This document shows, piece by piece, positions 1 to 64,000 of a stretch of DNA of 64,000 nucleotides. The position numbers and the translations under genes are program-made. The stretch is taken from positions 5,231 to 69,230 of the IMG/VR virus record IMGVR_UViG_3300040801_004519; one strand, 5' to 3'. The notes beneath the pieces were generated by a model, which had not been told where the DNA came from, searched no databases, and saw only the letters and a program-made list of their open reading frames with translations. Source of the stretch: a virus. Lineage: Duplodnaviria; Heunggongvirae; Uroviricota; Caudoviricetes. Within the stretch, counting starts at the first letter, position 1, and every line of letters begins with the position of its first letter.

Positions 1-2
1 TA

Positions 3-1871
3 TACGCCGGAACAAGTACAACAGCAGAGCTTATATTCAGAAATGCGATTGGCGGTGTCTTTGAAAGAAGCTTCATTGATGAACCTGCAAGAGTAAACAG
101 GGTGAAAATTGATGACGCTGCAATGCGAATGTGCATTGGTGACACAATCTATCAAGGAACTGCTGAGCCTAATTTCTCTGGCTGGAGTCCCTTAGTCAAG
201 CTGGATGGGACAGTTATTGATTTTGAGCCTTCTTCATATGACGGTGACATAAACTTGATCGAAGTTTGGTCGGTAACCAATGACAAAGTGTACAGGACAG
301 TACCATCTAACGATGTGAAGAATGTATATCTTCAGTTGATTGATGCTGCCGGGAACAAGTCTGCATCAGGAGATATATTTGGATCAATATCCATTGATGA
401 TCTTGCTGGCTTTGTTAATGAGAACAAAATCATTACCATGGACATCGATGGTAATGAACTTGATGCAATTGAAACCGATTCACCTTATCGATCTGCCAGC
501 AAGCTTGAGGAGGAAGCAGGAGAATACTTTAGTGAGATATTCTTTGGAACCGACAACCTGATTGCTTGGGACTTGATGACCTGGAACTGCGACGTACCCG
601 ATGATACTGAGGTTGTTATTAGTTTAAGAACTGCGGATACAAGGGATGGGGTGCTCGCTTCTCAGTGGAAAACACACTATGGGTCCAACTTTAGAACGGG
701 CGTTAACCTTGGATTCTTGCGAGGAAAGTACATTCAGTTTAGAGCTACGCTCTCATCAAAGAAACGCGGTGCCACTCCAACACTTTTCAACGTTGTTATC
801 AAGGCCAGAACTAGTGAGGCTACGTACTTCTACACCACTAACTTTATCCATGGAAGTAAGGTGAAAAGTGGCTTACTTACAGCAGAGGATATAATTCCTG
901 TTTCGGCAGAAGTTGTCTATGCCATCGACACCAATAACAGTGTAAACTTTTCTGATTATCAAGTCATTGAGAAAGACACGCTGTTCCACACCGATTCTGG
1001 CCAAACTGGAGATGGTCTTCGCATAGGCGTCAAGTTTATCACACCGTCCCCCTATGACATCCCTACAGATGTTTTTGGAGAGTACGGGCCATATAATGAA
1101 CCTTTGATAGTAAACTCAATAAACTTCACCGAAGAAGATTCTGGTCCACATGAATTTACGGTACGTTTCTTTGAAGACCCATCCATGGAACAAGAAGTTT
1201 TTGTTGCATCGACAGCGGAAAGCATTGATGGCTGGTCAATTGACGGATCACCTATCGATGAAAGTAGTAGCCATGTAGAGGTTGCAGATGGAGGAAGCTC
1301 AGTCATATACGCTATAAATGCGGAATCAAATTTGCTTTGCAACACTTACTACTATATTAAGATTGAAGCTTATGATGTTACTGACGATTCTACGCGAACG
1401 GTATTAAGCGGAGATGCCTTCGTCTACGCATGCAACGCAACTTTTGTTGATGACGTAAGTATCGAGTTTGATGCACCCGAATCTGCAACTTACAATTTTA
1501 GAGTACGGCTCTTTGATGATCCCAAAAGAACAAGTCTTTTGAAGACTTACTACACGGGAACAAATCCTGAGCTATTCTCGCTAAACAGCGGAGAGTTCCC
1601 GAGCACTGGTGCAAGTTTGACTTCCGGTCAAACGGCTGAAGTTTTACTTCTTCCTCCAAAATCTGAGCTACAGGTGGAGAAGGTTTATCATCTCTCCATC
1701 GATATATTCAATGGAACAGAGTTTTTTGATGAAGACAATGAGCTTACGCTTCGAATAAGCGACCCTGTAGCAGATGAATATTGTGGAGAATATCAAGGCG
1801 TGCCACTTGTTAAAAATATGGGTATAGCTTTCTCCCTCGAAGACGGAAGGCAAATCAGATTTAACAAATGA
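3..1871 (+). CDS. Putative virion structural protein, 5'-truncated by the window edge
   Basis: The frame of ORF 102..1871 is open back to base 3 (YAGTSTTAELIFRNA...). Beta-rich and acidic, with a GKYIQFRATLSS..ATPTLFNV module and two tandem ~110-aa repeats. Lies at the head of a run of giant structural-type ORFs. Confidence 0.55.
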   Translation, partial: YAGTSTTAELIFRNAIGGVFERSFIDEPARVNRVKIDDAAMRMCIGDTIYQGTAEPNFSGWSPLVKLDGTVIDFEPSSYDGDINLIEVWSVTNDKVYRTVPSNDVKNVYLQLIDAAGNKSASGDIFGSISIDDLAGFVNENKIITMDIDGNELDAIETDSPYRSASKLEEEAGEYFSEIFFGTDNLIAWDLMTWNCDVPDDTEVVISLRTADTRDGVLASQWKTHYGSNFRTGVNLGFLRGKYIQFRATLSSKKRGATPTLFNVVIKARTSEATYFYTTNFIHGSKVKSGLLTAEDIIPVSAEVVYAIDTNNSVNFSDYQVIEKDTLFHTDSGQTGDGLRIGVKFITPSPYDIPTDVFGEYGPYNEPLIVNSINFTEEDSGPHEFTVRFFEDPSMEQEVFVASTAESIDGWSIDGSPIDESSSHVEVADGGSSVIYAINAESNLLCNTYYYIKIEAYDVTDDSTRTVLSGDAFVYACNATFVDDVSIEFDAPESATYNFRVRLFDDPKRTSLLKTYYTGTNPELFSLNSGEFPSTGASLTSGQTAEVLLLPPKSELQVEKVYHLSIDIFNGTEFFDEDNELTLRISDPVADEYCGEYQGVPLVKNMGIAFSLEDGRQIRFNK

Positions 1872-1891
1872 ACAACCGATAGTTCTGACAT

Positions 1892-4800
1892 ATGCCTCTA
1901 TATACGCAACACTACCGACTTGGCATTAAGCTTTCGGGCGAAGCATATTCTGCTTCTCTTGATAGAGCAAGAATGCTCACGATTGACAGCCAGCTTGATT
2001 TCATTTCTGACATTGTTGGAGATGGGAAAGTCTTTGGTTGGGATGTTGAGCCTCAAACATTCGGCATGTCGGTAGGAGATGGGATTGGGATCATAGACAA
2101 ATTTGTCGTTCAAACCTTTGGGCCTATCTTTGTGCCACTAGACGAAGGTGAATCTTTCCTTTTTGCAAAAATACGTGAAGGACAGTTTGGTGGGTATAGC
2201 GATTTCGCTGGACCTGTATCCTTTAACTACGTCGATGAATCGTCTCCCGATGCTCCTTCTTCGGCAAGTGCCTCAGCGGTATCATTTGAATCAATATCCT
2301 TGTCCTGGACAGAATCGATCTCGGATGATGCTTTTGAGTATGAGATATGGAGAAGTATTGACAACACTGGCTCTGGTTGGAATAGTGTTACTGAGCCTTT
2401 GGTTACTGTCGATGGAACAGTATTCGTCGATACTAATTTAGATCAGCAGACAACTTACTATTACAGGATATACACCCTCGACCCTTCAGGCAACAGGTCT
2501 TCTACCTATGCCTCGACTAGCGCCTTGACACTTGATGATCTTCGTGTTCCCCTTGCACCAAGGGGGATGCAGGTGTTCACCTCATCGAGTCGTATCCAGG
2601 TTGTTTGGCAATCATCCCCCAGCAATTTTGTTAGTGGCTATAGGGTTTCTGCACAACCTTTGGACGTAAATGGTAATCCTTCGGGTGATTCACTTTCAGC
2701 AAATATAGTATCGTCTTCCTTTTACACTTTCAATGGCCTTGACAACGGTACACGATATAAAATTTCTGTGCAAGCCAAACAGGTTAATGGCGTGTTGTCG
2801 CCTGAAGTGTCACTGAACTCCACACCCTCTGAAAACGATGGTCCGCCTGATGCAGACTCACTTGCTGTTGAGGAGTTTTGGGACGGTACTAATTTGAGCC
2901 TAAACCTTGAGTGGGATCAAAACTCTGACTCTGCGTCAGGTCCGCCATTCCGGTGGCAAATCACTCTTGTTGAGGATGGAGAGAGAAACTCAAACCCAAT
3001 TCTTGTTTCTGGGCTTCGACAGAAAGTACTCATAAATAATGCTAGGTACGGAGATGAATCAAGGCCCATATCTGAAAAGTCCAATTACTTAGTTCGGATT
3101 CAGGCAGTTAATCAATCCAACACGAAAAGCTTTGGAACGATTAGTCAAATTAAAACGAGTAAGTGGTCAAATCCACTTCCGGTATCTAATGTTGCTTTAA
3201 ATCTTTTCAGGAATGAGAACTTAAAAGTCACTTGGTTGAATCCAGTTGATGATTTTGAGAGAGTGCTAATAAGCCTAACAAAGTTCGATCCAGCAGCAGA
3301 TTCTACATCAATAATCATTTCTGATTTGAGCGTAGGCAAGGCAGAATCATATACCAGTCCAATACTTATTGAAAGCGGAGTTGTCTATTCTGCCTCCGTG
3401 GTAACTGTGGATTCTGGGGGTAATAAAAGTGAAATACAGCAGACAGATTTTTCCACAGAATCTGGTATTCCGCTTCCGCTTCCACCAACGGCTGTGAGAG
3501 CAAGAAGCCGACTTGGTTATGTTTCTGTACAATGGGATGTAAGCTTATCACTTGGGATTCAAAAGTACAAAGTCTATAGGACTCCATTTGCTTTTCTGGG
3601 TGATCCTATTTCTGCTACTGAGATAGCAACCGTGGATTCGGATGTTTACCAGATTGATGACTACAGCGTTGATGTCGGAGAACGTTACACCTATATGGTT
3701 GTATCAATAGATTCATTCGGAAATGAATCAAGTGGTCCCTCACAAGGAGACTTCTCATTTGCCTCCGCTGATGTTACAGTTGACAATAGCTCGGGGATTG
3801 AGGAACCAAAAGACTTTGAAGGTAACTTTGACAGTGATTCCTTTAATTTAACTTGGTCTAATTCAAATGATGGATTTGACGGGTATCAGGTGTTCCGATC
3901 CGAGAACGGCGGCATATATCACAGGGTTGCTTCTATTGGAAGATCAGAAACCTCCTGGTCCGATACCAACTTTAACAAGATAAATGGCTCCACTTACAGC
4001 TACGTTCTGCGTAAGTATCGCAATGAAGCTGAGTTTGAGATTCGTGAGAAATCCGCACTTGGAAAAGGATCAGTATTCCTTGGAAAGTTAGATGTGGATA
4101 GTTCTGGTAACGTTGTATATTCTGAAGATGCCTTTGTTGACCTGTCCATGTTGAGGGGGCCGATACGGAGAGAAGCCAGAAAGCGTCTCGCAAAGCATCG
4201 TCATTTTAAGTTCTCCGAAGAAGATGATCGGAGAATTAGTCTCGATACGAATTGGAAAGTATCGGATTGGTCTACAAGCAGGGGTACGGTGTGGACTACA
4301 GAAGAAAACATATTCGACACAGGATTGTTCTCTGTTTTCATTGATGGCAATCCTACAAATATCTTGTATGATTTAGATAAAGTGAGGGGCGAGCTTACTT
4401 TTGAAGAAAGTATTGATGAGGACTCGCTTGTTGAAGTTGTGTTTTCTGATTTAGCAGAAACACAAGGTATTTTGCCGCCCCAAAAGGTGGGAGATGTTAG
4501 TGCATCTCGTTTTGATCGAGGGAAAATACCAAAGGAGGCAATTCCCAAAATAAGTCATGAAGGAAGAAAAAGAGACAGGCTTCTTCCAAGACAGAATTTC
4601 TACACTTCTGGTGATGGCTTTGTGTTTTATCCAGATGACAGGGCTAATAATTCTTCCACAAATAATGTTGATAATTTTGATTCGGAAATGTTTTACTCAC
4701 TGGCTCCAGGTAGTTCAGAGGGTTCGATACTAGCTGCAACTGGTCGATCTTTGATGCTTAGCAATAACGCAGGTGTAGATTGGACCAATGTTCTCACAAC

Positions 4801-7456
4801 TAACTCTTTGACAGACTTTTTTAAGGATGTCTATAAAATAGATGATAATAATTGGGTCGCAATATCTAGAAACAATGTGTTTTTCTCTGATGAAGAACTG
4901 CAAAGTTGGTCAAGCATCGGAGGGCAAGTATCGGGCATCGGATCATCGAAGATAGTTCGTAAGTTCTTGGCAGCCTCAGACGGGAACTTTTATGTAACAA
5001 CTGATTCTGGAGTTCATAGGCTTGACAACAATGATGCTACCAAAAGGTGGGCGAGATGTTCTCCTCCAAATGATAGTACAACAGACTCATACGGAATTTA
5101 TGAAGATGACTCATTGGGTGCTATTGTTGTAAGCACGGCAAGAGGGCTTTCATACACGACTGATGGCGGCGACACTTGGACACAGTGGTCTGCCTTTGTG
5201 CGTAGAGAATCGATTTATGAGTTTATGAAAATTGGGACAAGTGTTTATGCTATTTCTGGCAATAAGCTTTTTCGCAAGAAAACGGATGATTCTACTTTTA
5301 AAGTGATGCATGTTTTCGAGAGTCGAATTCGTAGCATGGCTCATTTTAAGTCAAAAATCTACATTGCATCCGAAACTGGCGTTCACAGTTCCCAATACAA
5401 CTTTGAAGATGAAGATGACAAGATCATTTTCAATTCTGTGATGCCAGAAGTGGCGACCCATGGGCAAAAGCTTGCTGCAAACTCTCTTGCAGTAATCTCT
5501 TCCAATCTTTTTATTGGGACTGAAAACAGATTGTGGGCAGCCTCTTCTCATACGAGGGCGTCGATCCAATACAGAAAATTTGGCTCCAATGCTCTCATGG
5601 TTTTTGTAGACGGAGAAGTAAGAAGGCTTGGATGGTATTTCTCTCTAAGCAATATTGTTTTTGATTCCCCTATATCTCCCTTGTCTGCTGTTTCCGTTTC
5701 TAATCAATTTGGAGACTGGTATTCTCAAGACAGGGGGTGGTTAACATCAGGCCCAGCCTCTCCAGTATCTGTTTTCATAAATAATGCAAAAGTTACGGAA
5801 GATCAACAGAGTGAAGCAACTTTCTCCGTTCCATTTAGTCTATCTTCAACAGCTTTATTGCGACAAAGAGTTTCTTCCGAAACTGTGTCGGATCAAGCTA
5901 CGGCTTTGTCTATTATTGATAAGATGGAAGAACAGCTTGATGCCGCCAGACAGGCCCCCACTCAAGACCTAAGCGGCAATCCTGATAACTCTATTTTCGG
6001 CGAAGAAGTTCGCAAATACGCGGTCTTACTTGAAGAACTCAAGAATGTGTTTTTTGACGCATCTATATTTACCGATCCAAATTTTAGATTTTCTTTGAAT
6101 ACCAATTCTAGTGCTGCAAGCCAGTACTTGGTTGATTCTGTAACAGTAGACTCAGCCGAAGGTCAGCTTTTCTTTCCAAGAGTTCGAGCAACTCAGTCTA
6201 GCAGAGAAAATACACTTAGCTCATCGGATAACTTTAATTCGTACTCTGTTGTTGAAATAGATGTTACTGGTACCTCAATTCAAGGTGAAGGAAAATACAC
6301 ACATGACGAGATAGAAGATTCCTTTTCGAAGAAACTGTCTTTCCTCGAAAGTCCCATTGCCCAAATACTTCGATCTAACACCATCAGGTCTGATATCTTC
6401 ATGAACAATACTTACGAAGATAGCAGGGAAAAGACTTCTAGTACATCTCCACCGCACAATCTCAATATTTACGGAGGATGCGAAAATACTTGGTATAGGA
6501 AGTTTGATTCTACCGTAGACTATTCTTTACGAGTCCGCAAAAATCCAGATAACCTGTCCCTTCTATTTCCTTCTTCGTGCATAATCGTTGAAGCGAGAAA
6601 CGAAGTATGGGTTAGCGGTCTTGGCGGAATTATTGCAGTTGACATTGATTCTCTAACTGTATCAAGTGTATTTAGAGTTGGTGACTCAAAAAACCTTCAT
6701 CCGGCGAATACCGTCAACTCAATGTATGTATTCGATGACAGGGTTTTTGCAACTCTTCCGTCTTCCCTCTTAGAGTTTGATATAAGCTCACTTGATTCTA
6801 TCAAGGATGATTCAGAAAACTCGCCAACAGGTTTAACTTCTGTTATAGTATACAACAACCAGCCTGTGGTTGCAGCACATAACGGAGTTTTTGTCCGCGA
6901 TGTGACAAAATCATGGTTCCGATCTCTAGAGACCGAGCAACCCTGTGATGTTTGGGATGCTGGAGGCTTGGCAGTGGCCAGAGAAAGGCATAACAAATTT
7001 TACACTTCACCAACTGGAGAATCTTGGACTGAGAAGGGTGATGGAGGTATTCGCAACACGCCTGTCACCTCACTTGTTCGACACAGGACAAACCTGATTG
7101 CAACACCAAATGGTCTTTATGATGATAGCCTGACTTTATTTGCCAATACCACTCAATTTTCCAAAGCAAATCTTCCTTCTGAAGGTGGTGCCAATGGCTC
7201 CCCGATCAACGATGTATTTTCAGATAAAGATGTTGCGGTAGTTGGAGTTTCGGATGGACGATACTATCTATATGGAGGCGGCACAGGAATAACGGAGTAT
7301 GTTGAGTATGATAACTCTGAAAACCTAGAGTTGATTCATAAAGTGCTTATTGTCAATGGCCTTCCCTGGCTTTTTGGCTCTGATCGTCTGCATATTCCAT
7401 CCAGAGGCACCACAATCAAGCTTGCAACAGGTGAGAGACTACAGTGGCTAACTTAA
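1892..7456 (+). CDS. Large virion/tail-associated protein with FN3 repeats and Asp-box (BNR) beta-propeller regions
   Basis: 1854 aa. Several FN3-like repeats (ISLSW...YEIWRS...YYYRIYT; IQVVW...YKISVQA; VSVQW...YTYMVVS). Asp-box-like motifs SNNAGVDW, TTDGGDTW, SPTGESW. Confidence 0.65.
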   Translation: MPLYTQHYRLGIKLSGEAYSASLDRARMLTIDSQLDFISDIVGDGKVFGWDVEPQTFGMSVGDGIGIIDKFVVQTFGPIFVPLDEGESFLFAKIREGQFGGYSDFAGPVSFNYVDESSPDAPSSASASAVSFESISLSWTESISDDAFEYEIWRSIDNTGSGWNSVTEPLVTVDGTVFVDTNLDQQTTYYYRIYTLDPSGNRSSTYASTSALTLDDLRVPLAPRGMQVFTSSSRIQVVWQSSPSNFVSGYRVSAQPLDVNGNPSGDSLSANIVSSSFYTFNGLDNGTRYKISVQAKQVNGVLSPEVSLNSTPSENDGPPDADSLAVEEFWDGTNLSLNLEWDQNSDSASGPPFRWQITLVEDGERNSNPILVSGLRQKVLINNARYGDESRPISEKSNYLVRIQAVNQSNTKSFGTISQIKTSKWSNPLPVSNVALNLFRNENLKVTWLNPVDDFERVLISLTKFDPAADSTSIIISDLSVGKAESYTSPILIESGVVYSASVVTVDSGGNKSEIQQTDFSTESGIPLPLPPTAVRARSRLGYVSVQWDVSLSLGIQKYKVYRTPFAFLGDPISATEIATVDSDVYQIDDYSVDVGERYTYMVVSIDSFGNESSGPSQGDFSFASADVTVDNSSGIEEPKDFEGNFDSDSFNLTWSNSNDGFDGYQVFRSENGGIYHRVASIGRSETSWSDTNFNKINGSTYSYVLRKYRNEAEFEIREKSALGKGSVFLGKLDVDSSGNVVYSEDAFVDLSMLRGPIRREARKRLAKHRHFKFSEEDDRRISLDTNWKVSDWSTSRGTVWTTEENIFDTGLFSVFIDGNPTNILYDLDKVRGELTFEESIDEDSLVEVVFSDLAETQGILPPQKVGDVSASRFDRGKIPKEAIPKISHEGRKRDRLLPRQNFYTSGDGFVFYPDDRANNSSTNNVDNFDSEMFYSLAPGSSEGSILAATGRSLMLSNNAGVDWTNVLTTNSLTDFFKDVYKIDDNNWVAISRNNVFFSDEELQSWSSIGGQVSGIGSSKIVRKFLAASDGNFYVTTDSGVHRLDNNDATKRWARCSPPNDSTTDSYGIYEDDSLGAIVVSTARGLSYTTDGGDTWTQWSAFVRRESIYEFMKIGTSVYAISGNKLFRKKTDDSTFKVMHVFESRIRSMAHFKSKIYIASETGVHSSQYNFEDEDDKIIFNSVMPEVATHGQKLAANSLAVISSNLFIGTENRLWAASSHTRASIQYRKFGSNALMVFVDGEVRRLGWYFSLSNIVFDSPISPLSAVSVSNQFGDWYSQDRGWLTSGPASPVSVFINNAKVTEDQQSEATFSVPFSLSSTALLRQRVSSETVSDQATALSIIDKMEEQLDAARQAPTQDLSGNPDNSIFGEEVRKYAVLLEELKNVFFDASIFTDPNFRFSLNTNSSAASQYLVDSVTVDSAEGQLFFPRVRATQSSRENTLSSSDNFNSYSVVEIDVTGTSIQGEGKYTHDEIEDSFSKKLSFLESPIAQILRSNTIRSDIFMNNTYEDSREKTSSTSPPHNLNIYGGCENTWYRKFDSTVDYSLRVRKNPDNLSLLFPSSCIIVEARNEVWVSGLGGIIAVDIDSLTVSSVFRVGDSKNLHPANTVNSMYVFDDRVFATLPSSLLEFDISSLDSIKDDSENSPTGLTSVIVYNNQPVVAAHNGVFVRDVTKSWFRSLETEQPCDVWDAGGLAVARERHNKFYTSPTGESWTEKGDGGIRNTPVTSLVRHRTNLIATPNGLYDDSLTLFANTTQFSKANLPSEGGANGSPINDVFSDKDVAVVGVSDGRYYLYGGGTGITEYVEYDNSENLELIHKVLIVNGLPWLFGSDRLHIPSRGTTIKLATGERLQWLT

Positions 7457-10400
7457 AACTTGCTCAAGTATTTCAGACATCGCTGTCTGCCGTTTACGAC
7501 CAATTCAAAACGAGCGGCAGTTATCCTAGTCTTCTTGTAAATAAATCGCTCGGGCTGAGTCTGGAAGAATTTAAAGAACTAATGACGGGAAGAGACGTTC
7601 CCTTTTCCTCTCCTGATGGTTTAGATTATTACACCTTTACAGAGGACGAATGGAATAACTTCACCGCTGAAGAGTGGTACCATTTTCTTGGAAGTCCAAG
7701 CTATCTTCCTAGCAAAGCATCAATCTACTTAAACCTTGCAGGACAAAACCAAGGCCATTTCGTGGTCGAGGAAACGCTTGTTGTTGATGCATCGAATCAT
7801 GCTGGTCTTAAAACTTCTACAGATAGTGGGTTCCTGCTGAGTCCTGGTACTGGAGGAGGCAGCATGGAGTCGATATTCGGTGGGTCGTCGCTTGATATAT
7901 TTGAAAACCAAGGATTTGTAGAAAATGAATCTTCTTGGATACGATATCCTCTTCAGTTTAAAGATGATTCGGTTTATACGATAAATTTAAGACTCAAGGC
8001 AAAGGCTTCACATGGCGGAAGTTCTCGTCTGGGATTTTCAGTTGCTCTAGATGACCATCTGGTATATGAACACAGCGAATCCGTGGTTGGAGACACCTGG
8101 ATTTGGAGAAACTTTACAATTGTTGTACCTGACCCAGAGATTCACGACTTCAAAATAACTCCAACGACGCCAGAGATTTCGATTGATAAGATCGTCATTT
8201 CGAAAGACGATACAATCCCAACTGGCGAAGGTCCAGAAGCTGATCTATCTCCTTTTGTGACAGTTCACTCGCAGGTTTATTCTATCAATGATGAAACAGG
8301 TGAGCCGGAAAATCAGATGCCTGTTTATGATGCCAGAAACACTCTTGGTGATGTCTTGGACGAGGGATGGTATAACTTCGACTTAACTCCAGTTCTTTCC
8401 GGGGGAAGCTATTCCGAAACAAGTGAATTTGCCCTTGTTGTGAGTGTTTCTGGAGGCAACAATAACCATTTTGTGTCATGGGATACTTCTGTAGCATCAG
8501 AGAACATGCCTTCACTATCCTGGAATGGGGTGTCTTGGGAAGAGGATTCTACCAAGAACTATGCCTGCCTTATATATAGCAATCAGGTTGCTGTAAATGA
8601 GGAATGTGCAGTGTCTGTTCGGCCAGCACAACAGCTTGAATTAAAGGTTACAGATTTCAGAAAGGAAGATGCCGTACTTGTAAATACGGCAATCGAAGAA
8701 TCTGAATACAATGAAAACTTTGGTAAGATTGTTCTTGATTTACCGGCAAGCGAGGTCACGTTTGTAGTTGATCACTCCGGCAGCATGACCTGGAACGATC
8801 CAGAAGGCGTACGCTTTGATTTGATAGACCGAGTATCAAAAAGAATCAATGCATCGCAAGGCGGAAACGCAAAATTCAATTTAGTAAAATTTGGTGGAAG
8901 CAAAATCCTTCCCTTCCTATTCACCTCACCAGTTGACTATCGTGGTGATGACCCGCAAGAGATACTTAAGCAGCATCTGCAAAACTCTAACTCTCCTATA
9001 GTCGGATATCGTCTAGTAAGACGGTCAGATAGTTTCCCTGAAAGTCCGATTGATGGTGATATAGTTTCTGACGGAGTGTTCTCCAAGATACGTGACACAG
9101 ACGTTATAGAAGGAACGCAGTACTTCTACAAACTTTATTCATATGATTCGAATAATAACTTCAGCCAAGGACTTGAGTTTAGTTTTACTCCCAACTCAGA
9201 TGGTCATCCTATAGGGGTGGGAAATCTTACTGCATCTGTCCTTCTTGGTACCGGAGTATCTAATGATGGAAATGTTGTTTCCTCATGGCATTTTGATGAG
9301 GGAGATGGAGATAATGCTTTTGATTTCGGAAATGATCAAGTCAGCCTCTCTGTCCCTAAAGAATCTAGGTGGTTAGATCAAACAAATGTTCCTGTCGGAC
9401 GAAGTGGTATTCGTTTAGATGGAATTGAAGGTATTCGTTCGAATAGTGGTTTATCTACGTCTGGCGGTCTTGGTGACAAGATGACACTTGCGGCCTGGGT
9501 CTACTGGTACGGAGATGAAGGGACCATTATTTCGAGAGAATCTTCAAGCTCGACCAACTATATCCTTTCAATAAGCTCTTCTGGAAACATCAACTTTCGA
9601 TGTGCCGCTTCTCCGTTCTCATCGAGCACGGGAACGATTCCTAGCAATGAGTGGTGTCATGTATGCGTAACAGTTGATCTGAGCCTTTCTGAGTCTCATT
9701 TCTATATAAACGGTGACCTAGACTCGCAGAAACCTTTAGCCTCAACCACGGATTCTTCATCTGCTATGCAAATAGTCGTGGGGGATAACTTTGCAGGTAC
9801 AAGTACCTTTTTCGGAAGAATAACAGAGGTTTCAGTTCACGATGTTGTCAGAAACGAGGATTGGATTACCGAAGCAGCCACGCCAAAGGACGGAGAGCAA
9901 GATAATGGCGACAGAGTAGTCATTGCAAAATGGTTGGCAGATCAGGATTCTGGCAGCAAGGCTGTTGTGACGCTGCATGAAGTCAAAGATGACCTTCCAA
10001 TTCTTTCTTCCGAATCAGGCAATCATAAAAACATAGTTAATCAGTCACAAGGCTGGAACTGTGCTCAGGTTGGTCAAGGACTTCGGGCTGGGAAGACCTG
10101 GGATGTCCGTGTTTTCTCCAGAGAAGGCAATGTAGATAGTCAGGTACAAGATACCCCCGCTGTAGAGGTCAATATACCGCTAGTTGGCCCAGATATCTTT
10201 AAACCTGATCCCGAACCCGACTTAGCCCCTGTTTCAGCTTTTTCAGCAGTCAAGGTGCCCGGTGCGGCAAAGCTTTCTTGGTTGATGCCTGAAGACGCAC
10301 GGGCTACATCTGTTCGCATATACAGAGATGCAAACGATTATCCAATTATATCGGAACATGGCGTTGTCGGATCACTGGTTGGTTCGTTTGATCGTACGGT

Positions 10401-13400
10401 TTCTGAGCATGAAGTCAAGATATCAGGAGATGTGTATTTCACGATTGTAACAACTGACAATTTTGGAAACATTTCTTCTAGCAAATATGCATTCTTGTCA
10501 TCAATTGGTGGAGAAGCCGTTACTCGACCACGCAACCCAACTAACGTCACCGTGAGTAGCCAAAACGGCGAGAGTGTTGAGGTATCCTTTAATATCGACA
10601 ACCTTTTGCCTACAGAAAACGAATTCTACTTCGGAGATAGAGTATTTCTTTATGGTTTAGTTTTAGATGAATATGGAAATGTTCTTAGATTACTCGATGG
10701 ACTCAATCTTTCAAGACAGACAGAGGCTTCGATACAAAGCGATTCTGCATTTTATGATGTAAGCGACATTGAAACCCCAGATGCAGATCGGTTTGTTCAA
10801 GTCAATGGTTCATTTGGAGAAAATGGATTCCTAAGAGGTGGCGTAAGGTTTTCCACTGTTTCCAACCTTTTATTCCGAACAGATTTAGTTGACACAAAAA
10901 TATACCTTTCTTATCTCCCGTCAGATTTCGATGAGAATGAAGATGAACCCGACAATTTTATTATTGCATCAACAGAAGTAAAGTTTATCAACCCACTCCA
11001 GGTTAATGTTGAAATTGTTGCTGAAGAAGATTTCTATGCAAGGCGACAAGCCCCTGTTCATGTGAGAGCTACGACTACCTTTAGAGGTCAACCTTTGGCG
11101 TCTGCACGCTTACAGACAAGGAGAATCGACAACTATAGAGGTTATGAAACATTTACATTTGGTGGCAACGATGACAGCATATGGGGGCCTGTGCAATCCA
11201 AGGTGTCTGATTCTGAGATAAATGATTTCTTCCTGAGTTCTACTGACACTCCAGCCTCAACTGAGTTTCATGTTTATGCTGATGCTGCTGGCTTTAACAA
11301 ACAGAAAATCATTAGATTCGATTTTCTCAATCCGTTGCAAGTTGATGTTGTCGCAAAAGCTCCATTAAATAATGGAATAGATGTTCAAGAGCAAACAGCA
11401 TTGGTTTATATGGTAAACCCGGACGACCCCGACATCACAACTCCTGTGCCAGACCTCACTCCCGTTCGATGGTCCCTCAGTGAAAAGACGGGTGCTTCGA
11501 ACAATATCATTAATGAGCAACCTTTCTACAGTACAGAAACAGGCATTAGAATTCAAAATGGGGTGTATTCATACGTCCGAGATGGTGTTGCCAAAAAAGT
11601 GTTTGTTGGTCCCATTACTAATCTCTCCCAGTCATCGCAATTAGTCGGAAACCTTGAAGCATCGGTAGTGTTTGATAGTCTTTCTGCAAATGGTCAGGAC
11701 GATCTGCATGTTAAACGATACCTTCCAGGTGAAGATGATGATGATTTTCAGGGGCCTCAAATTCAGCCGGTTTTCCTAGCTGAGTTTGATGAAGAAGTTA
11801 AAGAAATTTGGGCTGATGGAAAAGCATTTGCAAAGATGAGCATTATTCACGATGCAAGTGTCACATCATCAAACTTCTCTGAATGTTTCCTTGAATGTTC
11901 GAATGCGATGGATTTGGAAACAGTCTCTTTGACTCCTGGATCAATTATAACAATTTCCGTTCCACACAATGATGTTGAAATTATCTGGGGCGATGTAGAA
12001 GAGATAAATGATTCAGAAGGCTCATATTTGGATACATCCAATGCAACGGTAGCCAAAAGAACTGCAAGTGTCGTCTTAAGCGAGGGCGAGACAACAAATG
12101 TCTGGTTCCGAGCCAACACCACAGACTTTGCTCCTCGATCCAGTAGTGGACTTCGAAGGTCTTGCTCATGTCTTCCATATGACAAGGACGACACTGGTGT
12201 CCCCATTTATCTTTCTACAACACTAACAATCAACAATGAGTTGAAAGTTGCCAGAGCGGGCGGTGGATCAGTGGAGGGAATTCCGCCAACAATTCTTCGC
12301 TTGAATGATCCCCTAGGATTTAGATTCGCTGACCTTCGTGTAGACGGTCAACCATCTTCAACATTCGTTGCCAATGGTACATCCACGAACGAATTTGTTT
12401 TTGAAGCAACATGGAGAGGCTCATCGTTGCCTCCTAGAAACAAGGTTTTCATCGAGAATGCAAACTCTGGATCGCTTGCTCCGATTGAAATAATCAACGA
12501 ACAAGAGTTCCTTCGAGCGGGCATTGATGTGCTCATAAACGCTGGAGGACCATTGCGAAGCTTTGCCACGATCAAGGCGAAGCCAATATCCTCATCTGGA
12601 AGCTTTGAATCCACTTTTCAGGCTCATATGAGCTACGATGAGTCAGGTTCAGTAACAAGATTGAAGAACATTTTGGTAAGTATATCATACTCCTCTTTTG
12701 TCGATGCTGCTCAAGTTGCAAACAGTACCATCTATGGAAAATCTCATAGGTATGACGTAAACTCTGATTCATGGAGTTTGCTGGGTGACCTTGTAACTCC
12801 TCGGAGCGGACACATTATGGCTCATGACTCACTTAATGATGAGTTGTTTGTTGTAGGCGGAAGTTCTGGGAAAATCGTTCTAAGCTCTTCTGAGACATTT
12901 TCAGGTGGAACATGGTCGGAGACCAGTAGTATGTCTTTCGCGAGGTCATACGCCCTTTCAGCCGTCTCTGGAGACAAATTGTATGTGATTGGTGGCATCT
13001 CGTTTTCTCCTGTTTCTAACTCCTTCTTCATCAGCGCTGCTGTGGAGTCATACGATTTTGCCACACGTACGTGGGAAGTTCTTTCGCCAATGCCATCACT
13101 TAACATTCTGAATGAGAATGTTCCATATGGCGTTGCAATGGGTAATACTGTAGTTTCAGGTGGGAAAATTTACGTTTTAAGTGGAATCAGTTCAATTTCT
13201 TACGACGTTGAACTGAAGAGATATATCGTGGATCGCTTTAACGATAGGGTTCTTGTTTACGATATTGCCAATGACGAGTGGTCTGCATCGAGTCAGGTTG
13301 ATTTCCCTGCTTTTGAGCGGCTTGGAGCTTTACACTTTAATGAATCAGGCAATGTAAAAGTTTTGGGTGGTATTTATGACAATTCTGCCCTAGATCGCGT

Positions 13401-15585
13401 TTCGGAATTTGCAGATATACCTTATGAAATTGATCTAACAGCAGGATCAGCAGATGATGTTGCCGCATCGCTAGATTTTGCAGATGATGAATTTAAATCT
13501 TTAAATCACCAGTTGTACAAGTCATCTCATGTTCAGTTTGGAAGCAACTTATTTGCATTTGGAGGATCATCTCCTGATTTTCCACACATCGATGATTCTT
13601 TTAAAATTGATCTTTCAGGAATGAATTATCCTCATGGATCGATTAGCGATTTGCCAATTGGCCTTCATTCATCTTCATCCACTTCAGATGGTTCGTTTAT
13701 TTATCTAAGTGGCGGCGTGTCGAGTGGTCGCCCAGATGAGTTCGTTCAACTTTCTCTCTATACAAATGGAGAGCTTGTTCAGGATGGTATCGACACGCAT
13801 ACATTTGGCTTGTCAGCTTTTGATGTTAGTGGGAACAATTTAGATGGAACAGAGATCGAAGTAAAGGGGGGGACAGATCAAAATGACAACGCCTACGTTC
13901 GTTTCAACCGAACTTCACTGCCTCTTTCAGGAGATGTTTCCACTTTTGTAATATTGCCTCGATCTTCTGATACAACTGGAAAAATCGGATTTGTTTCATT
14001 AGATTCTCGCGTAGATGATCCTTCATATTATGGATTTTTAGAGAAGAGTCGAAATGATGTTCTGGATAACTTTTCAGAGATCGGAATAAATGGTGACAGT
14101 GTTTCACTTGTCGCAACCAGAAGTTTACCTGAATCAGATGGTGTCATTATACCAAATTCAGACACTCGTCATTCCCCCTTTGATCTGAGTCCAGCAGTTC
14201 TTCCTCAGGGCATCAGCCAGAATGTCCCATTTTCAAATGTTGTTCTAAATTTGCCTTTGGCGGAAACAGTGCTTACTGGAGGAACTTCTAGTCTTTCCGA
14301 ACTTCAAGAAGCTTTATTATCTATTCAAAGAGATATAGCTTTTGGGCCATCGCCTCTTTACGATGCGATTGATTTGGCTACAAAAGATTTGCAGAGAGAA
14401 GGCGGCACTGAGGATTTGAGGAAAAGTATATATCTGCTAACAGATGGTATTGAGTCTGGTTCTTTCGTTGATACAGATGAACTACGAAAGGACTTGATTA
14501 GCTTAGAGAATGGGAGGCCTGCACCCCTAGTTGCCATTGATCTATCATTAACAGAAACACCGTATGAAAATTCAACGGGAAGGGGGTCTGGTGACTATTC
14601 GATTGAATCTCTCTCAGAACAAACTGGTGGCCAGTCAATGGCTGTTGTATCTACTTCTGATATGGATGCCCTGATCGATAGAATAACTGGACGCCTTGTC
14701 GGATCGACTGGTTTTGGGTCATTTACTTACCGAATTGACTTACATCAGATTTGCAAAATTGAGTCTATCTCTATAGATTTTACACTTCCATCAAATTCTA
14801 GCGCAAACTGGACCTATGCAGTAAGTAACGAGGGATTCTCTTTCGAGTATTCAGATGAGACATTTGATGCGGGAGATGAAGTTATCCTTAAGGACGTTTC
14901 TTCGAAAGTCATCTTAATTGATGCCAACATGAAGTCACCCCTTACCACAGCGAGCGATGACGATTTAAGCCCAGCAGATGTGCCAAGCCTAAATTCCATA
15001 ACCATCACTTTTGACCGGGTACATAAGGAACACATCATTCTCGGGCCAGATACGAGCGCGGGAGCCGCAGAGGATGTAGCCTTTGCAGCAATAACAGATG
15101 AGCCTTTCGGATCAGAGCTTAAAGTCGGTATTTCGAATGGGGTTGATACTGATTGGGAGTATTTCGACTTAAGTTCTTCTCCTTCAAGAGATGCGGACGG
15201 TAGGATTGTTCTTCCCAATAGGCTATTCGATCCTCAAGGCAAAGAGTATACAGGCGAACCGCTTGATGATGTTGATGGATATGTTTACTTATCTAGATAT
15301 GGAGCATGGAACCCTTCTCTTGATGTCACTATTTGGAAATTCAAAGGCGTGAAGGGTTCAAGTCTGACCAACCGAACTGTCGATGATTATGAGGTAGTTG
15401 AAGAAGACCTATACTCTATAAAGCCATCAATAGGTGCAGTTGTCTTTAACACGATAACTGAAGATGAGCTTTGGATTGAAGTATCCGATAGCAGTCGCTT
15501 ATCTGTTGCTGTATTAACAACAAGCAGGCATGCTTCATCTTCTGTTAACCTGAAGTCACTTGCAGTAATGCACTCAACAAGATGA
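7444..15585 (+). CDS. Giant virion adhesin-like protein: CBM-like, vWA, LamG/concanavalin, Kelch repeats
   Basis: 2713 aa, GTG start overlapping the upstream stop. MIDAS motif VVDHSGS; LamG signature WHFDEGDG...TLAAWVY...WCHVCVT...FYINGDL; Kelch repeats (LFVVGG, LYVIGG, IYVLSG, LFAFGG); vWA C-half SPLYDAI...YLLTDG. Confidence 0.7.
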   Translation: MANLKLAQVFQTSLSAVYDQFKTSGSYPSLLVNKSLGLSLEEFKELMTGRDVPFSSPDGLDYYTFTEDEWNNFTAEEWYHFLGSPSYLPSKASIYLNLAGQNQGHFVVEETLVVDASNHAGLKTSTDSGFLLSPGTGGGSMESIFGGSSLDIFENQGFVENESSWIRYPLQFKDDSVYTINLRLKAKASHGGSSRLGFSVALDDHLVYEHSESVVGDTWIWRNFTIVVPDPEIHDFKITPTTPEISIDKIVISKDDTIPTGEGPEADLSPFVTVHSQVYSINDETGEPENQMPVYDARNTLGDVLDEGWYNFDLTPVLSGGSYSETSEFALVVSVSGGNNNHFVSWDTSVASENMPSLSWNGVSWEEDSTKNYACLIYSNQVAVNEECAVSVRPAQQLELKVTDFRKEDAVLVNTAIEESEYNENFGKIVLDLPASEVTFVVDHSGSMTWNDPEGVRFDLIDRVSKRINASQGGNAKFNLVKFGGSKILPFLFTSPVDYRGDDPQEILKQHLQNSNSPIVGYRLVRRSDSFPESPIDGDIVSDGVFSKIRDTDVIEGTQYFYKLYSYDSNNNFSQGLEFSFTPNSDGHPIGVGNLTASVLLGTGVSNDGNVVSSWHFDEGDGDNAFDFGNDQVSLSVPKESRWLDQTNVPVGRSGIRLDGIEGIRSNSGLSTSGGLGDKMTLAAWVYWYGDEGTIISRESSSSTNYILSISSSGNINFRCAASPFSSSTGTIPSNEWCHVCVTVDLSLSESHFYINGDLDSQKPLASTTDSSSAMQIVVGDNFAGTSTFFGRITEVSVHDVVRNEDWITEAATPKDGEQDNGDRVVIAKWLADQDSGSKAVVTLHEVKDDLPILSSESGNHKNIVNQSQGWNCAQVGQGLRAGKTWDVRVFSREGNVDSQVQDTPAVEVNIPLVGPDIFKPDPEPDLAPVSAFSAVKVPGAAKLSWLMPEDARATSVRIYRDANDYPIISEHGVVGSLVGSFDRTVSEHEVKISGDVYFTIVTTDNFGNISSSKYAFLSSIGGEAVTRPRNPTNVTVSSQNGESVEVSFNIDNLLPTENEFYFGDRVFLYGLVLDEYGNVLRLLDGLNLSRQTEASIQSDSAFYDVSDIETPDADRFVQVNGSFGENGFLRGGVRFSTVSNLLFRTDLVDTKIYLSYLPSDFDENEDEPDNFIIASTEVKFINPLQVNVEIVAEEDFYARRQAPVHVRATTTFRGQPLASARLQTRRIDNYRGYETFTFGGNDDSIWGPVQSKVSDSEINDFFLSSTDTPASTEFHVYADAAGFNKQKIIRFDFLNPLQVDVVAKAPLNNGIDVQEQTALVYMVNPDDPDITTPVPDLTPVRWSLSEKTGASNNIINEQPFYSTETGIRIQNGVYSYVRDGVAKKVFVGPITNLSQSSQLVGNLEASVVFDSLSANGQDDLHVKRYLPGEDDDDFQGPQIQPVFLAEFDEEVKEIWADGKAFAKMSIIHDASVTSSNFSECFLECSNAMDLETVSLTPGSIITISVPHNDVEIIWGDVEEINDSEGSYLDTSNATVAKRTASVVLSEGETTNVWFRANTTDFAPRSSSGLRRSCSCLPYDKDDTGVPIYLSTTLTINNELKVARAGGGSVEGIPPTILRLNDPLGFRFADLRVDGQPSSTFVANGTSTNEFVFEATWRGSSLPPRNKVFIENANSGSLAPIEIINEQEFLRAGIDVLINAGGPLRSFATIKAKPISSSGSFESTFQAHMSYDESGSVTRLKNILVSISYSSFVDAAQVANSTIYGKSHRYDVNSDSWSLLGDLVTPRSGHIMAHDSLNDELFVVGGSSGKIVLSSSETFSGGTWSETSSMSFARSYALSAVSGDKLYVIGGISFSPVSNSFFISAAVESYDFATRTWEVLSPMPSLNILNENVPYGVAMGNTVVSGGKIYVLSGISSISYDVELKRYIVDRFNDRVLVYDIANDEWSASSQVDFPAFERLGALHFNESGNVKVLGGIYDNSALDRVSEFADIPYEIDLTAGSADDVAASLDFADDEFKSLNHQLYKSSHVQFGSNLFAFGGSSPDFPHIDDSFKIDLSGMNYPHGSISDLPIGLHSSSSTSDGSFIYLSGGVSSGRPDEFVQLSLYTNGELVQDGIDTHTFGLSAFDVSGNNLDGTEIEVKGGTDQNDNAYVRFNRTSLPLSGDVSTFVILPRSSDTTGKIGFVSLDSRVDDPSYYGFLEKSRNDVLDNFSEIGINGDSVSLVATRSLPESDGVIIPNSDTRHSPFDLSPAVLPQGISQNVPFSNVVLNLPLAETVLTGGTSSLSELQEALLSIQRDIAFGPSPLYDAIDLATKDLQREGGTEDLRKSIYLLTDGIESGSFVDTDELRKDLISLENGRPAPLVAIDLSLTETPYENSTGRGSGDYSIESLSEQTGGQSMAVVSTSDMDALIDRITGRLVGSTGFGSFTYRIDLHQICKIESISIDFTLPSNSSANWTYAVSNEGFSFEYSDETFDAGDEVILKDVSSKVILIDANMKSPLTTASDDDLSPADVPSLNSITITFDRVHKEHIILGPDTSAGAAEDVAFAAITDEPFGSELKVGISNGVDTDWEYFDLSSSPSRDADGRIVLPNRLFDPQGKEYTGEPLDDVDGYVYLSRYGAWNPSLDVTIWKFKGVKGSSLTNRTVDDYEVVEEDLYSIKPSIGAVVFNTITEDELWIEVSDSSRLSVAVLTTSRHASSSVNLKSLAVMHSTR

Positions 15586-16292
15586 ATGTAGATTTAATCG
15601 TTCTCGTCCACAATCGCCTTGATGTTACAAGGCGATTTTTTGATGCCCTAAAACTCAACCCATCAAATAATCTAAGATCGATTGTAGTTATCGATAACGG
15701 TTCAAATGAAGAAACATCATCATACTTATTTAACGAAATTGGCGCGAGACCTGATGTAAGGGTGTTTAGAAGCGAAAGCAACATTGGAGTAATCGAGGGA
15801 AGAAATCTTGGATGGAGCAAGGTTAAAGACCAAGACGTTGAATCGGGAGTTATGTTCCTAGATAATGATCAAATTGTTCGACATGGATGGCTGGACTCAC
15901 ATATCGAATTTCTTAGAAGAAACAGTTACGATCTTGTCGGTGTCGAGGCTTGGAAGATGAGTGATGATTTTCGCCCCATACGAAAGTGCAACAAAAGTGA
16001 TAGGACATTCACTTATGTTGGCTGTGGGGGAATGCTCATGAGGAAGAAAGTTCCACTCAGGATAGGAATGTTTGATTCAAGGTTTTCTCCAGCTTATTTT
16101 GAAGACCCAGATTTCAACATTAGGGCATTGGCTTCTGGCTTCAGAATAGGGTGGAATACGGATAGAATAGTTGATCATGAAGAGCATTCAACACTGCGTG
16201 GACAAGATTGGAAAAACCACTTTCGATCCAGTTATCTCTCCATGGTCTCGAAGTGGCAAGGAAGGGTAGTTTTACCAGAGCTAAGAACATGA
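15582..16292 (+). CDS. Glycosyltransferase family 2
   Basis: IVLVHNR, VIDNGS, FLDND (DxD), GCGGMLM, YFEDPDFNIR are GT2 motifs. Confidence 0.85.
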   Translation: MNVDLIVLVHNRLDVTRRFFDALKLNPSNNLRSIVVIDNGSNEETSSYLFNEIGARPDVRVFRSESNIGVIEGRNLGWSKVKDQDVESGVMFLDNDQIVRHGWLDSHIEFLRRNSYDLVGVEAWKMSDDFRPIRKCNKSDRTFTYVGCGGMLMRKKVPLRIGMFDSRFSPAYFEDPDFNIRALASGFRIGWNTDRIVDHEEHSTLRGQDWKNHFRSSYLSMVSKWQGRVVLPELRT

Positions 16293-17038
16293 AGGGTATA
16301 TCATCAGTTTACAACTCTCATCTGGGCAAAACTGCTTTCATACTTGGAGCCGGTCCTTCTCTTATAGACCTTGACACTAATCTGATAAAAAATCATGTCA
16401 CGATTACCGTCAATTCAGCTATTTTAAAGATGGCAGATTGTGACTACTGGTTGACTGATGATCAAGACGTGGAGTCTTGGGATTATTTTACAAGAGAAGT
16501 TCGAAATTCCAAATCCACTAAGCTTCTTGATTTTAGAAGATGTAACAAAATTTCTAAGAAGTTGATTGGCGAGGTTGTTCTCTACAAACATCAAGATTGG
16601 CTTGACTGGTATGATCGTAGAAGAAAAAAACATGATCTAAGCAAAGCAATCTTCACGCGAGACATTTCAAAACCTCTTGTCGGCACGAGAACCAGCGTTG
16701 GAACAGCAGTTCATGTTGCCTGGCTTATGGGGTGTTCAAAGATATGCCTTCTGGGGTGTGACTGTGGCTGGAGGAAAGACAGGAGATACTTCTGGCAACT
16801 TGATGAATGGAAAGGGAGAGTGCCGTCGAGGAGTTATCCCGATCCAACGACAAACACCCCTCAAAGAATCCTAGGCACAAAGAATTATACAGATTTTCAC
16901 TGTAAAGAAATGATCTGGTTCTGGGATGCGTTCTCGCTTCTTTTGAAAAAGAACAATATAAATGTCCTGAATTTAACTCCTGATTCGAGGATCAAGTCTC
17001 TGCCGATTGGAAACCTAGGCAATGTCGTGAAAGGTTGA
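16289..17038 (+). CDS. DUF115 / MptE-like (Maf-like) protein
   Basis: AFILGAGPSL, ITVNSA, YWLTDD, AVHVAWLMGCSKICLLGCDC. Start moved to the ATG at 16289, which forms an ATGA overlap with the GT2 stop. Confidence 0.7.
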   Translation: MKGISSVYNSHLGKTAFILGAGPSLIDLDTNLIKNHVTITVNSAILKMADCDYWLTDDQDVESWDYFTREVRNSKSTKLLDFRRCNKISKKLIGEVVLYKHQDWLDWYDRRRKKHDLSKAIFTRDISKPLVGTRTSVGTAVHVAWLMGCSKICLLGCDCGWRKDRRYFWQLDEWKGRVPSRSYPDPTTNTPQRILGTKNYTDFHCKEMIWFWDAFSLLLKKNNINVLNLTPDSRIKSLPIGNLGNVVKG

Positions 17039-17071
17039 TGTTGATCCCGGCAATTGGTCGAAAAGACTTTT

Positions 17072-18292
17072 ATGAATCTAGGAATTTCACAAACTGATAG
17101 TAAACCGTGGTCGGATGAAGAGTTAGTACAACTTTGGACATATCGCCAGGAAGAAACAGCTATTCCTTATTCGACGGTTGCTCAGCGGCTTGGAAGAACC
17201 GCTGCGGCGTGCGAAACCAAGTATCGCCGAAGAAGTAAGTGGCAATCTCGACTTGGATTAGTAGAAGAGAGTGACAAACTTACGCTTGCCAAAGAAGATA
17301 TGAATCAGGCTTTGGCTGATAAGTTCCTAGCAAGCGCAGATAAACAAAAAGTTCGAACTGGCATTATAGTAGACAAGGTTGTGGCTGCTGTTAAGCCCTT
17401 CAATTCTGTTACCCCTTCACCGGTCTATTACCCCAGAAACAGGAAGTCCTCTGGTTCTCCTGAAGACATGGGACTTATGTTGAGCGACTTGCACATAGGC
17501 CAGATGCATACTTTGCAAGAAACTGGCGGTGTAAGCGAATACAACATAAAAGTATTCAAAGATAGATTATCTGAACTTAAAGACCGAGTAACCGACATAT
17601 ACGAGTTGCATTCCAATTTGTATCCGATTGAGACGCTTAATGTGTTTATGCTCGGAGACAATGTTCATGGAATGGCGAATGTCGGCAAGTGGAGCGCTGC
17701 CCATATTGAAGAGGACATTATCACACAGATGTTTACTGGTGCAGAAGAGATTGCCGATCTTTTGCACTATTTTGCATCAATGTTCAAAAACGTGAAAGTT
17801 TTCTGTGTAAGCGGTAATCATGGACGAGCCAGTCACAAGGGTGTCGAGAAAGAGCATGTCAATTGGGATTATGTAATGTACAAGTTCCTTGAGGCGAAGC
17901 TTTCACAAAGCCCTCAAGTCGAGTTTGATATTCCACAATGTTGGTTTATTGAGGCTATGATTCGAAACCATAGATTCTATGTTGTGCATGGTGATGATGT
18001 AAAAGGTGGAAATTTTCCAGTAAAAAGTTTGGACACGGCAACAACGAAGGTGATGACCATTCGAAGAACGATTCCAGACTATGCGTTGGCTGGCCACTTC
18101 CACCAATCGGCAGAGTTGACAACAAATTACGGCGAACTGTTTTTGAATGGAAGTTTCGTTGGTCCCGATGTCTACTCATTGAAGGCTATTCAGGCTGGGG
18201 GCAAGCCAACACAGAAGGTGTTTGGAATTCATGACAAACGTGGTGTCACCTGGAGGTATACGCTTGATCTCGATACTCGGAAAAACCGATAG
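17072..18292 (+). CDS. Calcineurin-like metallophosphoesterase with N-terminal Myb/HTH-like domain
   Basis: SDLHIG, LGDNVHG, GNHGR, HGD, GHFH motifs. N-terminal WSDEELVQL...VAQRLGRTAAACETKY. ATG at 17072 preferred as start. Confidence 0.75.
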   Translation: MNLGISQTDSKPWSDEELVQLWTYRQEETAIPYSTVAQRLGRTAAACETKYRRRSKWQSRLGLVEESDKLTLAKEDMNQALADKFLASADKQKVRTGIIVDKVVAAVKPFNSVTPSPVYYPRNRKSSGSPEDMGLMLSDLHIGQMHTLQETGGVSEYNIKVFKDRLSELKDRVTDIYELHSNLYPIETLNVFMLGDNVHGMANVGKWSAAHIEEDIITQMFTGAEEIADLLHYFASMFKNVKVFCVSGNHGRASHKGVEKEHVNWDYVMYKFLEAKLSQSPQVEFDIPQCWFIEAMIRNHRFYVVHGDDVKGGNFPVKSLDTATTKVMTIRRTIPDYALAGHFHQSAELTTNYGELFLNGSFVGPDVYSLKAIQAGGKPTQKVFGIHDKRGVTWRYTLDLDTRKNR

Positions 18293-18299
18293 ATATCAA

Positions 18300-18704
18300 G
18301 TGTCAAAGAAAAATACCAAACAGATCATCAGGCTTCTTCCTGTTGCTGAAGATTTCTTGAAGCAGTCTGAATGTAGTTCTTGCAACGCTGACTTTAGTGT
18401 TAAAAACGTTGTCGCGCAGGGTAATAGAAGAAACCCGTCTGGGAGAAGCGTTTACTTTTTTGAAGTTGAATGTTTCAAGTGCCAGAGAACGTCAATATAT
18501 GTTTTGCATGACCTGAAGGTGACAAGTTTTGGGCTTGCAACACTTTTCGTTGAAGGTGAAGAAGAGGAAATCCAGGGGATGCATGACGTAGAGATAAAGA
18601 GAGCAAAAAGAGCCATTACTAAAGCACGAACAAATCGTGAATTGTTGGTTGAAATTGGTTTAACAGACGAAGAGTTAGGTATCAAGGAGAAGGAAATCAA
18701 ATGA
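18300..18704 (+). CDS. Hypothetical Zn-ribbon protein
   Basis: CSSC...CFKC pairs. GTG at 18300 chosen to avoid the long overlap in the ORF track. Confidence 0.5.
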   Translation: MSKKNTKQIIRLLPVAEDFLKQSECSSCNADFSVKNVVAQGNRRNPSGRSVYFFEVECFKCQRTSIYVLHDLKVTSFGLATLFVEGEEEEIQGMHDVEIKRAKRAITKARTNRELLVEIGLTDEELGIKEKEIK

Positions 18705-19756
18705 GGACAGTACGGAGAAAAATCAGTGACTTCAAACTTGCAGAGCAGATCGTTAGATCAGCCTGTGACTCACTTGGTGTTCCTTTTATTGACCTTAATA
18801 TTGAATTTGCTGAAGACTATGACATAGAACTCGTCAATTCAGAGCTACATCTTCCTGTACAAGATTCTCTGGCCAAAACGATCATCAGTGTTTGTATATC
18901 ATACATAGATAATCTGGATATTCTTTATTCTGTCCCAGTTGAGGTCTCTGAGAAATTTGTAAAAGAATTTAGCGTAACAGCTACATCATTGATCAGAGAC
19001 TTTATATATGGCGGTTCTCCGGTACCTTATCCTTCGGGAGAGCTTGAAGTGGGTTTGGTACAATTTCCGTTTGTTTGGATAATTATGAGAGATTTTGTTG
19101 GACCAGAAAATGGATTTGCTCCCAACGACACTCCTGTTCTTATGCAACCCTCGTCAACCTTCGATGCTGCACGATGGGATGAAGATCAAGATTTGATCCT
19201 GCTCAATACAACTGTTATGAGTGAACAATACAGGGACGCCTTCCTACTTTGTTCTGCTATCGAATCTCAAGGTCATAATGTTAAAGAAGTAGTTGCAAAG
19301 CTATTTCAGCCAGAAGTACAGGACATCATTGAGCAGTTTGCAAGACTTGTTTACACAGGTTTGAATCGAGATGAATCAGGTGAGTTCCTTCGATGCCTCG
19401 CCGCAGTGGCTGGAGTATCTCACAGTTCCTTCACTTCCGGCCTTGGCAAACAGGCTCAGTTATCTATGGAGCGTGGGGATTCAGCCGGTCCTGGCTCTGG
19501 TGGTGGTTCGGTTAGTTGGTTTATGCCAACACTTACCGAAGGCTTACTTGCTCCAATGCGGGGCGACAACATGACTATAAAAGAAGGTTTGGAGCAAATG
19601 AGGCAGGAGCTTTGGGACAAGGTGACCGTAGAGAAAGAGCGAAGGGGTCTATCCGATCTAACCCTTGAAGACATGCTTCGTGTTTTAAGTGATGGTATGA
19701 AACCACAGCCTGGAGTAATACTTCAAGGGCTGTTAAGCAATGATAGAATTTGGTAA
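18701..19756 (+). CDS. Hypothetical protein
   Basis: 351-aa ORF with an ATGA overlap; no motif recognised. Confidence 0.5.
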   Translation: MRTVRRKISDFKLAEQIVRSACDSLGVPFIDLNIEFAEDYDIELVNSELHLPVQDSLAKTIISVCISYIDNLDILYSVPVEVSEKFVKEFSVTATSLIRDFIYGGSPVPYPSGELEVGLVQFPFVWIIMRDFVGPENGFAPNDTPVLMQPSSTFDAARWDEDQDLILLNTTVMSEQYRDAFLLCSAIESQGHNVKEVVAKLFQPEVQDIIEQFARLVYTGLNRDESGEFLRCLAAVAGVSHSSFTSGLGKQAQLSMERGDSAGPGSGGGSVSWFMPTLTEGLLAPMRGDNMTIKEGLEQMRQELWDKVTVEKERRGLSDLTLEDMLRVLSDGMKPQPGVILQGLLSNDRIW

Positions 19757-19765
19757 GGAGACAAG

Positions 19766-19981
19766 ATGCAAATAGAAAATAGAGTTCTTATTGACATAGT
19801 TGGCCGCATGCTTCAAAACGCATATCAGGCAAGATCATATGTAGAAGATGGTAAAGAAATCTACTGTGAGAGAAGAGTTAGTGCATTGATAGATCAATTG
19901 ACGAAGTTGCACTCTGTACTTTCAGAGCCAGATGTTCAAGAAGACCAAAAAGACCAAAGTGATAGTTCTACACGTTCATAA
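19766..19981 (+). CDS. Hypothetical protein
   Basis: 71 aa, AAGGAG Shine-Dalgarno upstream. Confidence 0.5.
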   Translation: MQIENRVLIDIVGRMLQNAYQARSYVEDGKEIYCERRVSALIDQLTKLHSVLSEPDVQEDQKDQSDSSTRS

Positions 19982-21506
19982 TACAAGCACTTTTATTGAA
20001 GGCTCAAAGGAATTATCCCGAGAACAACGTTCTGAACTTCGGGAAGTTCTTGGCTTTGAAGATGAAGCTTCGGTGTTTCGTGCTAGAAATATTCCAGGTC
20101 ATGACGGGATAATTTCTACCCTCTGCTTTGGTTATGGAAAACGCCCTTGCAAATGCTATCTCAAAAAGAATGGAATGCACTTTCCTTCTGGTCTTGTTGG
20201 AAGAGTTGTCCGCTTCTTCAAGAATCAGAAGGTCGATTTTAGAGTAAAGGATCATAGACAAAAAGTTGATCTTGTCCACAAATACACTTTGTCAAGTGCG
20301 TGTGAATCTCGTGACTATCAGGAGTTGGCTTCCTCAAAAGCTATAGAGCAAGGTAGGGGTATTCTGGTTGCTGCGACCGGCGCGGGCAAAACCTTTATGT
20401 CTTCCAAAATCATGGCAGACTTGGGTGCATATCCATTTGTATTCTTTGTTCCTTCGCAAGACCTTTTGAAGCAAGCTAAAAATGAATTCGAGAAGTTCAT
20501 TGACGGTGCTACAGTTGGTGTGGTTGGTGGCGGGGAATGCACTCTGAATGATATAACTGTTATGACCTTGCAGACTGCTGCTCGTGCCATTTGCCCAGAG
20601 AAGTATGACAAGAGAAACAAGGATGGGTCAAGATCAAAACGAAACGAGAATGCCACGGAAGATGATGAAGGCTCAAGTGATGACAACTCCGATTTAAGTG
20701 AAAAATACGAGCTAATTCGAAATCACTTAAAATCCACCAAAGCTTTTATTATTGACGAATGCCAGCACGCTAGTAGCGAAACAGTTCAGATGTTGGCTGA
20801 TTTTATGGAACAAGCATATTATCGTTGGGGAGTAAGTGCAACACCCTGGAGAGACAAGGGCGATGATCTGCTGATCGACTCATGCTTTGGAAAACCAGTA
20901 TGTGACATCAATGCTTCTTATCTAATAGATAAAGGTTATCTTATTAAGCCAACTATTTATTTTGTTCCAATCACAAATATGGATGGTCTAGAATTCGATT
21001 CTTACCACGATGCTTATCAAGAGGGAATAGTTGCGAATGAGTATAGAAATAATGCTATTGCAAAAATTGCTAAAAAGCTTGTCGATGATGGTCGCACCGT
21101 TCTTGTTTTGGTTAAAAATATTGAGCATGGAGAAACACTGGAATCGATCATCGATGGTAGCCTGTTTCTCAATGGGAGCCACTCTGGCAAGGTGAGGGAT
21201 GAACATCTTGAAAAAATGCGAAATCATGAAGCTCCGGTTACTATTGCAAGCACGATCTTTGATGAAGGAATAGATGTTCGTCCGTTAGATGCTGTAATTC
21301 TTGCTGGAGGGGGCAAGTCTCAAACCAGAGCCTTGCAGCGCGTGGGCAGGGCGATTCGCCCCTATTCGAATGAGAGTTACACTAAAAAAGATGCTGTCAT
21401 AGTTGATTTTTATGATGACATGAAATGGATGAGAAAACATTCTCGAAAACGCCGTAGAATATATGAAACTGAGCCACTGTTTGAAATCAAAGACTTGAAG
21501 ATATAG
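19932..21506 (+). CDS. SF2 DExH helicase (UvsW-like)
   Basis: AATGAGKT, IIDECQH, GVSAT, TIFDEGID, QRVGRAIR. Confidence 0.9.
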   Translation: MFKKTKKTKVIVLHVHNTSTFIEGSKELSREQRSELREVLGFEDEASVFRARNIPGHDGIISTLCFGYGKRPCKCYLKKNGMHFPSGLVGRVVRFFKNQKVDFRVKDHRQKVDLVHKYTLSSACESRDYQELASSKAIEQGRGILVAATGAGKTFMSSKIMADLGAYPFVFFVPSQDLLKQAKNEFEKFIDGATVGVVGGGECTLNDITVMTLQTAARAICPEKYDKRNKDGSRSKRNENATEDDEGSSDDNSDLSEKYELIRNHLKSTKAFIIDECQHASSETVQMLADFMEQAYYRWGVSATPWRDKGDDLLIDSCFGKPVCDINASYLIDKGYLIKPTIYFVPITNMDGLEFDSYHDAYQEGIVANEYRNNAIAKIAKKLVDDGRTVLVLVKNIEHGETLESIIDGSLFLNGSHSGKVRDEHLEKMRNHEAPVTIASTIFDEGIDVRPLDAVILAGGGKSQTRALQRVGRAIRPYSNESYTKKDAVIVDFYDDMKWMRKHSRKRRRIYETEPLFEIKDLKI

Positions 21507-21513
21507 GAGCAAA

Positions 21514-22404
21514 ATGCCCAAGACTGATAGTGATAAAGTAAACGCATCTGAGAAAGCTATCCTTGATGCGATGTTTGATGTACAGTCTCCCACAGAACTA
21601 AAAAAGGAAAAGGCAGCAGCGAAGAAAGCCAAGAGGTCAGCAAGTAGCAGTACGTCATCTTCTGGCTGGAATACGGTAAGGTTGTCTCCTGATAAAAGAA
21701 GCGAAAAAGATATCTCGAAGTGGACTAATACTGATTTCTTTTACTATGTTAATGATAAACACTTTTCAAGATACGGAACCAAAATTGCTGTAAGTAAAGT
21801 TTACGGTTCTGGTGCCATCGCGGAATCTCGACGTTTGATTTCAAAGGCGCTGGGAAAACGGATGCCTAACGAATTAGTCTTGTCTTACGCAGATTGGTTT
21901 TTCGATATACACCATAAGAAGGTGGTTTCGAAGAGTAAGCCTTTTCGTATAACCATGCTCAAGTGGGAAAGCGTAATGGCATCTTTTATTGCATTCTTGT
22001 CTTCGCGGACAGAATCACAAATTGACAAAGCTCCTGCCATCAGTGACGGTATCGCTAAGCGTCCCCGCGAGGACTCATTAGAAGAGGCCGTTAAATTAAA
22101 ATCTGTTATGGGAAGCAAAGCACTCATTCTTGCTTTTGGGCCAATATTAGCTGCAAATTATCTAATCGTATCAAGGAAACATGATGAAAGTTCCGTTGGA
22201 ACTGAAGTTTTGCGATTGACTCGTAGCTTGATATCAAGTGATTCTAAAAATGTTGACACCATTATATCATCTGTGATGAGGTATGCTCCCTATCCCCCAT
22301 CGCTTAAGTGGGTTGAGATTGAACAGATAGAGAAGGCTCTTGGGAGAGAGTTTGCATCAAGAAAAATGCTTGGCCCAAACCAAGACTTAGATTTTCTTGC
22401 CTGA
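21514..22404 (+). CDS. Hypothetical protein, possibly a replication initiator or loader partner
   Basis: 296-aa basic ORF directly upstream of the DnaC-like and DnaB genes; function inferred from position only. Confidence 0.4.
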   Translation: MPKTDSDKVNASEKAILDAMFDVQSPTELKKEKAAAKKAKRSASSSTSSSGWNTVRLSPDKRSEKDISKWTNTDFFYYVNDKHFSRYGTKIAVSKVYGSGAIAESRRLISKALGKRMPNELVLSYADWFFDIHHKKVVSKSKPFRITMLKWESVMASFIAFLSSRTESQIDKAPAISDGIAKRPREDSLEEAVKLKSVMGSKALILAFGPILAANYLIVSRKHDESSVGTEVLRLTRSLISSDSKNVDTIISSVMRYAPYPPSLKWVEIEQIEKALGREFASRKMLGPNQDLDFLA

Positions 22405-22450
22405 TGCCTCTCATTTTCGTGAGCGAAAATAGTCGATAGAAGAATGTCCA

Positions 22451-23320
22451 ATGAAAAGTATCGTACAGTATCGCAAGAATCTCCTCAGAGAGTATGCCTC
22501 GACTTGCAGCAACGTTGAACGATCTGCTTGTTCTAAGGGTGCTGCATGCCTATGTGAAAGGGTGGCAGAATTCTGGGCATACGTACATGCCTTGCTCCCC
22601 CATGCCTGTCAGACAAAAGATTTATCTGATTTTTCTGGATTTGTTCCTGGGGAAGACCGACAGATACTGCCAGACAAGGTTGTTGTTTCCGCAAGAGAGA
22701 TTGCGGCTCGTTATGTTTGGGGTGATTCCAAAGTTGCGCACAAAGACGATTTTTCAACCCTTCCCCTTGTAAAGCGAGCCGAGGAAGTCCTTTCTTCTCG
22801 TCGCCGGTCTGGGACAAGCCTTGTGATACATGGGAATTCCATGGTCTCTCAAAAGCAAACTGTATCGAATGATTATGGCAATTTCGAAAAAGTAAGGTCC
22901 AGATCAGTGAGGACTGGAAAGACACTCCTGGCCTCAACAGTTATGAAGGAAGTCCTACGTATGCGTCTTCAGCCGGGTCACTTGGCAGATTCCTACGAGT
23001 GGGTTCAGTTTCACACATTAAAAGGTCGTGTAGTATCGGGAGATTCTGAGGCTCAAAGCGAGTATCAAACTTGCGATTGGCTTGTTGTTGATGGGATTGA
23101 TCTGTTAAATAATGCTAGTGATGCAGCAAAGCAATACCAGATAGACTTGTTTGATAGAGTATTTTTAGAGCGAGTCGAACAAGGTCTTCCGACCATACTT
23201 GTTTTCAAGATTGACATCAACGAAATAGATGGTATTGAGGAAGAGTTGGGTAACGGGATCGCACAGATTGTATCCGATCCTTCCACATTTAAAATCGGAT
23301 TGGGGAGGCCAATACTATGA
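22451..23320 (+). CDS. DnaC/IstB-like P-loop ATPase (helicase loader-like)
   Basis: N-terminal Cys cluster, LVIHG...TGKTLLAS, WLVVDGID, RVEQGLPTIL; adjacent to DnaB. Confidence 0.6.
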   Translation: MKSIVQYRKNLLREYASTCSNVERSACSKGAACLCERVAEFWAYVHALLPHACQTKDLSDFSGFVPGEDRQILPDKVVVSAREIAARYVWGDSKVAHKDDFSTLPLVKRAEEVLSSRRRSGTSLVIHGNSMVSQKQTVSNDYGNFEKVRSRSVRTGKTLLASTVMKEVLRMRLQPGHLADSYEWVQFHTLKGRVVSGDSEAQSEYQTCDWLVVDGIDLLNNASDAAKQYQIDLFDRVFLERVEQGLPTILVFKIDINEIDGIEEELGNGIAQIVSDPSTFKIGLGRPIL

Positions 23321-24861
23321 GTGAAGCAAACGTAGATGACCAGATTCTCAATCTTATACTTAATGATCATGGATGTCTTCGGACATTCATTGAGTCCCCA
23401 ATTGACGCATCTCATTTCGATAGAGAAAAATCAACACTCGTTCTTGCTATATTGGATGCTGAAGCCAAAGGTTCACAGCTAACAGAGAATGGTTACGACC
23501 TCTTTATGCAAAAGAATTCTCTTTCCAAGAAAGAGAGGATTGCAAAAAAGAACGAATATTTTAGATTAGCCAATACTATTGATGCATCGCCACAAGACCT
23601 TCCAAGCCTACTTGAGAGGAAGAGGGTAGAGTATGTAGATTCTGTTACAATACGTTCAATAAATAAGTTCCGCGAGCAGAGGGATTCCGATCCTGTTGCT
23701 GCCGCAGTCTCGCTTGCAGATGAAATTCGTTTCGCCGCGACTTCAGCGTCTCAAGATAAACGAGCGGAGATGTTTATCACCAAAGATGCTGAGTTCCGCT
23801 CATCTTGGCGTTCGGATTTGATGGAACGCCGTGTGAAGGAAGAGGAGGCTCTTTGCTGCGGAATGCCAGAGTTTGACGACATTATGGCAACTGGATTTGA
23901 CCAAATGACCTTGACCGTCATTGTGGGCGATACCGGTTCTTTTAAAACCACGACTATGATGAACATAGCTTGTGGTGTTTGCGAGAAAAACAATGTTGAT
24001 GTACTGTATGTCCCGTTGGAAATGACGGCTCATCAGATGTACAACAAGCTGGTGTCTCGTGGAGCGAACATACCACTTAATGTTTTACTCAAGCCGAAAA
24101 CTTATCTTACTGAAGATCATATAAACAAGATCGACAAGTTTGAAAAGGAAGAAGAAGATCGAGAAGGCCGTTTTGCACTTTTGGATATTGGTGAAAGAAC
24201 TACTGTAAGCGCAATTCGGAGACAGATTGAGCAAAGCATACACATTGTTCAGCCTCGCTTAGTGGTTATCGATTACGTTGCGAACCTTTTGCCAGACCGT
24301 TCGCATAATGGTCGTCATGACCTCGAAATTGGTGACATGTTGAAGGATATGTTGAAAATGGGCAAAGCTGGGGTTGTAACCGAGAAGGGTTTTGGAGTTG
24401 TCACTGCTGCGCAGCTTGGACGAGAAGCCTTGAAGCGATTGAAGAACCAGAAAGACTCTAGTAAGATGACTCTCGGTAGTGATGATATTCAAAACTCGCA
24501 CCAATATTCGACTGACGCTTCTGCAATTTTTGGTCTTTACCGCCCATCACAAGATGCCGACAAGACATTGATGGTCATTCCGATGAAAAGCAGATTCGGC
24601 CCGAAGACTTACGAGAATACTTCTAACCCTAACTGTGCTCTCTTGACAGTTCAACCGGAATATAGCAGGGTCATGACCAGTCAAGAGCTTGACTGGAGTT
24701 CAAATGCCGAAGAGATACTGATGAAGAGCAGTACTCCCCCCAAGGCACTTCAATCACAAAACAATTTAGATGATTGGGATTTTGATGAGGAAAGCGGATC
24801 AGCCATAACGGTATCTGCAAATCCCGTAGAATCTGAAGAACTACAGGACTTATTGAGTTGA
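23317..24861 (+). CDS. dnaB: DnaB-like replicative helicase
   Basis: LTVIVGDTGSFKTT, YVPLEM, LVVIDY, TAAQLGR, KSRFG. Confidence 0.85.
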   Translation: MSEANVDDQILNLILNDHGCLRTFIESPIDASHFDREKSTLVLAILDAEAKGSQLTENGYDLFMQKNSLSKKERIAKKNEYFRLANTIDASPQDLPSLLERKRVEYVDSVTIRSINKFREQRDSDPVAAAVSLADEIRFAATSASQDKRAEMFITKDAEFRSSWRSDLMERRVKEEEALCCGMPEFDDIMATGFDQMTLTVIVGDTGSFKTTTMMNIACGVCEKNNVDVLYVPLEMTAHQMYNKLVSRGANIPLNVLLKPKTYLTEDHINKIDKFEKEEEDREGRFALLDIGERTTVSAIRRQIEQSIHIVQPRLVVIDYVANLLPDRSHNGRHDLEIGDMLKDMLKMGKAGVVTEKGFGVVTAAQLGREALKRLKNQKDSSKMTLGSDDIQNSHQYSTDASAIFGLYRPSQDADKTLMVIPMKSRFGPKTYENTSNPNCALLTVQPEYSRVMTSQELDWSSNAEEILMKSSTPPKALQSQNNLDDWDFDEESGSAITVSANPVESEELQDLLS

Positions 24862-25487
24862 GTGAACATAAAGAGTCATTTACAATGTCTCAGATATCTT
24901 CTAACTGGAAGATATCTGAGTATTTAAGTTCTCAGGGAATACATCCTGAGCTTGAAACGCATGGGCGACTTAAATATTCATGTCCTCTACATGATGACGA
25001 CACCCCCTCTTTTATAGTTTACGAGAATGAGGATGAAGGTGACAGCTTTTACTGCTTTGGCTGCAAAAAAGGCGGGAGAATTGTTCAACTTAAGATGCTG
25101 CTTGAAGGGATGAATGCTTCCAAAGCGATATCCCAGCTTTCAGCCGGTCTTGATATAGATATTGGTGGCGAGCTTTCTTTTTTATGCAGAAGGCTCGAAG
25201 AAGAGGTAGATCAAGAAGATGAAGATTCTCTTGAAGACATCGTTCTTTCCATTAGCAGGAAGCTTTATGGAGTTAGAAAAGCAATTCGTGATGAAGAGCC
25301 TTGGTTGTCTGGTATAGAGAAGATATTTAAGCTTGCAGACGATGCATTGTATAGATGTGATCGTAAGAGCCTGAAAGAAATTGAGGAAATGGTAAAGCTT
25401 AACTCTAGGCCTGTGATTAAATCATACAATGAAAACAAGCGGGCATCAAAAATTGACGCTGTAAAAACTTACTCAATTGTAAAATAA
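24858..25487 (+). CDS. Stand-alone DnaG-type CHC2 zinc-binding domain protein
   Basis: CPLHDDDTPSF...FYCFGCKKGG. No Toprim motifs follow; the C-terminus is helical. Confidence 0.8.
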   Translation: MSEHKESFTMSQISSNWKISEYLSSQGIHPELETHGRLKYSCPLHDDDTPSFIVYENEDEGDSFYCFGCKKGGRIVQLKMLLEGMNASKAISQLSAGLDIDIGGELSFLCRRLEEEVDQEDEDSLEDIVLSISRKLYGVRKAIRDEEPWLSGIEKIFKLADDALYRCDRKSLKEIEEMVKLNSRPVIKSYNENKRASKIDAVKTYSIVK

Positions 25488-26017
25488 TGGGAAGACCAAA
25501 AAAGAAAAGGCAAGAAGATTTATTCGAACCCACCTATCGCTTTAGCGATATTACCATATTAGAAGCCCAGGGTGAATATAAGGAATGTCGCAGAATACTA
25601 AAAGAATGCGGCAGCAGGGAGCCATGGTGTCTTCGAAGTAAATTAACCATCATCCATCCATTCGGTGTTTGCGATATGGAGCTAGAGTTTCATAGTGACA
25701 GGCGTCTTCGGATTATTTCGTGCAGGCCGAGCACAAGTGAACCTGTTGCCAACTATGATCTTAGATGTCTTCGCCAGTGGGTTGAAGCCAACAACTGGAA
25801 AATACCTGTTCCGAGTAAGCATGTAATAGAATCAGATATAAATTTCTGGAAACATATGTGGGACGTCACACTTATCGACAGTGAATTTTTTGATGAACGG
25901 TATGGTGATAAAGAAGCTATGTATTTTGAAGAAGAAGAAGACGAAGATTTTGAGTCTACATCATCTTCTTCATCTTCGTTAGATGAATTTGAGAAAAAGG
26001 TAAATGAGCTTGACTGA
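25487..26017 (+). CDS. Hypothetical protein with acidic tail
   Basis: 176-aa ORF with a TAATG overlap. Confidence 0.5.
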   Translation: MGRPKKKRQEDLFEPTYRFSDITILEAQGEYKECRRILKECGSREPWCLRSKLTIIHPFGVCDMELEFHSDRRLRIISCRPSTSEPVANYDLRCLRQWVEANNWKIPVPSKHVIESDINFWKHMWDVTLIDSEFFDERYGDKEAMYFEEEEDEDFESTSSSSSSLDEFEKKVNELD

Positions 26018-26894
26018 TCTTGTATGCGATTGTGGATATACATATAAGAACGTCTCTGCTTGGTTGCGAAAGCCCTGCCCTCGATGCGGGGAATGGATAG
26101 AGGGCGGGGAAAATCATCCTTGGGTAAGAGAAACTAAGATAAGACATGATAGGTTAAAGAGAGAAGCCATTGTGTCGATAATGAATAATATACGAGTTAA
26201 TCAGAAACGGAATAAAAGCATGCCAATTAATACCAGTGAAGCATTTAAGAGTGTGAAGTTTGTCTACAATCAAGAGGATCAAGAATTTTCTCTTGACTTC
26301 GAATATCATCACACACCTGAATTCGGACCAACAATAACAATACACAATCTGGCTGGAGGTCCACTTTCTCTTCCTGCAAATGCGTACTTTGATACTGTTG
26401 AATACCTTCGAAGTGAGGCTGGATTATTCATGGGGATTCCCCAACAGCCGCAGTCTCAGCCTGTTCACCAACCTCATCATACGCAACAACCGCACTATCC
26501 GCCTGCCGCCGTGGGTGGCATTGCTCCAACACGTCGTGTTGTTGGTCATAGTTCGATTGTGGCACCATCTCCTGAGCCTATGCAAGCTGTTCATCCCTAT
26601 TCCCCGCATGCTCAAGCCTATCCAACTGGACCCCAGGGTAATCAGCCAAACCAGTATCAGCCTGCACCACAACAGCAACCGCAGCATCCGCAGCACTATG
26701 GAACACAAGCCTCAGTTGTTGCAAGTGGTGGTGTAGAGCCAGATGTAAAGGTTGATGGTCGGCATATAGTTCGCTCCGATGAGGATGACTCTGACTTATC
26801 TGGGATGACTCGTGAAGCTGCTAGAGCAAAAATGGCTCGGCATAAGCCTGATCCCAAAAAGAGGATTGCAAAGAGACGCGCAGAAGTTGAATAG
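26004..26894 (+). CDS. Hypothetical protein: N-terminal Zn ribbon and Q/P/H-rich low-complexity region
   Basis: CDCG...CPRCG; QQPQSQPVHQPHH...QQQPQHPQH. Confidence 0.5.
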   Translation: MSLTDLVCDCGYTYKNVSAWLRKPCPRCGEWIEGGENHPWVRETKIRHDRLKREAIVSIMNNIRVNQKRNKSMPINTSEAFKSVKFVYNQEDQEFSLDFEYHHTPEFGPTITIHNLAGGPLSLPANAYFDTVEYLRSEAGLFMGIPQQPQSQPVHQPHHTQQPHYPPAAVGGIAPTRRVVGHSSIVAPSPEPMQAVHPYSPHAQAYPTGPQGNQPNQYQPAPQQQPQHPQHYGTQASVVASGGVEPDVKVDGRHIVRSDEDDSDLSGMTREAARAKMARHKPDPKKRIAKRRAEVE

Positions 26895-26898
26895 TTAG

Positions 26899-27126
26899 AT
26901 GAAGTGGAATTGTAAAACAATTTCTTTAAATACGCTTGCTGTCACGCCCAATGGTCCAATTAAGGAGACAAAGTGTGATACATGTAAAACCAGCGATTGT
27001 AGCTACAGGATAGAAAAGGTTAATGTTTCTATTGTTGGAGTCACAAAGAAGATGCGATGTCTCATCGTTGGTAACTACCCGAGCATGGTCATTGATTGTG
27101 ATGGTTATGCTCCTAATTCTCGATAA
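26899..27126 (+). CDS. Small Cys-rich hypothetical protein
   Basis: 75 aa, CDTCKTSDC. Confidence 0.45.
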   Translation: MKWNCKTISLNTLAVTPNGPIKETKCDTCKTSDCSYRIEKVNVSIVGVTKKMRCLIVGNYPSMVIDCDGYAPNSR

Positions 27127-27140
27127 AGCTGAGGTGCGCT

Positions 27141-27416
27141 ATCCCAACCTACGACTACCAATGCGATAAATGTGACGCTAAATTTGAAGTGTACAGATCA
27201 ATCAAAGATGAATCTGACCAAGAATGTTTAGAGTGCAAAGAATCACCCGCTAGAAGGCTTTTGTCCGCTGGTGGAGGTTTTATCATGACGGGCAAAGAGG
27301 TTTGGGAGTATTCTGATGTTCACTACCATAAGCCAAAGTATTTGCGAAGCAGAGATGGTAAGCATCGCGTTAAGTATGATCCCAATAAGCATGGACATTC
27401 AGGTGCAAATCCTTAA
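27141..27416 (+). CDS. FmdB-family zinc-ribbon protein with apparent ATC start
   Basis: The frame extends upstream of the GTG at 27189 as (I)PTYDYQCDKCDAKFEV...CLECKESPARRLLSAGGGF, the FmdB MPTYxYxCxxC pattern. GAGGTG lies just upstream of ATC at 27141. Confidence 0.7.
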   Translation: MPTYDYQCDKCDAKFEVYRSIKDESDQECLECKESPARRLLSAGGGFIMTGKEVWEYSDVHYHKPKYLRSRDGKHRVKYDPNKHGHSGANP

Positions 27417-27465
27417 ATTCGTGAGAAGCTGACTTTGCTAATGCTATTGTTCCGATACCATCTCT

Positions 27466-30060
27466 ATGGGTCGAAGGTTCAAGAACGCGGATTTCTGTCA
27501 CTGCCATTGCCATAGTGAGTACAGCAAGCTGGACGGCTTGCAGAAAATTACCAATATGGTGCTAAAGGCCCGAGAGATGGGGTTCCCCGCTCTTGCTTTG
27601 ACTGACCACGGAAACGTAGGTGGTTGGGTAAAATTTATGGCAGAATGTAACCGAAAGAGGGGGAAAGATGGAGAGGAAATCCCTCATCCAACAATCAAGC
27701 CCCTTCTCGGCTGCCTCCTTGGTCATCAAGAAATCATCACAAGCGACGGTATAAAGCCAATTCGCGATATCCGCAAGGGTGACTCCGTACTTACGCACAA
27801 AGGGCGTTTTCGCAAGGTGGTATACACCATGACGCGAAGGCACAAGGGTAAGGCGTACGAGATTACCACGTCAGGTGGAGAACATCGCAAGCTAATTGTA
27901 ACCGATGAGCACCCTATTCTAGTTCGGTCAAATGATGGCCTGATTCAGTGGGTTCAGCCTCCCGAAATAAAGGATGGTTATGTCTCGAAGAAGCAGGGAC
28001 TGAGAAAATGGAACTCTTATGTTTGCCTTCCGAAGCTCAAGATGGAAGCCCCGTATACGGTAGACTTCTCAGAATACCTGCCGGAATTCTTCAGCGTGAT
28101 CGAGGGTAAAATCACTCGGTCAAAAATATACGGAAAATTTGACTCAGAGAAACATTGGAGTTTTCCAAATAATTTCAAGACGAGCAATGACTTTGACCTT
28201 GCTTATCTCCTAGGCCTTTACGCCTCCGAGGGAAGTCTTCATCATAATAAGGATGGCAGGCTTTCGGGAGGGATTGTATTTACATTCTCTATCGAAGAGT
28301 CTCACTATGTGAAGGCGGTTCAAGATTGCATGCTAAGCATCTTTGGTCTTCAAGGGGTCGAAAGAGTAAGAGAGGACAAGAATATCCGAGAGGTCTTGTA
28401 CAGCAGCGTGCCTGTTGCATATGTTCTTGAAGGTATGTGCGGATCAGGGGCAAAGAACAAGAAGATTCCTAACTTCATATTAAGTCGAGGTTTTTCCACA
28501 CAGTGCCAGTTCATTGAAGGACTTCTGGACGGTGATGGAAAAAATGCCGAGAGGAGTACAAATATCAATGGTCAGAGGACACTTAGAACTGCCTCGCAGC
28601 ATCTCGCTTGGGGTCTTCGCACTCTTCTTGTTGGAAAGGGTCACTGGGTCGAAGTTGCTAAATATGATGAAGGCAATAAAACTGTATATACCGTTCCTTT
28701 TAATCCAGATAGAAGCTATTCCCGCACACTTGAGGATGACAACTTCCTGTTCAAACCCGTCAAATCGGTTCGAGAGATCGACCTAGATGATGACGTGTAC
28801 AACTTTGAAGTTGATGAGGACAACAGCTATGTGAGCGATTTCATTCTTCACAACTGTGAATTCTATTTGGCACGTCGTCATGAGTGGCATGGTATCAGCA
28901 AGATGGGCAAGGGATATAAAGGGCCTAACCTTCAAGAAGACGGTGCCAGAGGTAATCGACATTTTCTTCTTACAGCAAAAAACTGGATTGGATACCAGAA
29001 CTTATGTAAGCTTAGTCAAGCATCTTGGACTGACGGATTTTACCGTAATCCAAGAGTTGACGTTGAGCAGCTTGCTGAACACTCAGAAGGCCTCGTTGCG
29101 TCTTCTGCCTGTTTGAGTTCAGTAGTGAATGCAGCGCTTCTCTATGACCGCTATGATGAAGCCAGAAAAGCAGTCCAAATCTTTAAAGATATCTTCAAGG
29201 AAGATTTCTTTATGGAGGTTATGTATCACGGCATTGATGAAGAAGCAGCGATAATACCCGATATTCTAAAGTTGGGTAAAGAAATGGGCGTTCCTGTAAT
29301 TGCGACAAACGACAATCATTATCTTGAGAAGCATCAAGCTGAAAGCCAAGAGATTCTCATGGCGATGAATATGAAGAAGTGCGTATTGGACCCCAAAAAG
29401 CTTTCTTTCCCTCATCCAGAGTTTTACATGAAGAGTGCCGAGGAGATGGGCAAGATTTTTGGTCATCATCCTGAAACCATCTATAATACTCGTGCAATCG
29501 TTGATAGAATTGATGCGGAAGATATATCCAGGAACATCATGGGTGGCATGAGGCTTCCTAACATTGAGATTCCTGAACAGTATAAGTCTCCTTTTGAATA
29601 CATGGAAAAGCAGGCTTGGCAAGGGTTAAAGAGCTTGGGTTGGGACAAAAGTGAACCGCATGTAAACGCGCTAAAAAAAGAGATTGCTGATACAAAAGTT
29701 GCATTAGACAACAACGGAATGGCTTTCGATAAGTACTTCCTCATTGTTTCCGATTACTTAAAATTTGCAAAAGATAACGGAATCTTTACAGGTGGAAGTA
29801 GGGGGTCGGGTGGTGGAAGCGTTTTACTTAGAACCCTTGATATTACTTACGGGCCAGACCCCCTCAAGTATGGCCTCTTGTGGGAGAGGTTCTTAGGATT
29901 CGATGATAGGAGGTTCTATAACGCAAGGGACTTTGGTGTTGAAACTGCTGTAGACCTCGCTTCCATCATGGACCAAGCGGAAGAGAATGCAGAAGAGTTT
30001 GAAGATATCGAGGAAGATCGTGAATACGACGACGATCCTGGTGGAGTTGATAGATACTAG
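27466..30060 (+). CDS. dnaE: DNA polymerase III alpha (DnaE), N-terminal part: PHP domain and first part of the palm; contains an intein
   Basis: HCHSEYSKLDG, ALTDHG, KPLLG|CE, ATNDNHY, FYMKS, SRGSGGGS, YGLLWERFL. Ends in an acidic tail before the PDID motif. Confidence 0.9.
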   Translation: MGRRFKNADFCHCHCHSEYSKLDGLQKITNMVLKAREMGFPALALTDHGNVGGWVKFMAECNRKRGKDGEEIPHPTIKPLLGCLLGHQEIITSDGIKPIRDIRKGDSVLTHKGRFRKVVYTMTRRHKGKAYEITTSGGEHRKLIVTDEHPILVRSNDGLIQWVQPPEIKDGYVSKKQGLRKWNSYVCLPKLKMEAPYTVDFSEYLPEFFSVIEGKITRSKIYGKFDSEKHWSFPNNFKTSNDFDLAYLLGLYASEGSLHHNKDGRLSGGIVFTFSIEESHYVKAVQDCMLSIFGLQGVERVREDKNIREVLYSSVPVAYVLEGMCGSGAKNKKIPNFILSRGFSTQCQFIEGLLDGDGKNAERSTNINGQRTLRTASQHLAWGLRTLLVGKGHWVEVAKYDEGNKTVYTVPFNPDRSYSRTLEDDNFLFKPVKSVREIDLDDDVYNFEVDEDNSYVSDFILHNCEFYLARRHEWHGISKMGKGYKGPNLQEDGARGNRHFLLTAKNWIGYQNLCKLSQASWTDGFYRNPRVDVEQLAEHSEGLVASSACLSSVVNAALLYDRYDEARKAVQIFKDIFKEDFFMEVMYHGIDEEAAIIPDILKLGKEMGVPVIATNDNHYLEKHQAESQEILMAMNMKKCVLDPKKLSFPHPEFYMKSAEEMGKIFGHHPETIYNTRAIVDRIDAEDISRNIMGGMRLPNIEIPEQYKSPFEYMEKQAWQGLKSLGWDKSEPHVNALKKEIADTKVALDNNGMAFDKYFLIVSDYLKFAKDNGIFTGGSRGSGGGSVLLRTLDITYGPDPLKYGLLWERFLGFDDRRFYNARDFGVETAVDLASIMDQAEENAEEFEDIEEDREYDDDPGGVDRY
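27712..28854 (+). mobile_element. Intein with LAGLIDADG homing endonuclease in the DnaE PHP domain (381 aa)
   Basis: Starts CLLGHQEIIT, block B VTDEHP, LAGLIDADG motifs LLGLYASEG and FIEGLLDGDG, block F VYNFEV, ends ILHN followed by Cys+1. Removal restores KPLLG-CEFY. Confidence 0.92.
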
Positions 30061-30063
30061 AAG

Positions 30064-32070
30064 ATGACCATGAAAGACAATAAAAAAGCACAGGAAATCT
30101 GGGCGGCTATTGAGAAGCGTCATCCTGGATTAGATGGCTCTGAACTTGGTGAGAATGTAAAGAACGAACTCCAATTGGCATCAGAAATTGATGCTACGGG
30201 TGGTTCGGGCACAGCACTAGATCAACTTTATGATATCTGGAAATCTTCCAAGGGAAGCGAAGGCAACGAGAATAAGTCAAACAGTTGGATCGCATACGCC
30301 ATCGGTTTGACAAGTAAGAAGCCCGAGGGAGATGTTCTTCCCCTCAGGCGTGCCTTTGCCCGCGCTGGTTTCCCCGATATCGACTCGGACTTTGAAGACG
30401 AGCGTCGAGAGGAGGTTGTCGATTATTTGGTTGAAAAATATGGACGCGATAAGGTTAGCAATATTGGGACATACGGAACGCTTGGAGTTCGCAGCGCTCT
30501 CCGCTCCCTGGTCAAGCCACTCGACCTTGGTGGGGGATATTACAAAGGCGAAGATTCTTGGACTAAGCTAAATAAGATCAAGTCAGATGAGATACTAGGG
30601 AGCCTTCCGAAGCCTGTTGGTAGCAACATGAAGGTTGAGGGCGAAGATGGAAACACAGTTGTCTTAAAGAGCGTTGAGGATGCTTATGAACATGTACCAG
30701 AGTTTCAGGAATATATGGAGATGCATCCCAAGCTCTTTAAGCACACGAAAGATATTGAGGGTATCACCAATAATTTTGGAACGCACGCCTCTGGTATAAT
30801 TATTGGAGACGTTCCTCTTTGCAACATAGCTCCCGTTCGTCCAGTTGAAAAGAAAACGTGGGATAAAGAGACCATAAGTAGCGTATCTACTCAGTTCGCT
30901 GGTGAGGATTGCGAAGCTATTGGGTTAATCAAATTTGATATTCTATCGATCAAGCTTTTATCTATTCTGAAGCATGCCATAAACATGGTCGAGAAGAATT
31001 GGGATGTCAAACTCGATATACGGAACTTCCCTCTTGATGATGAAAAGACTTATAAGCTTTATCAAAGTGGAAAAACTGCTGGGTGTTTTCAGGTAGAGTC
31101 TTATGGAATGCAGAAGACTTTAAAGGAGATCGCTCCCGATAAGTTTGAGGATGTCATTGCTGCGATTGCCTTGTTTCGTCCGGGACCAATGGATAACATC
31201 CCATCTTTCGTAAATCGAAAGTTTGGCCGCGAGGACATTAATTATTATCATGGCAACATTGAGCCTCATGTAAAAAGATATCTAGAGCCAACTTATGGTA
31301 TTCTGGTTTACCAGGAGCAGATCATGCAGGTCTGCAACGCCCTTGGTGGATTAACTCTTATTGAAGCTTATGAGGTAATCAAGGGTGTAGGTAAGAAGAA
31401 GCTTGACATCATAGCTAAGTATGAAAAAAAGTTCATCAAGGGCTGCTTGGATAAAGGTGTTCCAGAACACATTGCAAAAGAATACTGGGGAAGCTATGAC
31501 CCTGTTTCAAAGAAGCTTTCTGGATTCATTCTTCCGTTCGCAAACTACGGCTTCAACAAGAGTCACGCTCTAGCCTATGCATACAACAGTTATATGACGG
31601 TTTTTCTGAAGGCTAACTACCCAGAAGAATTCATGTGTGCCTCCCTGAACGTAGAATCTGAAAGAAAGAAGTGGAATAAAACGATTATTCTAGAGAAAGA
31701 CTTGGCTAGATCAAACATAAGCCTCCTGCCAAGGAATATCAATCACTGCGGAATGAGCTATGAGATCGTGAAGCATGCTTCTGGTAGGAATAGGGGTGAG
31801 ATAATGCCCTCCCTCCTATGCCAGGGGATGAAGAAGGCTGCTGCTGTTGAGATAGTCAACTCTCGCCCCAAAGGGGGCTTTAAAGATATTGTCGATTTTG
31901 CGACTCGAACATCAACTGATGTGGATTCTGCATCAGTTCAAGCACTAGCAATTGCTGGGTATTTTCCCAAAGCAAAGCCGAAAGAAATTGTAAAAACATT
32001 CGAGACAATTCGATCTGATTTGAAGAAGTGTAATCAGAAGGGCGTCCCTTCTGACGATATGTTTGAATAA
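30064..32070 (+). CDS. dnaE: DNA polymerase III alpha (DnaE), C-terminal part: catalytic Asp residues, fingers, HhH
   Basis: FPDIDSDF, GTHASGII, GLIKFDIL, GCFQVES, ALFRPGP, GILVYQEQIMQ, YGFNKSHA. Same frame as the N-part, separated by TAG-AAG. Confidence 0.9.
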   Translation: MTMKDNKKAQEIWAAIEKRHPGLDGSELGENVKNELQLASEIDATGGSGTALDQLYDIWKSSKGSEGNENKSNSWIAYAIGLTSKKPEGDVLPLRRAFARAGFPDIDSDFEDERREEVVDYLVEKYGRDKVSNIGTYGTLGVRSALRSLVKPLDLGGGYYKGEDSWTKLNKIKSDEILGSLPKPVGSNMKVEGEDGNTVVLKSVEDAYEHVPEFQEYMEMHPKLFKHTKDIEGITNNFGTHASGIIIGDVPLCNIAPVRPVEKKTWDKETISSVSTQFAGEDCEAIGLIKFDILSIKLLSILKHAINMVEKNWDVKLDIRNFPLDDEKTYKLYQSGKTAGCFQVESYGMQKTLKEIAPDKFEDVIAAIALFRPGPMDNIPSFVNRKFGREDINYYHGNIEPHVKRYLEPTYGILVYQEQIMQVCNALGGLTLIEAYEVIKGVGKKKLDIIAKYEKKFIKGCLDKGVPEHIAKEYWGSYDPVSKKLSGFILPFANYGFNKSHALAYAYNSYMTVFLKANYPEEFMCASLNVESERKKWNKTIILEKDLARSNISLLPRNINHCGMSYEIVKHASGRNRGEIMPSLLCQGMKKAAAVEIVNSRPKGGFKDIVDFATRTSTDVDSASVQALAIAGYFPKAKPKEIVKTFETIRSDLKKCNQKGVPSDDMFE

Positions 32071-32446
32071 AGAAAAAACCATGAGCACAAACAAAGAAAA
32101 TACGGAACGTACTACGAGTGTCCGCGTAGGAATTACTCGCACATTGAATACAGCACAATACGAGAACCTACAGATATCGCTCCACACAGAAGATGAAATC
32201 AAGTGGAGTGATATCGAAACACGAAAGAAAAAGATTGATGGTCTCACAAAACTATTGACAGATAAGTTCGCGGCTACTCAATCTACTATACTTTCAGAAC
32301 TGGGTGTTTCAGAGAAAGCGGCTTGGTTTAAGAAAACTGATCGTTCTGATAAAGTCGAAGTAAAGTCTGATGACCCAGAACCCGAAAATGAGAATGTAGA
32401 AGAGGAATCGCCTACTGGTGAAGACGTTGACGATCTGTTTAGTTAA
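32063..32446 (+). CDS. Hypothetical protein
   Basis: 127 aa; VRVGITRTLNTAQYENLQI and an acidic tail. Confidence 0.5.
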   Translation: MNKEKTMSTNKENTERTTSVRVGITRTLNTAQYENLQISLHTEDEIKWSDIETRKKKIDGLTKLLTDKFAATQSTILSELGVSEKAAWFKKTDRSDKVEVKSDDPEPENENVEEESPTGEDVDDLFS

Positions 32447-32455
32447 GGACATTAT

Positions 32456-33766
32456 ATGGCATCACAAATCAAGACAGAACTAGAAGAAATCTTTGATAGT
32501 ATCACAGATACTGCAAAGTCTATGAGCGACGAAGGTGATGATAATGGTTACTCCATTGGCGACAATGCTTCCGGCAAAAGCTTTGAAGAGAAGGTTGACG
32601 ACCTTAACGCTGCTACATCTTCTCAAGAGGCGGGATTAAGCCTTGGCGGTCCCTCAGATGAGCCTTCTACTCCAAAGAATGAGCCTGCACCACCTGCTCC
32701 CGTTCTCGCTGAGGCCGATGAGGTCGGTGACGCTTTGGATGTTGATCTTGTCAAAGACAAAGTGCCCGCAGATGGCCTGGAAGACATGCTTAAAGAATCT
32801 TTAAAATCTGATGGCAATGTTGTTTCTTCCACCGAAGAAAACTCTAACGAGATTTCCTCAGTAGAAGAAAGTCTCTCTGCAAGCTCCGAAGAGGATGCCT
32901 TTGGAATAGATGACGAATCAGTCAAAAACGAGCCTGAAGAAATTCGTGAAACACTGAATGCGAGTTCAGAAAATGACGATAATACTAGTGTGAAGGATGA
33001 TACGCAAGACGATGATAATTCTTGGGTATTTTCACCACCGGCACCCAAGTTTGCTGACTTCTATAACGTAAAGCGAAACGTTGTTGAAAGAATTCTGATC
33101 AATGGCAAATTGCCCTTTGATGTCTTTCAGGACGAGCTTGCGGATGCGTTTGTTCGTATGGGTAACAGCACGTTTGACCCTGTAGAACAAGCTGAAAAAA
33201 TGAAGGAGGTGCAAACTTGGAGAGACCGTATAGAGATGATACGTTCTCAAGCATCTGACCAATATTTCCTCTGGAAGCGTCACATGGACATCCTGCGGGG
33301 AATGGCGGGTCGAGCAGAGAACGCAAAGGGTGCAGCCGTCGATGCGGCAGCAGGTACGCACCTGTTAGATTGTGAATACTACTGGGGCCGATTAGAGGCC
33401 CTTTACAAAAAGACCGAGGGGGTCATTAAAAGTCTGGATGCGGCATATGAGAGCTTGTCAAGACAAGCAACACTTTGTCTACCAGACGCCTCTGTAGAGA
33501 GGTATGATAGGAGCAAGTACAAGAGCAACATTGAAGATAAGAGCAACGGTTTCGGAGACGAGACCATAGAAGAAGAAAAAGCTGAAAGCAAATCGAGCAA
33601 CGATAACAGAGCAAGAGCAACAACCCTTAGTCAAAGCAGTTCAAGTCAATCTAACGAAGACTTTGATGCCTTGATCTCCGATCCAGAGCCTAATGACACA
33701 GATGATGTCATGGACGGATGGAACGTAGTGAAGGAACCCGTGGTTTACGACAAGAAAAAGAAGTAA
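32456..33766 (+). CDS. Hypothetical protein with acidic disordered termini and a central helical bundle (possible UvsY-like mediator)
   Basis: 436 aa, AAGGAC upstream. Helical core about aa 200-345; sits next to the SSB and RecA genes. Confidence 0.4.
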   Translation: MASQIKTELEEIFDSITDTAKSMSDEGDDNGYSIGDNASGKSFEEKVDDLNAATSSQEAGLSLGGPSDEPSTPKNEPAPPAPVLAEADEVGDALDVDLVKDKVPADGLEDMLKESLKSDGNVVSSTEENSNEISSVEESLSASSEEDAFGIDDESVKNEPEEIRETLNASSENDDNTSVKDDTQDDDNSWVFSPPAPKFADFYNVKRNVVERILINGKLPFDVFQDELADAFVRMGNSTFDPVEQAEKMKEVQTWRDRIEMIRSQASDQYFLWKRHMDILRGMAGRAENAKGAAVDAAAGTHLLDCEYYWGRLEALYKKTEGVIKSLDAAYESLSRQATLCLPDASVERYDRSKYKSNIEDKSNGFGDETIEEEKAESKSSNDNRARATTLSQSSSSQSNEDFDALISDPEPNDTDDVMDGWNVVKEPVVYDKKKK

Positions 33767-33928
33767 CCATTTCTGGGATTCCTGACTCTTTTCTCGATAA
33801 TCAATCGATACGCCAAGCAGCCTACAACTAGGTATGTGTTTGCTGGGGTGTTCCAGCAGCATGGTGTAGAAACTCTACGCAAAATCAAATTTAACAAAGA
33901 ACCCGCCACTGCGGGAAAAGGTATTATT

Positions 33929-34597
33929 ATGTCTGAAAACAAGAAAAACGAAGGTCTAATGGATTGGGGAGATATCCCAGAGCAAAGCAAGAGCAACGGC
34001 GGCGGAAAGGGAAAACTCCAGTTCCTCCGCATGGAAAAGGGCAAGGAGTATAAGCTCCGCTTCTTCCATAAGCCCATGGCGCTTTGGAGGTATTATGTCA
34101 ACAAGAAGAGTGCTGTCACTCTTGACCCCAAGAACTGCCCAATCCAGTTGAAGAATTACAAGGGCGACGATGGCGAGCCGCTCAAGCCAAAGGATCGATA
34201 CGTAATTCAGTGTATCGACCGTGCCGATGGCGAGTTTAAGCTGTTAGAGAATGGGCCACAGGTCTTTGGTGCTCTCAGAAAGTTTGCCCAAAAGAACCAG
34301 ATTGATCCGGGCGGTAATGATGCTCCAGATTTTACCATCGATGTGACTGGGAATCTTCCCAACTACTATGATGTTACTCCTGGCTTTAAAGCAACGCCAT
34401 TCACCCCTGAAGAGATTGCAATGCTCAAGGAGAAAAAGGTCGATCTTACTCAGATCATCAAACCAACTCCTGACATTGAGGAGCACTTGTTCCCGAATGC
34501 GTCACAAGGTGATAGTGATGATTCACCTAAAAGCACTGAGTCTGCTCAGGCTGATGATGGTGGCGACGACTCAGACGACGTAGCCGTTTGGTCATAA
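33929..34597 (+). CDS. Single-stranded DNA-binding protein (gp32-like)
   Basis: FLRMEKGKEYKLRF, RYVIQCIDRADG, DPG...DFTI, acidic C-tail. ATG at 33929 preferred over the 33836 ORF start. Confidence 0.7.
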   Translation: MSENKKNEGLMDWGDIPEQSKSNGGGKGKLQFLRMEKGKEYKLRFFHKPMALWRYYVNKKSAVTLDPKNCPIQLKNYKGDDGEPLKPKDRYVIQCIDRADGEFKLLENGPQVFGALRKFAQKNQIDPGGNDAPDFTIDVTGNLPNYYDVTPGFKATPFTPEEIAMLKEKKVDLTQIIKPTPDIEEHLFPNASQGDSDDSPKSTESAQADDGGDDSDDVAVWS

Positions 34598-34767
34598 CTG
34601 AGTAGTCAATGTAGGAAAAGTTGGATATGGCGTAGTCCAACCAACAATATCTGCATATCTGTGGATCGAAGTATATATCCGCACTCCTTGCCCGAAGCGG
34701 GAGCAGGACTTAGTTCCTGTTCCTGCCTCGGGATTGCGGGGGTGAACAATAACAAGGAAAGCTTCTA

Positions 34768-36108
34768 ATGAATATTGCTGAATTAAGAAAGAAACATAAG
34801 AACGGAAAGTGGTCCAAACCTTCAACTGCTGATGAGGTTGATAAGTTCGTCTTGAAAAACTTAGAGGGCTACTGTCGTAAGGGTGCTTATGTCGAAAAAC
34901 ATGGTTTTTACCCAACGGGTCACTTTGATTTAGATTTTGCCGTACAGTTTGGAAAAGTGCCCGCCAACGCGGACCTTTCAAGCCTTGATGGCTTTGACCC
35001 CAAGATGCCGGGCGGAATTCCGAAAGGCAAGGTGACAGAAGTTTACGGCGAATCTGGCGGTGGTAAGTCTTCGCTGTGTCTTAGAGCCGCAGGACAAGCC
35101 CAGAAGATGGGTGATACTGTTATGTGGTTTGATAAAGAGAACAGCTTCCAAGAGAATTTGGCTAAGCTCAATGGCGTTGATCTAGATTCGATGTACATGA
35201 GTGATGACCCGACAGTCGATGGTGAAAAGACCCTAGAGCTTGCCATTGAAGCTATGTACTCTGGCATAGGCATGGTGGTGATTGATTCGGTAGCCTCTCT
35301 TATTCCGCGAAAGCAAATGGACAATGAGTTAGATAAAGATAAAATGGCCCTCTTGGCTCGCATGCTCTCCGAGTATGTTCCGATCATGGCTGGAATTGCT
35401 GCTGAAACAGGATGTGCCCTTGTATTTATCAATCAAATACGAAATAAGCCAGGAGTCATGTTTGGCGATCCGATTACAACAAAGGGTGGCGAGGCTCTCA
35501 AGTTTTACTCATCTCTTAGAATTCAGGTGAACAAGAGATATGGGGCAAAAGCTGAGAAGTACGTCGAAGACGAGAATGGTGACGAGATTCTTGTAGCTCA
35601 AGATAGTTACATGTATCTTCGCAAGAACCGATTTGCCAAGACTTTGAAAGAAGGCATTCCATGTCCCATCTACTTTGAGAAATATTTCCCCAAAGCAGAG
35701 GAGGTTGCTTTCAACTGTGGACGCCAGACCCAGGTCATTAAAGTGCGAAACAAGGTTTTCACTTGGGTGCATGATGATGAGAAAATTACAACCGGCGAAG
35801 AAGGCCGGAACTCTTTCATCGATCATGTTCTTGAAAAGAATTTGCTTCCAGAGCTTATAGATGACATAAAAGAAGCGGCCAAAGATCAATCTATTGTTTT
35901 GCCACCTGAAATCTTGAGCTTTGAGGTTGTTAGCAAAGATCGCGTTCGAGAGCAGTCGGTTGAGATGGACGATAATACAAGAGAAGTCCAAAATTATTTG
36001 GAAGAGGATGCTAAGGAGCCTCAAGAAGATGACGAAGCGACCACAACTGTTCCAAGAAGCGGAAAGAAAAAAGCTGGTCGATCTCGCAAGCAAAACACTT
36101 TGGACTGA
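34768..36108 (+). CDS. recA: RecA/UvsX recombinase
   Basis: GIPKGKVTEVYGESGGGKSS, VVIDSVASL, FINQIR, GGEALKFYSSLR, KNR. Confidence 0.92.
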   Translation: MNIAELRKKHKNGKWSKPSTADEVDKFVLKNLEGYCRKGAYVEKHGFYPTGHFDLDFAVQFGKVPANADLSSLDGFDPKMPGGIPKGKVTEVYGESGGGKSSLCLRAAGQAQKMGDTVMWFDKENSFQENLAKLNGVDLDSMYMSDDPTVDGEKTLELAIEAMYSGIGMVVIDSVASLIPRKQMDNELDKDKMALLARMLSEYVPIMAGIAAETGCALVFINQIRNKPGVMFGDPITTKGGEALKFYSSLRIQVNKRYGAKAEKYVEDENGDEILVAQDSYMYLRKNRFAKTLKEGIPCPIYFEKYFPKAEEVAFNCGRQTQVIKVRNKVFTWVHDDEKITTGEEGRNSFIDHVLEKNLLPELIDDIKEAAKDQSIVLPPEILSFEVVSKDRVREQSVEMDDNTREVQNYLEEDAKEPQEDDEATTTVPRSGKKKAGRSRKQNTLD

Positions 36109-36748
36109 TGAAGGCCTGGAGATACAGCAGTACCTGAGGATGCAAAGGGATATACCTGAAACCATATCTAAAATGATGGGTTTCGGCTATGTTCCCAAGC
36201 GTGCCCGCAGGTACTGCTTGTCTTCTTTAGGTTTTGATTTATCGGGTCGTTTGATTATGCCCCTGTGGGATTCCCACAAGAAGCTTGTTGCTGTAACAAG
36301 TAGAGATATGGACCCAGACTCAAATCTCAAACACTGGCATGAAAGCTTTGATAAAACAATGTATCTTTACGGACTCGATACAGCAAAACAAGCTATTTCA
36401 GAACAGGATAGTGCGATAGTAGTTGAAGGCCAATTTGATGTTGCAAGACTAAGGACATTGGGGTTCTCTAACTCCGTTGCAATCCTTGGTAGCGCTATGT
36501 CACTCATACAAGCAGCCTTGCTTTCGAGATATTGTTCACATGTCTATCTTATGTTTGATGGAGACGCAGGCGGTGAGGGGGCAACCTCTCGCTCGATGAA
36601 AATGTTCTACGAGAATCATCTTGGATCAATGGATATGAGATTCTTCCCTTGTGAGTTGCCTGAAGGCAAAGACCCCGACGATATGGATAAGAAGGGCGTC
36701 GATGCTCTAATTGAGCAGGCCCAACGAGACGCACGTTTGGAAATATAG
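36029..36748 (+). CDS. dnaG: DnaG primase catalytic core (RNA-polymerase and Toprim domains) lacking a zinc-binding domain
   Basis: GRLIMPL, LYGLDTAK, VVEGQFDV, AILGS, MFDGDAGG, LPEGKDPDD. Probable start at ATG 36029 with AAGGAG upstream, overlapping the recA 3' end. Confidence 0.85.
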   Translation: MTKRPQLFQEAERKKLVDLASKTLWTDEGLEIQQYLRMQRDIPETISKMMGFGYVPKRARRYCLSSLGFDLSGRLIMPLWDSHKKLVAVTSRDMDPDSNLKHWHESFDKTMYLYGLDTAKQAISEQDSAIVVEGQFDVARLRTLGFSNSVAILGSAMSLIQAALLSRYCSHVYLMFDGDAGGEGATSRSMKMFYENHLGSMDMRFFPCELPEGKDPDDMDKKGVDALIEQAQRDARLEI

Positions 36749-36755
36749 GTAAAAT

Positions 36756-37793
36756 ATGGCAGTTACAAAAATTGATTATAACGCAAGCGAAGTGCAGTTC
36801 ACGACTGGTGTGATGGAAACATACCTTCGGTGGAGAGAGATGAATGGTCCTCCGCGTGGTTACGAAATCTACCACCCGAGTGCTTTTGGAAAATGCTTAA
36901 GACTCATGCAGTACCAAAGGTACGAAGAGCGAGGATTAATCAAAGGCGTTCATGAGCAATTCGAAGGTCGAATGCTCAGGCTTTTCGAGAACGGGCACCA
37001 TACTCAAGCACGATGGGAGAAGTATTTTACAGAGCTTGGTGTTCTTCGGGGAGTATGGAAGTGTGCAAACCCGTCTTGTGCAATATTTGACAAGAACGGT
37101 AAGATCATTCCTGCTCCAGAAGGCAAGACTCACCACGACGTAATATCGGAAGGCAAGCGACGAACTTACGGCAAGGATGCCAAGATCGGCGTTTTCAAAC
37201 CAGACAACTGCGCTTGTGGCTCTTCCGAGTTCACTTATCACGAAATTCTTGTTGAAGACAAGGAATTGAACTTCCGTGGACATTGTGACTTGATAATTGA
37301 TTTCTCCAGGTTTGATGTTGATATGTTTGACAAAGAGGTCAAAGATGGAAAGCTCAAGAAGTTTTTCAATCCGGCCAATATGCCAACAAAACCTTTCGTT
37401 GCAGACTTCAAAACTGTTGGAGTCAATCAATACCAGAACAAGGTGAAGAAGCACGGACCTCACGATTATTATCTCGTGCAGATTCAAGTCTACATGAACG
37501 TTTTAGACCTTTACTGCGGCATGATCATGTACGAGCAGAAAGATCAGTTTGAGCTTGCATTTTACAAGGTAGATCGAGATGAATCGAAGTGGCAAGAAAT
37601 CCGTCGCCAAGCAATTAAGATGCAAGAGTTGGCCGAAGAGAATCCTCCCAAACTCCCACCCCCCAGGCCCATTAGTAAAAGTTCCTGGGATTGCAAGTCT
37701 TGCTCTTATCAGCAGGTTTGCCACAAGTCCGCTGTTTGGAAAGACCCGAAGCTAGAAGAAAAACGAAAGTCTTTCTACGGAGAGCTACTCTGA
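36756..37793 (+). CDS. Cas4/AddB-like PD-(D/E)XK exonuclease with Fe-S cysteines
   Basis: HPSAFGKC, GHCDLII, ADFKT, QIQVYM, CKSCSYQQVC. Confidence 0.75.
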   Translation: MAVTKIDYNASEVQFTTGVMETYLRWREMNGPPRGYEIYHPSAFGKCLRLMQYQRYEERGLIKGVHEQFEGRMLRLFENGHHTQARWEKYFTELGVLRGVWKCANPSCAIFDKNGKIIPAPEGKTHHDVISEGKRRTYGKDAKIGVFKPDNCACGSSEFTYHEILVEDKELNFRGHCDLIIDFSRFDVDMFDKEVKDGKLKKFFNPANMPTKPFVADFKTVGVNQYQNKVKKHGPHDYYLVQIQVYMNVLDLYCGMIMYEQKDQFELAFYKVDRDESKWQEIRRQAIKMQELAEENPPKLPPPRPISKSSWDCKSCSYQQVCHKSAVWKDPKLEEKRKSFYGELL

Positions 37794-37875
37794 TTAATGA
37801 CGATAAAACCTAAAGTGGGTTTCCAGTTCCGCTTTACATATTGCCAGAAAAATTTTACAAACATGGAAAAATTGT

Positions 37876-38526
37876 ATGTCTACAAATCTTGATAATTATG
37901 GTGCTCCTAATGAAATAGGAAGTCCGACTGATATTGACGATATTTTGCAAGCCTTGCATACTGTTGATGACGAGATTGAACATCTCAAGCAACTGAAGAA
38001 GCATAGAACTGCAAAGATACAAGATGAAATCACGAAGCTTGAAGAAATCCAATCAGATTATCGAGATTCGATTCGTCAGCATATGTCAGAGAGCGGAGAA
38101 AAGCGGCTCAACTATCCCGGCGTGGGCAAAGTATCTCGTCGCGCTGGAACCCGAAAGTGGGAAGTAAAGGACAATGAGTCTTTGCTTGATTTTCTTTCTA
38201 CTCATCTTCCAGAAAAGCAGCTTGAAGACATGGGGGTAATTAAAAAAGAAGTAACCTTCGTGAAAAAAGAACTAAACAAACTACTTGACAAGCTGAAAGA
38301 CAATGGTAATATTCCAGAAGAAATAGTGGAGGAGATTGTTAGCCAAGAATCGATATCCATTACCTTCGACAAAGATATGCTGCCTTCAGGTGTTGACGTT
38401 GATGATTTGCTTCAAGCAAAGTCCACTAAAGGATCGACAGAGATTCAAGAACCATTAAAGATTGAAACAAAATCTGATCCAGAGACTGACGATCAGGAAG
38501 AAACCTTTGACGCTTTGTTTGAATAG
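37876..38526 (+). CDS. Gam/Gp157-like coiled-coil protein
   Basis: N-terminal coiled coil, KRLNYPGVGKVSRR, KKEVTFVKKELNK. Confidence 0.5.
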   Translation: MSTNLDNYGAPNEIGSPTDIDDILQALHTVDDEIEHLKQLKKHRTAKIQDEITKLEEIQSDYRDSIRQHMSESGEKRLNYPGVGKVSRRAGTRKWEVKDNESLLDFLSTHLPEKQLEDMGVIKKEVTFVKKELNKLLDKLKDNGNIPEEIVEEIVSQESISITFDKDMLPSGVDVDDLLQAKSTKGSTEIQEPLKIETKSDPETDDQEETFDALFE

Positions 38527-38598
38527 TAACCCCTTTGCCCCAACGTACTTGGGGGGAACAAAGCTTGTGCGTACAAACTCACTATAACGAGATTAATA

Positions 38599-39272
38599 AT
38601 GAACAACAAAAACATTAGAAAGGAGCATTATCCGACCGCCAAGGCCTCTAGAGAGACTTGGTTTGTGTCGGATACTTAGCTCATTTTGGACACGCAAACA
38701 TAATCAAATATTCGAGTAGGCCATTTAGTTCTGTTGAAGAACATGATGAAACTCTGATTGAGAATTGGAATAAGCACGTTAAAGATAACGAAGACGTTTA
38801 CTTCTTGGGCGATTTTGCCTATCGAAATAAAAATGCCGCAGCCAATATCAGGAGAAGGCTAAATGGCAATATCTACTTTATCGAAGGAAATCATGATAAA
38901 TCTGCTTTTCAAATTCGCAATACCTTCGAGTGGTACAAACAGACACATGAGATAAAGGTTGAAGGGCATCGAATCTGGCTTAGCCACTACGCTCACAGAA
39001 CATGGAATAAATCACACCATGGAGCCATTCATTTATATGGACATAGCCACCATTCACTTCCCGATGATCCTCATGCACTAAGCATGGACGTTGGTGTCGA
39101 TGCGATTGCTTGCCGTGCCGCTAATGTTAAAAGCGGAACAAATCCTATTCCTGTGGGTAAAACAAAGCCTGAAGATTATCGACCAATTTCTCTTGATGAA
39201 GTTATAAACTTCATGTCGGATAAGAATTGGTTTCCAATCGATCATCATGGGCGAAAACCAAACATGAGTTGA
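38599..39272 (+). pseudogene. Calcineurin-like phosphoesterase interrupted by a 5-nt insertion containing a stop
   Basis: ATG 38599 reads MNNK...TWFVSDT then TAG; TAGCT separates SDT from HFGH in another frame. The downstream part has LGDFA, GNHD, HYAH, GHSH, DVGVD. Confidence 0.7.
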
Positions 39273-39278
39273 CAATAT

Positions 39279-40292
39279 ATGCGTATTCTGATATTTACTG
39301 ATGCGTGGGAACCACAAGTAAATGGTGTAGTTCGTACAATGACTACCACAACCCGCATCCTCCGGGACCGGGGACATGAGGTGAAGGTTGTTAGTCCGAA
39401 TGATTTTGCTTGCTGGCCACAAGCATTTACAAGTTGGGCCGATCCTGGAATCAAGTTCTGTATTGCGCCCCCACTTCTCAAGTCATCCTCTATCGTTAAA
39501 AGCTTTCGACCAGACACCATTCACGTCTGTACCGAAGGCCCTATCGGTTGGGCTGCCTTAGCATATTGTGTTTCTAAATCAATTCCGTTCACTACAACGT
39601 ATCATACAAAGTTTCCAGAGTATCTAAAAAAGAGATTTGGTGTCCCGACAAAAGCAGGATATGCGTATGAACGATCTTTTCACAATTTCGCTTCTCGAAC
39701 GATGTATGCTACTGATTCTCTTCGTGATGAGTTAGTGCAAAATGGGATCACACGACTGGCAAAATGGGAAAGGGGCGTAGACGCCAATCTGTTTCATCCT
39801 GATAGGCGAAAAGTTCACAATGGACTTCCTGTAGCACTGTATTTTGGCCGTGTCTCTAAGGAGAAGAATATCGAGGCTTTTCTAAATTCAGAATGGTCTG
39901 GTCATAAGATTGTCGTTGGGGATGGCCCACATCTTGATGCACTAAAGTCCAAATATCCTAATGTTGAATATACTGGGAAGCTTGTTGGGAAGGAACTAGC
40001 TGAAGTGGTTGCCTCGGCAGATGTATCAGTGTTTCCAAGTAAAACCGACACTTATGGACTGACCATGATCGAGTCCATGGCCTGTGGGACTCCAGTGGCT
40101 GCATTTAATGTCACGGGACCAAGGGATGTAATTCTGCATGGGAAAACGGGGTATCTTTCGAATGACGAATCACTTTCAGAAGCCATGCATAGCTCTTTGT
40201 CCGTGAGCAGAAAGGAATGCAGGAAATTTGCCGAGGGAAAAACATGGGAAGTCTGTACAGATCAATTCTACAGCAACCTTGTTTTTATTTAG
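39279..40292 (+). CDS. GT4 glycosyltransferase, Agt-like (glycolipid synthase)
   Basis: MRILIFTDAWEPQVNGVVRT, IHVCTEGPIG, YHTKFPEY, RGVD, GRVSKEKN, FPSKTDTYGL..ESMACGTPVAAF. Confidence 0.8.
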   Translation: MRILIFTDAWEPQVNGVVRTMTTTTRILRDRGHEVKVVSPNDFACWPQAFTSWADPGIKFCIAPPLLKSSSIVKSFRPDTIHVCTEGPIGWAALAYCVSKSIPFTTTYHTKFPEYLKKRFGVPTKAGYAYERSFHNFASRTMYATDSLRDELVQNGITRLAKWERGVDANLFHPDRRKVHNGLPVALYFGRVSKEKNIEAFLNSEWSGHKIVVGDGPHLDALKSKYPNVEYTGKLVGKELAEVVASADVSVFPSKTDTYGLTMIESMACGTPVAAFNVTGPRDVILHGKTGYLSNDESLSEAMHSSLSVSRKECRKFAEGKTWEVCTDQFYSNLVFI

Positions 40293-40300
40293 GACTCATT

Positions 40301-41131
40301 GTGCATTATCGAACCCTTTTCTTCTCAGATATACACCTAGGAAGCTCCGGTGCCCAAGCAGATGCATTTCTGTCATTTATAAAAGATAAGAGCTTCGATA
40401 AGATATACGTTGTCGGCGATTTTGTTGATTTCTGGTCACTTAAGCGAAAGGGGAAGCAATGGACTCAGGAGCACAATGATGTTCTTCAAAAGCTTCTCAA
40501 AAAACACCGAAAAGGTGCAGATTGCACCTGGATCGTAGGAAATCACGATGAATTCATGTCTCAATTTTCTGGTGAAAATTTTGGTGGTATTGATGTAATG
40601 CTTCAAGACGTTCATGTCGCTGCTGATGGTAAGAAGTATTTCATTATGCATGGACACGAACTCGATGCGATCATGCTTAACGCCAAATGGGCCATGCACC
40701 TTGGCTCAAGAGCTTATGATATTCTACTGTGGCTCAACCCCTATATGCGAAAAATATTCAATTTGTTCGGACATAAGCATTTTTCGTTGAGTGCCTATGT
40801 CAAGTATAAAGTAAAGGGCGCTGTAAACTTCATCAGTGATTTTGAAGACGGTATCGCGGGATATGCAAAGAGACATGATGTAGATGGTGTAATTTGTGGC
40901 CACGTTCATGTCCCATCAATGACAAAGCTTGACAGCGTTTTTTATCTGAATACTGGGGATTGGGTGGAATCACTGTCTTGTATAGTTGAACACGCAAGCG
41001 GAAAAATGGAATTGTTAAAAATGCATGAAGGAGTTATGGTGTCTTGTGCGGAAATTAATGCACATGAGGAAAAGGTGGTCTACAGTCGAAGAGAATTACT
41101 TACGCCAAACGTGGGGCAAACTACCAAGTAG
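40301..41131 (+). CDS. PlcP-like phospholipase C (LpxH-like metallophosphoesterase)
   Basis: YRTLFFSDIHLG, VGDFVDFW, HNDVLQKLLKK, GNHDEF, HGHELD, VKGAVNFI, DGVICGHVH, YLNTGDWVES. GTG start at 40301. Confidence 0.8.
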   Translation: MHYRTLFFSDIHLGSSGAQADAFLSFIKDKSFDKIYVVGDFVDFWSLKRKGKQWTQEHNDVLQKLLKKHRKGADCTWIVGNHDEFMSQFSGENFGGIDVMLQDVHVAADGKKYFIMHGHELDAIMLNAKWAMHLGSRAYDILLWLNPYMRKIFNLFGHKHFSLSAYVKYKVKGAVNFISDFEDGIAGYAKRHDVDGVICGHVHVPSMTKLDSVFYLNTGDWVESLSCIVEHASGKMELLKMHEGVMVSCAEINAHEEKVVYSRRELLTPNVGQTTK

Positions 41132-41792
41132 TCAAATCTGTCAGAACTTAAACAGAGACTATTGTTCGATAAACCACAAAGCTTCGAGGCTTAAATTGAA
41201 AGGCTCCGGTGTATCTAAGAGAATCTACAGGTATAATGAGTCGTTCTTCTCAGATTTCAATGCCCTATCTTGTTATTGGGCTGGGTTCATAGCAGCAGAT
41301 GGCTATATTAAACAAGTATCACCAGAACTCTCGATTAAGCTTGGCATAAAAGATATAGATCATTTATCTCATTTTTCTCAAGATATCGAGTATACTGGAT
41401 CAATCAAAACCGGCATCATTGCGAATGATCGAAAATACTGTCGCATTCGTTTATGTCATGCTGAGAAGATTGTTCAAGATTTAAACATTAATTTTGGGAT
41501 ATACCAAAAAAAAAGTTTTACGTTCTCGCCACCAGTCCTGGAGGGTGCAAATAGAATTGCTTTCGCCAAAGGACTTATAGATGGTGATGGGTGGCTCGCG
41601 AGTGGGAATCGCATTGGGTTCTGCGGCACAAAATTGGCTTGTGAATTTGTAAAGGAAACTTTTGAAAGCAAAGGGGAAGTTACTAAGCTTAGAAAAATAT
41701 ACCAAACCATAATCCCGAAAGCGAACGTTTTTGCGTTTAAAGATTATTTGGACGCCGTTGGCAGAGGGCTTAAAAGAAAATGGGCTGCATGA
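41058..41792 (+). mobile_element. Free-standing LAGLIDADG homing endonuclease with N-terminal HTH
   Basis: YWAGFIAADG and FAKGLIDGDG motifs; RWSTVEENYL HTH-like start; overlaps the plcP 3' end. Confidence 0.85.
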
Positions 41793-41896
41793 TCGATGAT
41801 ACACGCTACCTCAACTGCGGAGACTGGGTTGAGTCTCTTTCCGCTGTTGTTGAACATGCTGATGGGCGAATAGAGCTTGTTAAGTTCCAAAAATAA
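41789..41896 (+). pseudogene. Displaced duplicate of the PlcP C-terminus (35 aa)
   Basis: MIDDTRYLNCGDWVESLSAVVEHADGRIELVKFQK* aligns with KLDSVFYLNTGDWVESLSCIVEHASGKMELLK inside plcP. Confidence 0.85.
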
Positions 41897-41923
41897 AGTT
41901 TTCTCCTACAGTTGCCGATACTA

Positions 41924-41957
41924 GCAATATCATGACGCTATGATGTCACGATATTGC
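41924..41957. promoter_or_regulatory. Inverted repeat, candidate operator
   Basis: GCAATATC-a-TGAC-N8-GTCA-c-GATATTGC, 11 nt before the ATG of an RHH-like gene. Confidence 0.5.
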
Positions 41958-41968
41958 GAAGGAAAGCT

Positions 41969-43072
41969 ATGGAAGAGAAAACAGTACCAGTAACCGTTAG
42001 ACTGCCGGAATTTATACTTGAAGGCCTTAAGAAAGATGCTAGATTGAGGTCTTTTGCAGAAGGGACTGACATTAATCATGTGGATTTGATTAGAAACTCA
42101 CTCTCCAAGGAGTATGGGTCTTATTTGAATGATAATTTTGGTGATAAAGAATATTCGAAACTAAGTGGTGCCGAACAAAAGCTTGTGGACATGATGAACC
42201 GCCAGCGAAATTTCCTCACTGAATACCAGATAAAGGAATTTAGCAAATCAGAAGCTGGAAGCCATATCCAAAAACTTCTTGACGAAGAAGATTGGCAGGG
42301 TTTGCAGGGAGTATATGAGCGAACAGGCAACTGTTGGCTCCAGAAGGACAATCTTGCCTTTAGACTTTTAATGGAGGTTTGTGACGAAACTCGCGCTAGA
42401 TTGATTATTCGAGATACCTCAAGTATCGCTTCGATTTTAGGAAATCGCGGGGCTATACCTACTTCGATAACAGAGTTTGAAGAGATTTCGTCCCCTGTAT
42501 TTTCCGTAGGTTCTTTAAATGAAATTCGGTCCAGCGAACACGAGGGTCAAGCTTATAAGTGGTTCTCTCTCTTTAAGTCTCAGCTTAATGCTATGTCTAA
42601 AGAGATAACAAACAACATGATGACTCTTCTACTTTCTGCAACCTCAATAAACGGTCAGAGCGAGCAGCTTGAAGATATACAGAAGCTACAAGAGCATCAT
42701 ATCCAAAAAGCTGTGGTTGAAGTATCTCGACACGACCTTGTGCCTGATAAGATAGTTATGAGTGTTCCCGTGTACGTGTCACTCAGACTTCGATTTCCAA
42801 GCTCGATTTCTGCTCCACCCCTACCCCTTGCGATTGATTCCAAGAAGTTTGGGTTTTGGAACGGCGTTCCAATTCTGGCTGATGCCCGCATACAGGATTC
42901 CCTATGTGTCCTTGCGAGGCCTGACGATGTTGGAGTATTCTGGAAAGTTGGTAGGAATAGCTTTAAATTAAAAGATAACATCAACAAATCTTCTATTGAA
43001 GTCGCTGCAACTTCGAGACTTTCTCTCGTCGTGATAAATGACTATGGAATCGCTTCTATTGTATTTGATTGA
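41969..43072 (+). CDS. N-terminal ribbon-helix-helix-like domain fused to a degenerate major-capsid-like domain
   Basis: VPVTVRLPEFILEGLKKDA is RHH-like. The C-terminal FWNGVPIL...VLARPDDVG...VINDYGIA resembles the C-terminus of large-phage capsid proteins. Confidence 0.4.
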   Translation: MEEKTVPVTVRLPEFILEGLKKDARLRSFAEGTDINHVDLIRNSLSKEYGSYLNDNFGDKEYSKLSGAEQKLVDMMNRQRNFLTEYQIKEFSKSEAGSHIQKLLDEEDWQGLQGVYERTGNCWLQKDNLAFRLLMEVCDETRARLIIRDTSSIASILGNRGAIPTSITEFEEISSPVFSVGSLNEIRSSEHEGQAYKWFSLFKSQLNAMSKEITNNMMTLLLSATSINGQSEQLEDIQKLQEHHIQKAVVEVSRHDLVPDKIVMSVPVYVSLRLRFPSSISAPPLPLAIDSKKFGFWNGVPILADARIQDSLCVLARPDDVGVFWKVGRNSFKLKDNINKSSIEVAATSRLSLVVINDYGIASIVFD

Positions 43073-43094
43073 CAGTATTGACGATAATCTATTT

Positions 43095-43817
43095 ATGGCT
43101 GAAATATCTTTACCCCAGATGTTGGATCGAGTTTACTCTAAAATTCCTGACACTAAGGGTTGCATGGAGAATCTAGATACTTGTGGGGCGTGGTGCTGTC
43201 GAGAACAAACACCCCATGCCCTCAAAAGTGAGTTTGGGTCACTTTGGGAATCCGTTACATCCAAGGGACCAGAGTATGTTATTGCAACAGTTGTCAGAGC
43301 GGTTGGCAATTATCTTTCATCTTCTCTCAATAAAGGTTGCGTATTCTGGGATCAAAATACGAAGATGTGTCAGGAGCATGAGAGGAGGCCTTTTGCCTGT
43401 AGAACCTACGGCATTATGCCTGAAGAAGAATGGAAGCCGCGTTACGAGAAGCTTAAAGTTCTCAACAACGATCTGCGCCCCCAGTGTGGTTTGGTTAGTA
43501 CAGAAAGTGGCGAAGAATTTTCGAAAGAAGAGAGTGATAGGCTGTGGCAAGAATTACTTAAGTATGAGCCAATTGTTGGCGTCCAGCACGACGGCGTGCG
43601 TGAGGGACCGGATGGGAACTATAAATCTCTACACGATCATATTGTTGTGGAATTTTTCCCCAAAGAAGTGGTGCGGCAGTTATCCCATGCTCGGATATCT
43701 TCCTCAGATGAAGCGAAGAAATCACTTCTACAAACTATCGAGTCAATGCTCAGGAAAAATTTAGGAATTGAAAATGGAAATATCGAACGCAGCACGAACG
43801 ACGAACGCACTGATTAA
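43095..43817 (+). CDS. YkgJ-family Cys-cluster (Fe-S/Zn) protein
   Basis: CMENLDTCGAWCC, CVFWD...CQEHERRPFACRTYG. ATG at 43095 preferred. Confidence 0.75.
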   Translation: MAEISLPQMLDRVYSKIPDTKGCMENLDTCGAWCCREQTPHALKSEFGSLWESVTSKGPEYVIATVVRAVGNYLSSSLNKGCVFWDQNTKMCQEHERRPFACRTYGIMPEEEWKPRYEKLKVLNNDLRPQCGLVSTESGEEFSKEESDRLWQELLKYEPIVGVQHDGVREGPDGNYKSLHDHIVVEFFPKEVVRQLSHARISSSDEAKKSLLQTIESMLRKNLGIENGNIERSTNDERTD

Positions 43818-44133
43818 AGACGCGAGCTACAATCGTTTGCGTGATGAAGTTGTTTGGGAATGTGTCCTTCCGGGAGGAGTTCCACATACACTCAGATGGC
43901 CTAGAGTTGACTTCGGCCCTTCCATGGGCATCCAGGCCAACATACCGGCAAGCTTGGTAGAGGATTTTCTACCCAAGATTATTGGTCGTGAGATGAAGCT
44001 CGTTATTGACCTTCCGCCACTTTCTGACGAAGATATGAGCATGGAGAACATCATTGGTGAAGCTGATAGATTCGCGGATGGGTTATATGAAGGTAATAAC
44101 GAAAAGAACAAGCTGAAAAGAAAGAATATGTAA
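43768..44133 (+). CDS. Hypothetical protein
   Basis: 121-aa ORF; no motif recognised. Confidence 0.45.
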   Translation: MKMEISNAARTTNALIKDASYNRLRDEVVWECVLPGGVPHTLRWPRVDFGPSMGIQANIPASLVEDFLPKIIGREMKLVIDLPPLSDEDMSMENIIGEADRFADGLYEGNNEKNKLKRKNM

Positions 44134-44134
44134 A

Positions 44135-44413
44135 ATGGTACAAGTAAAATTATATGGAAGCGATGACTGTGACAGGTGCATGGAATGCAAAAAACACCTT
44201 AAATCTCTATATGCAGATGGAAGATTGGGCGTAGATTTTCAATTTATTGATGCGATGGCAGATGAAAATCAAGATGAATGTGACGAAAATGAAGTATGGG
44301 ATTTGCCTCATGTCCAAGTTATAAGTGCGGGAAAACTTTTAAAAGTGTTTATTGAACCTAGGCCCCAAGAGGTCTCAGAGTATATTGAGATGCATGGTCT
44401 CCTTTACTGCTGA
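44135..44413 (+). CDS. Glutaredoxin/thioredoxin-like protein
   Basis: VKLYGSDDCDRC (CxxC) and LPHV cis-Pro motif. Confidence 0.65.
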   Translation: MVQVKLYGSDDCDRCMECKKHLKSLYADGRLGVDFQFIDAMADENQDECDENEVWDLPHVQVISAGKLLKVFIEPRPQEVSEYIEMHGLLYC

Positions 44414-44417
44414 TTCC

Positions 44418-44445
44418 TTGACCGGTGAACTTTTGAGGATACAAT
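44418..44445 (+). promoter_or_regulatory. Sigma70-like promoter, probably giving a leaderless transcript
   Basis: TTGACC-N16-TACAAT, with ATG 6 nt after the -10 box. Confidence 0.55.
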
Positions 44446-44451
44446 GGTGCG

Positions 44452-45087
44452 ATGGTTGACCCGCACAATCCAATAAAATTTGATCGAACTAAGAGCGAAC
44501 TCGAAGAATGGTTCTTGTTTTCGATCATAGTCGCTGGGAAAAGAGCTTCATTTGGTTCAGAAAAAGCTGAACGGGTGATCAATGAATCAAGAAGTTTTGC
44601 AGATCAGGTCGGAATTGAGTGTGGGAAAATGCCCCTTGATGCATTACTGGCACTCGCCAGACGCGAGGTTAATAGTGGACTAAAGCTTGTAAGGCCCCTG
44701 TTAATGAAGGTGCGAACTGGAAAATACGACTCGCTGAGCAAAGCTTTTATCTATCTTGCTGAAAATCCCCTGGATTTCTCTACTTGCACTCTTGATGATC
44801 TTGAAAAGATTCCTGGGGTAGGTCCAAAAACTGCGAGGATGTTTCTCCTTCACAGTAGGTCGGACCAACAATATGCCGCGTTAGATACGCATATCTTAGC
44901 CCATTTAAGAGAGAATGGGATCGACGCACCCAAAGCCACTCCGTCAAGCTCACGAAAATACAAGCAACTCGAAGATGAATTTCTTAAGTTAGCGGAGTCT
45001 AAAGGCATGACACCTAGTGACTACGACATCATGATCTGGAAAGAGAAGACCCTGACAAAACCCGCACACGAAGTGGTTTCTCGGTGA
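44452..45087 (+). CDS. HhH-GPD superfamily DNA glycosylase-like protein
   Basis: LEKIPGVGPKTARMFL, ALDTHI, YKQLEDEF. Confidence 0.75.
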   Translation: MVDPHNPIKFDRTKSELEEWFLFSIIVAGKRASFGSEKAERVINESRSFADQVGIECGKMPLDALLALARREVNSGLKLVRPLLMKVRTGKYDSLSKAFIYLAENPLDFSTCTLDDLEKIPGVGPKTARMFLLHSRSDQQYAALDTHILAHLRENGIDAPKATPSSSRKYKQLEDEFLKLAESKGMTPSDYDIMIWKEKTLTKPAHEVVSR

Positions 45088-45099
45088 GTGAAAAACGGC

Positions 45100-45127
45100 T
45101 TGCCAATACTGCTTGAGTGGCTATCAT
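45100..45127 (+). promoter_or_regulatory. Sigma70-like promoter upstream of uvrD
   Basis: TTGCCA-N16-TATCAT. Confidence 0.5.
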
Positions 45128-45176
45128 GTGGCTCAGCGACGACTTTTACGACCCACCCACGAAGAGATGAGACTGT

Positions 45177-47192
45177 ATGCAGCTTAACGAAGACCAAGAG
45201 AGACTAGCTTCCCACCGCACAGGTCGTGCCCTTGCCTTGGCATGCCCAGGGTCGGGCAAGACGGCAACCCTTACAGAGCGAACCTCTCGCCTCGTAAATG
45301 AGGGTGTGAATCCCAAGAACATATTGTGTGTGACTTTTACGAATAAGGCTGCTGCCGAAATGCGGGAGAGGGTGGTCCGAAAAGTAGGTGAGTCGGGAGA
45401 AGGGATATACGTCAGCACATTCCATGCACTTTGTGGGCAAATTCTTCGCAGGTTTGGCAAGTCCCTGGGTTATAGCCGTCGTATGACAATTCTTGATACG
45501 GGGGATCAGGTTGATCTTCTAACTCAGATCGCAAGGAAGAAGTACGCTGCCTTGGATATGTCAGATGAGGCAATTCGAGACAATACATCTAAGCCCAAGA
45601 TGAAAAAGATTGCATGGGCTTGTAATGACTGGAGGGAGAAGTTGCAAGGTCGCGATGATCTATTGAAAATGGCAAGTGGTGATGGGCCAATCCATGAAGA
45701 TGAAGTTGATCTGATTGAAGATTACATCAAGCTTATCAGGGAGAGAAATCAAACAGATTTCTCTGGACTGTTGTCGGAGACGGTAAGGCTTCTTCGTACC
45801 GATGAGGACGCAAGGAAGAAGTTGCAGTCTCGTTTCCAGTGGATGCAAATAGACGAGTACCAGGACACGAATGGTGCCCAGATCGAGATTGTGGAACTCC
45901 TTGCTGGACCAGCAGATAACGTTGTTGCTGTGGGTGATGCCGATCAATCTATCTATGCTTTTAGAGGAGCAAATCCCGAAGCCATCAACACGTTCATCAA
46001 TAATGGCAGGGCAAAGAACGGTTGCGAAGTGTTCAAACTTGGTGTTAACTATCGCTGCACTCCAGAAATTGTCAAGGCAGCCGATACGCTGATTAGAAAC
46101 AACCAGACTCGACACGCTTTGCGATTCGAGGCCCACAACCCAAGTGGAGATAAGATCATTGTCAAGATGTTTGACAATCCCACTCAGGAAGCTGAAGCGA
46201 TTGCCGCTAACATCATGGCCCTGCATCGTGAAGGCAACCCTTTTAAAGAGATTGCCATTTTCTATCGGACAAATCAGATGAGTCGGGAAATTGAACAGGC
46301 TCTTCGCAATAAATCGATTCCGTACATCATCAGTGGTGGAGGAAGCTTCTACGACAGGATGGAAATTAAGGACACCATTGCCATCCTGAGGTTCCTTGCG
46401 TCACCCAAGGATGGCATTGCCCTGTCTCGGTTTGCGAATAAGCCTGTACGAAAGTTTGGTCCCTCACTTCTTGGCAAGGTTGAATCGTTTGCGGAAGCGA
46501 ACGATATCGATTTACTACAGTCACTTGAGAGATCAAATGAGTTCCTAAGCGGCGCTCAATTGAAATCCGCGGCAGAGGTCTACCGTGTCCTCGCGTTCCC
46601 TAGAGGCGATCTCTCGGTCAGCCAGATCGCTGCTACAGCCATCGCTAGGCTCAAGTACGATGAATGGATCAAGAAGGAGTACGAGAAGAAGGGCGGCAAG
46701 CGAGAAGTAGATGAGCGGATCAGGAATGTCAATGAGCTAATCAACTCAATTGCACTTTTTTGCAATGATAATCCTGATGCTGATATCTCAGATTATCTCC
46801 AATCGATTACCCTTTACACCGAGGGCGATGATGCCGAGGAGAACGATGATGCTGTTCGCCTGATGACCCTTCATGCATCAAAGGGTCTAGAATTTGAGAC
46901 CGTCTTCATGATTGGCTGCGAGAAGGACATCCTTCCGCACAAAATGTGCATTGATGAGAACCCAGAGTCAGGCTGGGACGAGGAGCGGCGGTTGTGCTAT
47001 GTAGGAATGACTCGCGCCAAGAAGCGTTTGAGGATGTTGCACTGCAAATGCCGCCCTGACACGTTTAACAGGAAGAAGGGGGAACCTGTTATCAAGTACA
47101 ACCCTCCGAGTTTCTACCTTGTGCAAGCAGGCTTGATGGATCAAGAGGAATACGAGCGTATTGTGAAAGCTCAGAAGAACACAGATGAATAA
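45177..47192 (+). CDS. uvrD: UvrD/PcrA SF1 helicase
   Basis: ACPGSGKT, VTFTNKAA, IDEYQD, VGDADQSIYAFRGA, NYRC, TLHASKGLEF, EERRLCYVGMTRAK. Confidence 0.92.
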   Translation: MQLNEDQERLASHRTGRALALACPGSGKTATLTERTSRLVNEGVNPKNILCVTFTNKAAAEMRERVVRKVGESGEGIYVSTFHALCGQILRRFGKSLGYSRRMTILDTGDQVDLLTQIARKKYAALDMSDEAIRDNTSKPKMKKIAWACNDWREKLQGRDDLLKMASGDGPIHEDEVDLIEDYIKLIRERNQTDFSGLLSETVRLLRTDEDARKKLQSRFQWMQIDEYQDTNGAQIEIVELLAGPADNVVAVGDADQSIYAFRGANPEAINTFINNGRAKNGCEVFKLGVNYRCTPEIVKAADTLIRNNQTRHALRFEAHNPSGDKIIVKMFDNPTQEAEAIAANIMALHREGNPFKEIAIFYRTNQMSREIEQALRNKSIPYIISGGGSFYDRMEIKDTIAILRFLASPKDGIALSRFANKPVRKFGPSLLGKVESFAEANDIDLLQSLERSNEFLSGAQLKSAAEVYRVLAFPRGDLSVSQIAATAIARLKYDEWIKKEYEKKGGKREVDERIRNVNELINSIALFCNDNPDADISDYLQSITLYTEGDDAEENDDAVRLMTLHASKGLEFETVFMIGCEKDILPHKMCIDENPESGWDEERRLCYVGMTRAKKRLRMLHCKCRPDTFNRKKGEPVIKYNPPSFYLVQAGLMDQEEYERIVKAQKNTDE

Positions 47193-47222
47193 ATGCCAGG
47201 GCATAAAGGAATCCCTTGGTAG

Positions 47223-47261
47223 TGTCGATAAAGCTATAGGGTAAAACCCAGTTTATCGACA
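47223..47261. promoter_or_regulatory. Long inverted repeat/hairpin ahead of the nonulosonic-acid cluster
   Basis: TGTCGATAAA...TTTATCGACA outer arms with an inner GGGT-AAA-ACCC stem. Confidence 0.45.
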
Positions 47262-47273
47262 ATCTGTGACTCA

Positions 47274-47978
47274 ATGAGTTTAGAAGAGTTCAAAAACCGA
47301 CATCAAGGTCGGCCTGCGTACATTATAGGAAGCGGCCCATCACTTCACTTTGAAAACCTGCATGGTCTTCGAGACGAAGTGGTGTTCGCTGTAAACTCCG
47401 CTGTCTTGAAGTTTCGCAATGCGAAGTATTTTGTTTCAAACGATGCTTCGATAAGTGATTGGGAATACTACTTCAAGGTGCTGCCCGCATTTAGTGGGCA
47501 GTTATTTTTGCGCAGGGATATGTTCAAAGACATCGCTGATGGGTTTCCGCCCAATCGCCTCACATACTTTGATCATGCCAAGTCAAAGTATTCAGAAGAG
47601 GGGGGCTTCTCGATGGATTCTGAGCATTCTCTTTTATGCCCACCTTGTTCTTCGATAACGGCAGCACATCTTGCCTGCATTATGGGCTGTTCTCCTATCA
47701 TTTTGCTTGGAAACGATGGCTGCTACCTTGCTGACAAGGAGCAGTACTGGGGCTTCCCAAAAGAAGTAAAACCTATCCGCCTTCGGGGCAACAATATTTC
47801 TAGCCCTCGAACAATGTCGAATGGAAAAGTCAGCAGCAAAGCACTTTATCGTATCGTTCGATTTTGGGAACTGGTAAAGCGAGATAACCCTGGAGTCGAT
47901 ATAATAAATGCATCATGCAATGGTTTAGTCGATTGCTTTCCTCGACAACCTCTTTCAGATTGTATAACGAGATACTAG
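47274..47978 (+). CDS. DUF115 / MptE-like (Maf-like) protein
   Basis: YIIGSGPSL, FAVNSA, AAHLACIMGCSPIILLGND. Confidence 0.7.
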   Translation: MSLEEFKNRHQGRPAYIIGSGPSLHFENLHGLRDEVVFAVNSAVLKFRNAKYFVSNDASISDWEYYFKVLPAFSGQLFLRRDMFKDIADGFPPNRLTYFDHAKSKYSEEGGFSMDSEHSLLCPPCSSITAAHLACIMGCSPIILLGNDGCYLADKEQYWGFPKEVKPIRLRGNNISSPRTMSNGKVSSKALYRIVRFWELVKRDNPGVDIINASCNGLVDCFPRQPLSDCITRY

Positions 47979-47979
47979 A

Positions 47980-48696
47980 ATGAACGTTGATCCCAGTAGA
48001 GTAATGGCCGTAGTTCCGGCAAGGGCAGGCTCAAAAGGATTGCCAGGAAAAAATCTGAAGCCGATACTTGGTCGCCCTCTGTTCGAGTGGTCCATCTTAG
48101 CTGCCATTAGATGTGAGCTAATCGGGAAAGTGGTCATCTCAACAAACGACGATCAAATAGTATCTCACATTGCTGCAAATTATCCAGATTCCAATAAGGT
48201 GAATCTGGTTGTTCGTCCCGATTCGCTCTGTACCGATGTTTCTTCAACGGAAGACGCCTTGATCCATGCACTTGATCATTTTGATCCAGATGGCGATTGT
48301 ATAGATTGGGTGGTCACCCTTCAACCTACGAGTCCAATTAGAACAAACAACTTAATAGAAAGTTGCTTTTCGAAGCTTCTTTCTCATGATGCGGATAGCC
48401 TCATGACGATATCACGTCATACCCCTTTCTTTTACCACATTAACAGCGATAGCTTGCTTGAGCCTATTCAGCATGATCCATGCGATAGGCCCATGAAGCA
48501 AGACATAGAAGATTGGATGTTTCACGATAACGGCAATGTTTACATCAGTTCACCCGAAGTTTTGAAGCAGACAAATTGTAGAATTGGTAAATGTTGTGTT
48601 GGATACGAAACGGATTTAATGCAATCACTTCAAATTGACACAATTGAAGAATTTGACAACATATCCCATATTGCTTCCAAGTACAAAATTTTATAA
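47980..48696 (+). CDS. neuA: CMP-nonulosonic acid synthetase (acylneuraminate cytidylyltransferase)
   Basis: VPARAGSKGLPGKNL, VISTND, RPDSLCTD, LQPTSPIR, NGNVY, QIDTIEEF. Confidence 0.9.
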   Translation: MNVDPSRVMAVVPARAGSKGLPGKNLKPILGRPLFEWSILAAIRCELIGKVVISTNDDQIVSHIAANYPDSNKVNLVVRPDSLCTDVSSTEDALIHALDHFDPDGDCIDWVVTLQPTSPIRTNNLIESCFSKLLSHDADSLMTISRHTPFFYHINSDSLLEPIQHDPCDRPMKQDIEDWMFHDNGNVYISSPEVLKQTNCRIGKCCVGYETDLMQSLQIDTIEEFDNISHIASKYKIL

Positions 48697-48700
48697 TACT

Positions 48701-48781
48701 ATGAAAAAATTCATAACACAAGATAAAGAGAAGGTTGTAGCAGAGATTGGTGCAAATCACAAAATTTCTAGCCGAAGATAA
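48701..48781 (+). pseudogene. Displaced duplicate of the NeuB N-terminus
   Basis: MKKFITQDKEKVVAEIGANH-KISSRR* matches MKKYENYKKAKVVAEISANH of the downstream neuB. Confidence 0.8.
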
Positions 48782-48815
48782 AGGATTTTGTTGACGAATA
48801 TGGCACCACTACTCC

Positions 48816-49652
48816 ATGCTCGTCAACAAAAAATATACTATTGGTAGAAATGGTCAGATCGCATCCAGGGAGAGGGTTACTGTTTCCTGTGACTCAGATA
48901 ACTGTAATTCGGAATGGTGTACGCAATATAGTAACTACAAGAGACGCAAGTGCTCTAAGGATTATTGCCAGTCTTGTAAGAACAGAATAGGCATATGTGG
49001 GATGAAAGGCAAGTCTCATTCAGCAGAAACAAAGGAAAAGGCATCGATTCGAAGCTCGGGTAAAAGAAACCCCTTCTATGGAAAAAAACATACACAAGAT
49101 GTAAAGAGTCGAATATCAAAACACCCTAACGTAAAGTCTATGAAGGGAAAGAAACGTCCTGAACACAGTAAGAAAATGAAAGAGGTTATTACGTCTTACT
49201 GGAAGGGACTTACGGAAGAAGAAAGAGCTTCGAGGCTTGCAAAACATGATTTTTCTGCTTTACAAAAAGCTTGCCTCTGCAATGGTGGAAGGTATTCAAA
49301 GCTCCATAAGTCAGTAATTTTGATGATGAACGAGGTTGGAATCGATAGGTTTGAATCTGAAAAGCAGATCGGTCGATATGTATATGACGAGGTACGAGAG
49401 GATAAGAAAGTCATCATTGAGGTCAATGGTGACTTTTGGCACGCGAACCCCAATATTTACGCTGAAGAAGATGTTGTTAGGTTGCCAAAGGGTGACAAGA
49501 TTGCGAGAGAGATTTGGAACAGCGATAAATTAAGGGTTTCTTATGCTCAGGAGCTTGGATACAAAGTGTTCATAATTTGGGAATCGGATGTAAAGTCAGG
49601 AAAAGTTTTTGACAAATTGAAAGGCATAAATGAAAAAATACGAAAATTATAA
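48816..49652 (+). mobile_element. Free-standing homing endonuclease: Cys-rich, NUMOD3-like repeats, Vsr-like (EDxHD-type) nuclease
   Basis: GKSHSAETKEK, NPFYGKKHT, YVYDE...IIEVNGDFWHAN, GYKVFIIWESD. Confidence 0.75.
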
Positions 49653-50523
49653 AAAGGCAAAAGTGGTTGCAGAAATATCTGCAAACCACATGGGTTCTAT
49701 TGATACAGCAATAGAAATGATTCGCGTTGCTGCTGAATGCGGAGCAGATGTTGTTAAGTTCCAGAAGAGAAACCCAAAGGAATCGGTAAGCAGCGATTTA
49801 TATACAAAACCACATCCTGTTCCTGGTAATTCATTTGGGAAGACATATGGTGAGCATCGAGAGTTTCTTGAGCTTTCTATTGGCGATCACGAACGACTCA
49901 TGAGAGAATGTGAGTCGTCGGGAGTTGACTACAGCACAAGCGTTTGGGATGTGACAAGTGCAAGAGACATTGTTAAGCTAAATCCGAAATATATTAAGGT
50001 GCCCTCGGCCTGCAATACGAACGATAAATTGCTCCGAAGCATTGTAGATTCCTTTGACGGTGAGGTTCACGTTTCTTTGGGTATGACAACATTTGACGAA
50101 ATTGATAAGATCGAAGTTGTCCTGTCGGACGTTTTATCTGAAAATTTAGTTTATTACCATTGTACTAGTGGATACCCAGTGCCAAATAACAAGCTTTATC
50201 TCAATGAAATATCTGAACTTCGCTATCGTTTTCCAGCACATCCCATTGGGTTTTCTGGGCATCATGTTGGTACTGCTCCAGACGTTGCCGCGTACGTGCT
50301 TGGTGCTGGATGGATAGAGCGACATTTCACCCTTGACCGCACACTCAAAGGTACTGATCACGCTGCCAGTCTTGATCCATCTGGACTTCGTACGCTGTGT
50401 AAAGACTTGAACGACGTGCATGAGGCAATGCGATACAAGCCTTCTGTTATGGACGAGATCGAAGTTCAGCAAAGGATGAAGCTAAAGTACTTTGAATTTC
50501 GTGAATTCCTCCAGAATAGCTAG
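49630..50523 (+). CDS. neuB: NeuB-family nonulosonic acid synthase (no C-terminal AFL/SAF domain)
   Basis: VAEISANHMG, VKFQKR, KVPS, SLGM, HCTSGYP, GFSGH, IERHFTLD, GTDH. Confidence 0.9.
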   Translation: MKKYENYKKAKVVAEISANHMGSIDTAIEMIRVAAECGADVVKFQKRNPKESVSSDLYTKPHPVPGNSFGKTYGEHREFLELSIGDHERLMRECESSGVDYSTSVWDVTSARDIVKLNPKYIKVPSACNTNDKLLRSIVDSFDGEVHVSLGMTTFDEIDKIEVVLSDVLSENLVYYHCTSGYPVPNNKLYLNEISELRYRFPAHPIGFSGHHVGTAPDVAAYVLGAGWIERHFTLDRTLKGTDHAASLDPSGLRTLCKDLNDVHEAMRYKPSVMDEIEVQQRMKLKYFEFREFLQNS

Positions 50524-50559
50524 CTTGGGTGCCGATGATGACCTTAGATCGGACACGAC

Positions 50560-51192
50560 ATGATGACATATTATAACACCAACAGCAACACGGTCTCGAC
50601 TGTAAGGCCAAGCTCGATTGAAAATAGGCCTCGTCAAAGCATGGGTTACAGTATGTCTCCCATGCCCTTGAAGAATCAGGATAAAAGATACAAGATAATT
50701 GTTGTTGATGTTGATGGAACGATGACAAATGGTCATATGACCTATGACCACCAGGGAAACGTCAGCAAGAGTTATCATACCAGAGATATCTCAGGATTGT
50801 ATAAGGCAAGATTTGAAGAAGACACACGAGTCTTGATCCTCACCGGTTCACTTCATGAATGTGACATTCATCGCTTTCGATTCCTTTGGGAGTTTGCACG
50901 GGAGGAAACAGATGCATGTCTTCTCCAGGGTGTTCAAAACAAATCTTCTGTCCTTGGTATATATCTTGAAAAACATAAGATTAAATGGGATGAAGTTGCA
51001 TTTATTGGTGATGGCGATAACGACCTTGAGGTTATGCCAAAAGTAGGTCTTGCTGGTTGCCCGCGTGATGCACTTCCAGAAGTCTGGGATATTTGCACTT
51101 TCCATTCAAAATTTGATGGCGGGAAAGGTGCAGTTAAAGAATTTGTAGATTTTGTTTCCAGACTCAACAAGCTACACAGAAAAGGAAGATAA
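50560..51192 (+). CDS. KdsC-family HAD phosphatase
   Basis: VVDVDGTMTNG, LILTG, K, FIGDGDND, GGKGAVKE. Confidence 0.85.
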   Translation: MMTYYNTNSNTVSTVRPSSIENRPRQSMGYSMSPMPLKNQDKRYKIIVVDVDGTMTNGHMTYDHQGNVSKSYHTRDISGLYKARFEEDTRVLILTGSLHECDIHRFRFLWEFAREETDACLLQGVQNKSSVLGIYLEKHKIKWDEVAFIGDGDNDLEVMPKVGLAGCPRDALPEVWDICTFHSKFDGGKGAVKEFVDFVSRLNKLHRKGR

Positions 51193-51560
51193 TGAAAAAG
51201 GCTTTTACACTAGTCGAACTCCTTGTATGCATTGGGATAATCGCATTAGTGATTTCTCTTTTGCTTTCTGCTATGAGTAGTAGAAGTGACTATGAACGAG
51301 ATATTTTTGATGCATCTGTCGTCAATAAGCACTCTTATCATGATGATTACGGCCATGAAGTGAATGAAATCACTGTTCAGACTCCCGATGGTGCCAAGCA
51401 GACCTTCGTAGTGAGAGACAGAGAAGAGTGGGACGATTTTCAAATCGGATATCTTTATGACGTTTCCGTAGGAGGAAGAGGCTACCTTAAAGAATATACA
51501 GAAATCGGCTCAGACGCCGATTTGAATGGCGAAAAGAAAATCACAGATTCATCTTTTTGA
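51192..51560 (+). CDS. Type IV pilin-like protein (prepilin cleavage/N-methylation motif)
   Basis: MKKA|FTLVELLVCIGIIALVISLLL: basic leader, F+1, E+5, hydrophobic helix. Confidence 0.7.
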   Translation: MKKAFTLVELLVCIGIIALVISLLLSAMSSRSDYERDIFDASVVNKHSYHDDYGHEVNEITVQTPDGAKQTFVVRDREEWDDFQIGYLYDVSVGGRGYLKEYTEIGSDADLNGEKKITDSSF

Positions 51561-51867
51561 GTTATTTGCGGTCGTGTGTATCGTCATGGGCTTAGTTCTA
51601 TACTTTGTCCAACAAACAAACGTCACACGGTTTACAACAGAAGTCTTTCGTGCCAAAGTTATTACTAAATCAAGCTGGATTCATGAAAGTCAGAGAATAC
51701 ATGAAATTTATGTCTTCAGAACTGATGAGAGCAAAGAAGTTCTATGGATTAATGCGAGATTTGACTGGATTTCACTAAACAAAGGTTCAACTTATGAGTT
51801 TACAGCAACTCAAGATGGAAGAGTAGTGAAGTATAAAGAAATCAAAAATGAGAAGGAAGATAGTTGA
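51526..51867 (+). CDS. Membrane-anchored protein, paralogue of the upstream pilin-like protein
   Basis: LFELFAVVCIVMGLVLYF helix; the soluble part aligns by eye with 51192..51560. Confidence 0.5.
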   Translation: MAKRKSQIHLFELFAVVCIVMGLVLYFVQQTNVTRFTTEVFRAKVITKSSWIHESQRIHEIYVFRTDESKEVLWINARFDWISLNKGSTYEFTATQDGRVVKYKEIKNEKEDS

Positions 51868-51908
51868 TATATTTGAATAGATTACATTGGTCAACTTGAC
51901 TAAACTAC

Positions 51909-52308
51909 GGGCACGAAACTAGGATATCGACTGGTAGATTAGAGTTGACGTTGCATGCCGAGGATGCTAACTAGGCCTCGTAAATCATGTTAGCAAAACC
52001 CATAACTGCCAACAACGCAGTTGCTGGCCGTATCGGCTTTGCCGCTCCGGTCGCACTCGCAGCCTAAAGAACTGTGAGAAGACCAGCCCAGAAGGGCTGA
52101 AACGAATCGGTGAAAATCCCACGAGAACCGATTCGTCTGACTAGTGGGATAAGCAATTTTCTTGTCATGAAGGTTGTCGAAAAACTTGACTCGGCCAGGA
52201 TGAGGTTGCTGTTTCTTTGCACCTGGTTTAAACTAATGAAGCAGATAAGCATGTAGAAGCGTTAATTGCGATCTATACAACACGGCGGTTCGAGTCCGCC
52301 CGTGTCCA
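51909..52308 (+). ncRNA. ssrA: tmRNA; tag (A)ANNAVAGRIGFAAPVALAA at 52008-52067
   Basis: Acceptor GGGCACG/CGTGTCC-A with G3.U wobble; T-arm GGCGG-TTCGAGT-CCGCC; GCATGCCGAGG...GGCCTCGTAAA pk1; AAGCATGTAG near the 3' end. CCA is not encoded (CTA). Confidence 0.92.
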
Positions 52309-52315
52309 CTAAGAG

Positions 52316-52341
52316 GCCTCGATGAAAATCGAGGCTTTTTT
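52316..52341 (+). terminator. Rho-independent terminator after tmRNA
   Basis: GCCTCGAT-GAAA-ATCGAGGC-TTTTTT. Confidence 0.8.
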
Positions 52342-52350
52342 ACATAATAC

Positions 52351-52662
52351 TTGAGTCGCAATTGGGCTACAGCCGATATTGGAAGTATGACACCAGAGAA
52401 GATTATAGAAAAAGTTCTAGGACGATCTATAGAAGAATTCGAACACCCAATTGATCATTCAGCCCTTATGGGTATATGTATTTCACTCGGGAAGATTCAT
52501 GTTTTGCACTGGAGCGAGCTTTCAGCGGTTTACGACTGGGCATTTGGTTCAAATGGAAAAGGAGATTTTCGGTCTCTATCTGTTCAACAGCTTGGAGACT
52601 TGGTTGAACTGAATATTATTAGTGAAAAATTAATTCGAAAGAAAATAGGGTTAGATGTATAA
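52351..52662 (+). CDS. Hypothetical protein
   Basis: 103 aa, TTG start. Confidence 0.4.
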   Translation: MSRNWATADIGSMTPEKIIEKVLGRSIEEFEHPIDHSALMGICISLGKIHVLHWSELSAVYDWAFGSNGKGDFRSLSVQQLGDLVELNIISEKLIRKKIGLDV

Positions 52663-52931
52663 TGCATATTGTTGATAATGACGGTGAGTTCTCTAAAAAC
52701 CTCACTGATCCAAATCTAAAGATTCCTAAAGCTCACCTGCAAGCCGTTTGCAAGAAAAAGCAAGAGGGTGCTTGTAGGTATGTGGCTATTACTCCATATG
52801 GTTGCTTCTGTCAGAAGCACACAAAATTAGGAAGAATGGTAGATGCCAGGGTTGCAGAAGGAGCTTCTGGTGCGATTGGAGATAACTGCGAAGGTTTCAA
52901 GCCCAGTAAATCCAATTTCGTGGATGATTAA
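52662..52931 (+). CDS. Small Cys-containing hypothetical protein
   Basis: 89 aa, TAATG overlap; four to five Cys. Confidence 0.5.
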   Translation: MHIVDNDGEFSKNLTDPNLKIPKAHLQAVCKKKQEGACRYVAITPYGCFCQKHTKLGRMVDARVAEGASGAIGDNCEGFKPSKSNFVDD

Positions 52932-52988
52932 TGTTTTGTGTGTTTTGCTGCCGATACCTTAGTTATAAGGTTGTTGGCGGGGGAACAT

Positions 52989-53348
52989 ATGAATAATGAA
53001 CATTTTGGGGATTTTAGCTCAAAGCGTCGTAGAAGACGAAGAAAGATAACGGTCGTAAAAAAATCAAAACCCAGGGGTGTCATCGGAACTGATGATCTTC
53101 TGAAAAAACTCAACTACTCTCAAGTTGAAGGCAAAAAGTGCAAATTTAGAGTAATGCTGGAAGACGCACCTATAGCGGATAATTTGATTAAAGATGCGGG
53201 CCTATCTACTGTGTCCTATGATGAAACAGACGAAATTGCAATCTATGAAATTGGTCCTGGACCAAAGGGTTTAGATACACCAAGTGAATTGGAAGTTCTT
53301 GAAGAACTCTCTGACGAGATTCTCGAAGACGGGGAAATCTTTGACTGA
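52989..53348 (+). CDS. Hypothetical protein
   Basis: ATG at 52989 preferred; basic N-terminus and acidic C-terminus. Confidence 0.45.
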   Translation: MNNEHFGDFSSKRRRRRRKITVVKKSKPRGVIGTDDLLKKLNYSQVEGKKCKFRVMLEDAPIADNLIKDAGLSTVSYDETDEIAIYEIGPGPKGLDTPSELEVLEELSDEILEDGEIFD

Positions 53349-53362
53349 TAATTGGAAAATGT

Positions 53363-53740
53363 ATGAAGTACGATAAAGAAGTAAGATACGTCTGTGGAGA
53401 TGATTGGCGATCTCAAAGCCAAGAGGAGCGTGATGGAGGTTTTGGTGTAGCCATGATGGTTGCATACCTTCAAGGTGCCTCTCCTAACTATGAGGACATT
53501 GCGTCTTCTCTTGGACTCTCTCCAAGAGAAGCAGCAGAAGCGTCAATTCCTTTTCGAAGATTACAAGTGTCTGGGATGTTCTCAGACGAATTTGACGCTT
53601 TGTCAGATCAGGCCCTTGCGGGCAATGCATCTGATGTAGATGTCAGGACAGCGTGGTGCCAAGTTGCTGGAACAGCCTCAGGCTGGCTTGGAACAGGCAC
53701 CTTTATTACCCGAGACAATCGGAATGACTCCGACAACTAA
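53363..53740 (+). CDS. Hypothetical protein
   Basis: 125 aa, GGAAA upstream. Confidence 0.5.
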   Translation: MKYDKEVRYVCGDDWRSQSQEERDGGFGVAMMVAYLQGASPNYEDIASSLGLSPREAAEASIPFRRLQVSGMFSDEFDALSDQALAGNASDVDVRTAWCQVAGTASGWLGTGTFITRDNRNDSDN

Positions 53741-53781
53741 ATGTCTCGCAGTTTTACAACACTAGAAAGAAAGAAAACTAA

Positions 53782-54093
53782 ATGAAAATTACTGAAAGAA
53801 TTGTTTCGCCCAAGAGGCATACTATCGGATATGTTATCAGCCGACGCCGTTACACCAGAGATCAAGCTATTGAGCTTGCCCAGCAAGGCAAAGTTGATGG
53901 CGTACGAATTTCGAATGGACCGAAGGGGAAGTATCTAACTTCATCAACTGATAGTTCGCTATACGACCTTCCAATTCGTATCGGCCACTCTGTCAAAGAT
54001 GCACAGCCGATGTCATCTGCTCCAAAGACAACTAAGGCGAAGAGGTCAACTTCGTCTTCTCGTGTGACGAAGACTGCCAGCAACTCTAGATAG
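53782..54093 (+). CDS. DUF3892-like small protein
   Basis: YTRDQAIELAQQGKVDGVRI...KYLTS...LYDLP. Confidence 0.5.
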   Translation: MKITERIVSPKRHTIGYVISRRRYTRDQAIELAQQGKVDGVRISNGPKGKYLTSSTDSSLYDLPIRIGHSVKDAQPMSSAPKTTKAKRSTSSSRVTKTASNSR

Positions 54094-54136
54094 TTTGTCA
54101 ACAAAAACCCCGTTTAGAAAACTGTGAGAGGGAGAG

Positions 54137-54170
54137 GCAAGGGGTCTGCAATGCAGGCCTCTTGCTTTTT
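54137..54170 (+). terminator. Rho-independent terminator
   Basis: GCAAGGGGTCTGCA / TGCAGGCCTCTTGC stem with G.U pairs, followed by TTTTT. Confidence 0.65.
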
Positions 54171-54212
54171 CAGTTTAATGACCTATAATTTTTAGTCGAT
54201 AGTATAAGCACA

Positions 54213-56228
54213 ATGAGTAAGTATTTAGTAGTAATCGAGTCTCCAGGTAAGTTAAAATCATACCGTAAGTATCTCGGCCCTGATTACGAGATAGTAGCAT
54301 CTGTCGGACACGTAATGGATTTACCTCCCAAGGGTGGTCTTGGTGTAAACATCAAAAAGCAATTCGAACCTACATTCGAGGTCATGGACGACAAGAAGCA
54401 GGTTCTGAGTGATATAGTGAAAAAAGCCAAGAAGTCAAAACTCACTTATCTTATGATGGACCCTGATCGTGAAGGTACTGGAATTGCCGCTATGATAGCG
54501 AGTCAGTTTCCGAAAAGCGTAAAGTATACTCGGGCTGCAACATCGTCTATTACTAAAAAAGATATCGAAGAAGCAATATCTAATTCTGGTGATATTGATC
54601 AAAAAATGTATGATGCCTTTTTGGCTCGAAGAATTCTGGATAGGATTGCCGGTTTCAAGACTTCTTTTCTTGTAAAGCAGGCTACAGGTGGTCGGAGCGC
54701 TGGCAGAGTTCAATCCGCTGCCCTACGAATTCTAGCTGAAAGAGAAAAGGAAATTGCGGAGTTTAAGCCTCAAGAGTTTTGGCCTGTTGATGCAGACTTG
54801 AAGACAACTAGGAATGACATCGTTACGGCTCATGTTATAGAGCCAGACAAGATGGACACGAAGACCGAAGATGATGCCAAAGAAGTTGTTGGCGTTATTG
54901 AGAAGGGGCCTGTTAAGGTTGAGAAATATGATGTTAAAGAAGTTTCTCGTCGTCCCCAACCCCCATTCATCACATCTTCTCTGCAAGCGACAGCATCATC
55001 TATGCTAGGCTGGAACCAAAAGAAAACCATGGGTGTTGCCCAGAAGCTTTATGAAGCGGGCCATATCACTTACATGCGAACGGACTCTGCATATATCGTA
55101 CCAGATAAGGTCAAGGAAATCCGTTCTGCGATTGAAGACAGGTGGAACAAGAAATTTTTGCCTGATAAAGAGAACGCATTCAAAAAGGGAAAGAATGCCC
55201 AGGAGGCCCACGAGTGTATTCGACCAACCGATCTAAACATTGAGACTGCTGGCTCTGTCGGAGATGAAGCCAAGCTCTACAAGATGATTTGGAAGCGGAC
55301 CATAGCAAGTCAGATGCTCCCAGAGAAACGGGAGCAGGTTCGAGCAGTATTTAAGGCTGGCAAGGTCAGATTGGCTGCGTCAGGTTCAAGGCAGACGTTC
55401 GAGGGGTGGAAAGCGTGCTGGGACTATAGGGATGCATCAGACACCTTTCTTCCTGAAATGAAGGTTGGAGAGAAGGTAACCGTTGAAGATGTCCGCTATG
55501 AGCAGAAGTTTACCGAACCGCCTCCCCGATATGGCGTAGCAAGTTTCAACAGTAAACTCGAAGAAGTTGGACTTGGAAGGCCTTCAACCCTCGCTGCAAT
55601 CATTGATACATTACGCGCGAGAGAATATATCGAAAATGACAGCAAGACGCACAAGGTCACTGATCTTGGTATGAGGGTGACAGATTTTCTTGTAAAGAAC
55701 AACTTTTGCTTTGCTGATGTTAAATTTACAAGGGAGATGGAGGATAAGCTTGACAGTGTGCTTGAGGGTAAAACTCAGAAGCTTGATATCTTAAATGATT
55801 TCTGGACAAGGTTAAAGTCTGATATAGCAAGCGCCAAAGAGAACAAAGATAAGTTAAGCCGAACAGAGTATCCATGTCCACTTTGCAAGAAGGCAAATCG
55901 TGAAAAGTTCTTGCAAAGAAAATTCTCATCCTTTGGTGAGTTTTATGCATGCGAAGCTCGCACTGATAAAGAGATTAAGTGTGATTACAAAGCTGATGTC
56001 GGTGATTCTGGGGAACCAAAGGAAAAGCCGAAGAAAGAGCCTCCAAAGAAGAGCGGAATAGATTGCCCTGAATGTGGTGGAGACTTGGTTATAAGAAGTG
56101 GCAAATTTGGGGAATTCTTGGGTTGCAATAAATTTCCTAAGTGTCGCGTGACTGCTGACATGGAAGGCAATATTAAGAAGCCTTCTAAAGGTAAGGGTAA
56201 AAAGTTCTACAAAAAGAGTAATAAATAG
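54213..56228 (+). CDS. topA: Type IA DNA topoisomerase with C-terminal zinc ribbons
   Basis: VIESPGK, ASVGHV, DPDREG, SAGRVQS, ITYMRTDS (catalytic Tyr), GLGRPST, CPLC and CPECGG...GCNKFPKC. Confidence 0.93.
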   Translation: MSKYLVVIESPGKLKSYRKYLGPDYEIVASVGHVMDLPPKGGLGVNIKKQFEPTFEVMDDKKQVLSDIVKKAKKSKLTYLMMDPDREGTGIAAMIASQFPKSVKYTRAATSSITKKDIEEAISNSGDIDQKMYDAFLARRILDRIAGFKTSFLVKQATGGRSAGRVQSAALRILAEREKEIAEFKPQEFWPVDADLKTTRNDIVTAHVIEPDKMDTKTEDDAKEVVGVIEKGPVKVEKYDVKEVSRRPQPPFITSSLQATASSMLGWNQKKTMGVAQKLYEAGHITYMRTDSAYIVPDKVKEIRSAIEDRWNKKFLPDKENAFKKGKNAQEAHECIRPTDLNIETAGSVGDEAKLYKMIWKRTIASQMLPEKREQVRAVFKAGKVRLAASGSRQTFEGWKACWDYRDASDTFLPEMKVGEKVTVEDVRYEQKFTEPPPRYGVASFNSKLEEVGLGRPSTLAAIIDTLRAREYIENDSKTHKVTDLGMRVTDFLVKNNFCFADVKFTREMEDKLDSVLEGKTQKLDILNDFWTRLKSDIASAKENKDKLSRTEYPCPLCKKANREKFLQRKFSSFGEFYACEARTDKEIKCDYKADVGDSGEPKEKPKKEPPKKSGIDCPECGGDLVIRSGKFGEFLGCNKFPKCRVTADMEGNIKKPSKGKGKKFYKKSNK

Positions 56229-56262
56229 GAGGGTATCTCTTCGTGCATAATAATAAACATGC

Positions 56263-56958
56263 ATGAAGAACCCACTTTGTTTTCAGGAGGGCCGCAAACG
56301 ACCTTTCTGGATGACTAAAAATGACTGCTGGAAAATATACCAACTCATACCTGTTGGCGAATGGTTCTGCTATGACCATTTTACTGAAATTGGTTTTCAA
56401 AGAAGTACAGCAGAGAGAAGGTTTCGTGATATCAGAAATGATGGACGCCTATCTTGGGAAACATCAATAATTAATTCTACTCATTATTTTAGAATTACAA
56501 GCCTTGATCCAGTTGGAAGAATCGTTCCGAGCAGGAAGGCTATAACAAAATCTCAGGCAAAAAGAATTTATGAGAGAGACGATGGCTATTGTCAGCTTTA
56601 TTGCAAGAGGTGGATTCCATTTGATGAAGCAGAGTATGATCACAAGGAGCCTCATCAGGTTGGTGGAGAAACAGTGGATGAGAATCTACAAACTTCGTGC
56701 AAGAGTTGCAATCTCCAGAAATCTTCACATTGCAGGTCGTGTGTTTTAAGCACATGCGATGGCTGCAAAATTAAGACAGGTGACGATTGTCTTCCAATAG
56801 AATGGCAAATTGCTATATCTGATTCTGCCAAGATTTTCGATATGACAATCACTCAATTTTGCAAAACTTACCTCACTCCAATTTTACAAACAAAGAGAAC
56901 AATACCTTTGAATGTCGTGAAAGACTGTGCGACCGATGTGGGAATATCCGATACTTAG
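56263..56958 (+). CDS. HNH endonuclease
   Basis: CQLYC...YDHKEPHQVGGETVDENLQTSCKSCNLQK. Confidence 0.8.
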   Translation: MKNPLCFQEGRKRPFWMTKNDCWKIYQLIPVGEWFCYDHFTEIGFQRSTAERRFRDIRNDGRLSWETSIINSTHYFRITSLDPVGRIVPSRKAITKSQAKRIYERDDGYCQLYCKRWIPFDEAEYDHKEPHQVGGETVDENLQTSCKSCNLQKSSHCRSCVLSTCDGCKIKTGDDCLPIEWQIAISDSAKIFDMTITQFCKTYLTPILQTKRTIPLNVVKDCATDVGISDT

Positions 56959-57010
56959 ATAAGAGGCAGACACTTCTGCTTAAGCGGTTCTACAGGATGT
57001 AGGTGTTACA

Positions 57011-57436
57011 ATGGCTAAGGAGAAACCACGTTACGAAGTTATTGAGGGAAGCAGAGAGATGCTAGAAAAGCTTATCTCTCTAAATGATGATAGATTCGGT
57101 CATATTGATCCGAAGATTATCGGAGTTGTTGCTATTGTAAACAAAGAGCCTTCATTTCCTTATAAGATCATAAAGATCAACAATCCTGTGGCAATGTTTT
57201 GTCACTTACGGTATATATTCGTGTTTTTCGAATCAGTGTGGGAGTCGATGAATGAGGACCAGAGAGGCCTCATCATGCTTGACATGCTTTTTTCGCTTGA
57301 CCCTGATGAGGACGAGCCAAAGCTAATTGCTCCTGACGTAAAGGATCATTCGGCAATGCTGAGAACGTTTGGCGTTGACTACTTGGATAATCCTGGAATA
57401 CGGGATGTACTAACTAAACCAATTGACTGGAAATAA
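57011..57436 (+). CDS. Putative phage metallopeptidase-like protein (degenerate)
   Basis: WESMNEDQRGLIMLDML...KLIAPDVKDHSAMLRTFG resembles that family, but the metal ligands are not evident. Confidence 0.35.
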   Translation: MAKEKPRYEVIEGSREMLEKLISLNDDRFGHIDPKIIGVVAIVNKEPSFPYKIIKINNPVAMFCHLRYIFVFFESVWESMNEDQRGLIMLDMLFSLDPDEDEPKLIAPDVKDHSAMLRTFGVDYLDNPGIRDVLTKPIDWK

Positions 57437-57440
57437 TACT

Positions 57441-57890
57441 ATGAAATTTGAAGTATGGTCACGAGACCAATATGGACGTAACGAGATTCTCTCCATTCTT
57501 AATAAGAAGGGGAAGTCTGAGAATGAATGGGTAAATATCGATGATGCTTTCGAGGCAGCAAAACGATTTGTCCACGACAAGAATAGAAATAACCCAATGA
57601 CTTTCGATGAGCAGAAGCGGCAGGTCACCTATGTGCTGCCAGTTTTTGGAGATGTCGATGAGCCTTATGGGATTTATGCCGGGAACCTAGTCCGTGGAAT
57701 TCAAAAAGTTGTTGACTTAGAAGAAGACGAAGAGAGGAATCTTCGCGATGATGACGAGGTAGTTTTCTATGTAGGTCAAACTCCCGATGATGAACCCTGG
57801 CTGCTATCTACGCCGAGAGGAAAACACATTACAGATTTCGAGAGTCAAGACGTGGTTGAAAAAGCCGTTGTATTTGTACATGCTCAATAA
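57441..57890 (+). CDS. Hypothetical protein
   Basis: ATG at 57441 preferred. Confidence 0.5.
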   Translation: MKFEVWSRDQYGRNEILSILNKKGKSENEWVNIDDAFEAAKRFVHDKNRNNPMTFDEQKRQVTYVLPVFGDVDEPYGIYAGNLVRGIQKVVDLEEDEERNLRDDDEVVFYVGQTPDDEPWLLSTPRGKHITDFESQDVVEKAVVFVHAQ

Positions 57891-57904
57891 TTAGAAAGGC
57901 TTAA

Positions 57905-58834
57905 GTGAAAACTTTGATTATAGCAGTTGCTGGGCGTAAGCAGTCTGGCAAGTCGTCCCTTTGCAATTTTCTGGAAGCTACCCTCGCGGATCGTTTAAGG
58001 CGATCCGAGTCTGAATTGTCTCTTGATTTTACACAAGAGAAAGACGGTAGAATATCTTATCACGGAGCAGCCAAAATGGTTGACGAGTTGATAAGTGATT
58101 CATCAAAGCAATATAGTTTTTCTGACCCATTAAAAGAATTCTGCGTCAACACCTTGGGCGTTGATCGCAAGCAATGCTATGGTACGGATGAAGAGAAGAA
58201 CTCCCAAACTAAATTGATGTGGGATAATCTTCCACTGTCTGTTAGATTCCATAACTCAGAAAATGCAAAATTCGTTAAGTACGAGGACGGTATTGGCGAG
58301 CTAGAGGCTGATACAGAGTCTTTGTACTATGCATTCAATGAGCAGACACCGTTCCGCTCAATTGGAGACATTGACAGTTACGACAACTTACCTAGGCACA
58401 CTTCTTTTGAAAAGGCGCTGCAACAAGCAGCGTATCACGAGTTTCGTCCCTCCAGACTGAGAACTGGACCCATGACTGGTCGTGAAGTTATGCAGGTTTT
58501 TGGAACAGACATTATGCGACAGATGTTTGACCAAGATGTCTGGGTAAGAGCTACAATCAATAAGATTAAGAATGAAGCTCCTCCTGTTGCTCTTATAGCC
58601 GACTGTCGCTTCCGATCTGAGTTCGCAGCACTCAATAATCAAGGTGCAGTAGTTATTCGTCTTGAACGGAATGTCTATGATGACGATCATCCTTCAGAAA
58701 CAGACTTTGATGGATTCCCGTTCACAGAATATGATAATACGCTTGTCATCCCAGATGGCTTGACTTTGGACGAACAGAACCAAATTGCACTCAATTTTCT
58801 AGAACAGTACTTGAAAGATACAACACATGTCTAA
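57905..58834 (+). CDS. Deoxynucleoside monophosphate kinase (T4 gp1-like)
   Basis: AVAGRKQSGKSS, YSFSDPLKE, GREVMQVFGTD, IADCRFRSE, HPSE. Confidence 0.8.
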   Translation: MKTLIIAVAGRKQSGKSSLCNFLEATLADRLRRSESELSLDFTQEKDGRISYHGAAKMVDELISDSSKQYSFSDPLKEFCVNTLGVDRKQCYGTDEEKNSQTKLMWDNLPLSVRFHNSENAKFVKYEDGIGELEADTESLYYAFNEQTPFRSIGDIDSYDNLPRHTSFEKALQQAAYHEFRPSRLRTGPMTGREVMQVFGTDIMRQMFDQDVWVRATINKIKNEAPPVALIADCRFRSEFAALNNQGAVVIRLERNVYDDDHPSETDFDGFPFTEYDNTLVIPDGLTLDEQNQIALNFLEQYLKDTTHV

Positions 58835-59945
58835 CTACATGCCACTGGCCCGAAAATATCGACCGAGGAAGCTTGATGACCTTCTTGGTCAAGATGTTCT
58901 TTCTCGAACGCTCAGGAATGCTATTAAAGCCAACCGTATTCATAGTGGATATCTGTTTGTTGGCCCATATGGTTGCGGAAAGACCACTGCTGCGAGAATA
59001 CTTGCAGCGTGCCTAAACAATCCTAAGGGGATGACCGATTCACCCGGAGATGATCCATTAGTAAGCGATATCTTTGAGGGTCGTTCGCTTGACGTTATTG
59101 AGCTTGATGGAGCCACGAACAATGGAATTGACGATATCCGAAACCTCAAGACCGAGGCCGGATATCGTCCAGTCAATGGTCGATATAAGGTCATCATTAT
59201 TGACGAATGTCATGCTATTAGTAAAGCTGGCGTGCAGGCGATGCTCAAGCTTCTAGAAGAACCACCCGAGAATGTGGTGTTTGTTCTCTGCACGACGGAG
59301 AGAAACAAAGTTCCCGCAACCATAAAGACAAGATGTCAAAGCTTTTCTTTTCAGCTTCTTCCATGGAATTTGATTGCAATAAGACTAAAAGAGGTATGCG
59401 AGGCCGAGGGGGTTGAGATTGATGACACTTCCATTAGAATGATTGCGAGAAGCGGTCACGGTCACATGCGTGATGCACTTCAAAATCTTGATCGAGTGAT
59501 CGGTTATATTGGTGGCGAGGCTATCACACCGGAGAAGACCGCTGCTGCTATTGGTGTAGCATCTGAAGAATCGTACTTCAAGCTTGTTAAATCAATAACA
59601 TCTAAGAAGTATGCAGATGCTGTTTTAGCAGTACGAGATATGCTTGGAAGCGGCGCTAGAGTTGAGGAGGTAGTAGAAGGTCTTCTTGAGCATTTGAGAA
59701 TTATCTCTCTGCTTGCATTCTGTGGTAATGACGGAAGTTTACTTCCAGACCTATCAGAGCAAGAGATCAAGTTATATGAGGATCAGCGTAGATTGATGAA
59801 AATCGACCTTATTGACGATATGAAGAATAGGCTTGTCGAACTGCATCGCGGCCTATACTATAACGTAAATCCACAAATTTTATTTGAGCAATATGTGCTT
59901 CGCTCTATAGTCACTCAGCACCGACTTGATAAGGCGGTAAGTTAG
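58827..59945 (+). CDS. dnaX: DNA polymerase III gamma/tau-like clamp loader subunit
   Basis: LARKYRP, LLGQD, GPYGCGKTT, IELDGA, IIIDECH, LLEEPP, TIKTRCQ, GHMRDAL. Confidence 0.92.
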   Translation: MSNYMPLARKYRPRKLDDLLGQDVLSRTLRNAIKANRIHSGYLFVGPYGCGKTTAARILAACLNNPKGMTDSPGDDPLVSDIFEGRSLDVIELDGATNNGIDDIRNLKTEAGYRPVNGRYKVIIIDECHAISKAGVQAMLKLLEEPPENVVFVLCTTERNKVPATIKTRCQSFSFQLLPWNLIAIRLKEVCEAEGVEIDDTSIRMIARSGHGHMRDALQNLDRVIGYIGGEAITPEKTAAAIGVASEESYFKLVKSITSKKYADAVLAVRDMLGSGARVEEVVEGLLEHLRIISLLAFCGNDGSLLPDLSEQEIKLYEDQRRLMKIDLIDDMKNRLVELHRGLYYNVNPQILFEQYVLRSIVTQHRLDKAVS

Positions 59946-59977
59946 TCCTTAGATCGTTGCGCGGCTCAGGGGGGAGC

Positions 59978-60757
59978 ATGCCACGAGAAAGAAAACCACA
60001 GCCCGAAAAGGTTAAGTGTACAGACAGCCAGGAGAAGCTTGATGAAAGGGAAAGATGGGCTAAACTGGTGGATACTGTCCGCAAATCAAGAGACAACAAC
60101 AAAGCTAATGAGGCATTTAAAGTATTAGTATCTGACCTAAAACCTCGAATACTGAGTGTATGTAGTCGATACAGAATTCCTGGAAAAGATGATGAGGATG
60201 TTTACCAAGAAGCCCTGAAAGCCCTGTGGATGAAGGCAATTAAAGATTATGATAGGGGGCGAGGCTCTATGGAGGGCACGGCTCCATTTGATAGGTTTGC
60301 ATTGCTTTGTATACGGCGTCATCTTGCTACAGAACTTAAGATGTCTCAGCAAGTGAAAAGGCGAGTTAATAATCATTGTATATCTTTAGATCAAGATCGG
60401 GGAGACGCCGGTGAAGACCTCTCTCTCGTCAACATCTTATCAGCAAGCGAGGGGGACGTGCTGATGGAAGTTGGCGACAGAGAGGCTTTCCGTTCTCTTG
60501 TCATGCGGTTGCGGAAGAAATTGAGTTCTTTCGAAGATGATGTACTAAAGTTGTACGCCGCCAAGTATACTTATGATGAGATTGCGTCGATTATAAATCA
60601 AGATAGGCCCATTCGATACAAAGTCAATATCAAAGGCGTAGACAATGCACTTTCTAGAATAAAGAACAAGGCAAAATCTATATACGACACTTATGCAAGA
60701 CAAGAGGGCATTGCAAACGAAAGTGAAATCGATTCATATGATGAAGGAAAAGACTAA
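59978..60757 (+). CDS. Sigma-70 family sigma factor, SigH/Spo0H-like
   Basis: EDVYQEA, FDRFALLCIRRHL, ISLD, LSSFEDDVL..Y..YDEIA..KGVDNALSRIKNK parallels B. subtilis SigH. ATG at 59978 follows GGGGAG. Confidence 0.8.
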   Translation: MPRERKPQPEKVKCTDSQEKLDERERWAKLVDTVRKSRDNNKANEAFKVLVSDLKPRILSVCSRYRIPGKDDEDVYQEALKALWMKAIKDYDRGRGSMEGTAPFDRFALLCIRRHLATELKMSQQVKRRVNNHCISLDQDRGDAGEDLSLVNILSASEGDVLMEVGDREAFRSLVMRLRKKLSSFEDDVLKLYAAKYTYDEIASIINQDRPIRYKVNIKGVDNALSRIKNKAKSIYDTYARQEGIANESEIDSYDEGKD

Positions 60758-62004
60758 TGAGTCAAGATAAATCAAAAGGCAAAGTTGTAGAGAGAACCAA
60801 TCCTACGGGTTCAAGTTACGATAAAAATGACGAAGGTGATCTTCGTCATGGCCGAGAACGGCATGTGGCCTATCCGGTTGGCCGTTACTTGCAAGCAGCA
60901 CCGTTCTTCTTTACAAGAGACAAGTGGCCCGCCCCATTTGTTGACATGTACAGAGGGTCGAGTGCTTTTTTAATTGCTGGTGGGCCTAGCTTTGCAGATG
61001 TCGATAAAACAAAGCTCGCTAAGCCTGGTATTTTGACCATGGGAATCAACAACTCCGTTAAGACGTTTCGTCCAGACATGTGGTGTTGTGTTGATGACCC
61101 CGCAAACTTCATTAGGTCAACTTGGCTGGACCCCAAGATAATGAAGTTTGTCCCTATTACTCATTCAGATAAGCAAATTTTCAATTCTGACACTTGGTCT
61201 CCAATGACGGCCAAAGTGGGAGATTGCCCGAACGTTTGGTATTACAAAAGGAACGAGAGGTTTAACGCTTCTCAGTTCCTTAACGAGGATACAATCAACT
61301 GGGGGAACCACACCAACTGGGGCGGCGGCAGGTCAGTACTATTGGCAGCAGTTCGAATTATGTACCTGCTTGGAGTTCGTAACTTATATCTCCTCGGGGT
61401 AGACCTTGACATGGATAATTCAAAAAAGTATCACTTTGAACAGGATAGGTCAAGCGGAAGTATTAGAGGTAACAATAAGACATATGCTCTTTTGAAAGAG
61501 CGATTCACTCTATTGAAGCCCCATTTTGAAGCAAATGACTTTCATGTTTATAACTGCAATCCAAATTCAAAGTTAAAAGTTTTTGAGCATCGTTCTTTTG
61601 ATGATGCCATTGAGGAGGCTCTGGGGGAAATGCCAAGAGATGTTTCAACAGAGCGAACTTCTGGGTTATATGACCGCCGCGCGAAAGAAAAGGAAGCGGC
61701 TAAAGCAGCAAAGAAAAATTCAGAAAAATCCCAAAAGGGGAAAGGTGATGGAAGCCCCGGCGTCACCAAGTCCTGCAAAAACTGTTCGCGGAAGGACATT
61801 GAAAAGATTAAGGCCCAAGTGAATGAGGCAAGGTCCGCCCTCCATGAAGCTAAAGATCGTACTGCTGCCGAGCGGGCCAAGGCTGAAGCTAACGATGAGT
61901 CATTTAACGCCGATAAGTTAAACGAACTTGTTGAAGAAGAGAATCGGAAAAGAAAGATATTTAGAAGACTCCTCGAAGTCAGAAAAGAAGTAACAGGATC
62001 GTAG
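60757..62004 (+). CDS. DUF115 / MptE-like (Maf-like) protein with C-terminal CxxC and coiled coil
   Basis: AFLIAGGPSF, MGINN, AVRIMYLLGVRNLYLLGVD. Confidence 0.7.
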   Translation: MSQDKSKGKVVERTNPTGSSYDKNDEGDLRHGRERHVAYPVGRYLQAAPFFFTRDKWPAPFVDMYRGSSAFLIAGGPSFADVDKTKLAKPGILTMGINNSVKTFRPDMWCCVDDPANFIRSTWLDPKIMKFVPITHSDKQIFNSDTWSPMTAKVGDCPNVWYYKRNERFNASQFLNEDTINWGNHTNWGGGRSVLLAAVRIMYLLGVRNLYLLGVDLDMDNSKKYHFEQDRSSGSIRGNNKTYALLKERFTLLKPHFEANDFHVYNCNPNSKLKVFEHRSFDDAIEEALGEMPRDVSTERTSGLYDRRAKEKEAAKAAKKNSEKSQKGKGDGSPGVTKSCKNCSRKDIEKIKAQVNEARSALHEAKDRTAAERAKAEANDESFNADKLNELVEEENRKRKIFRRLLEVRKEVTGS

Positions 62005-62010
62005 TATCAT

Positions 62011-62727
62011 ATGGATTTTCAAATTGTAGTTCATTGCAACAGATATGGAAGGCTACTGGCTTATCAGTTGTCTTCCCTTATTTTGCATAACCCAGAAAAT
62101 CACAATATCAAATACACCTTGTTCTGGGACCGTCGAGATGGATATGTGAGAGACGTTGTAGAATATTTTTCACCGATTCTATCATCAAATGGGATAACCT
62201 TTGATAGTCAGAACCAGGGTATTGGTTTGCTGAGAAATAGGGGGTACGGTAGGAACTTAGCAGCAAAAAGCAATACAGCGGATTGGGTCTGGTTTGCTGA
62301 TTGTGATTATACCTTCAATACACCAGTTTGGTATGATCTTGAAAGGGGTAGTAACGAAAATCCTGGCGCTAGATTTATCAAGCCTAGGTATGTTCGTGAG
62401 ACAAGCTGGGAGAAAGGGGACGAACTTATCCAACAAATGGATGAGTTGGCAGTTCGACAGTCACCAGTAATGTCAGTGGCCTTAGAGTACAAGCCAATTG
62501 CCATTGGAGGCATTCAGATCGCTTTTGGTGAGACGCTGAGGTCATGTGGCTACTGCCCTTGGATTAAACCTAGGAGAAAGAGAAACTGGGATTTTCGTTC
62601 TGACATTTACTTTAGAAAACAACCAGAGATGCAAAATGTAGCAGAGGTCAATCTTGATGGACTCGTTCGAATTCGACATACGAACAAAGGCTATGGTCAA
62701 AGAAACGCACACAAGGTGGTAAATTGA
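62011..62727 (+). CDS. Putative GT-A fold glycosyltransferase
   Basis: RGYGRNLAAK...WVWFADCDY; GGIQI; SDIYF. Confidence 0.6.
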   Translation: MDFQIVVHCNRYGRLLAYQLSSLILHNPENHNIKYTLFWDRRDGYVRDVVEYFSPILSSNGITFDSQNQGIGLLRNRGYGRNLAAKSNTADWVWFADCDYTFNTPVWYDLERGSNENPGARFIKPRYVRETSWEKGDELIQQMDELAVRQSPVMSVALEYKPIAIGGIQIAFGETLRSCGYCPWIKPRRKRNWDFRSDIYFRKQPEMQNVAEVNLDGLVRIRHTNKGYGQRNAHKVVN

Positions 62728-63488
62728 ATTTAAAAGACTGCACAATAACTGTGGCTGTTGACGAGGGCTATATAGAGAAGCTCTCTTGGACCTATGCCAC
62801 CTGGATGCATTTCAAGAAAGAGATGCGGTCCATGCCACTAGTGGTACTGTTTGATGAAGATTCCTTGAATGAATCCTCAAAAAGCTTCGATGTGTTTTCA
62901 AAACACGAGGGTGGACTTACTTTGGTGCCATGGCGAATGGACAATGCAGAAAGCCAAAGAGAGAAAATGCTTTCTTCGTTAGTTTTTGGAATCCCTGATG
63001 TTGTTAAAACTCCATGGTACTTGAAAATAGACGCTGACACTATTGCAAATAGCAACAGGAAATGGATTGATCCTGGATGGTTTACCAAGGTTGGAGGAGA
63101 GCGTCCAGCTTTTGTGACAAATAGTTGGAACTATACAAAACCAGCGATCTGGATTGACCAACTAAACGAATGGGCAGATAAAGTTGATCAACTTAAAAAT
63201 TATCCTGATGTCGAGTACACTATATCAGACGATGGCAAACGAGCATATCACTCTCGAATCATTTCGTGGCTCTTCTTTGGCAACACCGAGTGGACCAAAA
63301 ATGTGGTTTCGCTCCTTGATGAGAAGAGGATGCCGGTCCCATCTCAAGATACTTTTCTTCATTTCTGCGCCCAGCGAAGCCAACATCATTATGTAACAGC
63401 AAGAATGTCTCGTAATGGATGGGGGCATGCAGGAAGGAAAAAGACCCATTGGATAGCTAATGAGTGCATGAGGTTAATTAATGGCTAA
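62724..63488 (+). CDS. Putative glycosyltransferase
   Basis: WYLKIDADT (DxD), SQDT; lies within a glycosyltransferase cluster. Confidence 0.5.
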   Translation: MNLKDCTITVAVDEGYIEKLSWTYATWMHFKKEMRSMPLVVLFDEDSLNESSKSFDVFSKHEGGLTLVPWRMDNAESQREKMLSSLVFGIPDVVKTPWYLKIDADTIANSNRKWIDPGWFTKVGGERPAFVTNSWNYTKPAIWIDQLNEWADKVDQLKNYPDVEYTISDDGKRAYHSRIISWLFFGNTEWTKNVVSLLDEKRMPVPSQDTFLHFCAQRSQHHYVTARMSRNGWGHAGRKKTHWIANECMRLING

Positions 63489-64000
63489 TCAAGGAATTAT
63501 CTACTATAATCATGGAAGTGGATGTGCCGCTCGCTTGGTTGTATCGTTGTATTCACTGCGAAGTGTATACTCTGACGACATAGCCGTGATTTCTGATGGT
63601 GATGAGTCGAATGAGTTGTGCCAGAAAATGGCAAATGATGCAAGCCTTGGAATTCAGGTCGTAAAACCAAATATCAACGTAAAACTAGGACGAAATCATA
63701 GCTACCTTGCGAAGTGTAGGTTGCACGAACACACACCTTTTGATGTAAGTCTCTACATTGATGCTGACACGATAGTCAAGGGTGACCTTACCCACCTTAT
63801 ACCGCTCGCAGAAGAGAATGAATTTGTGGTTTCTCAGTTTTCAAAATGGAAATCAAATGGAAGAATGATTTCACGACGCATCCGAGATTGGCAGCATATT
63901 CGGCCCAGGGATATAAAGCCAGCCCTAGACTTTGGCCCCGCCGTCAATACTGGAGTGATGTCTTTCGTGAAAGAAAGTAGCTTTATGAAAGACTGGTTTC
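63481..64000 (+). CDS. GT8-like glycosyltransferase, 3'-truncated by the window edge
   Basis: ATG 63481, MANQGIIYYNHG...SLYSLR...KCRLHEHTPFDVSLYIDADTIV...VNTGV; open to the window end and absent from the ORF track. Confidence 0.65.
   Translation, partial: MANQGIIYYNHGSGCAARLVVSLYSLRSVYSDDIAVISDGDESNELCQKMANDASLGIQVVKPNINVKLGRNHSYLAKCRLHEHTPFDVSLYIDADTIVKGDLTHLIPLAEENEFVVSQFSKWKSNGRMISRRIRDWQHIRPRDIKPALDFGPAVNTGVMSFVKESSFMKDWF

Follow-up and report, generated by a model that had tools for sequence, protein, structure and literature searches.

A fragment of an uncultured huge phage from a microbial mat carries two adjacent genes, agt and plcP, that we judge, with a probability of roughly 60%, to be a working, phage-borne version of the PlcP-Agt pathway by which bacteria renovate their lipids. 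The two proteins belong to the Agt and PlcP families, their catalytic residues are intact and the linkage of their genes is conserved; the pair has long resided in the phage lineage and recurs in complete phage genomes. With these enzymes the phage can probably take phosphorus from the host membrane during infection, and we infer that phosphorus is what the pair is for.

The gene pair and its phage setting

The window, the whole stretch of 64,000 nucleotides that was analysed, corresponds to bases 5231-69230 of a 133,230-bp IMG/VR record with linear ends, which CheckV rates as 27% complete. The agt gene (39279-40292, plus strand) is an open reading frame of 337 aa whose Pfam matches place it among the GT4 glycosyltransferases, and its Agt-clade product is predicted to be a UDP-Glc/UDP-GlcA:diacylglycerol glycosyltransferase. 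It is followed after 8 nt, on the same strand, by plcP (40301-41131), which encodes a predicted PlcP-type metallophospholipase C of 276 aa. The longest open reading frame at plcP spans 40217-41131 (304 aa); homologue alignment and the public prediction for this gene (P0001, 276 aa) both place the true start at the GTG at 40301. For Agt, the public gene call is shortened to 196 aa. At the junction (40289-40303, plus strand), as read from the sequence, the TAG stop of agt is followed by a Shine-Dalgarno-like AGGA, a 6-nt spacer and the GTG of plcP. The 8-nt gap suggests that the genes are co-transcribed and translationally coupled. Fusion of the two products through read-through of the TAG is ruled out because the genes lie in different frames.

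The agt product carries FTDAWEPQVNGVVRT at residues 6-20, and SDIHLG, HNDVLQKLL, VKGAVNFI and NTGDWVES are all present in the plcP product; the initial annotation had described an adjacent pair with these motifs, and both reading frames were found where it placed them. Homologues match with E-values down to 1e-85 to 1e-136, which excludes chance as the source of the homology.

In agreement with the initial annotation, which called the pair phage-encoded, it lies within a bona fide phage genome and not in a host flank. The record is classified in IMG/VR as a virus, the fragment is that of a huge phage, and the same pair is found in complete phage genomes with terminal repeats. Genes assigned to replication by PHROG flank the pair on both sides, on the same strand and tightly packed. 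The GC content of agt (0.448) and plcP (0.414) is close to that of the contig (0.431), whereas the three alphaproteobacterial loci that were measured range from 0.59 to 0.66. Searches with the Pfam models Terminase_6N, Terminase_6C and Phage_capsid gave no match in the fragment or in its DTR-complete relative G001, and PHROG scans of ten large open reading frames outside the window revealed no virion genes; what supports the designation "phage" is thus the IMG/VR and CheckV classification together with the gene content and the terminal repeats. The sequencing depth is about 6x. Contigs from the source runs cover the start of agt and the region of the plcP end and endonuclease without variants, and none covers the whole stretch; the DNA contigs of the source sample contained neither joints nor a variant free of the endonuclease. 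The only metatranscriptome of that sample had no contigs over the region, a result with no bearing on expression.

Regulatory signals were sought around the pair. A Pho box of the form CTGTCAT-N4-CTGTCAT, with up to three mismatches, occurs four times in the window against eight expected by chance, never near the pair, and this may not be the consensus used by the host. Such a box is a mark of regulation, not of the protein family. A scan of 37700-42100 for sigma-70 promoters and terminators gave nothing above shuffled sequence. On the 27%-complete fragment, searches for PhoH, PstS and UDP-glucose dehydrogenase gave no match, and the phosphoesterase gene that adjoins the pair is frameshifted.

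The 3' end of plcP is overlapped by the 5' end of a double-motif LAGLIDADG-type homing endonuclease gene (41025-41792, plus strand), which matches PHROG 4645 endonuclease (4e-23) and displays two LAGLIDADG-like motifs, AGFIAADG and KGLIDGDG, in translation. The product is 29% identical to that of a gene on the related contig L291 that has a faint LAGLIDADG_3 match, and the inserted endonuclease gene is absent from relatives L127, L128 and L291. Downstream, translation of 41786-41896 (plus strand) in the plcP reading phase reveals a stretch of about 36 codons, ending in TAA, that is a remnant of the plcP 3' end displaced from the gene. The remnant matches the in-frame plcP copy at 40922-41030 in 20 of 36 residues and in only three identical codons, and it is nearer to relative L129 than the upstream copy (21 vs 17 of 29 residues, counted by eye). 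Insertion of the endonuclease brought a replacement plcP 3' end that keeps the fold. The targeting of plcP by such an enzyme implies that alleles of this gene circulate among phages that infect the same cell. An Rfam scan of 38000-43000 gave no match, hence no sign that the endonuclease lies in a group I intron, and an intein is ruled out by the in-frame stop at 41129-41131.

Identity of the two enzymes

The assignment of the phosphoesterase to the PlcP clade and of the glycosyltransferase to the Agt clade is well supported by sequence comparison. The plcP product matches Pfam Metallophos (7e-14) and has the complete metallophosphoesterase motif set (DxH, GD, GNHD/E, H, GHxH), with metal-site residues D10, H12, D40, N81, H82, H117, H201 and H203 invariant among 25 aligned homologues. 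Its amino acid identity is 51% to the agt-linked plcP product of Mesorhizobium and 48% (47.7%) to that of Methylosinus sp., a congener of the genetically characterised M. trichosporium OB3b that stood in for the characterised sequences themselves, but only 22% to E. coli LpxH. Against the LpxH equivalog models it scores 47.4 bits (NF003743, cut-off 134) and 42.3 bits (TIGR01854, cut-off 190), and the LpxH score in the genome search was 45.4 bits. In the tree, in which E. coli LpxH was the sole LpxH sequence and served as outgroup, LpxH sits on a very long branch, and the clade in which the phage protein nests has agt-linked plcP genes as its alphaproteobacterial members. The phage plcP is likewise linked to a gene for synthesis of non-phosphorus lipids (agt, btaAB or pgt), namely agt, 8 nt upstream. 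Phylogeny had been proposed as the check on whether the protein groups with PlcP or with LpxH, and these results place it with PlcP.

In an AF2 model of the plcP product (pLDDT 85), an LpxH-like core is joined by a helical cap (residues 119-191). The top 25 Foldseek matches in the PDB are all LpxH (TM 0.5-0.6, 18-21% identity). By sequence, the best LpxH match in the PDB reaches an E-value of only about 1e-6. The LpxH fold is common to PlcP, so the fold does not tell the two apart.

The agt product has GT-B architecture, with Pfam matches to Glyco_transf_4 (2e-21, residues 14-169) and to Glyco_trans_1_4 (2e-21) and Glycos_transf_1 (residues 181-318). Over its full length it is 40-47% identical to the GT4 proteins encoded after plcP in 96 alphaproteobacterial loci, including 42-43% to the plcP-linked Agt of Methylosinus (42.1%), Kordiimonas, Stappia and Mesorhizobium. 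The SAR11 enzyme GTcp uses a His104-Asp256 dyad, with Asp in place of the usual GT4 Glu, and places R163 and W320 in its diacylglycerol pocket (PMC8231724); its clade is marked by the UDP-sugar motifs GRVxxEKN (GRVAxEKN) and FPSxTDTxG (FPSxTDTFG) (PMC8231724). The phage protein has GRVSKEKN at 190-197 and FPSKTDTYG at 252-260, and its conserved residues are G16, G87, G90, H109, R165, R191, K196, D257, T258, G260, E265 and W323, so that the Gly-rich motif and the Arg and Trp of the pocket are present too. The dyad residues H109 and D257 are kept in 41 and 42, respectively, of the 42 aligned clade members. Every GTcp residue whose mutation kills activity has a conserved counterpart in the phage protein, including the Asp for Glu, with residues mapped by motif context and congeners and not by direct alignment to SMc00171, Atu2297, PA3219/PA3218 or PB7211_983/960. 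None of the NCBIfam GT4 models comes near its cut-off, and the best of them are lipid glycosyltransferases and not LPS core enzymes. The best GT4 matches in the PDB cover about 100 C-terminal residues only (E about 1e-11). The dyad, the two motifs and the 40-47% identity thus identify a member of the Agt clade and not an unrelated GT4. An insertion of four residues, at 50-53, is common only to this protein and those of L127, L128 and P0124.

The level of divergence is also close to that of validated bacterial enzymes. Deletion of plcP-agt in M. trichosporium OB3b abolishes GADG, and the validated proteins of OB3b and of SAR11 strain HTCC7211 are 51% (PlcP) and 43% (Agt) identical (PMC9239053); the phage pair is about as close to that of Methylosinus sp. 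(47.7% and 42.1%). Homologues of plcP and agt adjoin in 68 of 80 and 28 of 37 alphaproteobacterial loci (96 in total), and plcP followed by agt is the arrangement known as type 2 (PMC4796936).

Recurrence in phage genomes

The initial annotation had proposed a search of IMG/VR for the pair, which proved to recur. Alignment-based searches detected at least 579 PlcP-like and at least 184 Agt-like stretches; these were needed because a search with the single PlcP sequence found nothing. Both genes are present in at least 101 of the 160 IMG/VR loci fetched, and DTR-complete genomes of 338-572 kb are among these. The nearest relatives of the pair are on five metagenomic contigs from different samples (L127, L128, L129, L291 and L292), all with agt then plcP, in which the pair is conserved at 44-68% identity; their PlcP clade has support of 100/99. 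The same order occurs in complete phage genomes of 498 kb and 572 kb. A single origin of all phage PlcPs encoded in the agt-then-plcP order was not rejected by an AU test (p = 0.151), a value that does not demonstrate one either. In G001, which carries the pair, DnaE is 47% identical to that of the phage studied here. Among the complete huge phages with the pair, PhoH was found in four and PstS in one.

Homologues of the PlcP clade are also encoded by two cultured myophages, Pelagibacter phage Mosig EXVC030M (Mosig_00120, 38% identity) and Synechococcus phage S-SRM01 (29%). These carry plcP without agt and belong to other PlcP sub-clades, that of Mosig lying among marine bacterial sequences. 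The Mosig gene divergently adjoins a phage pstS and is annotated as a "putative UDP-2,3-diacylglucosamine hydrolase"; the genome announcement contains none of the terms for which it was searched. We found no paper that describes a phage PlcP-Agt pair, and to that extent its earlier description as an unreported phage module stands, but the pair is far from unique to this phage, since it recurs widely in IMG/VR.

Proposed function and relation to known systems

On the mechanism we propose, PlcP would act as a cytoplasmic, Mn-dependent phospholipase C of the LpxH fold that cuts the phospho-head group from PE, PG and PC of the host inner membrane, leaving diacylglycerol. Agt would at once glycosylate the diacylglycerol from UDP-glucose or UDP-glucuronate to yield MGDG or GADG, so that the bilayer would be kept while phosphorus is freed as soluble phospho-head groups. 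Host phosphatases could then turn these into phosphate for nucleotide synthesis. Lacking a Pho box of its own, the pair would be transcribed together with the replication genes, and remodelling would then be set by the infection programme and not by host phosphate sensing. Within this scheme we infer which products the enzymes make in this host, when the genes are expressed, and that the advantage under selection is phosphorus supply.

Phosphorus is often the limiting element in phage production, and each copy of a genome of about 490 kb takes roughly a million atoms of it. The phospholipid molecules of a Gram-negative cell number on the order of 10^7, so the membrane pool would be worth many huge-phage genomes. 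Counted against phosphate supply is that PlcP frees phospho-head groups and not free phosphate, together with the frameshift in the adjoining phosphoesterase gene; counted for a phosphorus link are the position of the Mosig plcP beside pstS and the frequency of viral lpxH auxiliary metabolic genes (AMGs) in oligotrophic waters (PMC10653327).

The two enzymes could be PlcP and Agt and yet serve a change of membrane charge or composition in place of phosphorus supply. The benefit might then be a block to superinfection, altered display of receptors (a change that the initial annotation had also raised) or of porins, envelope stability over the very long cycle of a huge phage, or a supply of lipid for internal structures that the phage induces. 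The setting of the pair is a replication module and not the neighbourhood of pstS or phoH, no Pho box was found, and a weak match to a sialyltransferase family (phrog_4603, 6e-08) occurs at 60757-62001; published work shows that lipid remodelling alters membrane protein content, susceptibility to grazing and phage attachment in bacteria (PMC9804370, PMC9457565, PMC9938194). Nevertheless, the pathway is a phosphorus-starvation response in every bacterium in which it has been characterised, and other phages carry plcP beside pstS. We therefore consider a purpose outside phosphorus supply rather unlikely, bearing in mind that the two purposes are not mutually exclusive.

The remaining alternatives concern what the genes are. 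If the pair were a passenger or were decaying, and played no part in infection, or if it were host DNA misjoined to a viral contig, the disruption of the original plcP 3' end by the endonuclease, the frameshifted neighbour, the low depth and the shortened public call of Agt would be in keeping with it. Both reading frames, however, are full length with every catalytic residue intact, the replacement 3' end keeps the fold, GC content matches the phage, the source-run contigs over agt start and plcP end are variant-free (none covering the whole stretch), and the same pair in the same order is found on five other contigs from different samples, which makes decay or misassembly highly improbable. 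Scarcely any credence can be given to a true LpxH of lipid A synthesis accompanied by a GT4 that modifies LPS or capsule, even though databases and AMG surveys label such genes in this way: the homologues are annotated at source as "UDP-2,3-diacylglucosamine diphosphatase", the best match of the protein in NCBIfam and in the PDB is LpxH, and KEGG-based surveys put viral lpxH under LPS biosynthesis. A score of 47 bits against a cut-off of 134, 22% identity to E. coli LpxH and a place among agt-linked alphaproteobacterial plcP genes largely refute that identity, and the Agt-specific Asp and motifs, with lipid glycosyltransferases as the best NCBIfam GT4 matches, argue against an LPS or capsule enzyme.

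There is a wider reading, which we hold only tentatively and at a little less than even odds. Large and huge phages would routinely mine host membrane phospholipids as a phosphorus reservoir through a PlcP-Agt cassette of their own, which the lineage studied here would have rearranged (agt then plcP) and wired to its replication programme and not to the host Pho regulon. In the phage gene pool the module would be so stable that a homing endonuclease specific to plcP can be sustained. The many viral genes that AMG catalogues list as "lpxH" would be mis-filed lipid-renovation genes, and infection would directly shift phospholipid-to-glycolipid ratios in phosphorus-poor waters and mats. This would amount to a new class of auxiliary metabolic function, in which internal structural phosphorus is mobilised while the cell is kept intact. 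Viral lpxH genes, which surveys count as LPS biosynthesis (PMC10653327, PMC9611531), are among the commonest AMGs of the LPS class at surface and subsurface depths in oligotrophic waters (PMC10653327), and a systematic mis-annotation would be corrected. Glycolipid signals in phosphorus-poor settings, now read as a bacterial starvation response, could then be partly virus-driven. The idea is directly testable because two plcP-carrying phages, Mosig and S-SRM01, are in culture.

The closest known systems are the bacterial lipid-renovation operons of type 2: SMc00171 of S. meliloti, MED193_17359 of Phaeobacter, PB7211_983/PB7211_960 (GTcp) of SAR11 HTCC7211, Atu2297 of A. tumefaciens, PlcP/Agt1/Agt2 of P. 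aeruginosa and plcP-agt of M. trichosporium OB3b. Phage and bacterial pairs share both protein clades (42-51% identity), catalytic residues and motifs, and in both the genes are immediate neighbours. They differ in that agt precedes plcP in the phage, whereas all 96 bacterial pairs examined have plcP then agt, and in that the phage pair is carried by a huge phage, lacks a detectable Pho box, has phage-like GC and sits among replication genes. The four-residue insertion specific to this Agt lineage and the replacement of the plcP 3' end through homing-endonuclease insertion are found on the phage side only. LpxH (PDB 5K8K, 5B49 and 6PH9 among others) has the same calcineurin-like core and di-metal ligands, with a helical, lipid-binding cap at the same insertion site, and is the best structural match, but it is 18-22% identical, the phage PlcP falls below its curated cut-off and in a separate clade, and the phage gene is linked to a diacylglycerol glycosyltransferase gene and not to lipid A genes. 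Other phage pairs in IMG/VR are the same two-gene module, mostly ordered plcP then agt, unlike the present lineage, which has agt then plcP within a replication module and forms well-supported PlcP and Agt clades of its own. Among phage genes, pstS, phoA and phoH are likewise host-derived and thought to ease phosphorus limitation of phage replication; these serve the uptake of external phosphate or have unclear functions, whereas PlcP-Agt would mobilise the internal pool held in the membrane.

Identity of the paired genes

The initial annotation had proposed a phage-encoded Agt-PlcP pair for phosphorus-starvation lipid remodelling, and every motif it quoted was found in the translations of two closely packed, adjacent plus-strand ORFs. 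The first, agt (39279-40292), encodes a GT4 glycosyltransferase of 337 amino acids in which both halves of the GT4 fold are matched in Pfam. The second, plcP (40301-41131), encodes a calcineurin-like metallophosphoesterase (Pfam) of 276 amino acids (public call P0001); its longest ORF spans 40217-41131, and the homologue alignment and the public gene call both place the start at the GTG at 40301. The gap between the agt TAG stop and this GTG is 8 nt, with AGGA 6 bases upstream of the GTG, and a junction this short suggests that the two genes may be translated in a coupled manner. The public call of the window Agt (P0122) has only 196 amino acids, the C-terminal 58%; this call is too short, because the N-terminal half of Agt matches homologues residue for residue. 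In the translations and the model, the first strand of the fold lies at the very start of both proteins and there is no signal peptide, so the expected site of action of both is the inner membrane, on its cytoplasmic side.

Several lines of evidence support the identification of the phosphoesterase as PlcP and not LpxH. LpxH equivalogs were its top named NCBIfam matches, yet the scores of 47 and 42 bits fall far below the respective cut-offs of 134 and 190. Hundreds of proteins match it with about 50% identity and E values from 1e-75 to 1e-85, and those that are named are mostly alphaproteobacterial "LpxH". Identity to the Methylosinus sp. pair is 47.7% for PlcP and 42.1% for Agt, a distance about equal to that reported between two validated orthologue pairs of Methylosinus trichosporium OB3b and the SAR11 strain HTCC7211 (51% and 43%; PMC9239053). 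E. coli LpxH is 22% identical to the window protein and stands apart from it in the tree on a very long branch, and the linkage to agt points the same way. Every di-metal ligand is invariant in the homologue alignment. An AlphaFold model (pLDDT 85) has a core of LpxH type, into which a helical cap is inserted at residues 119-191, and a PDB fold search returned LpxH as the top 25 hits, at 18-21% identity; the nearest solved relatives by sequence were also LpxH, at an E value of only about 1e-6. Since no chain named PlcP came up in the PDB by either sequence or fold, the fold does not distinguish the two families; they are told apart by sequence and synteny.

The assignment of the glycosyltransferase to Agt was likewise upheld. 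The clade of GTcp, the SAR11 Agt, is marked by a dyad of His104 and Asp256 (the Asp stands in the place of the usual GT4 Glu, and Glu does not substitute for it), by the motifs GRVAxEKN and FPSxTDTFG, by a Gly-rich motif and by Arg163 and Trp320 of the diacylglycerol (DAG) pocket (PMC8231724). With GTcp residues placed by motif context, the window Agt carries H109 and D257 as the dyad, GRVSKEKN, FPSKTDTYG, G16, G87, G90, K196, E265 and the pocket counterparts R165 and W323, and conservation at these columns extends to 41-42 of the 42 aligned clade members. Its top NCBIfam matches are lipid-directed GT4s, all far under cut-off.

Phage setting and a homing endonuclease

The IMG/VR virus record (133,230 bp, without a terminal repeat), in which the window occupies bases 5231-69230, comes from a microbial-mat metagenome at a depth of about 6x, and its CheckV completeness of 27% implies a whole genome of about 490 kb. 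The pair is surrounded by same-strand, phage-type replication genes: an exonuclease, helicases, DnaB, a split DnaE and a clamp loader. A Cas4-like nuclease (weak Pfam PD-(D/E)XK and Cas4 matches) also lies nearby, as do a putative RecA and primase named from their translations. ARAGORN detected a one-piece tmRNA on the plus strand at 51909-52309, with the tag peptide ANNAVAGRIGFAAPVALAA. A search of the fragment for capsid and terminase genes found none, so the case for a virus is made by the IMG/VR and CheckV classification, the gene content and a relative that has terminal repeats.

The GC content of agt (0.448) and plcP (0.414) equals that of the contig (0.431), compared with 0.59-0.66 in the three alphaproteobacterial loci measured (Methylosinus, Mesorhizobium and Kordiimonas), and thus both genes have long resided in phage genomes. 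A motif search found no Pho box near the pair, which, with its position inside a replication module, suggests that it may be expressed by the phage programme and not by host phosphate sensing. Directly upstream of agt, at 38593-39272, is another metallophosphoesterase gene (PHROG 547, 7.5e-45) that appears to be in two pieces: from an ATG at 38600 a frame runs through the DxH motif (WFVSDT) to a TAG at 38668-38670, and the remainder (HFGHAN...) is read in a different frame. A frameshift or a sequencing error at 6x depth could account for this, and read-through of the TAG would not by itself restore the frame.

A double-motif LAGLIDADG homing endonuclease gene (41025-41792, PHROG 4645) follows plcP, inserted at its 3' end, and a second copy of the last ~36 plcP codons lies downstream of it in the same phase (41786-41896). 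Of 36 residues, 20 are common to both copies, whose codons have diverged synonymously, with only 3 identical. The downstream remnant is nearer than the upstream copy to a metagenomic relative, L129 (21 versus 17 of 29 residues, counted by eye), which suggests that the remnant may be the original plcP end and that the in-frame copy came with the element. The plcP gene is still complete, with its C-terminal strands kept in the model, and no Rfam match to an intron was found in the endonuclease region. That a homing endonuclease targets plcP implies frequent plcP alleles in co-infecting relatives.

Relatives and distribution among phages

The closest relatives of both window proteins are not bacterial. 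They lie on metagenomic contigs from other samples, all with agt preceding plcP: L127 (10.2 kb; Agt 58% and PlcP 62% identical to the window), L128 (3.6 kb; 63% and 44%), L129 (1.9 kb; 58% and 68%) and the pair L291 (ENA k141_322427) and L292 (28 and 16 kb; 45% and 51%). L127 and L291 look like phage DNA, carrying many small unknown genes, Ro60, an endonuclease with a faint LAGLIDADG_3 match, ART-PolyVal and CsrA. In L291 and L292, both phage-like contigs with the Ro60 (TROVE) and endonuclease genes, agt and plcP overlap by 4 nt and a sugar-modification block lies on the minus strand.

In the maximum-likelihood tree the PlcPs of these relatives and the window form a clade (100/99) that is sister, with moderate support (80/93), to a clade of MAG proteins in which P0014 and a cluster-mate of P0109, both from Terrimicrobiaceae (Verrucomicrobiota), are the sole named members. 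A 100/100 clade groups the window Agt with those of L128 and L127 and with the protein P0124, and these alone carry a 4-residue insertion ahead of the YPEI motif. The L291 Agt falls outside this clade, and the two trees are therefore not fully congruent; for L291 and L292, in which PlcP groups with the window clade and Agt does not, the mismatch suggests replacement of one partner or a long-branch artefact in the position of Agt.

The search of IMG/VR that the initial annotation had recommended showed that the pair recurs. Alignment-based scans found at least 579 PlcP-like and 184 Agt-like stretches. Both genes were present in 101 of 160 fetched loci and adjacent in 89 of the 101, mostly with plcP first and in four with agt first. 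Several of the records have direct terminal repeats and are complete genomes. One of these, G001 (IMGVR_UViG_3300020429_000529; 498,568 bp), has agt first, and its DnaE is 47% identical to that of the window phage, which makes it, by sequence, a distant relative. The Pfam models Terminase_6N, Terminase_6C and Phage_capsid found no match in G001, and its virion genes are thus too divergent for them. A homologue of a 211-amino-acid window gene (44452-45087) also lies near its pair. Among other virus genomes, G002 (572 kb) has agt first, G003 (480 kb) and G005 (338 kb) have plcP first and a terminase gene, G006 (168 kb) and G007 (202 kb) carry plcP only, and G011 (340 kb) carries agt only. Phage PlcPs occupy at least five separate clades, and an AU test did not reject a single origin of the agt-first forms (p = 0.151). 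PhoH occurs in four complete huge phages with the pair, and PstS in one.

Among isolated phages, the plcP homologue of Pelagibacter phage Mosig (EXVC030M; 38% identity) stands next to pstS in divergent orientation, and that of Synechococcus phage S-SRM01 is more distant (29%). A 17.6-kb contig of the "Rickettsiales bacterium MED606" MAG (NZIN01000059.1) encodes a PlcP with 93% identity to the Mosig protein; this contig is probably of pelagimyophage origin and was misplaced in the bacterial bin. An unverified 12-kb human faecal record, "Bacteriophage sp." (MT836169.1), has a PlcP-like gene (35%) on a long branch.

Proposed function and comparison with known systems

The observations establish that both proteins belong to these families and have intact active sites, that the linkage of their genes is conserved, and that the pair resides in a phage and recurs in the genomes of others; as steps of the mechanism we infer the products, phosphate release and coupled translation. 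PlcP would convert host PE, PG or PC to DAG and phosphorylated head groups, and Agt would convert the DAG to MGDG or GADG, keeping the bilayer while its phosphorus turns soluble. Host phosphatases could then free phosphate from the head groups for nucleotide synthesis. Phosphorus supply is a plausible hypothesis for the purpose of the pair. The main rival explanation gives this chemistry other ends in remodelling the membrane or cell surface; it may also hold, as the two purposes are compatible.

The lipid-renovation pathway and phosphorus-related phage auxiliary metabolic genes (AMGs) are already known. A literature search found no paper that joins PlcP with "auxiliary metabolic"; papers with both PlcP and "phage" concerned bacterial remodelling or unrelated subjects only, and searches of jumbo-phage, pelagimyophage and virome work yielded nothing relevant. 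A phage-borne lipid-renovation module appears to be undescribed in the searchable literature. Viral "lpxH" (K03269) is filed under LPS biosynthesis in AMG lists (PMC10653327; PMC9611531), and one study reports that in oligotrophic water, at surface as well as subsurface depths, it is among the commonest AMGs of the LPS class (PMC10653327).

In bacteria, a full-length homologue of the window GT4 directly follows the PlcP homologue in 68 of 80 Hyphomicrobiales loci. Another 37 loci were fetched with the Mosig PlcP; 28 of them show this linkage, and those 28 are alphaproteobacterial. Genera with the linked pair include Methylosinus, Methylocystis and Methylocella, in which agt was reported directly downstream of plcP; deletion of plcP-agt in M. 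trichosporium OB3b abolished the glycolipid GADG and impaired growth at low phosphate (PMC9239053). All 96 bacterial pairs examined have plcP first, the "type 2" arrangement of PMC4796936, whereas the window order is reversed. The window lineage therefore departs from the bacterial operon not only in gene order but also in regulation and history.

Follow-up and report, generated by a model that had tools for sequence, protein, structure and literature searches.

A LAGLIDADG endonuclease gene between two copies of a plcP gene end in a phage genome: a probable case of homing by gene-end replacement

In the stretch of viral DNA analysed here (64,000 nucleotides in full, hereafter referred to as the window), a plcP-like metallophosphoesterase gene is followed directly by an endonuclease gene, and the end of the plcP-like gene is present on both sides of that endonuclease gene. 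This arrangement raises the question of which of the two ends is native to the gene, where the other end came from, and whether the endonuclease gene arrived together with it. The IMG/VR virus record that contains the window comprises 133 kb, for which CheckV estimates a completeness of 27%; the source is therefore probably a very large phage. The features of the locus, together with those of a sister element found in another phage (L011), are collected in Table 1.

Table 1. Features of the plcP locus in the window and of the sister element L011 (positions in the last three rows are those of L011)
Feature	Position	Strand	Basis or remark
GT4 glycosyltransferase gene (Agt-like), directly 5' of plcP	39279..40292	+	Pfam Glyco_transf_4, Glycos_transf_1
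plcP-like metallophosphoesterase, resident gene body	40301..40927	+	Pfam Metallophos, 7e-14
Replacement ('new') plcP 3' end, presumably foreign	40928..41023	+	Codon table; comparison with L010
plcP read-through tail, 35 extra codons and stop	41024..41131	+	ORF list
Free-standing putative homing endonuclease gene, Myb/HTH-like domain and two LAGLIDADG motifs	41058..41792	+	phrog_4645; 2DCH
Displaced ('old') plcP 3' end, presumably native, 34 codons and TAA	41792..41896	+	Codon comparison, tblastn
L011 plcP-like gene	3233-4029		Only 39% identical to the window plcP
L011 endonuclease, P0122	4001-4774		
L011 ORF repeating the plcP end from the GHIH motif onward	4771-4923		Directly at the endonuclease stop

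The last ~32 codons of plcP occur twice, and the two copies are separated by the endonuclease ORF, which is open from 41025 to its stop at 41792 in another frame. Both copies stand in one reading frame at an offset of 864 bp (288 codons), and a tblastn search of the record with plcP retrieves the second copy at E=3.5e-9, bearing out the duplication on either side of the endonuclease gene that was described in an earlier note on this DNA. When 40943-41020 and 41807-41884 are compared codon by codon, 19 identical residues are found among 26 codons; with tryptophan excluded, the codons differ at 16 of the 18 shared degenerate residues, the same codon being used only for one valine (GTT) and one glutamate (GAA), which reproduces exactly the count given in the note. 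Addition of the aspartate at 40931/41795 raises this to 17 of 19, and the nucleotide identity between the two copies is only ~53%. The note had placed the element at 40919-41896, of which the end stands and the start does not, since 40919 lies three codons ahead of the onset of similarity at 40928/40931.

The gene caller sets the plcP start at GTG 40301, within an ORF that is open from 40217 and runs to 41131. The upstream copy of the gene end retains the family-conserved GDWVES...VEH motifs and carries no stop at the canonical position, the frame continuing into a tail that overlaps the start of the endonuclease gene in another frame. The stop codon of the endonuclease (41790-41792) marks the start of the downstream copy, which keeps the plcP frame and ends with TAA at 41894-41896. 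Within 41780-41896, an ATG at 41780 overlaps the endonuclease stop, and the old end forms an intact 38-codon ORF. Gene annotation would list this ORF as hypothetical, and a small orphan peptide may be made from it. In the stretch from the old plcP end to the following gene (41897-41968), an interrupted palindrome is visible at ~41925-41955.

The product of the host gene resembles LpxH, and its scores of 48 and 43 bits stay under the LpxH equivalog cut-offs (134 and 190 bits, respectively). PlcP is an LpxH-like phospholipase C involved in lipid remodelling under phosphorus starvation, in which Agt and PlcP constitute a lipid-remodelling pair (PMC4796936). Because the LpxH scores are far below the cut-offs and a GT4 gene lies directly upstream, the window gene and its neighbour would fit the Agt-PlcP pair, on criteria that are circumstantial. 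The GT4 gene is context and lies outside the mobile element. The same GT4 gene (58% amino acid identity) is located upstream of plcP in L010, a locus without the endonuclease, whose plcP body shares 69% amino acid identity with that of the window. Scanning for promoters and terminators yielded nothing above the shuffled expectation, and a BLASTN search of 38600-43100 against GenBank phages returned no match.

The endonuclease ORF is open from ATG 41025 and encodes a protein of 244-255 amino acids, the start of which is likely ATG 41058 or 41064 according to an alignment with P0122. At the N-terminus, a Myb/HTH-like domain (~41070-41207) precedes two LAGLIDADG motifs, YWAGFIAADGY (41274-41306) and GLIDGDGW (41571-41594), and the acidic residues D81, D175 and D177 are invariant in a family alignment of 12 sequences (A1). 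The protein matches the phrog_4645 endonuclease at 4e-23, and the A1 profile retrieves PDB entry 2DCH ('putative homing endonuclease') at 3.4e-17, the match spanning both motifs. Matches to Pfam LAGLIDADG_3 were obtained for all 12 aligned members, the best at 3.7e-10, while the window protein on its own lies below the cut-off of this family (15.9 vs 22.5 bits). Judged by these features, the window protein is an intact two-motif (monomeric type) LAGLIDADG enzyme and presumably a homing endonuclease. A group I intron or an intein was considered for this locus and rejected, given that a permissive Rfam scan of 40000-42600 detected no intron family, that the endonuclease occupies a frame different from that of plcP, and that the gene end is duplicated rather than split; the intron-less arrangement proposed in the note was confirmed on the first two of these grounds. 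Among the Pfam families matched by the 12 aligned sequences, neither a Hint nor a zinc-finger family occurs.

The endonuclease family is large, with 8684 cluster representatives at E<=0.001, among which the closest to the window protein is P0122 of locus L011 (51-52% identity), the rest reaching at most 46%. An exhaustive protein search returned no third plcP-associated member of this lineage. L011 displays the same layout in the plcP of another phage, namely a new end, a read-through tail, the endonuclease and an old end, and its read-through tail has the same relative frame as in the window. At L011:3430-3460, the plcP frame changes in an A-rich run near 3442-3451, with 3233-3442 in one frame and 3442-4029 in another. 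The frameshift may represent an assembly error or a real decay of the host gene after invasion, and preservation of the host gene is therefore not assured. Selection to keep plcP, which the note had read from the window, was overstated in view of this frameshift and may at best be presumed.

Partial duplications are also found across the wider endonuclease family. The translated flanks on either side of the endonuclease gene were compared (E<1e-5), and positions shifted by 1.7 kb served as controls; flanking partial duplications were present at 11 of 126 loci and, among the controls, at 1 of 210 (Fisher P=1.3e-4), and after collapse to 7 distinct contexts the value was P=0.0045. A gene end of 132 codons is duplicated in L023 (1982-4219) at 64% amino acid identity, with the old copy 5 nt past the endonuclease stop, and a gene end of 26 codons in L045 (2055-3700). 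A gene-start version, in which the first ~20 codons of a DnaE-like gene are duplicated upstream, occurs in L024, L029, L030 and L109; the segments L024:2550-3800 and L089:2681-3700 are among the flanking duplications of DnaE-like and primase-like gene starts, and L088 and L090 carry whole paralogues of ~200 amino acids on both sides. The Myb+LAGLIDADG family as a whole appears to use gene-end replacement. Divisibility of the cassette length by three was discarded as a meaningful property, since it holds in the window, L011 and L023 and fails in L045.

A second cassette of the same logic, located at a gene start, was noticed elsewhere in the window (48635-50523, neuB). There, an orphan neuB start at 48635-48781 (...KEKVVAEIGANH) comes after neuA, followed by a 278-aa endonuclease-like ORF at 48816-49652 and by a full-length neuB at 49630-50523 (...KAKVVAEISANH) that overlaps the 3' end of the endonuclease-like ORF.

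The reading preferred for the plcP locus, which is considered highly probable, is that a cassette composed of a foreign plcP 3' end with its read-through tail and the endonuclease gene was copied into the plcP-like gene, with displacement of the resident end. During co-infection, the endonuclease would cut a cassette-free plcP in the conserved GHxH...GDWVES coding block, and the break would be repaired from the cassette-bearing genome, with the plcP body as homology arm on the left and, on the right, the displaced old end together with the DNA further downstream. In the recipient, plcP would thereby become a full-length chimera followed by the endonuclease gene, and the recipient's original end would remain behind it as a stub. 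Re-cutting of the occupied allele would be prevented, as the site is split by the insertion and the new end differs at most of the third positions. The first event in a new host gene would require one non-homologous or short-homology join on the right side, which would account for the position of the old fragments, whose first codons lie at the presumed cut or slightly downstream of it. The old fragment starts at different plcP codons in the two elements (GH|IH in L011, ~10 codons further on in the window), which allows only a tentative placement of the target site: the window could be missing ~30 nt, or each enzyme could have a cleavage site of its own.

A single illegitimate or one-sided repair, after which the endonuclease no longer homes and which left the layout as a by-product without immunity function, is regarded as rather unlikely. 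Such a scar would agree with the small number of known plcP-associated members (two), with insertion points ~10 codons apart and with the frameshifted plcP of L011, and the present activity of the endonuclease is putative. It accounts poorly, however, for an endonuclease ORF that is intact and has its catalytic acidic residues, for old ends that are undecayed in both elements, for the recurrence of the layout across the wider family, and for the association of one lineage with plcP in two phage contexts that lack synteny, despite a protein divergence of 49%. The occurrence of one lineage in two non-syntenic plcP contexts implies repeated moves together with the gene end.

The polarity of the event can be read most directly from L011. 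A search with the L011 plcP yielded endonuclease-free relatives at 72-81% identity. One of these loci, L175, is fully syntenic with L011, with the R2K gene upstream and two Trypsin-family (Trypsin_2) genes downstream; another, L176, likewise without the endonuclease, is partly syntenic, having only the distal Trypsin gene and some flanking DNA in common with L011 and lacking both the upstream R2K gene and the plcP-adjacent Trypsin_2 gene. The L011 gene body shares 82% and 84% nucleotide identity with L175 and L176, respectively. A similar level is maintained by the old, downstream end (32/40 and 31/40 amino acids; 81% and 77% of nucleotides), as opposed to the new, upstream end (20/40 amino acids in both comparisons; 58% and 52% of nucleotides), and identity to the empty alleles breaks at the first His codon of GHIH. 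The comparison of endonuclease-free alleles with the two copies, suggested in the note as a check on its proposal, thus clearly favours the downstream copy in L011, where the native end was displaced downstream by the endonuclease and the replacement end. L011 and L175 constitute a clean natural pair of occupied and empty alleles for a new LAGLIDADG specificity. Among the L011 plcP relatives P0299-P0303, closely related alleles without the endonuclease are sharply different over the 9 residues that follow GHIH (SPTIREVNG, CSTIKKYDN and CPCIKRINE), and the first half of the L011 new end resembles the P0301 type; this variation points to diversification of the presumed target site or to a mosaic origin of the alleles.

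In the window itself, the same comparison leans towards the downstream copy and is weaker than in L011. The only endonuclease-free relative is L010 (68% amino acid identity), which matches the old end at 23/35 amino acids and 63% of nucleotides and the new end at 18/35 amino acids and 54% of nucleotides, so that polarity in the window depends on 5 residues and 9 points of nucleotide identity over 35 codons in a single 68%-identical relative. BLASTN with the L010 allele gives a separate HSP of 68 nt at 76% identity to 41819-41886, and the old end has its stop at the same position as L010/P0002. No empty allele of the window phage was found, the nearest being the 68%-identical one; the plcP relatives in further IMG/VR loci are only 33-37% identical and none is accompanied by an endonuclease, and a scan with the downstream 367-aa protein retrieved no relative and hence no phage syntenic with the window. 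A degenerate DNA pattern for the old end produced one match, in an unrelated viral plcP without a homing endonuclease gene (L174).

The reverse polarity, in which the upstream end would be native and the endonuclease would have landed behind plcP with a donor plcP 3' fragment, now the downstream copy, is considered improbable. The dependence of the window signal on one relative leaves some room for it, as do the comparisons with 119 family members, to which both window ends score alike (means of 16.6 vs 17.4 identities). The empty alleles of L011 nevertheless agree decisively with its downstream copy, the downstream copy of the window is likewise the one nearer to L010, and in the window it is the upstream copy that lacks the canonical stop and reads into the endonuclease, whereas the downstream copy stops as P0002 does. 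The mechanism and the polarity proposed in the earlier note were probably right.

The high proportion of codon differences between the two copies had led to the description of the upstream end as synonymously recoded. In the gene body, 59% of the shared degenerate residues already differ in codon between the window plcP and its closest endonuclease-free homologue (L010/P0002, 69% amino acid identity), and the Nei-Gojobori pS exceeds 0.75 in every plcP comparison made, that is, synonymous sites are saturated. The 17 of 19 codon differences in the window compare with 11.8 expected at full saturation from genome codon usage (P=0.007), in a post hoc test on a case chosen because it looked extreme, and the sister element L011 shows no excess (11/18 codon differences, P=0.25); the excess over saturation in the window is weak. 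GC3 is 0.38-0.42 throughout, and neither GC3 nor codon bias marks any part as foreign. A designed recoding was rejected on account of the saturated synonymous sites, the codon differences in the gene body and the absence of an excess in L011. Of the earlier description, the codon differences and the foreign end are retained and the purposeful recoding is not: as far as sequence comparison can tell, the 'recoding' is the ordinary saturated divergence of a foreign plcP allele, such as separates orthologues at ~70% protein identity. Cleavage resistance of the new end would follow from these differences only by presumption.

Nonsynonymous divergence was limited, with pN at 0.20-0.31 in all plcP comparisons of the window and 0.41 between the two L011 ends; the value of the old end against L010 (0.23) is close to that of the gene body against L010 (0.20). 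Saturated pS combined with low pN therefore indicates that the copies diverged inside working genes of separate lineages and not as a neutrally drifting repeat formed in situ, and that purifying selection acted on both copies before the insertion event. An in-situ tandem duplication of the plcP end, with later entry of the endonuclease between the repeats and no foreign end involved, is accordingly very improbable. Direct repeats around insertions can arise from replication slippage or target duplication, but a stranded fragment would be expected to evolve neutrally, the family motifs are preserved in both copies, the divergence of the old end from L010 does not exceed that of the body, and L011 is a sharp mosaic relative to its empty alleles. 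A chimera of two plcP strain variants, conceivable in a metagenome assembly with an estimated completeness of 27%, can practically be dismissed, as a 770-bp endonuclease gene separates the copies, their ~53% nucleotide identity is too low for collapse by an assembler, and the same layout was obtained in an independent assembly from another sample.

A more far-reaching reading likens the cassette to the engineered 'home-and-rescue' or recoded-rescue gene drives, in which a nuclease cassette carries a cleavage-immune, re-spelled 3' part of the target gene and the gene is kept working. These drives are synthetic CRISPR constructs with deliberate recoding, in contrast to the window, where the re-spelling is the natural divergence of a donor allele. 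It is doubtful that the carried gene end is a co-evolving immunity module and that the Myb+LAGLIDADG family represents widespread phage 'home-and-rescue' elements, and there is similarly little reason to expect that the end was selected for maximal silent-site difference from the resident end, a selection that would explain the 17/19 differences against 11.8 expected in the window. If this home-and-rescue reading were true, maximal silent difference would guard against self-cleavage as well as against repeat-mediated loss of the cassette, and the variable residues after GHIH (SPTIREV, CSTIKKY and CPCIKRI) would be the footprint of an arms race comparable to that at the WHO sites in FBA1 (see below).

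Under the preferred reading of a copied foreign gene end, such cassettes would have several consequences for the study of phage genomes. They would yield chimeric genes and short orphan ORFs, confusing phage gene calling and single-gene phylogenies, and would carry parts of auxiliary metabolic genes (plcP, for example) from phage to phage. A literature search, which covered few subscription journals, found no published phage case of homing by gene-end replacement. Fungal mitochondria and yeast already provide examples of the principle, of which L011 and the window would be phage instances.

The oldest counterparts are the mORF 'gene hybrids' of fungal mitochondria, reported for atp6, atp9, cox2 and nad3 in Glomus sp. 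(PMC3630166) and, as cited there, for atp6 in Allomyces macrogynus. In these hybrids, a LAGLIDADG (or GIY-YIG) ORF lies near the 3' end of a gene, with a foreign C-terminus before it and the native C-terminus after it; the native copy agrees with that of close relatives, the inserted one having diverged (63.5% of nucleotides in Glomus atp6), and some inserted ends lack a stop and read into the element (PMC3630166). They differ from the present element in that their targets are respiratory genes, whereas here a phage genome and an auxiliary lipid-remodelling gene are concerned, and in that several mORFs are in phase with the host gene, whereas the window endonuclease has an N-terminal Myb/HTH-like domain and uses another frame.

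A second counterpart is provided by the WHO elements of Torulaspora and Lachancea yeasts (PMC7282813; bioRxiv 10.64898/2026.08.13.744650). Their homing unit likewise combines an endonuclease gene with an upstream, resistance-conferring 3' part of the host gene (FBA1), and the host gene becomes a 5'/3' chimera with no need for splicing. WHO proteins are intein-derived (HO/VDE-like) and have a zinc finger, whereas neither a Hint domain nor a zinc finger was found in the window enzyme, which on domain content would be a mechanistic analogue of WHO and not a family-level homologue. WHO genes also form clusters of up to 9 genes, as compared with the single copy in the window, and their cleavage and allele specificity have been demonstrated experimentally, while the window element is known from its sequence.

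Among phages, the nearest systems are the free-standing homing endonucleases SegF, SegB and MobE of T4-like phages, which are described as 'intronless homing' (PMC2988022, PMC2330249, PMC2790892). They resemble the window element in being phage-borne free-standing genes without an intron or intein, and its proposed mode of spread in relying on double-strand-break repair with co-conversion of the flanks. The enzymes are of the GIY-YIG and HNH types, unlike the LAGLIDADG enzyme of the window, and the reports consulted place them between genes, with no stranded duplicate of the target-gene end noticed in them, whereas both versions of the flank are kept here. Gene-end-replacement homing, a mechanism known since the 1990s from fungal mitochondria and since 2020 from yeast nuclei (WHO), would also operate in bacteriophages.
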